DNA of 64,000 nucleotides from a virus: IMG/VR virus record IMGVR_UViG_3300025655_000017. One strand, given 5' to 3'. Below are positions 1 to 64,000 of the stretch, piece by piece. The notes beneath the pieces are model-generated. The model saw only the letters and a list, made by a program, of their open reading frames with translations, had not been told where the DNA came from and did not search any database. How positions within the stretch are numbered: the first letter of the stretch is position 1; the number at the start of each line of letters is the position of its first letter. Both the position numbers and the translations under genes were made by a program.

Positions 1-1
1 T

Positions 2-169
2 TATTGTTTAATAGATCAATTTGACATTGAAGTAGGCACAAAAATTGATGGCGCATTAATAAAAGAATTATATAACAATAATCCGCGAAATGGAAAAATA
101 GGTTACATGATAACCTATAATTTCATGATTGATAATAAAATAGATGATTTGTTCATTGATAATAAGTAA
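2..169 (+). CDS. 3' end of hypothetical protein (truncated by window edge)
   Basis: Open frame from the window start to TAA at 167-169. Confidence 0.5.
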   Translation, partial: YCLIDQFDIEVGTKIDGALIKELYNNNPRNGKIGYMITYNFMIDNKIDDLFIDNK

Positions 170-422
170 AATAATATGGAATACTTTAGTGATTATAAGC
201 TTTTTATAAAAAGTGTAAAAGATTTAACTCTTTAAAATGCTTCTGTACATAAATTGACAAAGCGGTTATTATTATTTTTTCAGCCCGACCGTTCCATCAT
301 CAAATAATAATGGGGTGTAATCTGCGGAAAGATTAGTATACAAGGAATAAGTTGAATCAGTTATTTCAAAATCTTCTTTTAATAAACCTATGTTTGTATG
401 TTCTGAAAGATATATTATCATT

Positions 423-1160
423 TTAATTATTACTTATAGCTTTAAAATCTTTTGTTTCTCTTTCTACATTTTTATATTTATCTTCACCTGTTTTGGGGAC
501 TAATTTTTTGTTTACTATATGATAATTATCATCGTCTATTTCGCCTAAATTGGTATAATCAAAACCATGTAGAATTGCTATTTTTTGTACGGGGAATTTA
601 CCATAAACTGTTGCATATGCTGCTTGCCCCACCACTTCTGTAAAAAGTGCGGGGATTGCTAAGTTAGGGGCTAATTTAGCATGAACATTAAATGCTGCAA
701 TTTCACCTTTACCCCCAAAACCAACGTTTGCTTGTATGTGAGTTAAATAATCATGGATTGTTCGCATAACAATATTATCCTCAACGGAAAATATCGGATG
801 CTCAGAATAATCTATATTTATTTTAAGTATACCTGTTTTTTGTACCTCTGATTTCATTTCAGGCTGTGTTTGATAGGGTTGACCTCCCTTTATATATTTG
901 ACATCAAATTTTCGACCTAAGATATTAAATGTTTTACCCTCATATGATTTATGTTCACTGACAAATAAAACATTAACTTTTGATAATAATCTTTTAAATA
1001 ACGTATAATTTGAATTTTTTAATGAATCCCAATGTTTTTTAGCTCCGGGTTCTAATTCGGGGGCTTCCTCATAAGCTTTTGCAATTAATTCTAGATATTG
1101 AGAATAGTCACTTAACATCATTTTTTCACCTAATAGATTTTCATTTATATATATTATCAT
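423..1160 (-). CDS. hypothetical phage protein with N-terminal tag (MIIYINE); possible metal-binding HDYxxH
   Basis: 245 aa ORF, upstream CACTATTTAT motif, N-terminus shared with 49479. Confidence 0.75.
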   Translation of the reverse strand: MIIYINENLLGEKMMLSDYSQYLELIAKAYEEAPELEPGAKKHWDSLKNSNYTLFKRLLSKVNVLFVSEHKSYEGKTFNILGRKFDVKYIKGGQPYQTQPEMKSEVQKTGILKINIDYSEHPIFSVEDNIVMRTIHDYLTHIQANVGFGGKGEIAAFNVHAKLAPNLAIPALFTEVVGQAAYATVYGKFPVQKIAILHGFDYTNLGEIDDDNYHIVNKKLVPKTGEDKYKNVERETKDFKAISNN

Positions 1161-1266
1161 AATATAAAACTTTAAAATAAATAGTGTAATGGAACAGTAT
1201 TTTAATGCATATTTTATAATAAATAAATTATCAGTAATTTTATCTCCTTATTTGAAAAATCAAAAT

Positions 1267-1605
1267 ATGAATAGATATTTGATAAATAATTCATATGATA
1301 ACTTTATGATTATAACTGCTTATGTTTCGAATGAAATAAATAAGATAGAAGAAAATAAAAAAAAGAATAAATTATTAAAAAAAGATATAAAAACTTATAA
1401 ATATTTTAAATGCTATGGAGCAGATAAAATAATAAATTATAAACATAGAGAGGATTCATTTATTGTATTTAATATCTCTAAACAGTATTCTTTAGAGTTA
1501 TGCGAAAAATATAAACAAGATTGTATACTGTGGGGAGAAAAAAATAAATTCCCTATTTTATTAGATAGATTTGGCAATGATTTGGCAGATATTAAAATAG
1601 TATAA
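1267..1605 (+). CDS. DUF3293-like hypothetical protein
   Basis: IITAY and KYKQDCILW motifs; internal ATG preferred over 1189. Confidence 0.5.
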   Translation: MNRYLINNSYDNFMIITAYVSNEINKIEENKKKNKLLKKDIKTYKYFKCYGADKIINYKHREDSFIVFNISKQYSLELCEKYKQDCILWGEKNKFPILLDRFGNDLADIKIV

Positions 1606-1712
1606 AAGGAATAAAATTAAACCAATAATTATTTGTTATTTTAAAAGTTTATCAGTATCTTTACAGTATCGAAAAACTTATTTTATTTATTTAACCGATA
1701 AAAAAATTTAAC

Positions 1713-2393
1713 ATGTACAAAAAATTAAAAAGAATTTCACTTGACGATTTTGTTAAGATGTTTGAGGATGAAAAAGCTTCATCTAGAAAATATAATTGGA
1801 TAAAATTAATTAATTCAAGTAAACTTGTATGTCCTGTCAGTAGAGTAAAGGTATCTTACTGTAGTTATGATCAAAAAGAATCTGGAAGTTTGCATTATAA
1901 TTTTTATAGTGAAGATGAACTGTTATTTACTATTGATCACATAATCCCTTTATCTAAGGGAGGTACAAATGACATTGAGAATATTTGTCCGATGTTGGCA
2001 GAGTATAATTTTGCCAAAGTAGATGAGTTAACTGATATTATTAAAAATAGAAAAGAATATATTACTTGTGCGGCTATCTATTATCCAGAGATAGATTTAA
2101 GTGATGTTAGAAGTTCAATTAGTTATCCAAGCAATATTCAACAAGGCATTGTAGTTACTGGACATCGACACTCTAATTGTATAAACACAATGCTTGTTTT
2201 AAGAGGTATACGTTCAGTAGAGAGGTCTAATGACCCCAATGAAATAGTTACGGGGTGTTCTATTCAAGGATTTATGACTTCTAATAATAGGTTTGTTAAT
2301 AGAAAAGAAGCTGCCATAATAGCTTTAGCTGCGAAACAAATAGATGTTCTTAATTATAGTAAGACAGAATTATATAGTGAAGATTTATATTAA
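1713..2393 (+). CDS. HNH endonuclease domain fused to a conserved phage domain
   Basis: TIDHIIPLSKGGTNDIENICPM..YN HNH motif; C-terminal GHRH..C/QGF..RFV.R.EA/LYSEDLY domain. Confidence 0.75.
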   Translation: MYKKLKRISLDDFVKMFEDEKASSRKYNWIKLINSSKLVCPVSRVKVSYCSYDQKESGSLHYNFYSEDELLFTIDHIIPLSKGGTNDIENICPMLAEYNFAKVDELTDIIKNRKEYITCAAIYYPEIDLSDVRSSISYPSNIQQGIVVTGHRHSNCINTMLVLRGIRSVERSNDPNEIVTGCSIQGFMTSNNRFVNRKEAAIIALAAKQIDVLNYSKTELYSEDLY

Positions 2394-2495
2394 GATTAAC
2401 TCATCAAAAGAAAAAGCTATTAATGATAGTCTAAATTTGTTGTGAAAAATTTTATTACTTATGTTTTTAAGTTTCTTTATAAAAAAATAAAATAA

Positions 2496-2735
2496 ATGAA
2501 AAAGTTAATAGGAAAGATTATGGCTAGACTCAGTAAAAAAACATTATTAGTTATAACTGATAGTAATTGTGAATCACAGCAAGATAATAATGGGGATTTA
2601 GTTCCGCTTATTTGGATGATTGAAAATTTAAAAAGAAGAGAAGGTGGTTGCACAATGAATGAACTTGTTGTAGAAGCAAAAAGAAATTTTGAAGGAATAG
2701 AACAAATTAAACAGATTACTATTCATTCAACATAA
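2496..2735 (+). CDS. hypothetical protein
   Basis: 79 aa ORF in co-directional run. Confidence 0.6.
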   Translation: MKKLIGKIMARLSKKTLLVITDSNCESQQDNNGDLVPLIWMIENLKRREGGCTMNELVVEAKRNFEGIEQIKQITIHST

Positions 2736-2759
2736 TTTACAAACAAAACAAACCTTAAT

Positions 2760-2987
2760 ATGATAGACAAGCAAGTAGAAATCTATTTTAATAGTGAACA
2801 GGTAGCGGATAAGATAGATTTAGATATATTTTATCTGACTCAATTTATGAAAAACATAGAAGATTCAGAGATTGACTGGGAAAGTTCATCTTTATGTTAT
2901 CCTCATAAAGAATGTTTCATGGCTCATCAATGGGGTTTAACCTATAGTTATGATGGGCAGGATTTTACTTATAAAAATGATATGTAA
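2760..2987 (+). CDS. hypothetical protein
   Basis: 75 aa ORF. Confidence 0.6.
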   Translation: MIDKQVEIYFNSEQVADKIDLDIFYLTQFMKNIEDSEIDWESSSLCYPHKECFMAHQWGLTYSYDGQDFTYKNDM

Positions 2988-3017
2988 TTTATCATAAAAA
3001 ACCCTATTTTTTTTAAA

Positions 3018-3497
3018 ATGGTTATTATATTAGAAAGTGAATTAGAAATGCTTGGTTATCATTGCACAAAAAGAGAACTCAACGGTGATTTCCAAGGCGA
3101 TATAAGCGGTGAGTATACCGCCCGATTTTTAAGATCATTTATAGATATTATTAAAAGTAATCATCTATATAATGAGTTTAAAAATTTATTAAAAGAGGAG
3201 AATGATTTCTACGAAGAGGAGGATCAAAATGAAAAAATAATAGATATAGATCATTTAATAGATGAATTACCTATTTATGAATATGAACAAGAAGCATATG
3301 ATGTTATAGCAGCTATTTTTGATAATTTAAGTTTAAATATTATTTTTACAAATGATTCACCATTGAAACAATATGGTGAATTTTGTTATAAAGTTAGAGT
3401 GCTTAATAGAAATTATGTTCGTGCAGAAGATGGAGGTGAAATATTAGCAAACGTATATATCATTTGGAATAAAACAAATAAATTTATATTATCTTAA
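3018..3497 (+). CDS. N-terminally tagged (MVIILES) acidic protein, possible ADP-ribosyltransferase-like fold
   Basis: GYHCT strand-1 motif, IFT..P...YG..CYKV. Confidence 0.55.
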   Translation: MVIILESELEMLGYHCTKRELNGDFQGDISGEYTARFLRSFIDIIKSNHLYNEFKNLLKEENDFYEEEDQNEKIIDIDHLIDELPIYEYEQEAYDVIAAIFDNLSLNIIFTNDSPLKQYGEFCYKVRVLNRNYVRAEDGGEILANVYIIWNKTNKFILS

Positions 3498-3498
3498 T

Positions 3499-4263
3499 AT
3501 GTTATTTTTTATAGACGAAGCATTAGAAAAAAGAGTTATAGGTTATTATTCTACTGATAAAGAATATAAGGCGGGTGATATTGTAACAATTGAGAGAAAT
3601 ATTGAAAATCACAAACATTGGCCATTAAGAAAAAAGATATTGGAAAAATGTTTTGAATTAGTTAGATCAGGGATGTTCCCTAAAAAAAATAGTAGATTAA
3701 AATGTATATTTGTTAATCCCACAAAAAAAAATAGATTTAGCAGAATAGCATCTAAAACGTATGTCGTTGAAATATTAGGAGAACGTAATTATGTTGATTC
3801 TATGTTAGTCGATGATTTAATGGATAATATATCAGATACTGTTGATTTAGATAAAGCAAGGGAATTAGCAGTTGATAATTTAGATATAATAAGAGCTTAC
3901 TGGGAAGGTAAAATAAATAATCGCTCCGATGTTGAAATTTTATGCGAACGAGTAAAGATTATAGAAAAAGCAGATTATGATATTTCTAAGGGAGATATTA
4001 TTCAATTAAAAAAAGAACAAGAGGTAATTTATTATACTGCAACAAATGAATATAAAAAATATAAGTATACAGATTATGATGATCTGGGGACAGACATATT
4101 TAAAAAAGTAAAACTACCAAGAGGGACAAAAATTCATATTGATTATTTACCTAAACGAAATGGTAAAAAATATCATTTAAGTGGATATATAATTGGTAAT
4201 AAAAATAGGGATATTATATCTTTTGATATTGATCTAAATGATGTGATAGTAGAGAAGTCCTAG
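3499..4263 (+). CDS. DUF2441-like (ART-fold) protein with N-terminal tag (MLFFIDE)
   Basis: LEKCFELVR..FP.K.SRLKCIF and YWEG..EIL motifs. Confidence 0.55.
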   Translation: MLFFIDEALEKRVIGYYSTDKEYKAGDIVTIERNIENHKHWPLRKKILEKCFELVRSGMFPKKNSRLKCIFVNPTKKNRFSRIASKTYVVEILGERNYVDSMLVDDLMDNISDTVDLDKARELAVDNLDIIRAYWEGKINNRSDVEILCERVKIIEKADYDISKGDIIQLKKEQEVIYYTATNEYKKYKYTDYDDLGTDIFKKVKLPRGTKIHIDYLPKRNGKKYHLSGYIIGNKNRDIISFDIDLNDVIVEKS

Positions 4264-4305
4264 TTTAATAAACGTTTCACTATATTTATATTTAAATAAA
4301 AAATA

Positions 4306-6555
4306 ATGAAAAATTTATTATTATCATTGTTGTGTATTTTATTTTCTGTTAGTTTGTTTTCACAGAATTTATTTACAAAAATACCAACAGTCAAAGTACT
4401 TGATTTAACAAAGTACGAAGTTTTAGCTATAAATAATAGTGTTTTAGATCAGATTAAGGAACAATCTAAAGATGATTTAGCAATGGTTATCCCATTTGAT
4501 AATTACTATTTAGATTTAATTCTTACTAAAGACGACATTGAATTACCAATGATAAAAACTTCTTCTGGTAAGTCAGTGTTAGTTGATGATTTACAGGCAT
4601 ATTCAGGTATTGTTGCAAATGATCCATTGTCGGCTGCAAATATTTATTTTCTGGATGGTGAAGTTATGGGGATTGTTACAAGAGGAGAAGAAAGAATTGT
4701 TCTTCAAAAACAGGATGCAAATTATATTGTTTTTGAAGATAAGAATGTTTTTAAAAATGAACCTTTTACTTGTGGCACCAACACTGATGGTATAACAGTT
4801 CAAAATTTAATAACAGAGTTTGCAGTAAGTGATGTATGTACAAAAGTATATCTTGAGGTTGATAATGATATTTTCAAGCAAAAAGGTAGTGTAGCCAATA
4901 CAGCTAAATATATTACAAGTTTGTTTGATCAAGTAAAACAACTTTATGCAAATGATGGCTTGAAAATTGCCATATCTGAAATGTTTATCTGGGATACTCC
5001 CAGCCCTTATGTTACAGGGGGTAGTGGTGAAATGTTGACACAATTTTATAATTATCGAACAGATTATAATGGTGACGTGGCACAATTACTTTCTTATAAA
5101 TCTAGTGGAGGTATTGCGTTTGTTGATGTTTTATGCAATACCAATAAAAAGGTAAAAACTTCTTTTTGTTCTATTCAATCTACATACTTAAATGTTCCAA
5201 CATATTCATGGTCAGTTATGGTTATGGCACACGAGTTAGGACATAATTTTGGATCACCCCATACACATGATTGTGCATGGAACGGAAATAATACAGCGAT
5301 AGATAATTGTGTTCAAACAAACTGTGCATCAAATGGCATTCCTTCAGCAGGTGGAACAATAATGAGTTATTGCCATTTAAACAGTGTAGGGATTAATTTT
5401 AGATTAGGTTTTGGTGAACAACCCTCTAACCTTATGAGAAGCCGTGTAGCCAGTGCTAATTGTTTAACCGTGTGTGATAACGGTGGAGGTGGCGATAATC
5501 CACCACAAGACACCTCTGGGCTTAATGAGTTAAGATTTACACTTAAATTAGATACTTATAGTCCAGAAATTTCATGGCAGTTAGTTGGTACAGATAAAAA
5601 GGTTTTCTACGAAGGAAAAAACTATAATAAAACACAGGCAAATCTTTATGTTTTAGATACTTTCTTTTTACCTAGTGGATGTTATTCTTTAATTGTTTTG
5701 GATTCATATGGTGATGGACTTTGCTGTAAGTATGGGAGTGGTTTTTATTCTCTGAAAAGCTTAGATGATAAAGTTTTAGCTTTTGGTAATGAATTTGGTA
5801 AAACTTCTGAGACAAGTTTTTGTCTTGAAGGGGCTAAAGAAGAATGTTTAATTAATTTTAATGAAAATAAGCTTTTTTCTTATGGTACTAACCAAGATGC
5901 AGGTACAGTTGAAATTATTGAAAATGGATATGGCATTATGTTGAAAGATAATGCTTGGAAAGCAATTGATTCAAAATATAACATGACAAATAACACTATG
6001 CTTAGTTTTGAATTTAAATCTAGCATAGAAGGAGAAATTCACGGTATTGGACTAGATGACAACGATATTATTTCATCTAATTTAACATTTAAAGTATTTG
6101 GTACACAAAATTGGGGTATTTTAAATTTTGATAATTATGTACTCAATCAAGAATATCGTTATTATGAAATTCCCATCGGGAAATATTATGTATTGAATGC
6201 TTCAAAATTGTTTTTTGTAGCTGATCAAGATGGTGGGACAAGAAATGGTAATTCATATTTCAAAAATGTCCGACTATACGAAGCGGGTGACTGCAATGTT
6301 GCTAACCCTACATCTAACATTGTAGAAAATAAAGTGGCAATAACAATTGATTCTAAAATTATGACTGTAAGTTTTTCTAATTTACAACATGATATTTTAT
6401 ATACAATCTTTGACGAAAAGAATTATATTACTGAAACAGGTGTTGTTAACAGTGAAAACTTTAAAGTTGATTTAAACGAATATCAACAAGGAGAATATAA
6501 GTTTGTTGTAACAAATTACGGTCTTGTCACAGAAAAGAATTTTACTATTGAGTAA
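4306..6555 (+). CDS. secreted M12B/reprolysin-like zinc metalloprotease with accessory beta-domains
   Basis: Signal peptide, propeptide Cys (FTCG), HELGHNFGSPH zinc motif, Met-turn TIMSY, degenerate T9SS-like C-terminus. Confidence 0.88.
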   Translation: MKNLLLSLLCILFSVSLFSQNLFTKIPTVKVLDLTKYEVLAINNSVLDQIKEQSKDDLAMVIPFDNYYLDLILTKDDIELPMIKTSSGKSVLVDDLQAYSGIVANDPLSAANIYFLDGEVMGIVTRGEERIVLQKQDANYIVFEDKNVFKNEPFTCGTNTDGITVQNLITEFAVSDVCTKVYLEVDNDIFKQKGSVANTAKYITSLFDQVKQLYANDGLKIAISEMFIWDTPSPYVTGGSGEMLTQFYNYRTDYNGDVAQLLSYKSSGGIAFVDVLCNTNKKVKTSFCSIQSTYLNVPTYSWSVMVMAHELGHNFGSPHTHDCAWNGNNTAIDNCVQTNCASNGIPSAGGTIMSYCHLNSVGINFRLGFGEQPSNLMRSRVASANCLTVCDNGGGGDNPPQDTSGLNELRFTLKLDTYSPEISWQLVGTDKKVFYEGKNYNKTQANLYVLDTFFLPSGCYSLIVLDSYGDGLCCKYGSGFYSLKSLDDKVLAFGNEFGKTSETSFCLEGAKEECLINFNENKLFSYGTNQDAGTVEIIENGYGIMLKDNAWKAIDSKYNMTNNTMLSFEFKSSIEGEIHGIGLDDNDIISSNLTFKVFGTQNWGILNFDNYVLNQEYRYYEIPIGKYYVLNASKLFFVADQDGGTRNGNSYFKNVRLYEAGDCNVANPTSNIVENKVAITIDSKIMTVSFSNLQHDILYTIFDEKNYITETGVVNSENFKVDLNEYQQGEYKFVVTNYGLVTEKNFTIE

Positions 6556-6573
6556 ATTTCTTTTTTCTTAATA

Positions 6574-6610
6574 AAAAACTCCCAGTAAATTGTTTTTATT
6601 GGGAGTTTTT
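6574..6610 (+). terminator. intrinsic terminator
   Basis: AAAAACTCCCA..TGGGAGTTTTT hairpin after the protease gene. Confidence 0.75.
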
Positions 6611-6762
6611 ATATTTTTTAAATTTCAAAAATATATATTTCTTTTATAGAGAAGGAATGTAATTTTTGTCCGAAAAAAGTGATAAATCATAATATTTAAA
6701 GAAAAAATTTGTATTTCTAAATATTTTTACATATTTTTGTTTTTTTTAAAGCAATATTTCAT

Positions 6763-7101
6763 ATGGAACTCACAGTAGGAATTATATTAGCGGAAAATAA
6801 CAAAATGTTATTAGTACATCCCACTGGGGCGAATTTTTGGAATATTCCTAAAGGAATACAGGAAGATGGTGAAACAGATTGGGTTACTGCGAAAAGAGAG
6901 TTGCATGAAGAAACTAATATTAATTTAGCTGATTATAACTATTCCATAATAAAAGAATCAGCTTTTTATAAATATAAAAAAAGATCAAAATACGCAAAAG
7001 CATTTTTGGTTATTTTAAATGAAAAAATAAAAAGAGAATTAAAATGTAATACATTTTTTGACAATTTTGACAAGGGTAATATTATTGCCACCCATGATTG
7101 A
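6763..7101 (+). CDS. NUDIX hydrolase (possibly C-terminally truncated)
   Basis: Nudix box PKG.QE.GET..VTAKRELHEET. Confidence 0.85.
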   Translation: MELTVGIILAENNKMLLVHPTGANFWNIPKGIQEDGETDWVTAKRELHEETNINLADYNYSIIKESAFYKYKKRSKYAKAFLVILNEKIKRELKCNTFFDNFDKGNIIATHD

Positions 7102-7265
7102 ATTATTTAATTAGTTAACTTCTGATGTACAGCATCAGATTTTAGAACTAATAAAATCAGATATTATAACTGTGTTATAACAGTTGGAAGAAAAAAAACT
7201 TTCAAAACCAATTGATTATGAACAACATTTAGAAACAATTAATAATTTAATAAAAACTTGTAAAA

Positions 7266-7544
7266 ATGAATTCATATCCAAACTTGGAAATTAGCTTAGA
7301 AGATCAATTGAATATTTGGGAAAAAGTTAATAAATGTAAAACATAAAAAGAGTTATCTGATATTATCTTAGAATTATCAGATAATACGGGTGCCATCAAG
7401 GGGAAATCATATTCTCATAATGCAGAGGTGATGGCACAAGAATGCCTTAATTTTTCACCAATCAACTATAATTCACTTACAAGAAAACATGGAATTAGAG
7501 CACAGGCAATGCTCATTTATTACTATAACCAAAAGAATAATTAA
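7266..7544 (+). pseudogene. 92-codon phage ORF interrupted by in-frame TAA at 7344
   Basis: MNSYPNLE..KCKT*KELSDIIL..TRKHGIRAQAM continues in the same frame. Confidence 0.55.
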
Positions 7545-7596
7545 ATTGCTTGTATTATTAACATATTTAACTTATCTTTGTAAAAAAAATAACTAT

Positions 7597-8037
7597 ATGA
7601 ACATTTTAAAAAATTTGTTTTGTTCTTCAATCCAAAAAGAACTTGAAAATACTAAGCGTAAATTAGAATTGGTAACAAGTAATTATAATACTTTTATAGT
7701 TGCAGTAACGCAAAATCGAGATTTATCATCACAGAGAAATGTTGAAACATTAATTGATGCCGCAACTGAACAAGTAGATAGAACATCATTGAGTATCTAT
7801 GACTTTAAAAGTTGTATTCACTTACAAGTAGAAACCCTATTGTATCAGAATAGCTTAAAGAACCCTGTACAAAAAGAACTTCAACGACAAATTCAATTGT
7901 TGACTATGATGATGCAAATGGCAAAAAAAATTAATATGTCATTTTTCGATGATGACAATGCTTATGACATATATACTACTTTCGATGGAGATGTTGATAA
8001 ATGGTTATTCAACTTAAATATGGTAGTAGGGGAATAA
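7597..8037 (+). CDS. hypothetical protein
   Basis: ATG just downstream of a TATCTTTG promoter; start revised from 7489. Confidence 0.65.
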   Translation: MNILKNLFCSSIQKELENTKRKLELVTSNYNTFIVAVTQNRDLSSQRNVETLIDAATEQVDRTSLSIYDFKSCIHLQVETLLYQNSLKNPVQKELQRQIQLLTMMMQMAKKINMSFFDDDNAYDIYTTFDGDVDKWLFNLNMVVGE

Positions 8038-8042
8038 TAAAA

Positions 8043-8119
8043 GGGGGAAAGCACCAAAGACACCCGCACGTCGGTTGGTGAAGGGCAAACAGCGGGCTAG
8101 TGCCCTGAAAGCTTCCCCC
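8043..8119 (+). ncRNA. GC-rich three-way-junction RNA with complementary (kissing) loops
   Basis: GGGGG-AAGC/GCTT-CCCCC, ACCAA/TTGGT, AGGGCA/TGCCCT; loops contain CCCGC and GCGGG. Confidence 0.6.
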
Positions 8120-8147
8120 ATTTTTTAATTTAATTAAAACATTTTTT

Positions 8148-8384
8148 ATGGAAACTGCTCTTATAGAAGAATTTCTTCAGAAAAAAAATGAATTTGAACA
8201 ACCCGAAGCAAATCTCTATAATCATTATAAACAAATAGTTTTAGAGAAATTAAAAACTGTAAAATGCGTAGAAGATATTATAGATATAAAAGAATTATTA
8301 AGGGTGGTTCCTTACTGTGCATCGAAAGTTCTTTTATTTAGAATGCTTATTTTAGCAGAAGAAAAATATAAAAATAACTTATGA
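8148..8384 (+). CDS. hypothetical protein
   Basis: 78 aa ORF overlapping the next gene. Confidence 0.6.
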   Translation: METALIEEFLQKKNEFEQPEANLYNHYKQIVLEKLKTVKCVEDIIDIKELLRVVPYCASKVLLFRMLILAEEKYKNNL

Positions 8385-8587
8385 AAAATAATAAAACATT
8401 GCAAAAAGTCAGTGCTACTAAAGATGATAGTGGCCATTGGTATGTTATTCCTGATGGAATGCTTAGTGAATTTAGATCAGATGAAGATAATGCCTCTATG
8501 GTAGATAGTGGCCAATTTGATGATAAATGGGGAGGTTATAGAACTGGGGGAGATATAAATAAAGTACAACTATGGGCAGAAATTTAA
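8381..8587 (+). CDS. hypothetical phage protein (DDSGHWYVIP motif)
   Basis: 68 aa ORF overlapping both neighbours. Confidence 0.65.
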   Translation: MKNNKTLQKVSATKDDSGHWYVIPDGMLSEFRSDEDNASMVDSGQFDDKWGGYRTGGDINKVQLWAEI

Positions 8588-8955
8588 ATATCACAAGTGA
8601 GGTATTAGATGGACTAGGATTTTCAGAATATTGGGATGAACATGAAATATGGGGAACAAGAACTTTTGTTTTTTCTAATGGGCAGCATTTTAGAATTATA
8701 GAACAAGAAGCAATAGACGATGACTCAGATGGTTATTCATTAGATGGTCAATATGTGGCTAATCATTTTTATTTTGGTGGATGGATGGCATGGCCTAAAA
8801 TAGATAAAGGGAAATATGATTTATTTTTCCTACATGAAATGTATGATTGTTTAAAAGAATGTTACCCTGATTGTTTAGAAGAATTTGTTTCTATTTGCAA
8901 AAATGTAAAAATGGGTAAATATATAGATGATTATCTAGAAAGAAAAGTAGTTTAA
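8572..8955 (+). CDS. hypothetical protein
   Basis: 127 aa ORF. Confidence 0.65.
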   Translation: MGRNLNITSEVLDGLGFSEYWDEHEIWGTRTFVFSNGQHFRIIEQEAIDDDSDGYSLDGQYVANHFYFGGWMAWPKIDKGKYDLFFLHEMYDCLKECYPDCLEEFVSICKNVKMGKYIDDYLERKVV

Positions 8956-9148
8956 AAATATAGTAAACACTACATGTCTAATTTTTCAAAACATTGTATG
9001 TTACAATTATTAACTAAGCGTAATGGAGATGGACTAGCTGAAATTAGTAGCCTTGATTTAGCAAGGATTAAAAACATTTTAGATGAATCTTCTCTTGATT
9101 ATTGGCCAATAAATAATTTGCCATTTCATATTAAACTCTAATTAAATT

Positions 9149-9631
9149 ATGAAATACATAAAAGGTGATATTGTAAAGCTTTTTAACGAAGGTAATTATA
9201 GGATTCTTATACATGGAGCTAATTGTCAACAAAAGATGGGTAATGGCGTGGCTAAGGCATTAAAAAACAAATGGCCACAAATCTATGATGCTGACCTAAA
9301 TTATAATCCCGATAAGAAACCTTTTGAAAGATTGGGGGATTATTCATATGCAGTAGTAGATATAAACAATACCAGAAAAGTTATCATTAATGCATATACT
9401 CAGTTATACTATGGCAACGATGGCAAGCGATATGTTTCGTATGATGCAATAGATCAAGTTTTTGAGAAATTGAAGAATTATTTCATAAAACACAACATAA
9501 CTGATAAAAAAATAATTATACCTAAGATAGGATCAAAATTAGGTGGAGGTAATTGGGATGTTATTGCAGCAATTATAGATAATCACATGAAAGATTATGA
9601 TTTAACAGTTGTAGAGTTTGATGAAAACTAG
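9149..9631 (+). CDS. Macro domain protein (ADP-ribose processing)
   Basis: GDI..HGANC..MG.GVAK, NAYTQ, PKIGS.LGGGNW. Confidence 0.9.
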   Translation: MKYIKGDIVKLFNEGNYRILIHGANCQQKMGNGVAKALKNKWPQIYDADLNYNPDKKPFERLGDYSYAVVDINNTRKVIINAYTQLYYGNDGKRYVSYDAIDQVFEKLKNYFIKHNITDKKIIIPKIGSKLGGGNWDVIAAIIDNHMKDYDLTVVEFDEN

Positions 9632-9636
9632 CGAAC

Positions 9637-9894
9637 ATGAAAAAACAATTAATATATTTATATCGAAAATATTTTATGGGTAAAACAATTATCTTTTTAA
9701 AAAACAATTGTAAAAATCCTATGGATGTTTTCATAGCTTTAAAAAAAATGATTCAAGATGTAAAGTTTTTTGGGTTCTTTGATTATTTTTTTATAGGAAC
9801 AATAAGTTTTTTTATGGGGAGAATATTATATTATAATCAATATATGGTTCTTTTTTTTTTATTTATATTTTTATCAACTGATTTTTATCACTAA
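9637..9894 (+). CDS. putative membrane protein
   Basis: Hydrophobic C-terminal half. Confidence 0.5.
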   Translation: MKKQLIYLYRKYFMGKTIIFLKNNCKNPMDVFIALKKMIQDVKFFGFFDYFFIGTISFFMGRILYYNQYMVLFFLFIFLSTDFYH

Positions 9895-9908
9895 TTAAAA
9901 AATAAACG

Positions 9909-10124
9909 ATGAATGATCTTGCAGAAAAGTTAAAATATGAGGTTGTTAATAAATTAATGAAGAATGAACAATTAGTAGGTGAACTTTGTTTAGTTCAGGG
10001 TAAAAAATCATTCACCAGAAGAGAAATAGCAAATGAAATAAAAGAAAACTCTGAGTGGGGAATCACCTTTCTTGGTAACATATTAATGTTAGCTATTGAA
10101 ATAATGGCATCTGAAAAAGAATAA
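9909..10124 (+). CDS. hypothetical protein
   Basis: 71 aa ORF. Confidence 0.6.
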   Translation: MNDLAEKLKYEVVNKLMKNEQLVGELCLVQGKKSFTRREIANEIKENSEWGITFLGNILMLAIEIMASEKE

Positions 10125-10149
10125 CAGAGAGAAACAACAAATTATAATC

Positions 10150-19561: not shown

Positions 19562-20026
19562 ATGATTCAACAGAAAAAGAAGATTTGCAAGGATTGTAAT
19601 ACCGAACAATATGTTTTTTCACATGGTCGGTGTAAGAATTGTGCCTATATTTTTAAGTTAAATGGTCAGGTTGAAATAGAGCAGCCTATAATTCTTCCAA
19701 TTGAATTAATGGAAAAACTAACAAAAATAAAACAAGTTAGTAAGACTAATACTTATCAAGACAGTAAAGGAAAAAGATGGACAAGTCAAGAAATTGAGTT
19801 AAAAGTAAATAAGGCAAAAGCACAAAAAATAGATTCTTTCTTAAATGAGTATGGTTATATTTTTTGTGAAGATTGTAAAACCTCTAATGCATTTAAGTTT
19901 GATTGTTCACATGAAATAAGTGTTAAACAAGCAAAAGAAATTGGCCAAGTTGAATTAGCTTGGGATATTGATAATATAAAATTACGATGTAGGCCATGTC
20001 ATCAAGAGCATGACAATTTGGCATAG
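19562..20026 (+). CDS. zinc-finger/HNH-like (NinG-like) nuclease
   Basis: CxxC pairs, DCSHEI, N..LRCRPCH..HD. Confidence 0.65.
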   Translation: MIQQKKKICKDCNTEQYVFSHGRCKNCAYIFKLNGQVEIEQPIILPIELMEKLTKIKQVSKTNTYQDSKGKRWTSQEIELKVNKAKAQKIDSFLNEYGYIFCEDCKTSNAFKFDCSHEISVKQAKEIGQVELAWDIDNIKLRCRPCHQEHDNLA

Positions 20027-20113
20027 TAAATGAATATATTAATGACAAAGTGACAATTTAAATGGGTTGGCACATTAATTGAATAAGAACAATAAAAAAC
20101 TAAAACAAATATT

Positions 20114-20482
20114 ATGGAAGATTTTGAAAAAATGTTAGAGCAACTTTTTAAAGGTTCAGGTTTTTATCCGGTTAATTTTAAGGTAATTTATACTGGGGGT
20201 AATGATCCTTCATATAAATCTGATTTTAATAACGGGGTTAAAAAAGAAAAAACTTTGGGTGATCTTTTAAAGGAAAAAGAACATGATCTTAATTTGGCTG
20301 AAAAAGAAGAGCGATATGAAGATTGTGCTAAAATCCAAAATGAAATTACTGATTTAAGGGAAAATTATGAAGTCAGGAATGAAAAACGAATTACTCTTAG
20401 AGATAAGATAAACTTAGCAGTCAAAGAAAAACGCTATATGGATGCTGCCAAGTTTAAGAAAGAGTTAGAAGAACTTGTATAA
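20114..20482 (+). CDS. UVR (UvrB/C motif) domain protein
   Basis: Two A...E.YE..A....E repeats. Confidence 0.75.
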   Translation: MEDFEKMLEQLFKGSGFYPVNFKVIYTGGNDPSYKSDFNNGVKKEKTLGDLLKEKEHDLNLAEKEERYEDCAKIQNEITDLRENYEVRNEKRITLRDKINLAVKEKRYMDAAKFKKELEELV

Positions 20483-20554
20483 AAAAAAGGGGTTATGGAT
20501 TAATTTTCATAACCTCTTTTTTATTTATTTTGATATTTATATAAAAACAAAGCT

Positions 20555-20854
20555 ATGCCTTGTAAAATAGAAGCAATTGCTGCTGCTCAACGTGCAGCTA
20601 TATTAAATCAAAACATATATAGTGCAGATAATGTTTATGGCCCATCACATCCTAATGCAAATCAGGAAGTAGGTTCTGATGATCCTCTTAACAAAAAGGG
20701 ACGTGGAACAGGGGGAACTTTTGACACCTCTTTTAATGCTGGTAATTATACTGATAAGTTTGGTAGACCAGAAGTTTATAACAGTGGAAGACAAGCAGTT
20801 TATACCAATTTTTATAACCCTAATAATTCTTACGATACATTTGAATGCGTTTAA
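20555..20854 (+). CDS. hypothetical protein (possible virion component)
   Basis: N/G/P-rich; TATTTAT upstream. Confidence 0.6.
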   Translation: MPCKIEAIAAAQRAAILNQNIYSADNVYGPSHPNANQEVGSDDPLNKKGRGTGGTFDTSFNAGNYTDKFGRPEVYNSGRQAVYTNFYNPNNSYDTFECV

Positions 20855-21195
20855 TAACTGAGGTCAAACGAATAATTACAGAGGCTGTAAAATTAACTGA
20901 TTTAAAAGATGCTATTTTAAGTCAAAAAGTTATTCAATTTAACTATGAGGGTAAGGAGGGTATAAGGAAAGTTGAACCAGTTTTAATAGGTAAAACTAAA
21001 AAAAATAATACTGCTATTAGAGCTTATCAAATTAATGGTGCTACTTCCACTCAAAATAATGAATGGAAGATTTTCTTGACCGATAAAATGTCTAATTTAA
21101 AAGTATTAGAATTAGATCAGGCAGAAAATAGACCTGAGTATAACCCCAACGGTGATGCAGAATTTAGAAAAATAGTTATACAGCGACCAACCTAA
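20845..21195 (+). CDS. WYL-domain protein with N-terminal ITE repeats
   Basis: AI....I.F.Y....R.VEP..IG, IRAYQ, WKIF..DKM. Confidence 0.75.
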   Translation: MRLITEVKRIITEAVKLTDLKDAILSQKVIQFNYEGKEGIRKVEPVLIGKTKKNNTAIRAYQINGATSTQNNEWKIFLTDKMSNLKVLELDQAENRPEYNPNGDAEFRKIVIQRPT

Positions 21196-21200
21196 TAATA

Positions 21201-21653
21201 ATGAATTTTTTAGCAAGTGGCAAATTAATAGAATTAGTGTTAGCTTTAAGAATTTACAATCTTAAGTTTAATACAATCTATCGTCCAATATCTAAAATTA
21301 AAGACTCATATTATGAAATTGGTAATGAAAAAATGATTGTTATTACAGACAACATTAATGAAGCATTTACAGCTAATATTTTAAAAGGGGAAACTACTGA
21401 CTATATAAATAAAATCATAGATGTTTTTTCCTTTAGGGGGAAATATTATATCATACAAAATCATGTGGTTAACTGGTGTCCAGTAACTAATCCTGAGATA
21501 ATAAGTAATTTACAAAAGGAGTGTTTACGTTATAATGTCCCCCTTATAAATTACGATGAAAAAAAATTTGGCAATAATGGTTCACTGAAACACCATTATT
21601 GCCAAATGGAATCTTTTAACCCAATGTCACAAAATATCCCTATCTTTAAATAA
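21201..21653 (+). CDS. hypothetical protein
   Basis: 150 aa ORF. Confidence 0.55.
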   Translation: MNFLASGKLIELVLALRIYNLKFNTIYRPISKIKDSYYEIGNEKMIVITDNINEAFTANILKGETTDYINKIIDVFSFRGKYYIIQNHVVNWCPVTNPEIISNLQKECLRYNVPLINYDEKKFGNNGSLKHHYCQMESFNPMSQNIPIFK

Positions 21654-22764
21654 GATTGTAAATGTCCAATCTTTGTTTTCCAGTTTTTTTATAATCAAAG
21701 TGTTCGCTGCAATACTCATATAGTCTTTCTCCCATATCTTCCCGAAGTTCTTTTTCATTTTGCAGCATTTTAAGCGACTTTATGAAGTCCCGGTGCGCTT
21801 TGCTATTATCTACTATAAAGCCTCCACCACAAGCCTTTAAAACTGCACTATACTGGGGTAAATCGGAAGCTACAACAGGAATTTTATGTAAAGCACTTTC
21901 AATTAGTTTCAACTCAGATTTATATTTATTAAATGCATTATTGACAAGAGGTACGATAAACACATCAAATTGATTCATGATTTTTAAATATGCTCTAATG
22001 TCCATAGACCACAATCTTCTGTAGTTTTGTTCATCGACTTTTAGATATTCATTTTGTTTGTTGTATCCCATTAAATAATTCTTATAGGCTGGATCAACTA
22101 AATTATAATTATTTGTGATTATGTGTTCATATTCACTCCAAACTCCATTATTATTTATTGTGACTCCACCATTAGGATTTATTTGTCTATTATCAAATCC
22201 AGCTAAAATAAACTGTATATTTTTCATTTTACTAAGTATGCCGATCTTTGACATAAGCTTCATATCATCTACGTGAGAGCTACTACCAGCCCAACCTATG
22301 GTAAACTTATTATTCTCTAATTCGCTAACATGCTTAGATTCATATTCATAATTTAGAGAATTAGGTACAATAAATATATTATTATTATATTTCTTTAATG
22401 CTTTATATATTTGTTCAGTAGAACAAATAACTGCTGTTACCTTCCCCACATAATTAAATAAAGTTTCAGTAGTTTTATTAAATTTGTTATATTGGTATAG
22501 ATAGTGTGTCATGGGTACTTCCCAAAAATCATCTATATCCAAGATAATTTTTTTACCGCTGGTGAGGGTATTATCAATGAAATTTCTTATTGCTGGATTT
22601 TGTAAAGAAGAAAAATGTAAAAAGAATTTTTCTTGGTCTGAATTTATAGCATCTTCTACACCACCAAACTCTATATCATAATCTAAATTTTCATATAGGA
22701 AAATATGCGGGTCTTGTATTCTATATTTCTGTATCCCTCCACTAACATTATCGAAAATAAACAT
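21646..22764 (-). CDS. GT-B glycosyltransferase (family 4-like)
   Basis: DIDD, VPN, IGWAGS..H..D, PL..N.FN..KSELK..E, PVVAS. Confidence 0.85.
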   Translation of the reverse strand: MFIFDNVSGGIQKYRIQDPHIFLYENLDYDIEFGGVEDAINSDQEKFFLHFSSLQNPAIRNFIDNTLTSGKKIILDIDDFWEVPMTHYLYQYNKFNKTTETLFNYVGKVTAVICSTEQIYKALKKYNNNIFIVPNSLNYEYESKHVSELENNKFTIGWAGSSSHVDDMKLMSKIGILSKMKNIQFILAGFDNRQINPNGGVTINNNGVWSEYEHIITNNYNLVDPAYKNYLMGYNKQNEYLKVDEQNYRRLWSMDIRAYLKIMNQFDVFIVPLVNNAFNKYKSELKLIESALHKIPVVASDLPQYSAVLKACGGGFIVDNSKAHRDFIKSLKMLQNEKELREDMGERLYEYCSEHFDYKKTGKQRLDIYNLI

Positions 22765-22772
22765 ATATATTA

Positions 22773-23369
22773 TTATTTAATTTTAAAATCATTAAAACTT
22801 CCTAAGACTTCTCTATACTCATAGAAATCAGGAATATTTGTATCTTCACACTTATCATTTATTTTATAAAAAAAATCATATAAATCTTGAGTGTATACTA
22901 TTGATTTAGGGGTATCAATAGTATTTACAACCATTTTTTTTGATGTATACAATAACTTAGAAAAAACATCAAGACTGATTTTATGGTCTATTTTTTCTAA
23001 AATGATTAAGTCATAAAAATTCTCTTCAAGATTTATTTTTATTGAGGAACCATTATAATGGATAAATGTAATTTTAGATGTCTGATCAATAAAACATCTT
23101 TCGGTTGGATCATAGTTTACATCGTAAGACCAATCATTTTCTTTTGAATATTCTTTTAATAAATCTAAAGAATAAAGAATATTTATAATCGAATTAGATA
23201 TAACCAATATGTTTGTCCAATCCCCCCACACAGAATTATCCACAATTATGGGTGAAAAGTGCTCTAGGAATTGGTAATTAACAGATGTGCCGAAAATTAA
23301 CAAATCTTCCTGATTAATAGTATCAAGAAGATTTGTTAATTCCACCGCCTTTTTATGACTATAATCCAC
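22773..23369 (-). CDS. hypothetical protein
   Basis: 198 aa ORF. Confidence 0.6.
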   Translation of the reverse strand: MDYSHKKAVELTNLLDTINQEDLLIFGTSVNYQFLEHFSPIIVDNSVWGDWTNILVISNSIINILYSLDLLKEYSKENDWSYDVNYDPTERCFIDQTSKITFIHYNGSSIKINLEENFYDLIILEKIDHKISLDVFSKLLYTSKKMVVNTIDTPKSIVYTQDLYDFFYKINDKCEDTNIPDFYEYREVLGSFNDFKIK

Positions 23370-23408
23370 ATTTAACGTTTTCTATGTTAAATATAAAATT
23401 ATATTTTT

Positions 23409-24152
23409 TTAATTAAAGTTATATCCCTGTACAATTCGCATGATTTTTTTATCATATGGATAAGCAGCATTTTTGTTGGCATATCCAGCATCATAAATTG
23501 CGTAGGCTAATTTTTCAGCATCATTTAAATTAAAGTTAAACTTACCCTTATAGTTAGGGTGATCAGAATTGATTCTATCATATATAAATCTAACCCCAGC
23601 CTCTAAACCCGCACTTTTACTTTTAAATGCATAGAAAGAACATTTTTCATCACCACAGTCATCTTTATACATGACTGGTGCTTTTGTATTAGCATTTATG
23701 AACGCTAAAAAATCTGCGCTGTAGTAACTCCCCGTTTTTTCTTTCAAATTCAAAAAGTTATAATATTTTGCAGCTAATGTGCCCAATCTTTCTTCTTTTG
23801 CATTGATATTTTCAATGACTATCATCCCAGTTATTACAGAACTATTCAAATTACCATATTTTTTACATAACGTTTTGATAATAGGATGTAATTCGTTAAT
23901 AACATTTTGTATATATTCAGATTTAGCATACTGAGTTATATTGGCATACCTCTCAGAAAGATTAAATCCTTTGCTACGAATAACTGTTTTTTCGACTGCT
24001 AGTGGTTTGTTTAACATCTGAACTATATGTTCATTTGTCACATTATAGTTTACAATATCAACACATTCAATATTCTGTGTACTAGTGGTGAATATTATTA
24101 CTAATAATAAAAGGTTTAACCCAAAGATTCTTTTTTGTATAATTTGTTTCAT
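23409..24152 (-). CDS. GH73-like glucosaminidase/muramidase (putative endolysin with N-terminal membrane anchor)
   Basis: N-terminal hydrophobic helix, candidate catalytic E, LA..YYNF..LK, F..F.S, AGYA. Confidence 0.7.
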   Translation of the reverse strand: MKQIIQKRIFGLNLLLLVIIFTTSTQNIECVDIVNYNVTNEHIVQMLNKPLAVEKTVIRSKGFNLSERYANITQYAKSEYIQNVINELHPIIKTLCKKYGNLNSSVITGMIVIENINAKEERLGTLAAKYYNFLNLKEKTGSYYSADFLAFINANTKAPVMYKDDCGDEKCSFYAFKSKSAGLEAGVRFIYDRINSDHPNYKGKFNFNLNDAEKLAYAIYDAGYANKNAAYPYDKKIMRIVQGYNFN

Positions 24153-24226
24153 GTTAAATATAATTTTTTCATATATCTTTTAAATATAATAAATAAATAT
24201 GAAAAAGATACATAAAAAGAACACAA

Positions 24227-24940
24227 TTATACAAAAATATTAATTATTTGTTGTTTTTCGAATAAAATATCATCAAAAATAGTATTTTCTCCATCTTTTA
24301 TTATTAATCTTTGTCTGCTGGGCAAATAAAATGCACTATAATTGCAATTTTCTTTTAGACATTTATCTGATATAATATACCCATTGTTGGTTTTACTTAA
24401 AATAAAAAACTCATCAAGTAATGACAAGCAATTAAGTGGAGCTTCTAATACTTCACACAATTTGATTTCTAAATTCATACAATCTTCTTTAAATTTAAAA
24501 CCGGAAGATGATGGATCAAGTTCACCAGCTAAAAAATATTTACCATGTGTCATAAAATCTTTTTTAGAGATTTTACCACATATCCAAGCGGTAGTCATGT
24601 CTTTTAATATCCTAACAAAATAATACTGATCACATTTTTGATGCAAGCTATGAATTGAAATGCTATTATAATAATGTAACTGGGGTATTCCAGAAACCTT
24701 TTTAGTTTTAACATCTATTTTCACACCATTAATAAGTAAGTCAGCATCTTTTGTTCCAATATAATTATCTGTTTCGTTTAGACCCAAAAAATCTAAAACA
24801 ATAATTTCACCAAGGGCACCATATATTTGTGACTTACCCTCTGTGAAACTATTTTTTATTTTAGAAAAATTATAAAGTTTTTTAGAACGTTTTATTTGTT
24901 CGGGGGTTATTTTTACTTCTGTAATTATTCTGCTAGACAT
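24227..24940 (-). CDS. PD-(D/E)XK nuclease-like protein
   Basis: GALGE, D....IDVKTK, YYFVR..AWICG. Confidence 0.6.
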   Translation of the reverse strand: MSSRIITEVKITPEQIKRSKKLYNFSKIKNSFTEGKSQIYGALGEIIVLDFLGLNETDNYIGTKDADLLINGVKIDVKTKKVSGIPQLHYYNSISIHSLHQKCDQYYFVRILKDMTTAWICGKISKKDFMTHGKYFLAGELDPSSSGFKFKEDCMNLEIKLCEVLEAPLNCLSLLDEFFILSKTNNGYIISDKCLKENCNYSAFYLPSRQRLIIKDGENTIFDDILFEKQQIINIFV

Positions 24941-26391
24941 AATATTTTGTTTCTTGCTCGTGTTACTGCAACATAGGCTGATTGTAATCTTTCTAATTGT
25001 GAAGTATGTTGGTTTTTCACACTGAAAATATCTTTAAACGATGGAAAAACTGTATCATACGACTTTCCCTGTGAAGTGTGTGATGTTCCACCATAAGTGT
25101 ATTGTATTTCACAAAAAAAATCTATTAATGCATTTTTAGCATCCCAAAATTTTTCATATGGTGATAATGCATGTAAAGAATCATGATCACTCAAATAATT
25201 TAAGATTTCTTTAAATCTTTTATTGTCCACAACAGATGTAGGAATAAAAGTTTTTTCGTTAATATCGTGACACCAATATTCTAGTTCTTCAACTTTTATT
25301 TTAGAAACATCAATATTTAAAGTTTCTGAATATAATAATCTCAAATTAGCTTTAGAATTATATTTTACTGCCATGTCTTGAAATTGCCAAACTCCTTTTA
25401 GATTGGTAATCCACACTATGGCAAATCTCATTTTACGTTTCCCTCTAATTTCTCCTAATTCACCATTATTTAATTTTAAAATATTATTTTCATAATAATT
25501 TGTTTTTGAAACAACAAAATCACCCGGCTCAAAATGAAAAGGTTGAGGATTTAGTTTTGATCTAATATACCGGCCAGCTTCTTTATAAGAGTACTGTGTA
25601 TAAGAAATAAACTTACAACCTAAAGGGTTTTTCTTAAATTCTTCAATCATTTCTTCAGCAAACTGATACTTATCATAAGTTATTCTTAAATGTTTTAATT
25701 TTTGGTTTTCGAGTTGTTTCCAGATTAAAGGATCAAATTCTTTTCCCTCCAAACCTTTGTAGATTTCAGTACGAAATAATTTACCAATCTCTGAAATTTC
25801 ACCACCATAGCGATAAGGATATAATAACTCAAATGTTTTCAATTTAAAAACAGGTGAAAACAATTCGCCGTTTTTCCGTTCGATGGGAGGTAATTGACAA
25901 ATATCTCCAACAAAAATTATAATAGAGTCTGCTCTTCTTATTTTTTCGATAATCATTAATTGTCGATGACTTACTTGTGAACATTCGTCAATGATAATAT
26001 ATTTAGCAAGTGCCAAGGGTGGCTTTACCAATGTTCTTTTACCCTTTTTACTATATGTATATTTAGGAACTGGAACAAAATCAGTAACTCCATCCTCATT
26101 TGTAACTGGTCTACATTGTAGTGCAGCAGCAATTGTTTCAGCAGAATATTCATATTTAAAATTACCTAAGAAATTCTTTGCTACCCCCAACGCTTCATGT
26201 GCTAATGCACACACCAATATTTTATCATCTGGCTTTGCGACAGACTCAACAATTTGTCCACATACATGAGATTTACCATGTCCAGCAGGGCCAATAATTA
26301 CAATATCTTCTCTTTCGCTGAGAATATATTGACAAGCTTCGCGTTTAACTGTTTGCTGATTTTCATGTGATTTTTTTTGTAAATCAGTCAT
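24925..26391 (-). CDS. Dda/RecD-like SF1B DNA helicase
   Basis: GPAGHGKS, IIDECSQ, GD..QLPPI, HTSQGKSYD, YVAVTRAR. Confidence 0.9.
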   Translation of the reverse strand: MTDLQKKSHENQQTVKREACQYILSEREDIVIIGPAGHGKSHVCGQIVESVAKPDDKILVCALAHEALGVAKNFLGNFKYEYSAETIAAALQCRPVTNEDGVTDFVPVPKYTYSKKGKRTLVKPPLALAKYIIIDECSQVSHRQLMIIEKIRRADSIIIFVGDICQLPPIERKNGELFSPVFKLKTFELLYPYRYGGEISEIGKLFRTEIYKGLEGKEFDPLIWKQLENQKLKHLRITYDKYQFAEEMIEEFKKNPLGCKFISYTQYSYKEAGRYIRSKLNPQPFHFEPGDFVVSKTNYYENNILKLNNGELGEIRGKRKMRFAIVWITNLKGVWQFQDMAVKYNSKANLRLLYSETLNIDVSKIKVEELEYWCHDINEKTFIPTSVVDNKRFKEILNYLSDHDSLHALSPYEKFWDAKNALIDFFCEIQYTYGGTSHTSQGKSYDTVFPSFKDIFSVKNQHTSQLERLQSAYVAVTRARNKILCLAE

Positions 26392-26627
26392 TTTCTTTTT
26401 GTTTTATTTTGTTGTTCTAAAAGTTTTTTCTCACATTCAAATTTTTGGTCTAGTTGACTACATTGGGTATTAAACTGCCCAAATAAGTCGGGGAAATGTT
26501 TTTTAACCATTGCAGGTCGTGATCCATCTTTATAAGTCCATGCCCCACCTTTAAATTCTACATGATTTGAATAATCAATAATTTTTTGACCTATTTTGAT
26601 TTTAAATTTATTACTTGAACTACACAT
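26388..26627 (-). CDS. hypothetical protein
   Basis: 79 aa ORF overlapping the helicase start. Confidence 0.55.
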   Translation of the reverse strand: MCSSSNKFKIKIGQKIIDYSNHVEFKGGAWTYKDGSRPAMVKKHFPDLFGQFNTQCSQLDQKFECEKKLLEQQNKTKRK

Positions 26628-26630
26628 ATA

Positions 26631-26996
26631 TTACAATGTTAATTTATTTAAAATGTAAAGAAATCCATGTTTTTCACTTAATTCGTTAATTTTATCCACA
26701 ACATCTTCTTTGTCGAAATTGTATATATCTGAGTCTTCAATATTATCTATTAAAGAAAGTTTATTTCTTAGTGATTCTATGTCACAGGTATATTTAACAT
26801 AAGTTAAAATATCATCATCATCTAACCTAGATAATATATCACTACTATCAGAATTATTTGTAACATATTTTGTTAATACGTCATCATCTATATTATCTAA
26901 TACTTGACTTATAAAAGAAGTATCTGTAATATACTTTATGATTACTTTTACATCTATTAAATCTAATATTTGTTCGTTAGTTATTTTCTCTCTCAT
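26631..26996 (-). CDS. hypothetical protein with internal acidic repeats
   Basis: Repeated L..ID.D.I..YV units. Confidence 0.6.
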   Translation of the reverse strand: MREKITNEQILDLIDVKVIIKYITDTSFISQVLDNIDDDVLTKYVTNNSDSSDILSRLDDDDILTYVKYTCDIESLRNKLSLIDNIEDSDIYNFDKEDVVDKINELSEKHGFLYILNKLTL

Positions 26997-28044
26997 ATTT
27001 TATAAAGTTTTGTCGAATTGTAAGAAAAATGATTTTAATTATTTCTTCATCTATATTTTCACGTAAATTACTATTAGCATAAAGAAGTTTAATTTCATTA
27101 ACGCTTTGCTCTGATTCTTCTAATAATTTCTCAAGGGTGAGATCGCCTCTGCGAATTGAAAGTAGATAATTAGCATCTGGACGTTTAACAATTAATCCTT
27201 GCCCTAAAGCAATTTCTTTTGCCATAGTGAGTAATCTCACACAATGCATAAGATTTTTTCCATCAATTTGCTGGTTGTGATTTTTTACATCAACATATCG
27301 GTCTGTATTTCTTTCTTTTAACCATTGTTGATATTCTCTATAATCTTTGCAATGTTGAGAATAAGAATTTTTATTAAAGAAAAGATTGCAAATGAATGTA
27401 TAAACCTTTTCTTTTGGTATAGATGAAAGCTTAACCTCATTAGATTCAGGGCCGCATAATCCCTTGAAAGAAGGATTATAAAAAACAGCATATCCATCCA
27501 TGATATTAGGAATTTTCACCAAACCAAAATTATCTTGATTAAGGCCATATTTTTTAATATATTTTTTAAGAGAGGTAGATTTACCACTGTCCAAGAGAAC
27601 AAAACAAAAATCCTCAATCGTTTTACGTTTAATTTTTTCTTTATCCCAGTTCATCTTTTTGTTAGTACCTTTAGCTTTAGACATATTAGAAAACGCAAAA
27701 CCTAAGAAACTATTACCACATTTTTTACTGAGAAATGCAGCTCTATTTTCGATGAATGGTTTAAAATCATCATGGATATACATAATATCCTTTTCATTAG
27801 CAAAAACCATCTCTAGAATAGTAGAATTACTTGTTTTAAGTAGCTCTACGAACCTTTTAAGTTCAAACGCTACATCATCCTTAGAAAATTCTATTTGGGG
27901 CATATAGCCATCCGTGAGTACAGACTGTGCGCTTTGACAATAAACGTGTTTATAATCATAGTCTGAACCTTTGTGGTTTGTACCGTAAGCCCTTGAACCT
28001 ACCAATACACTGTAAATGATTGTTCCTTCTTGTATATTTTTCAT
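26977..28044 (-). CDS. RlaP/YcgL-like Pol-beta nucleotidyltransferase
   Basis: VGSRAYG...SDYD, LEMVF, DGKN.MH.VRLL, LLSIRRG. Confidence 0.88.
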   Translation of the reverse strand: MKNIQEGTIIYSVLVGSRAYGTNHKGSDYDYKHVYCQSAQSVLTDGYMPQIEFSKDDVAFELKRFVELLKTSNSTILEMVFANEKDIMYIHDDFKPFIENRAAFLSKKCGNSFLGFAFSNMSKAKGTNKKMNWDKEKIKRKTIEDFCFVLLDSGKSTSLKKYIKKYGLNQDNFGLVKIPNIMDGYAVFYNPSFKGLCGPESNEVKLSSIPKEKVYTFICNLFFNKNSYSQHCKDYREYQQWLKERNTDRYVDVKNHNQQIDGKNLMHCVRLLTMAKEIALGQGLIVKRPDANYLLSIRRGDLTLEKLLEESEQSVNEIKLLYANSNLRENIDEEIIKIIFLTIRQNFIKYERENN

Positions 28045-28120
28045 GATACAAAGATAAGTTATTTATACCTCAATAACAAATTTATTAGAGATAATATTAA
28101 AAAAAAATGTTATTTGGAAG

Positions 28121-28375
28121 TTAAACTAACTGTTTAATATTAACAGTTAGTTCATTTTTTTGTAAAGTCAATTGATTTAAATTTTCAATTAACAGAGTAT
28201 AAAATTTTGATGAGTCGATTATTCCTGCTTCATTTAAAAGTTCTAATTCTTCCAAATCAATTTCATCACTTAGAATATTAAAATCCTGTAAGATTCTAAG
28301 TGATGTTGCAGCACCATTATATTCATAGCAAGAAACTACTCCCGCAAATATAGTAATAATTTGATTAATGTTCAT
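28121..28375 (-). CDS. hypothetical protein
   Basis: 84 aa ORF after TATCTTTG. Confidence 0.6.
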   Translation of the reverse strand: MNINQIITIFAGVVSCYEYNGAATSLRILQDFNILSDEIDLEELELLNEAGIIDSSKFYTLLIENLNQLTLQKNELTVNIKQLV

Positions 28376-28468
28376 ATTTACTTTGTAAATTGATAGGTTA
28401 AATAATAATTTTCACAAAGATATATCATTTTTTGTAACTATGCAAACTATATAGATAAAATGATATAT

Positions 28469-28822
28469 TTAATCGACGAAATATAATTCCCTTGAAAATC
28501 TTTCAAAATAGTTGCCTACTAAGTATCTGGCCTCTGAAAATTCTTTGATAGAAAACTCCTCCACCGCTTTATAGAAACCTTCATATAAATATATTTCTTT
28601 AATTTCCTCTTGTGTAAGATCATCTATATTTAGTACTTTATATTTTTTTGATTCTAAGTTAATTTTACGTATATCTTGTATGGGTATACCTAATACAACC
28701 ATAACACTTATAGAAAGACCATCATGGCTAGGTTCAACAAAAAGTATTTCATCCATGAATTCGTTAAACCCAGATAAAATATAGAATTGCCGATCATTTA
28801 TTATAAGTTTTTTATTATTCAT
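28469..28822 (-). CDS. hypothetical protein
   Basis: 117 aa ORF. Confidence 0.6.
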   Translation of the reverse strand: MNNKKLIINDRQFYILSGFNEFMDEILFVEPSHDGLSISVMVVLGIPIQDIRKINLESKKYKVLNIDDLTQEEIKEIYLYEGFYKAVEEFSIKEFSEARYLVGNYFERFSRELYFVD

Positions 28823-28824
28823 GT

Positions 28825-29376
28825 TTATTGAAAAAAGTTTTTTACACCCATTTCAAAAATAATGGGATTTATATATTTTCCGTCGCTAAATAGAGAATTA
28901 CTATTATATCTTTTCCCATGAGAAATTTCACAGCCAACGTATAACTCTGTATTTTTATAGAAAAAATTCTTGTAAAGAGTTACCTCTATTTGTGCTCCCA
29001 CGGTAACCCGTTGATGTTGAAAATTATATCTTGTAAAAGCATTACCTTCAATCCATCCCAATAACTGATTTCGCATTAGACCTATATCAATCGTCATAGT
29101 ATTGGCGCGTTCCTGATCTTTTTTAAGTAAATCATAAAAACTTTGATAACCAATTTGGATACCATAGGCCAATGATCGTTATTTCCAAAAATTAAGAGGT
29201 GTCAATTTTCGAAAGCCAATTTCAAAACTAACTCCATTAGCTCCTACCTCTGGTTCATTATTTACGATGATGTTATTTACCCCTACGTTAAAGTATGAAG
29301 TATAACGAAAATTATCGGTTTGTCCTTTTAAAGAGAAAGAACAAAAAACTGCCAAAATAATAATAATGTTTTTCAT
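28825..29376 (-). pseudogene. outer-membrane beta-barrel-like protein split by in-frame TAA (29179-29181)
   Basis: Signal peptide and alternating beta-strand pattern; the two track ORFs share a frame (NFWK*RSLAYGIQ). Confidence 0.6.
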
Positions 29377-29385
29377 AAAAATTGT

Positions 29386-30117
29386 TTATTGCTTGACTAT
29401 TTGTAGCCAGCGAGTTTTAATAAATTTAAAATAATCATCAGGATTAAGACCATAATTTCCTATTGACCATCCATCCTGCAATTCAACTAATACGGTTTCG
29501 TTTTTATCAGTTACAGCAACATCAATACTATAAGCTTTAATTCCAATATTCATTATCTTTTCACTGATATATAAAATATCGTTTATAGTATCAACATTAG
29601 GAAATAACATAACAGCACCACTATAATTACAAGCTTTTAATATTTCTGCATTGAGTATATAAACTCTCCATTCACTTTTTATATTTATAACATCTTGAAA
29701 TAAAGCAATTATATCTTTATTTTCCACATCTTGAGTATACATTAGATAATCATCCTCTTTTTTTTGTACAAAGGGATAAAATTCTTTATGTTTACCATAA
29801 GGTTTAACAAATATAGGTTTTTCATGTAAATTACAATTAGATATTTTATCTAACCATAATTTACGGCCTAAAAGAAAACTATTTAGTTCTTGAAATTTCA
29901 ACATATCTATAGGAGCTGGAACATTAACTCCTAACTCTTCTAAATATTGACTTGCTGATTCAACTGATCCACAAATAATGTTTTCATCATTAATAGGCAC
30001 AGTATCAATTGTATTAAAATGTTTTACTTCAATATCGTTATTTATTGCCCCAATTTGTGCAGATGTAGTGAAATCCCATATTGGATTTTTGTCGTTTGTT
30101 TGTATGTATAATTTCAT
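29386..30117 (-). CDS. ATP-grasp protein, R2K/DUF4343-like
   Basis: FVKP..K.F, SEWRVYI, YSIDVA, LVELQDGWSIGNYG. Confidence 0.8.
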   Translation of the reverse strand: MKLYIQTNDKNPIWDFTTSAQIGAINNDIEVKHFNTIDTVPINDENIICGSVESASQYLEELGVNVPAPIDMLKFQELNSFLLGRKLWLDKISNCNLHEKPIFVKPYGKHKEFYPFVQKKEDDYLMYTQDVENKDIIALFQDVINIKSEWRVYILNAEILKACNYSGAVMLFPNVDTINDILYISEKIMNIGIKAYSIDVAVTDKNETVLVELQDGWSIGNYGLNPDDYFKFIKTRWLQIVKQ

Positions 30118-30120
30118 AAA

Positions 30121-30495
30121 TTAATAAATTGATAATCTTGGTAAAATTTTGTTATATGATATAATATCTTTTTCTATCAATATATATTTCCGATTAAGTT
30201 GTTCACATGCTTCTATCCAATTAAAAACAACTGATGAATAGAATGTTATAATGGCATCCTTATCATTCTTAGTCAAGTCAATAACATTATACCTATTTTT
30301 CAAAAACATCACAATAGTATACGGTGATATTTTAGTACCATGTAAAAATAGTTTACTATTTGCTATGTTAGTAGCCCCATTATTGGGATCAACAAACCAT
30401 TTATTAAACTCATCAATGTTTAACATTTCAGGAGTTAATACTATAGGTGGTTTCTTTTTAAATATTTTTTCAAAAAAATTTTTCATAAAGTTCAT
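30121..30495 (-). CDS. hypothetical protein (paralog of 30492-30797)
   Basis: Shared TP.MLNID.FN.WFVDP.NGAT. Confidence 0.65.
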   Translation of the reverse strand: MNFMKNFFEKIFKKKPPIVLTPEMLNIDEFNKWFVDPNNGATNIANSKLFLHGTKISPYTIVMFLKNRYNVIDLTKNDKDAIITFYSSVVFNWIEACEQLNRKYILIEKDIISYNKILPRLSIY

Positions 30496-30797
30496 AGTTT
30501 ACTTATTTTAATTTTCCAATCTTTAAGAATTTCATCGCGAAAATTCATGACATCAGTTTCATCTATTTCTATTGGCCCATATATATGCTCTAAAAACTCA
30601 CCTATTTGTGACCTACTTAGTTTATCACTTCTTAGAAAAATACCCGCATGAGCATATGTTGCCCCATTTTCAGGATCAACAAACCACTCGTTAAACTTAT
30701 CTATGTTTAACATATCAGGGGTTATTTTAGTTTTTATCATCGGTGGAATTTCCTCTACTTTAACAAAAACCCTGCAAAACCAATTATATAACTTCAT
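30492..30797 (-). CDS. hypothetical protein (paralog of 30121-30495)
   Basis: Tandem duplicate. Confidence 0.65.
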   Translation of the reverse strand: MKLYNWFCRVFVKVEEIPPMIKTKITPDMLNIDKFNEWFVDPENGATYAHAGIFLRSDKLSRSQIGEFLEHIYGPIEIDETDVMNFRDEILKDWKIKISKL

Positions 30798-30843
30798 ATT
30801 TTTATTTTTTGTAAATATATAAATATATTATGACAACTCCTAA

Positions 30844-31404
30844 TTATTTTTCAATTTTTTGTTTACCCCATCCGACGTTAATCTTTCCCTCATCGTTAAA
30901 GGTATATGACAAAAGATCGTTTAAGATGTTTTCATCAAATCCTTCAGCAGCCAGAGAACAATCTTCTCTTTGTTCGGTAATATTAACAATATTGTCTTTC
31001 GCATTAATTAGAGCGAATACATTTGATTCTATTGTATCAATATAATTAACAAAATATACCTCAGTAGTATTTGTTTGATCAATTCTAATGAACCGAAAAT
31101 ACCATTGTGAAATAGCTGGCATATTCCAACGTAATCCCTGTACTATTGCCACGTCAACATAGCCCATATTTTTACCAGCTTTCAAGCTTTGTTGAGTACA
31201 GATTAAGATACCATTTTCACTTGCTTCATATTCTTTTAATACTTTTTCTCGGCTTTTTTTATCAATTGATCCCGTATAGACAAAAATTGGCCGATCAAAC
31301 ATTTTATTAAATTGAGTCTCATAAAAATCTACAACGTCTAACCTTGTACAACCAATGGCTATTTTTTCATTAGGGTGGCTTCTACAAATATCAACACATT
31401 TCAA
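30844..31404 (-). CDS. SNF2 helicase C-terminal domain (continues the upstream ORF in the -1 frame)
   Basis: TG...R, ILICTQQSL..G.N, WN....Q...R..RI.Q...V. Confidence 0.75.
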   Translation of the reverse strand: MKCVDICRSHPNEKIAIGCTRLDVVDFYETQFNKMFDRPIFVYTGSIDKKSREKVLKEYEASENGILICTQQSLKAGKNMGYVDVAIVQGLRWNMPAISQWYFRFIRIDQTNTTEVYFVNYIDTIESNVFALINAKDNIVNITEQREDCSLAAEGFDENILNDLLSYTFNDEGKINVGWGKQKIEK

Positions 31405-33680
31405 TAATTTGGTATTAATTCCCCCTTTAATTCTTCAAATCGTTCTGGATAAATTGTTGTTTCAATCAAAAGATTTAGTTGGCGAATAATTCTAAGCGCA
31501 GAATCTTTACGGGAATTGCCAGTGCTGTCATAATATGCACGAATATAGTTACCAGTTTGTTCCAAAATATCTTCGTGTAACATTTTTTCGTCAAATGTCG
31601 GATTAATCAATATATGGTTGATATTGTACTTATCTGCTGCAATGTCCTTAAATTTTCGAATAAGCAATACAGTGTCCAACAAATTAATTAATTCAGTTTC
31701 ATTGTAGATGTCTTGGTTTTGTTTACTAATCCCAAATACTGACTTTTTAGCTGGGCAAAAACATCTCTTAAAATCACTAAATCCCTTATATGATTTGAAA
31801 GGCTGGCCTATTTTATCATTTTTAGTTTTAATAATTTTGTTTGGTTCTCCTTTTACTTTTTGCTCAATATACCAATTTTCGCAATTATTTATGTATGTTC
31901 CATTATAAAGAAAATCTATTAATGGGAAATATTCTGCAACATTGTTACTTATTACAGTTCCTGACATACATAGCTTTCTTTTAGCTGAAACAAACAAATT
32001 TCGCACAGCTTTATAGGTATTGGAAGTATAATCATTCATGTCTTGACATTCATCAACAATAACATCAAAATCAAATGATTTCATATATTTTTTAATCTGG
32101 CGAAAACCAAATTTACTAGTATTATCACCTGCTTTATTGCGCTTTATTGTTCGTGCCAAAAGCTCTGTTGTAAAAATATAATAATCAACATCTTTTTTAA
32201 TGTCAGATGGTGTCTTAACAATAACAAATGATTTTTTATTAGCTTTAAGAAAAGACAACCAATCTTTTTCGACTACTTTAGGAAAAACCAAACATTTTTT
32301 TCTATGTGTATATTCTGCCCATACAAATGAAGTTATAGTTTTTCCTAAACCTTGTTGGTGTCCAACTAAACTATAAGGTTTAGACAAAATTTTAACAATA
32401 TCTTCACTTTGATACCAAAGAGGGTTGATTGATTTTCCACCGTGATTTTTTAAAGTACAATTGTTAACATAATTTTTTACTTCCTCAGAAACAACAATAT
32501 CCTTATACTTTGTTAATTGATTAGGATCAACAATAGTTCTAAAACGCTCACCCTTACGTTTTTTCTTTAGACCTATAATTTGCTTCAACCTAAAAATAAC
32601 TTTGGGTTTTGTTAATTTGATTTTTTGCCATTCTTCTGAAGATACCGTTGGGGGTTGTTGTTGGTTAGCAAATTCGTTGAGGATATAAATTGCCTTTGTA
32701 TATTTTTCTTCTCCTTGGTGTGTTTTAATTTCAAACAGTAATTTTTTTACAACAAAGGGGAAGGCTAATTCTTCAGTGATTTGGCCCAACTTAAAAGAAA
32801 AATCATTTTCATTTAAACTGTCGGACAAAGTACTAACCGTATATTTTTTGCGATCAATTTTTAGTGCAGCGATTTCGTTTTTAATATCTAAGTGATTGGT
32901 ATAATCATCACTCATGGTATTATTATCAAATTCACGACCTTGACAGTTTTGGAAAAACAATACTTTTACGGGATACTTTAAATCATAAGCTGCAAACGCA
33001 TTTTTCATCTTATAAGCCCCTAAAAAATTTAAATTTTCATTAATAAATTTAATTTGTGCAGAGTAATAAAAATCATCCATCAAATATGTATCGGGAACAA
33101 TCAATACAATAAAACCATATTTTTTTGTCCAGATAACAGATTTTTCCAATATGTAGTTTTGTGCTGTTTTATTTCCGAACTTCAAATTGAAGGGTGGGTT
33201 GGCCACAACATAATCAAACTTCTTTTCTTGATTGAAGTTTAATATATCACAGTTTATGATTTTTTGATTGTTAAAAAGATATGAAGCAATAGTAAATACT
33301 TCCTCATCTTTCTCTACCCCAGTAAAATTACCTGACTCCACGTTATTGGCAAAAACTCCAATTCCACAAGTAGGATCAAATAACGTAGCGTGTTTTTCTA
33401 CTCCTAAAATACTAGTAATAGTGTTGGCACTATCAATAGAAGTAAAAAACTGTCCTTGCTCTTCATCACGTTTTGCCCTAATAAAATCAGAAAAGGATGA
33501 ATGCTTTTTCCGCTCAACCCCTGAAATTGCCCCATGACCACTATATACACTGAAAATATTGGCTTTAGTTAGAAGTTTTTCATCACCTCTAAGATTGTAC
33601 CTTGCTTGTTTAATACAAGCTGCATTTAATAATGCCCGTTGTTCTTGAGGGATTGTTTGGGTTGATATGTTATATCTCAT
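31401..33680 (-). CDS. N6-adenine DNA methyltransferase fused to SNF2 helicase N-terminal domain (DarB-like)
   Basis: QFFT, DPTCGIG, ANPPF; GLGKT, VDECQ, MSGT..NN..E. Confidence 0.85.
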   Translation of the reverse strand: MRYNISTQTIPQEQRALLNAACIKQARYNLRGDEKLLTKANIFSVYSGHGAISGVERKKHSSFSDFIRAKRDEEQGQFFTSIDSANTITSILGVEKHATLFDPTCGIGVFANNVESGNFTGVEKDEEVFTIASYLFNNQKIINCDILNFNQEKKFDYVVANPPFNLKFGNKTAQNYILEKSVIWTKKYGFIVLIVPDTYLMDDFYYSAQIKFINENLNFLGAYKMKNAFAAYDLKYPVKVLFFQNCQGREFDNNTMSDDYTNHLDIKNEIAALKIDRKKYTVSTLSDSLNENDFSFKLGQITEELAFPFVVKKLLFEIKTHQGEEKYTKAIYILNEFANQQQPPTVSSEEWQKIKLTKPKVIFRLKQIIGLKKKRKGERFRTIVDPNQLTKYKDIVVSEEVKNYVNNCTLKNHGGKSINPLWYQSEDIVKILSKPYSLVGHQQGLGKTITSFVWAEYTHRKKCLVFPKVVEKDWLSFLKANKKSFVIVKTPSDIKKDVDYYIFTTELLARTIKRNKAGDNTSKFGFRQIKKYMKSFDFDVIVDECQDMNDYTSNTYKAVRNLFVSAKRKLCMSGTVISNNVAEYFPLIDFLYNGTYINNCENWYIEQKVKGEPNKIIKTKNDKIGQPFKSYKGFSDFKRCFCPAKKSVFGISKQNQDIYNETELINLLDTVLLIRKFKDIAADKYNINHILINPTFDEKMLHEDILEQTGNYIRAYYDSTGNSRKDSALRIIRQLNLLIETTIYPERFEELKGELIPNY

Positions 33681-33768
33681 GGAATCTCATTTTGTTATTT
33701 GATAATAGCAAAGATACAAGATATTCACAACTTTATCTAATTTTTTAGCAATATTTATATAAAAAAAT

Positions 33769-34464
33769 ATGAACTACATAAAGTATATTTTAATAGGGGT
33801 GGGGCTTTTACCTTTTATTTTGTTTGCCCAACAGACCTATCTTTTTGATGCAACATATTTAGAACCAATAAATGATTCTATTTCTCTATATGAAATAAAA
33901 ATGGCTAATTTTGAAAATAGCTATCAGAATTTTCTCTACTATGAAGTAGAGGGAGAAACTTTTGATTATTCAACTAATTCTAGTAGGGAAAAAATAGTAG
34001 GTACTTATGATGAAAGAGGCTATTCATTTTATCATTTTAATAATGATAATTACTTAGAACGTTTGGATAGGAACATATTTAATGGTTCTTTAAATCGCGT
34101 AATAGATGGGGACACTTATTGGATGAATATACTAGTACCAACGTCACAGGGGCGTTTTAAGACAACTAGATTAAAAGTAAGACTCTATAACTGTGATGCT
34201 TATGAAAAAACAACCATGACCCTTTACAATAAAGATTTAAAAAGAAGAGAAACAGATCAGGAACATGATCAACGACTGGTAAAAGCAAAATTAGCTAAAA
34301 AATATGCTGAACATTTGTTGACAACAATCCCCTTTACTATTGTTTATAAACATAAATATAGAAATTCAAGGATTGTTGCCACGATAATGTTTAATACTGG
34401 AAAAACCATGAAACAATATTTACAAGAAGCAGATTTGCTGACAGGTAAATATGAAACATTTTAA
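33769..34464 (+). CDS. secreted thermonuclease (SNase)-like protein
   Basis: Signal peptide, RVIDGDT, VRLYNCDAYE; TATTTAT upstream. Confidence 0.7.
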   Translation: MNYIKYILIGVGLLPFILFAQQTYLFDATYLEPINDSISLYEIKMANFENSYQNFLYYEVEGETFDYSTNSSREKIVGTYDERGYSFYHFNNDNYLERLDRNIFNGSLNRVIDGDTYWMNILVPTSQGRFKTTRLKVRLYNCDAYEKTTMTLYNKDLKRRETDQEHDQRLVKAKLAKKYAEHLLTTIPFTIVYKHKYRNSRIVATIMFNTGKTMKQYLQEADLLTGKYETF

Positions 34465-35028
34465 CTAATAAGCTTATATAGACTTTTCTTATTTATGTTA
34501 GAAATAGCTTCATCAAAAGTTATTTCATTGTTATCATTTAGATAAGAAAAAATAGTTAACAAAGGTTTTTTATTTTTATCAAAGTTTATTGATTTACTTG
34601 CTTATATTTTCTTTTAAGAATTCAAACTTCTCTCTGACAGGAGTAATAATGGTTTCATAATTTCGTGCAAGTTTATCTAATTGTACCTTTAAATCTGGAA
34701 AAGATGCTACTACCTCTTCAATTTCATTATTAAGAATAACAACAACTAACCGCCATTTTGAAGCAATATCTCCATTAAATTGAGAAAAAATAATATAACT
34801 ATTAGACTTTACTTTTAACCTATTAAAATTCTCATCAATGATGACATATCCTTCAAAATTTACGTCACCATATTTTACGTTTTTCAGAGAATCTACCATT
34901 TCTTTTTCGTCTTTAAAAAAATATTGTTTAGGTCGTTCAATATTGTGTTTTTGAGCAAATTCATCTAATGCTTTCTGATCTCTTTCAATGAAAGAGTCAA
35001 GCTCTCGAATTGCTAATAAAACAAAAGA
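34462..35028 (-). pseudogene. C-terminal remnant of Rnl1-like RNA ligase
   Basis: LLAIRE..E, FEGYVI.D.NFNRLKVKS..Y; no N-terminal adenylation motif; frame broken near 34594. Confidence 0.6.
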
Positions 35029-35220
35029 TTACTCCTCTATTTTATCAATAAAAAACATCTTTAGAATATCACTTAGAAGTATATCTTCTTTAGTGCCATC
35101 ACTAAATTCTTGATACATCCATGCATTGAAAAAACCATTATTTTTCAACCAGATTATTATCTCCTCATCAGATATTTTCATGTAGGTATGCCTTAAAAAT
35201 TGCAACAGTTTCCTTTCCAA
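35029..35220 (-). CDS. small hypothetical protein
   Basis: 63 aa ORF; likely start at internal MKISDEE. Confidence 0.5.
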   Translation of the reverse strand: MERKLLQFLRHTYMKISDEEIIIWLKNNGFFNAWMYQEFSDGTKEDILLSDILKMFFIDKIEE

Positions 35221-36223
35221 TTTGATTTTTTACATCACCACCCTCTAATTTATTTGCAACTAAAGCATCCATTTCCTCTTTAAAGACATCTTGTATAACC
35301 CATTTTACAATGTCACCAGTATCTTTCATAGTTGGTTGACGATCTTCACAAATTGTTGTAATCGCTTGAATTACCCTATTTTTAGTAACTGCATACTCAA
35401 CAAATTCTTTTATTGAATTTAGTTTTTCAATTTCAATTGGATTAAAAGTCTTTTCTTTTCCTTTGGTATTTTTGTGTTCTTCACCCTTAGATTTAAAGAT
35501 TAAAAATTCATCCTTATACATTGCCGTACAAACAATTCCTTCACCAATACCACTAATTCCAAAATACCTTCCAATGGGGCATTCATTTTCAACATCTTCA
35601 ACAATAGTATCTAATGCAATTTGACCTGCTTTAGCATCATTAAAGTCAATAGTGACTTTATAGGTATCAAAACAATATGTATTAAAACATCTAATTGACT
35701 CATTAAAGGGTAGAAGAGTTTCAATTTCATCTGTCACCCAAATTCTTTTATAAGGTTCTCCGACTGTTTTACCGTCTTTTATAAGACAAATGGAATAAGC
35801 CATAAAGAATTTAGGCAACCCATTGATTGCAACTTTTGCTTGGATATTTCCACCAGCCCATTCACCATATAACACAATTTCATCATACTCTATTTCAGAA
35901 AATTGATTATCGTTTTGGATAGATTCAAAATATTCTGTAAAATATTCAAGGTTTGCATAAACCCACTCACTGAACCCCATGTGCCCAGTCCATCCATCTA
36001 ACACAGCATTTTTGCTAAGTGTTTTAATTTCTTTTGTGAGAGGGTTATAACCAAGACCTGCGTTTGTGCCATGTGCCTTTACGGTACACATAAAAGTAAT
36101 AACTGGAAGAGGGATTGTTTCATCATAAATGACAAAACCATTTTCTACACCTTTGAACCAAGTTTTATGTTTTACAGTGTTAATAATATTTAAATAGCCT
36201 TCTGTTTTTATATATGTTTTCAT
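35168..36223 (-). CDS. RNA ligase, Rnl2-like
   Basis: KAHGTNAG, LYGEWAG, GEGIV, FKSKG. Confidence 0.85.
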   Translation of the reverse strand: MKTYIKTEGYLNIINTVKHKTWFKGVENGFVIYDETIPLPVITFMCTVKAHGTNAGLGYNPLTKEIKTLSKNAVLDGWTGHMGFSEWVYANLEYFTEYFESIQNDNQFSEIEYDEIVLYGEWAGGNIQAKVAINGLPKFFMAYSICLIKDGKTVGEPYKRIWVTDEIETLLPFNESIRCFNTYCFDTYKVTIDFNDAKAGQIALDTIVEDVENECPIGRYFGISGIGEGIVCTAMYKDEFLIFKSKGEEHKNTKGKEKTFNPIEIEKLNSIKEFVEYAVTKNRVIQAITTICEDRQPTMKDTGDIVKWVIQDVFKEEMDALVANKLEGGDVKNQIGKETVAIFKAYLHENI

Positions 36224-36406
36224 TTGTTTTATTTTTGTAGTTTAAAAATTAATTCATTATATTTGTTGGGAATACTATTGTACCAACCAATATAAATTTC
36301 CGATTCAAATTCCATCCACTCCCCACTATAATACAAGTCTTACAACTTTTAATAATAAAAAATAGAAAAATGTTTAATTTTATTATTTTTTATGCTATTT
36401 ATTATT

Positions 36407-36991
36407 ATGGAACAAAGATACAAAAAACTTTCTAAATATGCAAGAGATAATGGGATTAATTATCGCACAGCATGGAATTATTTTAATAAAGGGCTAATCA
36501 ATGGAGCTTTTAAAAACGATATGGGAACAATTCTTGTTCCTGTTATTGAAAAAAAACCTGAATTAACTAATAATAAAGCAGCGGTATATGCTAGAGTTTC
36601 CTCTAATGATCGAAAGCAATCTTTGATTGAACAATTAGAACGACTTAATAATTATTCTGTTAATAGTGGTTATCAAGTCGTACATTCTGTAAAAGAAATT
36701 GGTAGCGGTATGAATGATAACCGACAGAAACTTTCTAAGTTACTTAATCAAGATGATTGGAATGTTTTAGTAGTAGAAAATAAAGATAGATTAACCAGAT
36801 TCGGTTTTAATTACTTAAAATTACTTTTAGAAAAACAAGGTAAAACCATAGAGGTAGTAAATCAAGCTGAGGATGATAAACAAGATTTAATGGCAGACTT
36901 AATCAGTGTTATTTACAGCTTCTCAGCAAGAATGTATGGATTAAGACGTAAAAAAAATAAAGAAGAAATAATAAATTTTTTAGAAAATTAG
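36407..36991 (+). CDS. tnpA: IS607 serine recombinase transposase
   Basis: N-terminal HTH, YARVSS..K..L..Q, EIGSG, ENKDRLTRFG. Confidence 0.92.
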   Translation: MEQRYKKLSKYARDNGINYRTAWNYFNKGLINGAFKNDMGTILVPVIEKKPELTNNKAAVYARVSSNDRKQSLIEQLERLNNYSVNSGYQVVHSVKEIGSGMNDNRQKLSKLLNQDDWNVLVVENKDRLTRFGFNYLKLLLEKQGKTIEVVNQAEDDKQDLMADLISVIYSFSARMYGLRRKKNKEEIINFLEN

Positions 36992-38214
36992 TGTATTTAG
37001 TCGAAAAACATATAGTCGGGCAAAGCCATAAATATTACGATGAATGTGATAAGTTATCATATTTATCCAAGAATTTATATAATGCCAGTCTGTATAAAAT
37101 CCGACAGCACTATAAGGAAACTAAAAAACATTTAAGCTATCCAGAAGTCTATCATAAAGTTAAAACTAGCGTTGACTATAAAGCACTACCTGCTAAAGTT
37201 AGCTGTCAAACCATTAAAAAGTTAGCTGAAAATTATAATTCTTTTTTTAAACTAGTAAAGGCTTTTAATGATAAGAAAATTGAAAACTTTCCATCAATTC
37301 CAAAATATAAAAAAGAAAAGTACGGTCAGCTAGAACGGTTTTTAGTAGTTTATCCAAAACAAGCTTTAACGCTTAGAACTTTTAAAAAAGAAGGCAAAAT
37401 ACAACTTAGTAAGACTAATATAAAGTTAACCACTAAAGTTAGTAATTGGAATGATATAAAAGAGGTAAGAATAGTACCAAGGAAAAAATACTATATAGTT
37501 GAAGTAGTATATTTTAAACTTGAAAAGGAGTTAAAGCCTGATAATGGAAACTATGCTTCAATAGATGTTGGAATTAATAACTTAATGACTGTCGCTTTTA
37601 ACAATAAAAGTATAAAGCCTTTAATTGTTAATGGTCGTCCTTTAAAGAGTTATAACCAGTATTTCAATAAGAAACTAGCAAGTTTTAAAAGTGAGTTAGA
37701 GGTTAAGAATAAAGTTAAAACTTCAAAAAGGATTTCTTTATTAAATCTAAAAAGAACTAATAAGATAAACGATTATTTGCATAAGGTTACGACCGAGTTA
37801 GCGAATCAAATAGAGCTTCAAGGTGTTTGCCGTGTAATTTACGGACGCAACAAAGAATGGAAGCAAGACGTTAATATAGGTAAGAAAAATAATCAGAATT
37901 TTGTCAGTATCCCGATGGATAAAATGCGAAGCATGTTGGAATATAAGTTAAAGCTTCGCGGTATTGAGATGGTTGAACAGGAAGAAGCTTATACATCAAA
38001 GTGTAGCTTTTTGGATTTGGAACCAATAAAAAAGCATGAAAAATACGCTGGTTATCGGAAGAGTCGTGGCATGTTTAAGAGCCGTGAGAAAGGCTTAATA
38101 AATGCCGATTTAAATGGAGCGTATAATATAATGCGAAAGGCAATCCCGAATGTTTATTCGGACGGGACAGAGGGCTACGGAGTTAGCCCAGTGGTGTTGA
38201 AGATAAAACGATAA
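36991..38214 (+). CDS. tnpB: TnpB RNA-guided nuclease
   Basis: IDVGINN, QEEAYTSKC, NADLNGAYNI RuvC motifs. Confidence 0.92.
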   Translation: MYLVEKHIVGQSHKYYDECDKLSYLSKNLYNASLYKIRQHYKETKKHLSYPEVYHKVKTSVDYKALPAKVSCQTIKKLAENYNSFFKLVKAFNDKKIENFPSIPKYKKEKYGQLERFLVVYPKQALTLRTFKKEGKIQLSKTNIKLTTKVSNWNDIKEVRIVPRKKYYIVEVVYFKLEKELKPDNGNYASIDVGINNLMTVAFNNKSIKPLIVNGRPLKSYNQYFNKKLASFKSELEVKNKVKTSKRISLLNLKRTNKINDYLHKVTTELANQIELQGVCRVIYGRNKEWKQDVNIGKKNNQNFVSIPMDKMRSMLEYKLKLRGIEMVEQEEAYTSKCSFLDLEPIKKHEKYAGYRKSRGMFKSREKGLINADLNGAYNIMRKAIPNVYSDGTEGYGVSPVVLKIKR

Positions 38215-38247
38215 ATTTTATCTTCAACCCACAAACAAAATATATTT

Positions 38248-38493
38248 CTATATATTTTGATACTCTTCATCTGAAAGATATATAATGTGTGTATTTTCAT
38301 CTTCTAAGTAATGAAAATCAACTAGTGGATATTTTTCTTGACATTTCCCAATGATTTCTTTCCCAAGATTTTCATAAATATCAAAATATGAACAGTATGG
38401 CTCATAACTTATATCAAGTGCCAAACATAAAGATACAAAATCTTTTTTTGTTATAGCATACTTGTTTATTAGACTATTCAATAATGTTTCCAT
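38248..38493 (-). CDS. hypothetical protein
   Basis: 81 aa ORF after TATCTTTG. Confidence 0.55.
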   Translation of the reverse strand: METLLNSLINKYAITKKDFVSLCLALDISYEPYCSYFDIYENLGKEIIGKCQEKYPLVDFHYLEDENTHIIYLSDEEYQNI

Positions 38494-38534
38494 AAAAATC
38501 TTTATCTTTTAACAAAGATAAAATAAAAAAATGA

Positions 38535-38894
38535 TTATTCCAAGTAATAGAGGTTAAAATAATATAAAAAGAGTGAATTTTTATTACTTTTTGAAAAACC
38601 ATAGTGTTTTGTTCTGGATGTTATTGTGGAGCATAATGAACAAATTCTTTGCTCTTCTCGCTCATATTTTTCACCACATATTTTTTCTCTGCACCTATCT
38701 TCATAGTCATATTTGTCATAAATCCATTTATGAGAATGAGTAAGAGACTCAGATATTTTTGTTAGTTCTGGTTTTATCGGTGATGTTGTAAGCACCCAAT
38801 TAGAATAATATTCATAATAAATACATTCATATGTTTGTGCCGGAAGAAGATTTATGGTTAAGATTAAAAAACTAATTATATTTAAAAGCTTCAT
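38535..38894 (-). CDS. secreted Cys-rich hypothetical protein
   Basis: Signal peptide, Cys pairs. Confidence 0.5.
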   Translation of the reverse strand: MKLLNIISFLILTINLLPAQTYECIYYEYYSNWVLTTSPIKPELTKISESLTHSHKWIYDKYDYEDRCREKICGEKYEREEQRICSLCSTITSRTKHYGFSKSNKNSLFLYYFNLYYLE

Positions 38895-38983
38895 AGGTTT
38901 TTCTTATAATTAGGGTTGCCAACAGTTTTTATAATAAATGATTAATAATGTTTTTTTATGAAATTTAATGCTATTTATGGATA

Positions 38984-39553
38984 ATGAAAAACTCAATAAA
39001 ATTATCAGAATTTGCTAAAAGGCAGAGTATTACTTATCGTACTGCTCAAAATTGGTACTATAATGGTAAAATACCTAATTCCTATAAAGTTAATAATCAT
39101 ATTTACATTGAAATAAATGAAATAGAAGAATTTATTAACCCTAAAATAGTAGTATACGCAAGAGTATCTTCTAACGATCAAAAAGATGATCTTAATAGGC
39201 AAATTGAAAGATTAAAATCTTATTGCGCTGCTAAAGGTTATATCATCTCTAAAGTTTATTCTGAAATTGCCAGTGGGTTAAACGATAATCGTAAACAGTT
39301 TAATGCTATGCTCAATGATAAAGATGTCAATAAAATAGTAGTAGTCTCTAAAGATAGACTCACTAGATTTGGGTTTAACTTTATTAAACTTTTAACCAAA
39401 AGACTAAACATTGAAATTGAAATTATTGATCAAACCGAAAAAGAAGAAAATTTAATAGAGGATTTTGTATCTATTATTACTTCTTTCTGCGCTAAAATTT
39501 ACGGTAAAAGAAGTGGTAAAAATAAAATTAAAGAAATAACTAATATCCTTTGA
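38984..39553 (+). CDS. tnpA: IS607 serine recombinase transposase
   Basis: YARVSS..QK.DL.RQ, EIASG, KDRLTRFG. Confidence 0.92.
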   Translation: MKNSIKLSEFAKRQSITYRTAQNWYYNGKIPNSYKVNNHIYIEINEIEEFINPKIVVYARVSSNDQKDDLNRQIERLKSYCAAKGYIISKVYSEIASGLNDNRKQFNAMLNDKDVNKIVVVSKDRLTRFGFNFIKLLTKRLNIEIEIIDQTEKEENLIEDFVSIITSFCAKIYGKRSGKNKIKEITNIL

Positions 39554-40758
39554 AGTTAACTGAAAAACATATAATCAAAGCTAATCATTCTTTCTTTAAA
39601 GAATGCGATGAACTATGTTTCAAAAGTAAAAACGTCTATAATAGCAGTCTTTATTATTTTAGACAAAATTTTATCCATAATAACGATTATAAAAACTATT
39701 ATGAAACTTATTACGAATTAAGAACTAGTGAAGCTTATCAAGCATTGCCTGATAAAGTTAGCAAACAAACACTTAGAATGCTTGAAGGAAATAAATCTGC
39801 TTTCATTAGAGCTATTAAAGATTTTACTAAAAATCCCTCTAAGTATAAAGGTCGCCCTAAACTTCCAAAATATAAACATAAAACAGAAGGTCGGTTTGTT
39901 TGTGCTTATGAAAGAGGTTCAATTAGTAAAAAAGTATGGATTAAAGAAGGAAAGATAGGATTATCTCAAACTAATATAAAAATTAATCCTTATAAAGCTA
40001 CATTTGATAATATCTGTCAAGTGAGAATAATCCCTAAAAAAGGTTATTTTATTATTGAACTTGTTTATGAAGTATTATTGAAAGATAGAGTATCAGATAA
40101 TAGAAAGTATGCAGCTATTGATTTAGGATTATCAAATTTATGCACAATAACTTTTAACGAAAAAGGCTGTCAACCGATAATCATTAACGGAAACGGATTA
40201 AAGAGCATTAATCAATTTTACAATAAGCGCAAAGCGGAATTACAAAGTAAACTTAAAAAAGAAAAAACAAGTAAACAATTAAGAAAAATAGCATTAAAGA
40301 GAAACAACAAAATTAACAATCAGATACACAAAATAAGTTCTTATATAGTGAACCAAATAGTTTCAAGGGGAGTAAGCAAATTAGTAATTGGTTATAACCC
40401 GGAATGGAAACAAGGCATAAATATAGGGAAGAAAAATAATCAGAATTTTGTTAATATACCGTTCAAAAAATTGACAGATCAACTTCAGTATAAGCTTGAT
40501 ATTAAAGGAGTAGAATTAATATTAAGAGAAGAGAGTTATACTTCAAAATGTAGTTTTTTGGATTTGGAGGATATAAAAAAGAAGGAAAAGTATTGTGGCT
40601 ACCGAAAGAGCAGAGGCATTTATAAGAGCTATGAATATGGTGTAATAAATGCTGACGTTAATGGCAGTTACAATATAATGAGAAAAGCATTCCCCGATAT
40701 TTTTATGGAGGGGATAGAGGGCATTGCCGTATGCCCAGTGCGCGTTAACGTCGCATAA
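39550..40758 (+). CDS. tnpB: TnpB RNA-guided nuclease
   Basis: IDLGLSN, REESYTSKC, NADVNGSYNI. Confidence 0.92.
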   Translation: MKLTEKHIIKANHSFFKECDELCFKSKNVYNSSLYYFRQNFIHNNDYKNYYETYYELRTSEAYQALPDKVSKQTLRMLEGNKSAFIRAIKDFTKNPSKYKGRPKLPKYKHKTEGRFVCAYERGSISKKVWIKEGKIGLSQTNIKINPYKATFDNICQVRIIPKKGYFIIELVYEVLLKDRVSDNRKYAAIDLGLSNLCTITFNEKGCQPIIINGNGLKSINQFYNKRKAELQSKLKKEKTSKQLRKIALKRNNKINNQIHKISSYIVNQIVSRGVSKLVIGYNPEWKQGINIGKKNNQNFVNIPFKKLTDQLQYKLDIKGVELILREESYTSKCSFLDLEDIKKKEKYCGYRKSRGIYKSYEYGVINADVNGSYNIMRKAFPDIFMEGIEGIAVCPVRVNVA

Positions 40759-41132
40759 ATTAAATTGCATGGTTTTTCATGTAATTTGGAAATGGTAACG
40801 CCAATATAAAATATTGTTCCCAAAATATAGGCATATATATCCATTATGTCATAAGTTTTAGATGGTATATATATTTGTAAAATCTCGTAAATAATTAATA
40901 ATAATAAAGTTAAGAAACTATGAAGATAAAGATTATACTTTTTTTCATTAGTGAAGGGATAAAAAAGTGCCATTATTCCTCCACTTGAAAAGAAATCTGA
41001 ACCTTGAAATCTTAAAATAACATTATATTGATCTGAACCTTGAATATATATTTCAAAGATAAGCCCCACTATTAAAAAAATATTTGATATTACAATTGAA
41101 GGCACAAAATTTTTATTCATATTTTTCTCCAT
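40668..41132 (-). CDS. VanZ-like membrane protein; C-terminus runs into IS607-2
   Basis: YEILQ..IP...D..DI.A..LG. Confidence 0.55.
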   Translation of the reverse strand: MEKNMNKNFVPSIVISNIFLIVGLIFEIYIQGSDQYNVILRFQGSDFFSSGGIMALFYPFTNEKKYNLYLHSFLTLLLLIIYEILQIYIPSKTYDIMDIYAYILGTIFYIGVTISKLHEKPCNLIYATLTRTGHTAMPSIPSIKISGNAFLIIL

Positions 41133-41285
41133 TTAAACGCTTTCGAATTTGTTCAGTATTAAAGTCGCTTTTCACTGGCTCATCACCAATAGTATATATT
41201 GGCAACTGTTATTACACAATTAATATCCATAATTCTCTGACTTAAACAATCTACGCAAACCTCTTGCTTAATAATTTCTTTCATT

Positions 41286-41714
41286 TTAATATATTTTATT
41301 CGCTGTGAATTCTTTATCAAGTGCATCCCAATCAACCATCATATTATTAACCATAGCAGCTTTCTTTAATGGAATTAACGGAGTAATGTCATCAATAAAG
41401 ATTGTTTGTTCTTCTTTCATTTCACTCCAATCCCACCTCATATAAGGATTGATCTTTTTATTTAAAACTCCTGTTAATGGCAATAACTCTATATTTTTGT
41501 TTTTAGAAAATCTTTCTGACCAATGAAACCAATTAGTTGCTTTTAAAAGATCATCCATAGATAGGTCAGCCCGATAAGAATTTAAAAATACGTCGTGCCC
41601 AGCATCTTGTATTTTTCTAATTACTTCAATGCATCCAAAATTGCATCGCCCCATTCTAGGGTAATCATGTTCAACGCAAGTGCCATCGAAATCTAAATAA
41701 AATGTATAAATCAT
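41286..41714 (-). CDS. HAD-superfamily phosphatase-like protein
   Basis: YLDFDGTCVEH, FIDD. Confidence 0.75.
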   Translation of the reverse strand: MIYTFYLDFDGTCVEHDYPRMGRCNFGCIEVIRKIQDAGHDVFLNSYRADLSMDDLLKATNWFHWSERFSKNKNIELLPLTGVLNKKINPYMRWDWSEMKEEQTIFIDDITPLIPLKKAAMVNNMMVDWDALDKEFTANKIY

Positions 41715-42511
41715 TTGTCGAAATAATTAAAAAATGTGGTAGCTTCTGCTGAATTAACAAAAGTTATTTTAAAATTTGTATTTTGAAACAATTGAAATTT
41801 TGAAATCTCACCTTGTTCATAATTCTGAATTAAATCATGATTATAGTAGAATCGACCTCTATTATCCATGAAAATATTTTTGTCAAAGGTTTCTTTAAAA
41901 TGAGTATAAAAATGTCCCATAAACTCTATTAATTTATCAAACTTGCGTTCTTCGGAAGAGTCGAAACGGCTATTATCATTATACCGTGATGCATTAACAA
42001 ACTTTACTATTTTTCCATTTAGTTCTACTTTATAACACTTTACATCATCATAAATTTGTTCATATCTACCAACGTGAAAAGTAGTAATTTTTAAGTGATC
42101 TTTTAATGAGAAGATAATTTCGTCAAGATCATTTTTATAATGATAATGATTCTTTTTATCAATACGGGAATAATAATCACTTTTGCTAATGAATTGATAA
42201 TATTTCTCTAAGTTGTAGAAATTTATGATTTTCATAACAACTTTATCTTTGATTTTTTCATTTTTCTCTTTAACCTCAGCCACAACAGCAGCTTTAAACA
42301 ATTTTGTTTGATCCTCAAGAAAATCATTTAAAATCAAATTTTCAGAATAGTTTACTTTAAAACTATCTTCAAATGATTGTAAGGCATCATTGTTTCGTGC
42401 AATTTGGGCAAAAATATCCCTACACTGTTCATAAAGATCAGCATCCATCAAAGGTTTAGCAGAGATTTTTAAATCTCTGGATTTTTTAATTACTGCATCA
42501 ATATCAATCAT
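41711..42511 (-). CDS. hypothetical protein
   Basis: 266 aa ORF after TATCTTTA promoter. Confidence 0.65.
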   Translation of the reverse strand: MIDIDAVIKKSRDLKISAKPLMDADLYEQCRDIFAQIARNNDALQSFEDSFKVNYSENLILNDFLEDQTKLFKAAVVAEVKEKNEKIKDKVVMKIINFYNLEKYYQFISKSDYYSRIDKKNHYHYKNDLDEIIFSLKDHLKITTFHVGRYEQIYDDVKCYKVELNGKIVKFVNASRYNDNSRFDSSEERKFDKLIEFMGHFYTHFKETFDKNIFMDNRGRFYYNHDLIQNYEQGEISKFQLFQNTNFKITFVNSAEATTFFNYFDK

Positions 42512-42693
42512 AATTATTATAGTTTGTTACGATGTAAAGATAAGCATTATTATATTAATAACCAAAAGATTATTTACCTTTTGGAGTTAATTTTTCTTTT
42601 ATATTATTATTACGACCTTTTAAAATTACAACCTGTTGTACAGGCATTATAATTTTACCCTTGGCATCTAAAAATTTTGGTTTATTTTTTACT

Positions 42694-42969
42694 TCACTCA
42701 TGGTAGCTTTGTTTAAATTTTTTATTAATATTGTTTAGTAATTTAATGATTTTTTGTAACGATCCAAGGCAGTGATAATAAACATCTTCCTTAAAACCAT
42801 ACGCCCTATCATGAACGGTGGAATATAATTGTAAGATAGAATCATCAATTACCAAATTTATGATATATTCCTCACCATTAGTTTCTAGAGAACAATAAAC
42901 GTTATAATTGGGATCATAAATGCCCTCTATTGATTCGTTTATTTTTTTTACAATTTTTAAATAATTCAT
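42694..42969 (-). CDS. hypothetical protein
   Basis: 91 aa ORF. Confidence 0.55.
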   Translation of the reverse strand: MNYLKIVKKINESIEGIYDPNYNVYCSLETNGEEYIINLVIDDSILQLYSTVHDRAYGFKEDVYYHCLGSLQKIIKLLNNINKKFKQSYHE

Positions 42970-42974
42970 ATTAG

Positions 42975-43769
42975 CTATTTTTTGAAAATTTGATAAATTG
43001 TTAAAACTCTTCCATTAGAGTGGTCTGATCCATCATAAAGCTGACCATCTTTTAAACAAAGTACATGACCACTTATATCAATGATATATGTTCCATTATT
43101 GAGGTATTTTGCCACTGATTTTACTGTTGTACCGTTGACATCATCTAGTTTAGTTCCAGTTATTTTATAACTGTCTTTCACCCAGATTTTACTCATATAG
43201 TAACAATGTTTACTGAAAATATAATCCCACCTAGAAATTTTCGTATTTGGGATAAGGGTATCAATATCACCTATATTTTTAAGCTTATCATTATTCCACC
43301 CCAATGATTTCATTTCAGCTAAAACTATGTCATAATGAATATTCATTGCACTGGCAAGAGTATTGATTTGACATCCGTTTTTTATCGCAGTATCATGTAT
43401 GTCAAGATGAGGTAGTCTGATGCTCATACGTTTTTTCAGTGTTTTTTCAGGTTTCCCATCTGGATAATAACGACTAAAATATAATGACATTTTATAATTC
43501 CCTATATAAAAACCCAATATATACATTTTTTCACCTGCTGCAATTATAAACAAATCATCATTATAAAGAACAAAAGTTTTGTAAGGATTGGGAAAATTAA
43601 TAGAATTACTATTTACCTTAATAATTTTATTATAACCTAATGTCTTATACAAAGATATTTTTTCATCAATTTTTTCATAGCAAAAAATTTTAAATGGAAA
43701 TACTATATTGCTATCAATATAATTTGTAAAATATTGATAAATGTTTTGAGGTTTTGTTAGTTCAAACAT
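42975..43769 (-). CDS. hypothetical protein with possible papain-like C-terminal domain
   Basis: GCQINTLA..., GTYII...GHV.C.KDG..YD. Confidence 0.55.
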   Translation of the reverse strand: MFELTKPQNIYQYFTNYIDSNIVFPFKIFCYEKIDEKISLYKTLGYNKIIKVNSNSINFPNPYKTFVLYNDDLFIIAAGEKMYILGFYIGNYKMSLYFSRYYPDGKPEKTLKKRMSIRLPHLDIHDTAIKNGCQINTLASAMNIHYDIVLAEMKSLGWNNDKLKNIGDIDTLIPNTKISRWDYIFSKHCYYMSKIWVKDSYKITGTKLDDVNGTTVKSVAKYLNNGTYIIDISGHVLCLKDGQLYDGSDHSNGRVLTIYQIFKK

Positions 43770-43783
43770 GGAAAAAATATAAT

Positions 43784-43813
43784 GGTGGGTTAAATCTAAT
43801 AATTTAACCCACC
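43784..43813 (-). terminator. hairpin, probable terminator
   Basis: TGGTGGGTTAAAT/ATTTAACCCACCA. Confidence 0.6.
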
Positions 43814-43827
43814 AGTTTGTTTGCTAA

Positions 43828-44196
43828 TTAATTATCATGCAAATCAATCATTGTATTTTCATACTCCAAGTCTTGTAGAGAATTAAAATGAGTAGCCATA
43901 CTCTTATCGTCAAAAAGCTTACGATAAGATTCAACCATATCAGCCAGTTCCTGTTTTTGTGCAGGTGTACCACTATGAATGTTAATCACTGGCATAATCC
44001 GGCATGATTTCCCATTCATAAAGCGATTTGCAATAAACTTTACAATTGTTGTACCATCTTCCCCATGAGGAAGAGAAATAACATCTGTATTTTCCAAACC
44101 CTCATCTCGGATGAGAAATTTAAGATCATCAATATCGTTGAATGTTTCAAACTGAGCTGGAACACTCAAATTAGTTTTATTAAATACAATAATCAT
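43828..44196 (-). CDS. hypothetical protein
   Basis: Start revised to MIIVFNK downstream of promoter. Confidence 0.6.
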   Translation of the reverse strand: MIIVFNKTNLSVPAQFETFNDIDDLKFLIRDEGLENTDVISLPHGEDGTTIVKFIANRFMNGKSCRIMPVINIHSGTPAQKQELADMVESYRKLFDDKSMATHFNSLQDLEYENTMIDLHDN

Positions 44197-44394
44197 AATA
44201 GAATGTTTTAAAAATAAATAATTTTGGTTATTTTGATAAGTCAAAGATAGTAGGAATATTTCCTAATTCCCTATAACTTTTTTTTATTTTAGTTGTTAAG
44301 AATAGAACAAAGATAATCACAAAATATGATATAAACAAGAAAAGCTGCAAAAAAATTAATCTTTGCAGCTTTTTCCCTTCAGTAATGATATGTT

Positions 44395-45132
44395 TTAATA
44401 ATCTTCTTTTAATGTCTCTTTAAAATCTTTTGATTTTCTACCATCCCAGTTTTGCCCCCACACTCTTTCCGATGCTATATGTATTGCAATAATTTCGGGG
44501 ATTAATATACGTCGGCTCCTGTGCCACATTTTTGAAAACAATAAATCACAATGATCGAAGCCATTTTTTTCTGTGAAGGGATATTTTTCAAAATAATCCA
44601 TGTGAGCCATTTGAAAAAATCCTAGTGGATTCCAACCATCAAATTTACCACCATCTCCCTGCTGACCATAATAATGACATATCCTTGCACCAACAGACAA
44701 ATTATCTAAATCAACAAGCCAATTATCCTTTATTAATTTATTAGGGTTATCAATGTATTTCAAGAGTTCAGGCATATTATTAAAATTCACTCTATCACAC
44801 CCATAAAGATTTTGTTTGTTCCAACTCATTTCGGAAAAAACTCTTTTAGTAATAGGAGGAAATAAAATATCAGAGTCTAAAAATAATACCCAGTCATTTT
44901 CTTTTATTAGTTCAAGTGCTTTGTTTATTCCCTTGAATTTATTAAATTTCCCGTTATCATTGAAATCACAAAAGACAGGTGTTAATCCATATGTGTGGCA
45001 TATATCAATTGTAGCTTTATCTTCTTTAACAGTGCAGATATACCACTTTTTAAAAAGGTTTTGGTTTATTAGCGCACTCCACGCTAAAAAATCAGAATAG
45101 TTAACGCAGACAGTAATTGCGATTGGCTTCAT
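44395..45132 (-). CDS. GT-A glycosyltransferase (family 2-like)
   Basis: FNK..GIN, WVLFLDSD (DxD), GFFQ, D..F; TATTTAT upstream. Confidence 0.8.
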   Translation of the reverse strand: MKPIAITVCVNYSDFLAWSALINQNLFKKWYICTVKEDKATIDICHTYGLTPVFCDFNDNGKFNKFKGINKALELIKENDWVLFLDSDILFPPITKRVFSEMSWNKQNLYGCDRVNFNNMPELLKYIDNPNKLIKDNWLVDLDNLSVGARICHYYGQQGDGGKFDGWNPLGFFQMAHMDYFEKYPFTEKNGFDHCDLLFSKMWHRSRRILIPEIIAIHIASERVWGQNWDGRKSKDFKETLKEDY

Positions 45133-45209
45133 TTTTATTATAAATAGAAAATTTATATGCCATTAGCATATTTTTATTATAAAAAATCAATATTTATAAT
45201 AAAAATATT

Positions 45210-45563
45210 ATGTTGAATATTTACAAGATAAATAAAAACTTTGAAAAAATATTTGAAGGTGTAATTTCTAATAAAAAAATTCTTAGTGAGGGAAGATATG
45301 ACAACGATGCTGACGAATTTACACCTCATGGTTATTATACAGTAAGTAATAGCGGAGGATATGAAATAGAATTACATGTTAGTGGCGATGCCGCTAGATT
45401 GAGAAGTTTTAATGGTGGGCAACCTGTTGTAACTGATTGGCTTGAAATAGAACATGTTCAAATAGATGATGTTGATGATGAAGGTGACCAAGAATCCATT
45501 CCTGTAATTGACCCAAACGGTTATAATATTCCTTTAAATATGGTAATGAGAATGCATAGATAA
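45210..45563 (+). CDS. hypothetical protein with N-terminal tag-like segment (..IFE..ILSE)
   Basis: TATTTAT upstream; acidic body. Confidence 0.65.
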   Translation: MLNIYKINKNFEKIFEGVISNKKILSEGRYDNDADEFTPHGYYTVSNSGGYEIELHVSGDAARLRSFNGGQPVVTDWLEIEHVQIDDVDDEGDQESIPVIDPNGYNIPLNMVMRMHR

Positions 45564-45598
45564 AAAAGTCCCAATATTATTAATATTGGGACTTTTTT
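45563..45598. terminator. bidirectional intrinsic terminator
   Basis: AAAAAGTCCCAATA/TATTGGGACTTTTT between convergent genes. Confidence 0.8.
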
Positions 45599-45603
45599 AT
45601 CTA

Positions 45604-46218
45604 TTAAAAATACAATAATGTCATACCATTTTTTTTAACATCTTTATCGTTAAAACCAAATTCTCTTAAAGAGTCATATAGTTTATCCATTCTTACTGGG
45701 TCAAAAATAATATGATAACCATTTAAAGTATTATTGATAATTAAAGCACTACCCTCATTTTTACAATATAATTTTCGATTATCGTATAAAATTTGAATAA
45801 GATCAAGGCGCAATTTTTCATTATTTAATTCATCTACATCTAAAATAAATTTTTTAAATAATGAGTTACATTGACCATAAGCTTTATGATAGGCACCTTC
45901 ATAGGTTCTATAATTATTTTGTTCAGCATATTGTGCTAGAATAACCATTAGTTTCTTAGCTACTGCTACATAGCTCTTGGGATTAATTTCTAAATAAGCC
46001 CTAGCATTTTTAGTTTCACATTGATCTATAATTTTACCAATTAATTTATCATAATCAGCCATAGAAAAAATGTAATAAAAACGAATGAGTTTTTCACCAG
46101 TTTTCATTTCCTCATTACCAGCATCTTTACGACGCTTAATAATTTGAATTCTATAACAAGTATGTTCATTGGTAAAATCTAAAAAATTATGCAGAAATTC
46201 TATATTATTTACTTTCAT
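45604..46218 (-). CDS. conserved phage protein, possible AEP/PrimPol-like fold
   Basis: RRKD, ARAY, ILDVD, T.NGYHII..P. Confidence 0.55.
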   Translation of the reverse strand: MKVNNIEFLHNFLDFTNEHTCYRIQIIKRRKDAGNEEMKTGEKLIRFYYIFSMADYDKLIGKIIDQCETKNARAYLEINPKSYVAVAKKLMVILAQYAEQNNYRTYEGAYHKAYGQCNSLFKKFILDVDELNNEKLRLDLIQILYDNRKLYCKNEGSALIINNTLNGYHIIFDPVRMDKLYDSLREFGFNDKDVKKNGMTLLYF

Positions 46219-46654
46219 TATATTCTGTTAAAAAAACGTGATAAAATTGTGGATAATTTTTCTCCAAGTACTGTTGAAAATTATCACTTTCTTTTTGTTC
46301 GTCATAAAAATCAAAAAAATCCATATCTCCCATCACATAGATATAATGGTCTATGATTTGATCAGGATTCATTTTCTTATAACCGTAGAAATCTAACTGG
46401 GGTACTCCACTGCTATCATAATATAAACAATTCATGAACTGTTTATTATATTCATAAAATTTGGGCAGATACTGAAGATGTACTTGATAGCAAATTTCCC
46501 CATTATTATCTTCGGTATCTTTTTTTATGGAGATAAAACGCAAAACCACACCATCATCTATATCCTGATCATATAAACCATAATCAGAACAATTTTTTAC
46601 TTTGAGTAAAACATTCTCTTTTTGTTTGAGATTAATTAATTTTTTAGCTTTCAT
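46205..46654 (-). CDS. hypothetical protein
   Basis: 149 aa ORF. Confidence 0.6.
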   Translation of the reverse strand: MKAKKLINLKQKENVLLKVKNCSDYGLYDQDIDDGVVLRFISIKKDTEDNNGEICYQVHLQYLPKFYEYNKQFMNCLYYDSSGVPQLDFYGYKKMNPDQIIDHYIYVMGDMDFFDFYDEQKESDNFQQYLEKNYPQFYHVFLTEYNESK

Positions 46655-46704
46655 AAAAGTTCTTTAGTTTTAAAAATATGGTTTTTAATATATTATTTTC
46701 ACTT

Positions 46705-46995
46705 TTAATATTTATTACTTCTTTTTCGTTCAAATAAACATATTCTGAGCTTTCGCAGAATGCATCTATTTCCTTTATTTTTTTGTTCTAACCGATAGTA
46801 AGATTCAATCAACAAAAGATGATTAACAACCCTAATTATTTCTTTATCGCTAAAGCTGGTTTTTAAAAAAATAGGTTTATAAAAATGATCATATAAATAA
46901 TTATTCCAAGCCTTATAGGTGAAAACTTCTTCAATGAATTTAGCTTGTTTAAAGTTGGCTAATAATTCATTATTTGCCATTGCACCAACATTCAA
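46705..46995 (-). CDS. hypothetical protein (possibly a fragment)
   Basis: 96 aa, weak start. Confidence 0.35.
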   Translation of the reverse strand: MNVGAMANNELLANFKQAKFIEEVFTYKAWNNYLYDHFYKPIFLKTSFSDKEIIRVVNHLLLIESYYRLEQKNKGNRCILRKLRICLFERKRSNKY

Positions 46996-47076
46996 ATAAT
47001 GAATAATTCAACATCATTAAAAGTTTTCAAGATAGGTTTTAAGCTATCTGATAATAATTCAGTGATATTGCTGGCA

Positions 47077-47466
47077 TCAGTTTTTTTTGAATTGGTCATA
47101 ATCGTAACATTTTACTTCGTTGTTAATAAAACCTACCTCACCATTGCATGAATTAACAAATCTAATTTCAGCAAAGGTTAATGGCCGACCTATTTGTTCA
47201 ATTTTTTCTACATATTCTTGTTTTAACCACCCATTATTTAATAATTCCGTTTTGGCAAATTGTGGATCATCAATTTTTGATTCTTTCTGATTGTGGTTAA
47301 AATCATTAATATTTATTAGAATTTTAATTACAAATGTTTTATTTTCATTTGCATAAACAATTCTAGTATTTCCCTCATTTTCATAGAAAAACAATTCACC
47401 ATCAACAATTACACATTGTTGTTTAAGATCATTAATTAAACTTTCTTGTTGAATTTCATTTTTCAT
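47077..47466 (-). CDS. small kinase-like hypothetical protein
   Basis: EG.TRIVY..FVIK, N.KE, L.QEY, YDY. Confidence 0.45.
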   Translation of the reverse strand: MKNEIQQESLINDLKQQCVIVDGELFFYENEGNTRIVYANENKTFVIKILININDFNHNQKESKIDDPQFAKTELLNNGWLKQEYVEKIEQIGRPLTFAEIRFVNSCNGEVGFINNEVKCYDYDQFKKN

Positions 47467-47547
47467 AACTAAATAATTTTTTTAACAAGTGAATTACTAT
47501 TATTATGACATAAAGATACAATTAAATTTTGTTAATTCCTAATTAAT

Positions 47548-48114
47548 TTAGAAAAACAGTAAAAATACATTCAGGAAAAAAGAACTAACAATAGCTCCCT
47601 GAATCCATTTATAATAACTCTTATCTATTTGTTCTTTTTCGGGCAATCCATAATAAAGATGGGCAACTCCATAAAACAAATCACCCAGTAATTTATTTGT
47701 TAGTGCCATATTCACAAAAATAGAATTAGGTAGTTCTTGATTGATTAAAATAATGGCCATTAAGCATGTTACAAACCATGCGAAGCCCTTCACGCTACTT
47801 TTATTCACATGTTGAGTCAGTATGAACTGAATCAACAAAAATACCCCAAAACAGCTTAAAAACCATATTAAATGGCTACCTTCATTAAGGTGATAATATA
47901 CAATGAAAATATCTAGCATGAACCAAATTCCATTCCTTAAACGTTGACCTTTACTATCTGCCTTTATGGAATAAAGAAGCTCGTAAGAAATATTGTAACA
48001 ACAAACAATTAGGGGGATCATCGCATATTTTTCATTGACAGCAATCAATATAAAAAATATGTATGTTAGTGCCCAACATATTGCACCCAACCATTTAAGA
48101 TGATTATATTTCAC
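47548..48114 (-). CDS. multi-pass membrane protein, PaxB/Pyr4-like
   Basis: W.LTY, YA.IP....YNISYE, W..LD. Confidence 0.55.
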   Translation of the reverse strand: MKYNHLKWLGAICWALTYIFFILIAVNEKYAMIPLIVCCYNISYELLYSIKADSKGQRLRNGIWFMLDIFIVYYHLNEGSHLIWFLSCFGVFLLIQFILTQHVNKSSVKGFAWFVTCLMAIILINQELPNSIFVNMALTNKLLGDLFYGVAHLYYGLPEKEQIDKSYYKWIQGAIVSSFFLNVFLLFF

Positions 48115-48131
48115 GTTTGTAACATTTAAGT

Positions 48132-48407
48132 TTACAACCAGTAAACTAGGAGATTATTTTGAGCATCTTGTTCATACTCTTTTTTAGCTTCTGAAAATGC
48201 TTCTCTGCCATACCAATAAGCACTAATCTTAGCGGGTTTTGTTGCATCTAAAGCATGATATGCCCTATTTGCTTCATCAGTAGTTTCAAACACAAATGTT
48301 TCTTCACAGTACATCTGTGTTACTGCAATAGGATTAAACCCAGCATTTTTAATTATGGAGATACCTTTGTCAAAGTCCTCTAATAATAATTTGTGATTAT
48401 ATTCCAT
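48132..48407 (-). CDS. hypothetical protein
   Basis: MEYNHK start downstream of TATCTTTG. Confidence 0.6.
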   Translation of the reverse strand: MEYNHKLLLEDFDKGISIIKNAGFNPIAVTQMYCEETFVFETTDEANRAYHALDATKPAKISAYWYGREAFSEAKKEYEQDAQNNLLVYWL

Positions 48408-48459
48408 AGTAGTTTTTTTAGTACTCAACAAAGATAGTGAATTTCGTTTAAAATACCAA

Positions 48460-48729
48460 TTTATTGACAAATTTTTCTTAAAAAGAAAATAAACTAAAAA
48501 TGGAGATATTGTGAATAAAATATCAGGGATTGAATTTTTAAGATAAAAAGCTCCCATTACGATAATGCTGTCATAAGCTTCTTTTAATAGGGCAATAACA
48601 AAACAGGCTAAAAAAGCATAACTTATTTTGTTATTATGTATTCCGATCACAAAAAAAAAATAATCCTATGGTGAAGTGCCTCCCCCATCCGTTTGGATCA
48701 ATTACCCACTTATGAAAAATAATATCCAT
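48460..48729 (-). pseudogene. membrane protein frameshifted at a T10 homopolymer
   Basis: MDIIFHKW..RHFTIG then KEAYD..D.LFT in another frame; A10 at 48651-48660. Confidence 0.4.
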
Positions 48730-48837
48730 TTTAGTTGTATTTTAGATTAAAAATAAGAAAATTTAAATGGAAAGACAAATAAAAAAACATCATTTAAATT
48801 AATAAATGATGTTTTAAGTTATAGATTAATACAACAT

Positions 48838-49407
48838 TTAACGATGCATTGCTATATCATCTACATCGAATATTTTCAAATTACCTTTATTATCATATCC
48901 TAAATTTTCTGCTGATATGTCAGGGGCTTGAACCCCCATTCTTATTAATGTACTATATATATCAGTAATTTCTTCAGCAAATTTGGTTAATTCGTCATCA
49001 CTTGTAATCTTTAAATCATCTTCTAAATCTGTTCCCGGAAGATCAGCTATACTATAACCTATATCATCCAATGCCCCCATTAATTGTGAAAAAAGATTTT
49101 CTATCTCAGAATCTTGATCTAAAAGTTCAACTATTATATAATAGTCATCATTAACAATATCTGCATGATATATTTTTGCAACAGATGGTATATCCTCCCC
49201 TACAATGGATTTGGCTATATCGTATTCTGATTTAGACGATGTTATTTTTAAAACCTTTCCTGTTTCACCAATAGTATAAGCAGTTCCAAACTCGCCTGAT
49301 CCCATATAATGTAAATCATCTCCATCTATACCTAAACTTCTTAAATAACTATCTTTAGTTTGTTCTTCTTTTATAAAAGAAAACATCTCAGAAATAATAT
49401 TTTTCAT
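48838..49407 (-). CDS. protein-kinase-like protein with N-terminal tag (MKNIISE)
   Basis: GSGEFGTAY, VLKIT, D...ENLG, IFD; TATTTAT upstream. Confidence 0.7.
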   Translation of the reverse strand: MKNIISEMFSFIKEEQTKDSYLRSLGIDGDDLHYMGSGEFGTAYTIGETGKVLKITSSKSEYDIAKSIVGEDIPSVAKIYHADIVNDDYYIIVELLDQDSEIENLFSQLMGALDDIGYSIADLPGTDLEDDLKITSDDELTKFAEEITDIYSTLIRMGVQAPDISAENLGYDNKGNLKIFDVDDIAMHR

Positions 49408-49478
49408 TTATAAATAAATAGTTATTACAACAACCTTCTTTCACTATTTATTAAGGTAAAACAAAATAATATATACCT

Positions 49479-49949
49479 TTGATAATATATATAAATGAAA
49501 ATATTTCTTCTGATTCAATAATTGTTTATCACGGAACTAATAATCAATTTCAAAAATTTAATGATAATGCTCCCATATTTTTTGTAGATGATATAGAAAT
49601 AGCTCGAACATATGGGAGATATATAATTAAAGCTATATTAACAATGGATAATCCTATATATTTTGACTTTAATAATGGGTCAACATTTTATTTTCAAGAT
49701 CGTTGGTTTGTTCCATCAGCTTTAGCACTTTTCATGAGAGAGATTCATAACGACATGAAAAAATTTTATAGTTTGGACGATGATCTAATAGATGAGCTAG
49801 AAAGCCATGACTTTAGTGCCCTCTCAGGAGATTTAGATGGGATGGTCATGGAAAATATAAAAGATAGTTCAGGAGAGTTATTTTCTTCTCATAATTCTGC
49901 TAATAATTACGTAGTTTTTAATACCAATCAAATAAAAATTATTAAATAA
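49479..49949 (+). CDS. ART-PolyVal-like ADP-ribosyltransferase with N-terminal tag (MIIYINE)
   Basis: VYHGT..F..F, IFF..D..IA..YG, NP, DG, YVVF...QIK. Confidence 0.7.
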   Translation: MIIYINENISSDSIIVYHGTNNQFQKFNDNAPIFFVDDIEIARTYGRYIIKAILTMDNPIYFDFNNGSTFYFQDRWFVPSALALFMREIHNDMKKFYSLDDDLIDELESHDFSALSGDLDGMVMENIKDSSGELFSSHNSANNYVVFNTNQIKIIK

Positions 49950-49957
49950 AAACCCAT

Positions 49958-51004
49958 ATGCCATTAACAATATTTTTTAAAAGCTTTGAAAATACCCGTA
50001 TTCTGGAAAATGTACAATTAGCCGATAAGTTATATTTTAAAGCTGGGAAACTTACCAGTGAAGATAAAGATATAATATTAAGTATTACAAAAGGTGATAA
50101 TTTCACTAAAATAATTACAGATTTTTTTTATTATTATAAGGAGACTAAACCATTTTTAAGTATTAATAAAATTATTAAAAATCTTGAAATACTTTACATT
50201 GAGGTTAAAAATTATGACAAAAATGTTTACCCAATTGAAGGATATGATATTTTAAATCCTTTTCCAGTGGGATCAATAATTGATGCTATTGAAAAAAGGA
50301 AAAAAATTATTTCTTTTATTAATAGTCTACCATCTATTGCAAAAAGAAATATGAAAAATGATATACGTGAAATGCGTAATCCATCTAAATTGAAAAAATA
50401 TTTTGATCAATTTGAATATTTCATAGCACATTATAAATTACTCTCTAATAGAGATAAATCTATACAGGTTGGTATATTAAAAAAAATGTTTAATGGGAAT
50501 AATACTACTTTAAGTGATTTGCTGCAATTTGTTGAAGATAAAGAAAACCTTTTAGGTGGTGCAGATTTTACAAAAAATGATATAATAAAAATGGCTGAAT
50601 CTAATGACTTTCATATAATATATGAAAGTGGAAATCACATGATAGTAGAAGTTAATTCAGCACAGGGTATAAAGGCAATAGGATGTAATTCATTTTGGTG
50701 TTTTACTTACGGTTCAGGTTTCCAAGGAGCAATGAGTGATTGGCAAAAATATAGTTATAATGATATTGTTTACGTTATTATTGACTTTAGTGAAGATTCT
50801 GACTCAGCAGATTTTATGCATGTTGTAATCAAACCACTTATGGAGGATAATGAATTGATTGAATATGATGATGAATTTTACGAGCAACATCCAATTTTTA
50901 ATATGGCCAATGAAAACTATTCTAATCCTTATTTTATATTAGAAAATTTATTTGGTTCAAATTACATAGATATAATAAAAAAATATTTAAATTTCGATGA
51001 GTAA
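49958..51004 (+). CDS. hypothetical protein with N-terminal tag-like segment
   Basis: 348 aa; IG....WCFTY motif. Confidence 0.7.
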   Translation: MPLTIFFKSFENTRILENVQLADKLYFKAGKLTSEDKDIILSITKGDNFTKIITDFFYYYKETKPFLSINKIIKNLEILYIEVKNYDKNVYPIEGYDILNPFPVGSIIDAIEKRKKIISFINSLPSIAKRNMKNDIREMRNPSKLKKYFDQFEYFIAHYKLLSNRDKSIQVGILKKMFNGNNTTLSDLLQFVEDKENLLGGADFTKNDIIKMAESNDFHIIYESGNHMIVEVNSAQGIKAIGCNSFWCFTYGSGFQGAMSDWQKYSYNDIVYVIIDFSEDSDSADFMHVVIKPLMEDNELIEYDDEFYEQHPIFNMANENYSNPYFILENLFGSNYIDIIKKYLNFDE

Positions 51005-51008
51005 AAAA

Positions 51009-51035
51009 ACCACCATCTAAATTAATAGATGGTGG
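51009..51035. terminator. terminator between convergent genes
   Basis: CCACCATCTA/TAGATGGTGG. Confidence 0.65.
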
Positions 51036-51061
51036 ATCATGAAATATATTAAATATAAAAA

Positions 51062-52888
51062 TTATGTCATAAGGTCAATAATTGTATTTTTTTGCAACGT
51101 TTCATAGCGCAAATCAATATCGACCTTTTCTTCATTGATCAATTCACTTTCATCATAAATGATGTTGGCTCCTGCATCAATCAAAACTTGTTTCATAGAA
51201 ATTGGTTTTGACCACTGAGCAAACAGTGCATTTCGTGCTTGCTCAGATTTTCCACCCGGCATACTTACTGGGATATTACCAAAGTTTGCATCAAGAATAA
51301 TAAAAGAAATTCCATCGTTTTCAGGCAAAAACAAACCTACGATTGTACCTTTTCCTTTTGTTTCAGTTCGCACTTCAAACAAAAGATCATTAGGATCAAA
51401 CATGTGATTCTTTTTAACTGAAGAAGCTCGGCCTACTACAATCTTATAGCTGCTTTTTTTATCACCTGTGAAAACATTCAACATGGCTAATGTTGGTTCA
51501 CTTAAACCTTTACCTACGTGCAGTAGTTCAGTTGCTCCATTTGGAGCATCGGTAATATCACCACTGTAAGTCAAACTGCCACTATTATAAGTGGAATTCC
51601 AACCAACTTTCTTACCAAGACCAATTGCACTTAAGTCTAAATCTGTTCTACCATTTTCGGAGTTTTCCCAATAAACACCAGCAGCCATGTTACCATCTAC
51701 TGTAATTTTTGTTCCAGTCGGAACATTTCCAATAAACATTTTTTCTGTACTAGGTAAAGCATAATCAATATTTGTTGGATAAAGAATATTCTTACCTTTT
51801 ACATTCAATGATTCAATAAATGAATAGTAAACCTGCATAAAAGAACGTTCGTAGTGTTCTTTTGTATTATTGCCCTTAGTCACGTAACTTTTTCCATTAC
51901 GGATGCGGTAAAACATATCTTGTGGGTTATTCATGCGTGTATTTAAAGCGTACAAAAGACGGATTTTCCGAAAATTATTAGCTTTTTCCAAAGCTTTAGT
52001 CAGCTCTTCACCATGAAACTCATTAAGTGCAGTAACACTATTCAAAAAGTCAATAGACATAGGAACATGGTGTTCTTTAGACAATTTAGACAACTTATTG
52101 ATAATGCTAACATTATTTTTATTAGCTTTTTTAAATGCTAGGAATAATGGTTTATACCGATTGAAAATCCCAGCTAACTTAATAAGATTATACTGCTTAA
52201 TGTATTGTTCTACATCAATTTTCGAAGTAAGAATAGCTGCAATAATTGCAGGGTTCTTAATAAGAGTTGTGCTATCAGTTGCCTTGTAAACCAAATATCG
52301 AACGAATTCCATCGGATTCGATGGAAATACATTTTGGTCATCCATTACTCGAATAGCAGCTTCTTTATTTTTGATATTATCTACACTTGCAAACTTATAA
52401 TCCAAAGCATTCAAGATGTCAAAAACATCCTTAATTGTTTGTTCTTTCAGTGCAATTCCTGATTCAAATAAAGACACACATAGTTGCACTAGTTCGTCTT
52501 TTGAAACTCCACAGATCACACGAATAGGAACCTTGCTTAGTTCAGGTACTTCTAAAATTTCATTAGGAAGGTAAATATAGCCATTTTGAATACCCAGAGC
52601 ATCCATGCCATAAGTACTAAAATAATGCAATAACTGATGAACCAACAGTTCTTCTTCTGTGGAATCCATAACAGTTGACCATGACTTGTGGAAAGTGGCA
52701 TTAAGCTGATTTCCGTTCAACATTTCTTGATGGTAATATTCCATAATTTCTTTAGCACAATGAAGTGCAGAAGGATCAATAATATAACCAAAAGGTAAAG
52801 TCTGTGAAACAATAGTTTCACTCAAACTAGAAGATGTAGTTTTATCATTAAGTACTACATTAAAAAGATTCAAAGTTGTGTAAGTCAT
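51062..52888 (-). CDS. helical N-terminal region plus C-terminal TerD-like domain; putative divergent ROT/TROVE(Ro60)-TerD RNA-binding protein
   Basis: Q.LHYFSTYG, PSTEK.F.GN.P.G, W....DLDLSA..VGWN..YSGDITDAP.GATE. Confidence 0.65.
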   Translation of the reverse strand: MTYTTLNLFNVVLNDKTTSSSLSETIVSQTLPFGYIIDPSALHCAKEIMEYYHQEMLNGNQLNATFHKSWSTVMDSTEEELLVHQLLHYFSTYGMDALGIQNGYIYLPNEILEVPELSKVPIRVICGVSKDELVQLCVSLFESGIALKEQTIKDVFDILNALDYKFASVDNIKNKEAAIRVMDDQNVFPSNPMEFVRYLVYKATDSTTLIKNPAIIAAILTSKIDVEQYIKQYNLIKLAGIFNRYKPLFLAFKKANKNNVSIINKLSKLSKEHHVPMSIDFLNSVTALNEFHGEELTKALEKANNFRKIRLLYALNTRMNNPQDMFYRIRNGKSYVTKGNNTKEHYERSFMQVYYSFIESLNVKGKNILYPTNIDYALPSTEKMFIGNVPTGTKITVDGNMAAGVYWENSENGRTDLDLSAIGLGKKVGWNSTYNSGSLTYSGDITDAPNGATELLHVGKGLSEPTLAMLNVFTGDKKSSYKIVVGRASSVKKNHMFDPNDLLFEVRTETKGKGTIVGLFLPENDGISFIILDANFGNIPVSMPGGKSEQARNALFAQWSKPISMKQVLIDAGANIIYDESELINEEKVDIDLRYETLQKNTIIDLMT

Positions 52889-52914
52889 GATAGTTATTTT
52901 ATTGTGTTTAAAAT

Positions 52915-52970
52915 AAGAACGAATAGTATTTTTTTAGAAATAAATTTTTTAGGAACTATTTTTGTCCTTT
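52915..52970 (-). ncRNA. repeated RNA motif copy A
   Basis: AAGGAC-AAA-AATAGT-TCCT..AT-ACTATT-C-GTTCTT. Confidence 0.7.
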
Positions 52971-52981
52971 GTGTATTTTAA

Positions 52982-53032
52982 AAAAGCGAACAGTATGTAT
53001 CCAAGTTTTATATAGGAACTGTTTATGCCTTT
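52982..53032 (-). ncRNA. repeated RNA motif copy B
   Basis: AAAGGC-ATA-AACAGT-TCCT..AT-ACTGTT-C-GCTTTT. Confidence 0.7.
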
Positions 53033-53035
53033 GTG

Positions 53036-53149
53036 TGATGGGGGATGGATTCGAACCACCGACCTAGAGATTATATTTTAAAGGAAGTTTTTTTGATAAA
53101 TTCGAAAACTATTTGAGTTCTCCTGCTCTACCAACTGAGCTACCCCATC
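53036..53149 (-). ncRNA. tRNA-like RNA with a 48-nt anticodon-loop insertion carrying the permuted repeat motif
   Basis: GATGGGG/CCCCATC, GCTC-AGTTGGTA-GAGC, GGAGA/TCTCT, GGTGG-TTCGAAT-CCATC. Confidence 0.8.
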
Positions 53150-53154
53150 ATTTT

Positions 53155-53945
53155 TTAAAAAACTCCTGATTGATCAGAGTTGAGTGATAACATTTTTATC
53201 CGTTTCCAGATATTACAAACATCAAGTTAATTGATAGTTATCATAATCAATGAAATTACGGTTTTCATCAACCTACTACTAAATGAGTTATAAAGTACTT
53301 TTCTCGTTCACCATCCTTGCAAGGATTCACAATCTGCCGACTGTTAGGTTAGAACGAAAATTTTCCCTCAGCTTCAAACTTGCGAGTCATCGACTGCCAC
53401 TATATTTCAAATGGATAAGATTATTTTCCTCATTTTAGTGCTACTCACTTTCGCTTTTTATTTTCTGTTAAATAGAAAGTTTTTTTGATAAATTCACTGT
53501 GAAGGAAGCGGAGTAGCTTTCCACCTTGCTTGCTTTTGACAAGTTTAGGTCAAACTCCCTTCTGCTTTCGGCTGGCAACCTAATAACTTCTATGTTTTGT
53601 ATTCACGGTATTTCTACCAACAAACTTTAAACATAAATTGTATATGCAATTTTTTTCGCCAAAAAAATCTCACATATACTCATTGTTTTCCTTATTGCAT
53701 TTCTGCTCAACAAACCGTCGAAATTATCATAAACGATTCGTTATTAAATCTTCATTGTCCTTATCTTTCAATACGAACAAATACCCAATTTAATAATTCT
53801 CACAATGGCTTTCATATCAACTGTGCATAACACAGCGCAAAATTTAACTCTTGCTTTCATCAAGTTGCCCTGACTTATTGTTTATTGCTCATAGAGCAAA
53901 TGGAAAAGAAGCCCCCCCATTAATTCTTAATTAGTTCTTTAACTA
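53155..53945 (-). ncRNA. large (~790 nt) structured ncRNA, GOLLD/ROOL-class candidate
   Basis: No credible ORF, several GNRA-capped hairpins on the minus strand, tandem promoters upstream, adjacent to a tRNA-like gene. Confidence 0.6.
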
Positions 53946-53955
53946 ATTGATGTCA

Positions 53956-54112
53956 CAAAGATAAAAAACTTTTTTTAATAATGCAAGCTTTTTATCAGAA
54001 AAATAAAAAATATTTTTTCACCTTTTATTTTTCTTTTTAGTTGACAGTACAAATATAATAACTTTTTTTTAATAACGCAAGCTTTTCACTAGAAAAATAA
54101 AAAATATTTTTC
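53956..54112 (-). promoter_or_regulatory. tandem duplicated Bacteroidota-type promoters upstream of the large ncRNA
   Basis: TTGCA..TATCTTTG and TTGCG..TATATTTG within a ~60 bp imperfect direct repeat. Confidence 0.7.
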
Positions 54113-54316
54113 CGTTAAATATTCTTGTATCAACAAATCTAATCCTTCAAATACCCCTACTAGATTTTCAATCTGTTTTTCCTCATCAACGTTGGGCATT
54201 AAGTTGCATTGCAACATAATTTCACAATATCGACGCTGGTTATTGGTCAAACTAAAGTTGCCAACAGTATTTAAAAACTTGCAAAATCAATATACAAATC
54301 ACTCATGTTTTTTTGT

Positions 54317-54505
54317 TTAAAGGTAACCTTCATTTTCTTCATAATCATCGTCATCGTTTCGTGGATTTCTTCTCCAACTCTGATTTCTACGAAATGTTTC
54401 CTCAATGTCTGTTTCTTCATCATTTGTAAAATCATTGTCATAAAATATATGATGAAGCAACCCTAGAAGAAAAAATATGGCCAACATAATATAAATATAA
54501 TTCAT
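54317..54505 (-). CDS. small membrane-anchored acidic protein
   Basis: N-terminal hydrophobic helix. Confidence 0.55.
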   Translation of the reverse strand: MNYIYIMLAIFFLLGLLHHIFYDNDFTNDEETDIEETFRRNQSWRRNPRNDDDDYEENEGYL

Positions 54506-55056
54506 AAATTATATGGTTTTAACATGTTATCAATTTCTGCAAATTCATCTAATAGTAAAAGTTCATATGGTGTTAGTGAAGCCGCATATTTTTCTTGTTT
54601 GCTTAGTTTCATCCCACCTTTTTCACCCAATAATCCTTTTTGATATGATTTGTGAACCATGTGATTAGCTACAACATTTTTAACCACACTTACATTTGCC
54701 CCATTTTCTACAATCCATTTTTGAATTTCAGGATTATCTTCTATGAAACGCATTGCTTGATATGGATGATCAGGGTTACTATGGTATGTGCAACTTTGGC
54801 CATTGGCCATAACAATGTTTTTTGTTCCTCCACTTGACTTAACTGGTTGTAATCCCTTACAAATATCATGAAGAGCGGCTACCATAATTAAGTCGTTATT
54901 AGCATTCGCCAAAGCCCTACCTACTGTAATTTCAATATGTCCACCTAAAATACCCTCTGGGTGATAGTCTAAACGCTCAGGTGAGCCATAAAATGTGGTA
55001 AGCATAACCTGATAAACTTCAGGAGCCTTTGCTAAAAAAATCGTTATATCTTCCAT
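54502..55056 (-). CDS. HD-domain phosphohydrolase (resembles the HD domain of CCA-adding enzymes)
   Basis: YHPEG...H, ALHDICK, H, NHM, D. Confidence 0.75.
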   Translation of the reverse strand: MEDITIFLAKAPEVYQVMLTTFYGSPERLDYHPEGILGGHIEITVGRALANANNDLIMVAALHDICKGLQPVKSSGGTKNIVMANGQSCTYHSNPDHPYQAMRFIEDNPEIQKWIVENGANVSVVKNVVANHMVHKSYQKGLLGEKGGMKLSKQEKYAASLTPYELLLLDEFAEIDNMLKPYNL

Positions 55057-55552
55057 CTTTTTCTAAGATTTTAATGTTTTTTGAAAAATCAGGGTTAGCT
55101 TCAATAAAATCGTGCAAAGAAACTAACAATGTTATAAATTCCCGGTATTGTTTCAAGATTATTGTCTCACCAACAATTCTATCTCTTTTTGCGTCTCTGT
55201 CAATACAAAGATAAGGATCAAACGATGCACCAGTGATGATAACATCTACCATATTTCTACCTCTCAATGCTTTTTCCAAAAAGTGCCATGATAAATTAGT
55301 ATTATCATCAATTAAAAAATCATTTGATAATTCAATTGCTTTCAAAAGGTGAGAAATTAAATCCTCCCGATCTGCACGAAATTCTTTGTGTTCTTCGCTA
55401 TACCATTTTTCATTATGATTAGGCACAAATGCTTCTCGCAACGCATCTCGGTTACAACGTATATATTTTGGATCGTTAATGACCAATTGCTCAGTAAGAG
55501 TAGACTTACCTGACGCACTGATACCAACAATATAAGTAATATTTTTCATCAT
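55019..55552 (-). CDS. polynucleotide kinase (PseT-like P-loop)
   Basis: VGISASGKST, NRDALR, DNTNL, CI.RD.KR. Confidence 0.85.
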   Translation of the reverse strand: MMKNITYIVGISASGKSTLTEQLVINDPKYIRCNRDALREAFVPNHNEKWYSEEHKEFRADREDLISHLLKAIELSNDFLIDDNTNLSWHFLEKALRGRNMVDVIITGASFDPYLCIDRDAKRDRIVGETIILKQYREFITLLVSLHDFIEANPDFSKNIKILEKDGRYNDFFSKGS

Positions 55553-55600
55553 TTTTTTTTTAGATGACAAAGATAGTAATTTTTTTCATACAATCCTAAT

Positions 55601-56495
<895 letters not shown>

Positions 56496-56541
56496 TGTAA
56501 GATGTTTGGTTATCTAATGATGTAAAGATACAATAAAAAAA

Positions 56542-56787
56542 TTACTTTAACAAATTTAAATGATAAATAATCTCTCTATCATTAACTTCCAAGGCACCTA
56601 ACTTAAAAGCCATTGTTTTATTTGTTTTGCAAATATCATAATGTGGCTTACCGTTTTTATTTTGAAAATGTTTTCGATCAATTCCTAATTGATCTGCCAT
56701 TTCATGTAGTTCATCTATGGTACTTGCAATCATATGCGACATTTTCATGCGCCCTAACTTGTACTCTCTTGTTCCTACATATACCAT
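56542..56787 (-). CDS. DUF4031 family protein
   Basis: MVYV, MSHM.A....ELH.MA..LG....FQ....HYDI. Confidence 0.8.
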   Translation of the reverse strand: MVYVGTREYKLGRMKMSHMIASTIDELHEMADQLGIDRKHFQNKNGKPHYDICKTNKTMAFKLGALEVNDREIIYHLNLLK

Positions 56788-56872
56788 TGTTACAAAATAG
56801 TTTTGTTTAGTTGTTCCCAATTAACTAGAAATTCACTTTCACTATAGGGGAGTAATTCTTCCATTTTATTAT

Positions 56873-57202
56873 TTAAAATATGTTATTAAAATTAGTTAAT
56901 AAGCCCATAATGTTCTCACTACCAACTGGATTAGCCGAATGAACAAAAAATCTTGGAGAAGGGATATTATTATCCAAGCATTGTTCTACCAACCACTTTG
57001 CACAATCATATCCAGTTTCCCCCTGACCTAAATCATGATCAAAAGAAATAAGATCGGGTGGGGGATTATTTTGCATCCAAGATACAAATTCATAATAATT
57101 TTTCGCCCATACAATCTTGTATCCTTGTGGTACTTTTCCCTCACTATTAATATGCGGATTTCTCATATCGTCAAGCCACAGGAGAATTTTAAACGTATTC
57201 AT
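56873..57202 (-). CDS. cyclic-phosphate-processing receiver-like (cREC) domain protein
   Basis: LWLDD.R.P, ISFDHDLG..TGYD.AKWL, HSANPVG. Confidence 0.8.
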   Translation of the reverse strand: MNTFKILLWLDDMRNPHINSEGKVPQGYKIVWAKNYYEFVSWMQNNPPPDLISFDHDLGQGETGYDCAKWLVEQCLDNNIPSPRFFVHSANPVGSENIMGLLTNFNNIF

Positions 57203-57319
57203 CTTGATATAGATTTAAATATTTATTAATGATTTTAACAAAGATATGAAATTTCACTAAAATATAAATTTATTTCAGTGAAATTTTTTAATGGATATGA
57301 TTAACCGCTAGTTTTGTTG

Positions 57320-57390
57320 TTACCCATAAGGGACTTGAACCCCTATTATCTCTTTAGCGGGGGTCTATTGACCAATTATAGTAATGGGCG
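57320..57390 (-). ncRNA. tRNA-like RNA with degenerate anticodon arm
   Basis: CGCCCAT/ATGGGTA, CTAT/ATAG D stem, AGGGG-TTCAAGT-CCCTT; anticodon arm CCCCC-GCTAA-AGAGA poorly paired. Confidence 0.6.
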
Positions 57391-57449
57391 AAGCATCAAC
57401 AAAAAAAAATACCTATCTGCAAATAAGTAAATCTTCATATTAACAGTAT

Positions 57450-57798
57450 CAAAAAACATAGTAAATCGTTACAATGTTTCTAATTCAAGCTATTTTTAAT
57501 GGCTTTTTAAAACCAATAACTTTGGGTTCACTGCTAAACCCTCTATCCCGTCAGCGTAAGCTTTCGGGATTTCTTTTTGCAATATATTATACGCTCCATT
57601 CAAGTCAGCATTTATAATTACCCCCTTACCACTCCTGAAAAGACCACGTTTAATCCTCCTACCAATATAAAATTCACGCTTTTTTGGGTACTCACCATCT
57701 AAAAATGAACATTTACTTGTATAGCTTTCCTCCCTAATAATTAAATTTATTCCCTCTAGCTTTAATTTATACGATAAAATATCTATAGCCCTACTGTT
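57450..57798 (-). pseudogene. tnpB: 3' remnant of tnpB with right-end/omega-RNA region
   Basis: YKLKLEGI..REESYTSKCSFLD..RGLF..NADLNGAYNI..DGIEG; stop at 57496-57498. Confidence 0.85.
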
Positions 57799-57828
57799 AT
57801 TACACTTTCTGTTGCATCTAATATTTTT

Positions 57829-58119
57829 TTAAAAAATGTAGAAATTTAATTCAACTCTACCACTTTTCATTTTGTATAATTGTACTTGTAATTGTTCTTT
57901 TAAAGGTTTATTATTTTTTGTTATTTGAAATGAAATTCTTTGAGTTTCTTCTATTGGGACAATAAAATTTAATGCTTCATTAAATTCTCTTTCATTGATT
58001 TCATACCCCTTAGCTGTTATTTGTTCAAAAACATAATTTAGTGCCTCTTTTTCAGAGTTAAAATATATTTCTGCATGTTCTTTTTCATATAAAAAATTCT
58101 CTGATAATAATATTGTCAT
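57829..58119 (-). CDS. hypothetical protein with N-terminal tag (MTILLSE)
   Basis: TATTTAT upstream; VQLYKM.SGR.ELNFY. Confidence 0.65.
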   Translation of the reverse strand: MTILLSENFLYEKEHAEIYFNSEKEALNYVFEQITAKGYEINEREFNEALNFIVPIEETQRISFQITKNNKPLKEQLQVQLYKMKSGRVELNFYIF

Positions 58120-58202
58120 AATTTTTTATATAAATATAACAAAGTATTTCTTTTTGTTTATCAAAGGATTGTTATTTTTGTTCATAGATTTTAGGTATTT
58201 AA

Positions 58203-58273
58203 AAAACTATATAGGATTTGAACCTATATTACTTTTCTCAGCGAAAAGCGTCCTCCCGTTAAACGAATAGCTT
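58203..58273 (-). ncRNA. tRNA-like RNA (Glu/Gln-type body) with non-canonical anticodon loop
   Basis: AAGCTAT/ATAGTTT, CTTTTC-GCTGA-GAAAAG, ATAGG-TTCAAAT-CCTAT. Confidence 0.65.
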
Positions 58274-58291
58274 TTTAACATTTTTGATTTG

Positions 58292-58363
58292 AAAACTATG
58301 TGGGATTCAAACCCGCGTTTCCTCTTCGAATGAGAAGCGTCCTGTCCACTAGACGAATAGCTC
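58292..58363 (-). ncRNA. tRNA-like RNA, paralog of 58203, non-canonical anticodon loop
   Basis: GAGCTAT/ATAGTTT, TTCGTCTAGTGGACAGGAC D region, loop CATTCGA without U33. Confidence 0.6.
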
Positions 58364-58442
58364 TCCATTAACTTATTTGCCTTAGTTGCAACAGAACAGA
58401 ATAATTAATACTTTTTTAAATTGCAATTTTAAAAAAATTTCG

Positions 58443-58568
58443 TAAGAAATAAAGGACTTGAACCTTTGACCTTTTCTAGTAGCACAACAAAACATACTTG
58501 TTAATTTAATAACTGCACATGGCGTATGTTGTGCGTTCGAAACGCTCTACTAACTGAGCTAATCTCTT
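58443..58568 (-). ncRNA. tRNA-like RNA with ~60-nt hairpin extension of the anticodon arm
   Basis: AAGAGAT/ATTTCTT, GCTC/GAGC, AAAGG-TTCAAGT-CCTTT; insert closed by GCACAACA/TGTTGTGC. Confidence 0.7.
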
Positions 58569-58579
58569 ATAAAAAATTG

Positions 58580-58659
58580 TACTGATGGAGGGATTTGAAC
58601 CCCCGTTTTCAACGACCGCTACAGTTCTGGAAGGTATAAGCTTCCGCTGGTACATCAGC
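58580..58659 (-). tRNA. atypical tRNA-Ile(TAT)-like RNA lacking a D arm
   Basis: GCTGATG/CATCAGT-A, GGAAG-CTTATAC-CTTCC, GGGGG-TTCAAAT-CCCTC. Confidence 0.6.
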
Positions 58660-58667
58660 ATAAACAC

Positions 58668-58749
58668 CACCCTAACGTCTCTGGTGAATATGTAAGAAGA
58701 TTACGACTAATTAATTGGCTAAGACTTATAATTAATTAGTACTTCTTAT
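58668..58749 (-). ncRNA. duplicated structured motif, copy 1
   Basis: GAAG-T-AC[hairpin]GT-CGYAAT-CTTC...ACCAGARACGTTAGGGTG. Confidence 0.55.
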
Positions 58750-58834
58750 TTTGTTATTGAAAAACTATATTTTTCTTTGTGCTTTCGCCTACTAGATGAT
58801 AACCGCACCACCTATGTATTTTAAAAAAAAGTGT

Positions 58835-58892
58835 ATTTTACAACGCTCGTTACGTTAACTCTTTGGCTACTTTTTTCTTCGATGTAAAGATA
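58835..58892 (-). repeat. promoter-leader repeat, partial copy 3
   Basis: CCAAAGAGTTAACGT..GCGTTGTAAAAT after TATCTTTA. Confidence 0.7.
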
Positions 58893-58943
58893 CAAATAAC
58901 TTATGACTTTTCAAAATTTATTTTCATCTTTTGTAAAAAAAAT

Positions 58944-59001
58944 CACCCTAACGTTTCTGGTAATTATGCCGGAAGATTGCGACCTATAAAGGTACTTCTG
59001 G
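58944..59001 (-). ncRNA. duplicated structured motif, copy 2
   Basis: Same conserved core with different but paired stems. Confidence 0.55.
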
Positions 59002-59103
59002 TTTTTTTGAGTGAGAGGCTTTACCTCTCTTTAATTTCGATGTCAAACTCACCGATCATATTTTTTGTAAAGATAAAAAAGTTATTTCATAAAACCTAAT
59101 ATT

Positions 59104-59367
59104 TTAGAAAACTTTTTTTAGTTCTTCATTAATATTATTCATTAGTTCATCTAACTCGGTTCTATGATTCTCTCGATAGTAATCAATGCTATTTGTCTTT
59201 GATCTGTATTTTCCACCAAACCCAAAGAACCCTTGAAACCTCCATTCTTCACACATTAGATCACTATAAACATGTTCATGAACAAATAAGTTTCGTAAAT
59301 TGTTACTTGCACCTCCCATAGTAACAAGTATATCGTAAACTTGTTCAGCATTTTCTCTAGTAAACAT
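59104..59367 (-). CDS. conserved phage hypothetical protein
   Basis: EWRFQG.FGFGGK motif. Confidence 0.7.
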   Translation of the reverse strand: MFTRENAEQVYDILVTMGGASNNLRNLFVHEHVYSDLMCEEWRFQGFFGFGGKYRSKTNSIDYYRENHRTELDELMNNINEELKKVF

Positions 59368-59521
59368 AAAAAATATTTATTTTGAATAATGTTTGTTAAA
59401 AACTTCTTTTGTTAATCCATAATCAACAAAGATAACAGAATCACTACCCTCTCGTTTGACGATTCCCCACTTAATTATTTCACCTCATGTAAAACAATCT
59501 TATCTGGATCAGTTGATTTAG

Positions 59522-59593
59522 TGAGAGTAGAAAGATTCGAACTTTCATCGTGGGTTTAGAAAACCCATGCACTATCCCTTGTGCTATACTCCC
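59522..59593 (-). tRNA. tRNA-Arg(TCT)
   Basis: GGGAGTA/TACTCTC, TGGGT-TTTCTAA-ACCCA, GAAAG-TTCGAAT-CTTTC. Confidence 0.9.
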
Positions 59594-59740
59594 ATATTGG
59601 TTATAACGTTACCAACGCAGCAAATCTACAAGTAGATTTTTACTGGAATGCTGCATCTATCACTTTTAATCTGGCTTTCATCCATATCCAGAAGTGGCTT
59701 TCATTCTACGTCCCTGAAAGCATTAGGACAAACTTTATTG

Positions 59741-59814
59741 CGGGAACAGAAGGACTCGAACCTTCGACCTGATGATTAACAGTCATCTGCTCTAACCAAC
59801 TGAGCTATGTTCCC
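59741..59814 (-). tRNA. tRNA-Asn(GTT)
   Basis: GGGAACA/TGTTCCC-G, GATGA-CTGTTAA-TCATC. Confidence 0.93.
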
Positions 59815-59827
59815 ATCTTTAAAAATA

Positions 59828-60100
59828 AATCAATTGTGCTGTTACGCCAAAGACTCTAAGGGTCGTAATGATCTGCTAAATTATCATTTAAAGAACTTAT
59901 GATAATTAGCCTAAAGCTTTGCCTTTAGTTGAATACATCATTACACTGTACTTGTCTTTCCCCCGTTAGTAGCTTTTGATGGATTTCTTTTTGGCTCCAT
60001 TTAAGACTTTTCATTAGGTATTGCCTATGCCTGTATTAGCACCTAACACTAACTCGTCACTCATTATCAGATGGCTGCTCTTAAGCCTACTGCTTTGATT
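59828..60100 (-). ncRNA. ncRNA mimicking 23S rRNA H43/H44 (uL11-binding GTPase-associated centre) with ~200 nt insertion
   Basis: GTAGGC-TTAAGAGCA-GCCATC and GC-GTAACA-GC, closed by AATCAA/TTGATT. Confidence 0.7.
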
Positions 60101-60266
60101 TTTTATCTTAATGTAATTAAACTTTTTTAATTACTATTTTTAAAAATTAAACAATGACAGTTTTGAACTGCTAAATAGCTTTTTTAATTAGCCATAGTTT
60201 TCATAATAACATGAAAAATTTATCTAGGGTAAAAAATACATGTATTATAACTTCCCATTGTTTAAA

Positions 60267-60319
60267 AAGACGAACGGTATTTTTCGTTTGGTTTTTTTTA
60301 TAGGAACCGTTTTTGTCTT
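60267..60319 (-). ncRNA. repeated RNA motif copy C
   Basis: AAGAC-AAA-AACGGT-TCCT..AT-ACCGTT-C-GTCTT just after TATCTTTG promoter. Confidence 0.7.
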
Positions 60320-60463
60320 ATTTTCTTAGTAACAAAGATAAAAATAAATATCTTATAAAACAAATTTTTTATCAATTATAAAAAAAAAAATTCTCCACTA
60401 ATATATTACCTCTTGAGCAAGATAACAACGGACTGTTATCACCACCTTTAAAGAAGCTTAAGA

Positions 60464-60769
60464 TTAAAGTACTAATGAAATCCCCAACATATCTTTTTTA
60501 GTATCAGATTTTATATACCATTGCTCAGAAGTAATTATTCCTGCAATACCTAAACCGCTCAATTCTTTTGTTCTATCGACAATAGTCTCACTGTTTATTT
60601 TTATCTGTGGATATGTACCAGTGTAAATTGTGGAAGGCATTAAAAATGCTTGCCCTTCAATTATCGTTGGTAAATCTTCCCCTAACATATCATCAGGAAT
60701 AACAGCAACTAATATTGTTTTACCTTCTGCTGTTTTTTGTGCAATAAACTTAAAATATATCGTTTTCAT
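60464..60769 (-). CDS. hypothetical protein
   Basis: 101 aa ORF. Confidence 0.65.
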   Translation of the reverse strand: MKTIYFKFIAQKTAEGKTILVAVIPDDMLGEDLPTIIEGQAFLMPSTIYTGTYPQIKINSETIVDRTKELSGLGIAGIITSEQWYIKSDTKKDMLGISLVL

Positions 60770-60777
60770 ATTTTTTT

Positions 60778-60898
60778 AGTTAAAAAAGTGATTTGTTAAT
60801 TAAACAAAGGTAATAAAAAAACTTGAAAAAAGAAATTTATTTTACAACGCTTTTTACGTTAACTCTTTGGTTATTTCTTTTGACATATCAAAGATACT
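60778..60898 (-). repeat. ~120 bp double-promoter/leader direct repeat, copy 1
   Basis: Near-identical to 62104-62224. Confidence 0.85.
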
Positions 60899-60906
60899 TT
60901 AAATAT

Positions 60907-61560
60907 TTAAGATAAACAAATAATTGTCACATCTTTTTTTTCTTTTAACAGTGACCACCGATGCCGACCATCAACCAATTTGTATACGTTTCCTTGGTTA
61001 TAGTAAATGCCAATAGGAATGTTTTCAATTTGACAATAATCCAATATTGGTTGTATCTTCATATTTTCTGTAGGATATAAAATTTCACTCGACACATTTT
61101 CAATCGTTACTTTAGTAAAGTTACAAATGTTTTTTTGTAAAAACCCATATTCTAAATGAAGAATATATAAAATTTTATCAAAATCACTAGTAAAAGATTT
61201 TAAATGGTTGAGGTATTCATTAATTAAATGCTGACCTGTAAAATAAATACCTTCTACTTCTTCTCCATAATAACCATGACAAGTTTCAATATTATAATTA
61301 TCTTTATTATAAATCCCTTTCAATCGTAAAATACGATCTAAACAATAAAGATCAACTATATTATCAAAATAGCACTTTTTAACATAAGTGTTAAATATGG
61401 TCGTATAATTTATTGTATCTACGTATAATCCATACAATCTTGAACTTCGACACATATCATTACCTGTTTGACAACCACAATTTTCATCGTTACAACTATA
61501 ACTTTCATAATCATAGTCACAACCATTATATAAATAATCCATAGTTATAATATTTAACAT
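60907..61560 (-). CDS. hypothetical protein with C-terminal ParB/Srx-like motif
   Basis: PI.......LVDGRHR. Confidence 0.6.
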   Translation of the reverse strand: MLNIITMDYLYNGCDYDYESYSCNDENCGCQTGNDMCRSSRLYGLYVDTINYTTIFNTYVKKCYFDNIVDLYCLDRILRLKGIYNKDNYNIETCHGYYGEEVEGIYFTGQHLINEYLNHLKSFTSDFDKILYILHLEYGFLQKNICNFTKVTIENVSSEILYPTENMKIQPILDYCQIENIPIGIYYNQGNVYKLVDGRHRWSLLKEKKDVTIICLS

Positions 61561-62089
61561 TCATTACTTTCATTTCTGTGGCTAGTTCAGCCACCATTGG
61601 GATACCACAAGTTGTGAAAAAAACAATTTCCCCATTTTCGTAAGATGCTACTTTTACTGCTTGATTTGCAGTATTCACGCTTTTTTTATCTCTGTATCTT
61701 ACTGTTTTACCTAAAATATATAGGTTTTCATCTAACTTAAGAAAAAGATTAAAAATAGGGATGATTTGTTCTAAAAAAAAATTTTCATCTTCTTTATGCC
61801 TTTTTTGTGCTTCTTCTTGTAGCTTCAAATAAATAAGTTCTTTTGCCTTGAATTCATTTTTACGTTCTTTCACAGCTTCTTCAAACAAATCTTTATCATG
61901 AATGTATTTAGCATCAATTTTTAAAATAGTATCTCCATAATATCCATCCCGGTCAGTATTTTCAATGCAATATTTGCCATCTTCAATAAAAGATTCATTG
62001 ATTGAATCGACAGAAGGGCTAAAGTCACAAAAATGTTTTACTACTCTATTAATATGTGAATAAACAGGATAAAGAATTAATGTTTTCAT
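61526..62089 (-). CDS. hypothetical protein
   Basis: 187 aa ORF. Confidence 0.6.
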   Translation of the reverse strand: MKTLILYPVYSHINRVVKHFCDFSPSVDSINESFIEDGKYCIENTDRDGYYGDTILKIDAKYIHDKDLFEEAVKERKNEFKAKELIYLKLQEEAQKRHKEDENFFLEQIIPIFNLFLKLDENLYILGKTVRYRDKKSVNTANQAVKVASYENGEIVFFTTCGIPMVAELATEMKVMNVKYYNYGLFI

Positions 62090-62103
62090 GTTATTGTTGG
62101 TTT

Positions 62104-62224
62104 AATTAAAAAAGCGATTTGTTAGTGAATCAAAGGTAAGAAAAAAACTTGAAAAAAGAAATTTATTTTACAACGCTTTTAACGTTAACTCTTTGGTTAG
62201 TTCTTTTGACATATCAAAGATACT
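62104..62224 (-). repeat. ~120 bp double-promoter/leader direct repeat, copy 2
   Basis: Near-identical to 60778-60898. Confidence 0.85.
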
Positions 62225-62267
62225 AATTTTTTTTCATTTATCCTAATGTTTCTAAAAAAAATATTAG

Positions 62268-62341
62268 TTCCGTGAACAGGATTTGAACCTGTGATCTTCG
62301 GGATCGCGCCCGACGAGATAGACCAACTTCTCCACCACGGT
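62268..62341 (-). ncRNA. initiator-tRNA-like RNA with 6-nt non-CAT anticodon loop
   Basis: 1:72 mismatch, TCGGG-CGCGAT-CCCGA, ACAGG-TTCAAAT-CCTGT. Confidence 0.7.
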
Positions 62342-62432
62342 AATATAATAAAGCTTCCACCTTATCACATATAAGCCTAATTAAGTGCTGCCACAGTGCT
62401 ATAGTATGGCTCTTTATAAAAGGCAAATTTCT

Positions 62433-62648
62433 TTAATCAACATCCGAAAGAAATAAATTATAATTTCCATCCCCGACAGGTTCAGAAAAATATTTATACT
62501 CTCCCGCCACAAGATTACCCTTAATATCAAAGGTAACTTCACCAATGGTTAGAGTTTTGCCCAGCTGAGAAATGGCACAAACCCCTGTGTGGGAACAATT
62601 CATTCCATCTAAATCAACCAATGAAACATTTTTATTAATAATCTGCAT
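62433..62648 (-). CDS. hypothetical protein
   Basis: 71 aa ORF after TATCTTTG. Confidence 0.55.
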   Translation of the reverse strand: MQIINKNVSLVDLDGMNCSHTGVCAISQLGKTLTIGEVTFDIKGNLVAGEYKYFSEPVGDGNYNLFLSDVD

Positions 62649-62710
62649 AATTTTAAATTTTTACAAAGATAAGAAAATATTGTTATAAAACATAATTTTT
62701 TAATATTTTT

Positions 62711-63076
62711 TTAAGGTTGTGGATCACCTGTCAAATGAATGATTGAAGGAACCCAATCAGGATGATAAATTCTGTATCCGTCTTGTTCGTGCATCATTGG
62801 CATAGCCGTATCTTGGGGCAAACTTTTAGAACAAAAACTTTCTACATGATCAGACTTTATCCACATTTCATACCCGTTTATATGAGTATATTTTAGGGTT
62901 TGTTTGGGTTCTAAAATTTGTTCTAGTCTTACCTCAACCAAACCACAAGCTCCAACAGAAAACATTTCAACTCTTACAATAGAACAGTCGGTTGTATTTG
63001 TGACTGAAACTACTTTTTGACCATAGCATGATATAGTAGCAAGAAAAAATAAATAAGTTATTGTTAGTTTTTTCAT
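62711..63076 (-). CDS. secreted hypothetical protein
   Basis: Signal peptide MKKLTITYLFFLATISCYGQ. Confidence 0.6.
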   Translation of the reverse strand: MKKLTITYLFFLATISCYGQKVVSVTNTTDCSIVRVEMFSVGACGLVEVRLEQILEPKQTLKYTHINGYEMWIKSDHVESFCSKSLPQDTAMPMMHEQDGYRIYHPDWVPSIIHLTGDPQP

Positions 63077-63328
63077 ATATTGTTTTTTATTGAAAAATAC
63101 CACCCTGTTAATTTTGTTGAATAAACGTCATGTGGTTGTCTCACCCAATTATAGCTTTATTTAAGCATCTTTAAAAGATCAAATCTTTTTTAAATTAATC
63201 GCTATTATCCGTAAGCTAGTTTTAATTAAAATCCGAACTGACTAATTTATACTTCCTAAATCTAATAGATTATTATAGGATTGTGCTTTTCAAGATGCAG
63301 AAAAGCCAAAGATCAACGTGATTTTTCT

Positions 63329-63577
63329 TTAACAACTTTTAAAATAAAAGTTGTTGGGTAATTTATTTTTACAGGCATTCCCAATAGGAAATAAACCCTG
63401 CGAATCTTCCATATCTCCATCAGAGGAAATTAATTCTCCTGACGTTAGTAGATGAACAAAATATGTGGGATTTTTAATATTTTTTCCACAACAAATACAT
63501 GGGTTATCACTTTTACCTTCCTCATAAGAATCTTCTTGAATATCTTGTAAAGAAATTTTAAAAAGCCAATTCATCAT
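63329..63577 (-). CDS. small Cys-rich (Zn-ribbon) phage protein
   Basis: CICCGK, FPIG..C. Confidence 0.65.
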   Translation of the reverse strand: MMNWLFKISLQDIQEDSYEEGKSDNPCICCGKNIKNPTYFVHLLTSGELISSDGDMEDSQGLFPIGNACKNKLPNNFYFKSC

Positions 63578-63651
63578 GATTTTCGTATTTTAGTTATAAT
63601 TAATTAACATCACAAATATAATGCTTATATTTTAAATAAGCAAATAATATT

Positions 63652-63840
63652 CTATTTTAATTTAGATAATTCTTTTTCAAGTTTCTCAATTATATATTTC
63701 ACATCATAACTAATTTGTTCCATTCTACTCCCCTCACCCTCATAATACCTATAACTATGTTTAATATGAGGATTATACAAATTTCTGATTGCATTTAATG
63801 CGTTCTCTTTTTTTATCAATATAATTTCTTCTTTTGTCAT
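63652..63840 (-). CDS. hypothetical protein
   Basis: MTKEEII start. Confidence 0.5.
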   Translation of the reverse strand: MTKEEIILIKKENALNAIRNLYNPHIKHSYRYYEGEGSRMEQISYDVKYIIEKLEKELSKLK

Positions 63841-64000
63841 AAATTCATTATTATACTCTAATAGATTCAATCCACTTAATTAACCTACCATCCATTTGAT
63901 CGCGACATGCCTGAAGTGTTGTTTCAAACACTTTCTGATAATCCTCTTCATTAAATTTCATGTTATGATCAAGCAGATCAACTAAGGTGAAAAATGGGGC

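Follow-up and report, generated by a model that had tools for sequence, protein, structure and literature searches.

The window, by which we mean the whole stretch of 64,000 nucleotides that was analysed, belongs to a 132.8-kb IMG/VR virus record that is judged 42% complete. Its G+C content is 26–32%, and its gene content includes tRNA genes (10 Rfam tRNA matches within the window), a Dda-like helicase and TnpB genes. The two TnpB-type genes, which combine OrfB_IS605 with a Cas12f1-like TNB domain, are separated by 1.3 kb on the plus strand (36991–38214 and 39550–40758), and at 62267–62341 on the minus strand there is a tRNA call by ARAGORN that has an undetermined type and a two-base "anticodon" (cg) and that scores 44 bits with the Rfam tRNA model. 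On its minus strand the window has a noncoding gap, bounded by a small ORF that ends at 54317 and by a tRNA-like gene at 53149. Judged from its sequence, the gap holds a real RNA gene that is a distant new member of the known phage RNA family GOLLD, preceded by two tandem promoter motifs and followed by the tRNA-like gene, a pair of hairpin motifs and a gene of 608 amino acids with a TerD-like domain (Table 1).

A preliminary description of this DNA had reported that the region contains no credible ORF, and this is borne out on the minus strand (53163–53950), also when TAG and TGA are read through. Over 53155–54112 the longest table-11 ORFs are 31–77 aa. Coding under recoded stops was considered and rejected, since the best minus-strand frame, obtained with TAG and TGA read through and with no start needed, has 100 aa and requires 5 read-through stops. 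Searching the RNA by blastn against 50,697 phage records (GenBank phages) gave no match, and a search of viral contigs with three single proteins of the phage turned up no close kin.

Table 1. Features of the RNA locus and of its downstream neighbors, in window coordinates
Feature	Position	Strand	Remarks and basis
Distal promoter unit P1	54025–54111	-	A/T-rich upstream block; TTG 54080–54078; TATATTTG (-7 box) 54057–54050
Proximal promoter unit P2	53931–54017	-	78% identical copy; TTG 53986–53984; TATCTTTG (-7 box) 53963–53956
5′ half of the RNA, ~390 nt, lineage-specific "variable 5′ region"	53563–53952	-	Fold z -5.06
First hairpin of the Rfam GOLLD model	53501–53562	-	Conserved A-rich loop UCAAAAG 53539–53533; RF02032 alignment
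Variable linker (53500–53458) ending in invariant AAAGCGAAAGU (53457–53447)	53447–53500	-	Holds 33-nt copy 53463–53495
GOLLD 3′-domain core	53163–53446	-	RF02032 alignment and covariation
Run of six U right after the terminal hairpin	53157–53162	-	Possible leaky terminator or 3′ end; sequence reading
tRNA-like gene, 114 nt	53036–53149	-	Rfam tRNA 54.5 bits; 48-nt insert in anticodon loop
Two tandem hairpin motifs	52905–53025	-	6-bp stems with compensatory differences; a T-rich run behind each
608-aa gene, TerD-like C-terminal domain	51062–52888	-	Over 2000 homologues

The 3′ half of the RNA and the GOLLD family

The preliminary description had proposed either a GOLLD-class RNA or a new giant RNA, to be checked by cmscan with the GOLLD, ROOL and OLE models. 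The GOLLD model (RF02032) aligns to 53163–53562 on the minus strand over its whole length (model positions 1–416) with 72 bits and an E-value of 2.7e-18 under E-value reporting, and the ROOL and OLE models have no match up to E 10 in 52800–54400. When RF02032 is run over the full 133-kb record, the same site is found at E 5e-20 and the runner-up site reaches only 11 bits, so that the A/T richness or base composition of this DNA fails to explain the match. The Rfam gathering score for GOLLD is 150 bits, which the window RNA with its 72 bits does not reach, and at gathering thresholds only tRNAs are found. In the methods of the recent structural work an RNA is counted as GOLLD at a cmsearch E-value below 1e-5 (PMC12286853), and the value of the window RNA lies below this limit.

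The single-stranded signatures of GOLLD are kept in the window RNA, namely the UCAAAAG loop, AAAGCGAAAGU, and the hairpins capped by CGCAAG and GCAAG. The long-range helix of the model, which here joins 53439–53429 with 53287–53278 and contains one bulged A, is kept with a non-consensus sequence and is thus itself a compensatory change. Besides this helix and the CGCAAG and GCAAG loops, the 3′ core comprises a GAAA hairpin at 53210–53199 and a terminal hairpin at 53180–53162. The usual setting of GOLLD is also present, as the locus lies in a virus record of IMG/VR with a tRNA-like gene 13 nt downstream. Of the two options raised earlier, the GOLLD-class assignment is supported by the full-length cmscan match (E 3e-18), and a new class is not, given this match to RF02032 and a fold that covaries among relatives, as described below.

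A divergent clade with a covarying fold

A structural DNA pattern derived from the RNA core retrieved 110 viral loci, from which iterative nhmmer starting with the window sequence picked approximately 20. RF02032 finds 17 full-length matches in those 20, of which 16 score 70–108 bits and the remaining one, at 307 bits, is canonical. A further 49 records of the pattern scan include 29 with canonical GOLLD at 155–332 bits, and the rest have no GOLLD. The GOLLD scores are therefore bimodal, with 70–108 bits in the clade, 155–332 bits for the canonical members and no score in between among those tested, and the window RNA belongs to a divergent clade that is excluded by the GOLLD threshold of Rfam. 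A tighter pattern returned further clade members from viral and metagenome contigs, none of which is a close relative; in all, approximately 35 members of the clade were collected.

The bimodal scores could also mean that the clade is a separate RNA family, related to GOLLD in the 3′ core only, with an architecture of its own and perhaps another assembly or function. The pair of hairpins near 53343–53310 is placed differently, and the 5′ domains cannot be aligned outside the clade, both of which would agree with such a family. We nevertheless regard it as very unlikely, because all matches span the whole model in the same order, because the signature loops and both long-range helices are common to canonical GOLLD, because both occur in the company of tRNAs, some of them within the linker, and because the E-value limit used in the field (PMC12286853) places these RNAs in GOLLD.

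For the analysis of covariation 19 clade members were aligned with MAFFT, the alignment being left unrefined, and a structure was derived by RNAalifold. It consists of 76 pairs in 13 helices, and compensatory double changes are seen in 63 of these pairs. In the real structure 93.3% of the cells are paired, as against 70.6% in column shuffles and 34–44% when the 3′ partner is slid by 1–3 columns, and not one of 500 shuffles reached any of the covariation measures. The covariation among homologues by whose absence the preliminary description had proposed to judge its RNA is hence present. Helices 1–3 of the clade alignment, which make up the first GOLLD hairpin, are 94–100% paired and carry compensatory changes in 16 of 21 pairs. 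A second structure, predicted from 14 closer relatives with the window left out, adds a helix that closes the linker and in which 6 of 9 pairs covary in the clade. In the window this helix joins GCUACUC (53517–53511) with GAGUAGC (53446–53440), with 9 of 9 positions paired, and in the canonical GOLLD of locus L083 the matching bases are complementary as well.

The earlier claim that the RNA is structured agrees with its folding energy. Over 53952–53163 (790 nt) the energy is -193.7 kcal/mol, compared with -164 for shuffled sequences (z -4.25), and the 5′ 390 nt folded alone reach z -5.06. Three GNRA-capped hairpins that had been read from the minus strand are all found as described: UCUG-GAAA-CGGA at 53210–53199, GCA-GAAA-UGC at 53706–53697 and UCAGG-GCAA-CUUGA at 53873–53860.

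Since the score of the window RNA is less than half the gathering score and among the lowest in the clade, we have to consider that it might be a decaying or functionless GOLLD copy which no longer folds or assembles, the low score then being the outcome of erosion. The 72 bits are near the bottom of the 70–108 bits of the clade; the window sequence makes 60 of the 76 consensus pairs in the unrefined 19-sequence MAFFT alignment and leaves 16 unformed; and the 33-nt segment in the linker looks recently duplicated. Several of the seemingly broken pairs are, however, alignment offsets, as the hairpins at 53260–53190 are perfect in the raw window sequence. Moreover, every helix predicted from the closer clade with the window left out can form in the 3′ half of the window RNA, two intact and strong-looking promoters are retained, and the fold z-scores lie between -4 and -5. 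Decay is on these grounds an improbable account of the locus.

The lineage-specific 5′ half

The 5′ half of the RNA begins with an 8-bp terminal hairpin (53948–53929), and two of the GNRA-capped hairpins listed above (53873–53860 and 53706–53697) lie within it. Approximately 115 nt adjoining the 3′ half can be aligned with the clade relatives. Farther upstream the resemblances are collinear and were seen by eye: a first hairpin whose loop is GCUUC, a GNRA hairpin with an A-rich run behind it that ends in AAAG, and a GAAA-capped hairpin. Homology models for this half were built without the window sequence. A covariance model of the first 120 nt of the clade found no match across the whole window, and the same model gave a weak hit of 14.9 bits (E 0.004), at the right place and in the right order, in a filter-free search of 501 nt. 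The middle part of the clade 5′ region, again as a covariance model, had no match in the window, nor did a profile HMM of the whole clade 5′ domain, with or without filters.

As MAFFT placed the 5′ half of the window RNA inconsistently between two alignments, we make no base-pair claims for it. Given the weak or negative results of the independent tests, this half is best described as structured and of the expected size and position, and as not demonstrably homologous to that of the relatives. GOLLD is known to possess a structured 5′ region which is less conserved than the 3′ region (PMC12286853), and the structured, unalignable 5′ half of the window RNA fits this known variable region.

Promoter motifs, predicted transcript ends and probable transcription unit

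Upstream of the RNA an 87-nt unit is duplicated, as the preliminary description had noted; the two copies (53931–54017 and 54025–54111) are 78% identical and 94 nt apart, and each contains TTG-N20-TAnnTTTG, at 53956–53986 and 54050–54080. We take this motif to be the sigma-A promoter pattern of Bacteroidota, in line with the published consensus and its -33 and -7 boxes. It occurs 20 times in the window, compared with 2.7 +/- 1.6 times in dinucleotide shuffles (an approximately 7-fold enrichment), and its copies are on the plus strand up to ~16 kb and nearly all on the minus strand past 28 kb, matching the strands of the genes. From this enrichment and the agreement with gene strands it follows that both promoters of the RNA are the ordinary promoter of the phage, set in tandem. 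Hence the expression "rRNA-like tandem promoters" used earlier is right as to the tandem duplicate, and nothing in it is specifically rRNA-like. The named homologues of the 608-aa protein, Chryseobacterium and Bacteroidota MAGs among them, likewise agree with a host of Bacteroidota type; for the GOLLD relatives, the density of the promoter motif gave no clear host assignment. A possible small ORF (54089–54316, minus strand; 53 aa from TTG, with an internal ATG) overlaps the A/T-rich upstream block of P1.

Reading from the motifs, transcription would start near 54044 from P1 and near 53950 from P2, and the tandem arrangement suggests high expression of the RNA. The shorter product, starting at the proximal promoter, would be ~790 nt in length with both ends predicted, and the length given in the preliminary description is right when counted in this way. 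The 3′ end of the RNA is uncertain because a terminator scan called no intrinsic terminator there, and this includes the terminal hairpin with its six U. On the strand of the 608-aa gene there is no promoter motif between 52889 and 53955, the nearest one upstream being P2. This makes it probable that a single transcription unit comprises the GOLLD RNA, the tRNA-like RNA, both hairpin motifs and the 608-aa gene, and that the gene is transcribed by read-through from GOLLD. As an alternative to this single unit, the terminal hairpin and six U (53180–53157) may stop most polymerases.

The neighboring tRNA-like RNA and TerD-like gene

The tRNA-like gene starts 13 nt after the end of the RNA and has normal acceptor, D and T arms; ARAGORN makes no call for it. 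A third copy of the hairpin motif is located at ~60265–60363 on the minus strand, where it has a TTG-N20-TAnnTTTG promoter and a T-run of its own and looks like a small stand-alone RNA gene. The 608-aa protein has no Pfam family and no sequence match in the PDB. Its AlphaFold model (pLDDT 81) shows a C-terminal TerD-like beta-sandwich, which Foldseek relates with probability 1.0 to 3ibz, 2kxt and 2qz7, preceded by a helical N-terminal part of ~360 aa for which no clear match was obtained. Homologues of the protein are also present in phage contigs, and nhmmer with 52889–53160 finds matches in the 300 nt directly upstream of the gene homologues in approximately 30 of 80 viral loci. Those ~30 loci keep the tRNA body and the GUUCCUAUAAAA element within the insert. 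Examples can be seen at loci L004, L013, L021, L030, L044 and L047 (~4700–5000), with a tRNA-like RNA and 1–2 hairpin motifs that share GUUCCUAUAAAA.

The tRNA-like RNA, the hairpin motifs and the 608-aa gene together look like a conserved RNA-protein module that is independent of GOLLD. Among 50 searched records with 608-aa homologues GOLLD was found in 2, where it lies more than 100 kb from the gene, and neither the 608-aa gene nor the module was found in the flanking DNA of any of the 153 GOLLD-pattern loci that were examined. It had been stated earlier that the RNA runs directly into the tRNA-like RNA, the motif copies and the TerD-like gene, possibly within the same RNP system. The arrangement itself was found, with its gap of 13 nt, both motifs and the gene. 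The shared RNP system is unsupported, as the module and GOLLD do not travel together: the module is conserved alone, 0 of 153 GOLLD loci carry it, and in the 2 of 50 records with both the two are non-adjacent.

This distribution also bears on the idea that the RNA acts in cis, as a long structured leader or regulatory element for the operon that follows it, and not in trans. The stretch free of promoter motifs between the RNA and the 608-aa gene, and with it the probable single transcription unit, would suit a leader, and so would a weak T-box-like match (RF00230) at 53499–53701 with 26 bits and E 0.002. This match was rejected, as it is far below the gathering score of 93, is poorly aligned and coincides in part with the GOLLD match. 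The tRNA-like RNA and the motifs accompany homologues of the 608-aa gene where GOLLD is absent, and other GOLLD loci exist without the 608-aa gene, so that we find a leader hardly credible.

One sequence is shared by the RNA and the module at this locus. Positions 53071–53103 of the insert in the tRNA-like gene recur in the GOLLD linker at 53463–53495, over 33 nt and with 82% identity, and within the window an exact 19-mer of this motif occurs at these two sites only. A search of viral contigs for its exact 28-mer gave no match. A similarity between the linker and the downstream DNA is seen at the window locus alone among 143 GOLLD-pattern loci, GUUCCUAUAAAA occurs in other GOLLD linkers at chance level only, and the stem of the linker copy is degenerate. 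With the module absent from the other GOLLD loci examined and the motif not enriched in their linkers, both the juxtaposition and the copy in the linker appear to have arisen locally, in this phage, and we consider a functional link between GOLLD and the module improbable. It can still be imagined that GOLLD has been joined with the module in one unit and that the linker docks the protein or RNA of the module inside a cage, for which we see only a slim chance. If true, the protein or RNA so docked would be the first cargo to be identified for a GOLLD cage. The linker copy, together with the probable co-transcription, at least provides a cargo idea that is cheap to test, though by the comparative data the copy is peculiar to this phage.

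tRNAs at the loci of GOLLD relatives

Many of the GOLLD relatives are flanked by tRNAs, and several sit directly behind a tRNA gene, and unlike these the window RNA has its own tandem pair of Bacteroidota-type promoters. In two relatives tRNA sequence lies in the linker. The linker of L090 (10960–11045, plus strand) holds an ordinary tRNA, with an Rfam tRNA match at 10969–11041, and that of L088 (4600–4700, minus strand) contains a T-arm and a 3′ acceptor strand with CCA ahead of the 5′ acceptor strand, i.e., a back-to-front tRNA-like piece. Genes for tRNA-like RNAs of 121–125 nt begin within ~20 nt after GOLLD in L124 (5916–6040), L118 (10358–10481) and L090 (11390–11510). They have an insert of ~50 nt in the region of the anticodon arm, with a UUCG-capped hairpin, which is unrelated to the insert in the window. 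Phage tmRNA genes, with Rfam matches above the gathering score, are located a few kb from GOLLD in L124 (3318–3772) and L090 (8016–8390). With tRNAs around and inside the GOLLD loci of the relatives, the tRNA connection stays the best lead on function.

Proposed working of the RNA and its relation to known cages

In the GOLLD family the cage is held by conserved bridges between the chains, and transcript levels rise during phage lysis. GOLLD was described by the Breaker laboratory (cited in PMC12286853), and the cryo-EM structure of GOLLD env-38 (Nature 2025) showed a protein-free closed cage, a 14-mer of D7 symmetry whose rings are built from the 3′ domains and whose caps are built from the 5′ domains, with the linker on the inside (PMC12286853). 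In the scenario that we propose for the window RNA, transcripts would be made from the two standard phage promoter copies. The 3′ half would fold as a GOLLD 3′ domain, with the UCAAAAG hairpin, a variable linker closed by a long-range helix and a core of multiple hairpins, and the 5′ half would be a structured domain of the usual size that is specific to the lineage. The RNA would then, as its homology with env-38 suggests, assemble without protein into a closed multimeric cage. Assembly like that of env-38 is the most likely outcome, extrapolated as it is from one solved canonical member. We assign a probability of roughly 0.87 to the reading as a whole, i.e., that the locus is a stand-alone GOLLD-family RNA gene of a large low-GC phage with a Bacteroidota-type host, that it has the 3′-domain fold and a lineage-specific 5′ domain, and that a cage is likely.

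The features shared with GOLLD are the predicted length of ~800 nt, the occurrence in a phage beside tRNA genes, the full-length 3′-domain match, the UCAAAAG loop, the helix-closed variable linker, the long-range helix, the order of hairpins in the 3′ core, and, as regards size and position, a divergent structured 5′ half of ~400 nt. Canonical GOLLD differs in score, since the window RNA stands at 72 bits against the gathering score of 150 and falls in a sub-threshold clade, and a cage is attributed to the window RNA by analogy. A further difference from other GOLLD RNAs is that its linker carries a copy of a motif of the neighboring RNA. Some GOLLD RNAs carry a tRNA in the linker (PMC12286853), and the window RNA resembles these (L090, and L088 with its tRNA piece) in that tRNA-related sequence is tied to the linker in what would be the cage interior. 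It departs from them in having no tRNA there, only the 33-nt copy of the insert in the anticodon loop of the tRNA-like RNA. ROOL RNA forms an octameric cage and is unrelated to GOLLD in sequence and architecture (PMC12286853). Like ROOL, the window RNA is large and ornate, belongs to a phage, lies near tRNA genes and has an internal linker that is disordered, and unlike ROOL it has no match to the ROOL model up to E 10. As for the role of GOLLD, none is given in the literature, and our guess is a scaffold or container of the lytic phase that is linked to tRNA biology.

Significance for the GOLLD family

Few natural RNAs are known to form a closed cage without protein, and GOLLD, which is one of them, gains with this locus a member that belongs to a giant phage of Bacteroidota-type hosts. 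Since a whole clade of phage GOLLD RNAs lies below the Rfam threshold, annotation pipelines miss its members, and a model specific to the clade would recover such sub-threshold relatives. The very divergent sequences of the clade, in turn, let the conserved and the variable contacts of the cage be tested.
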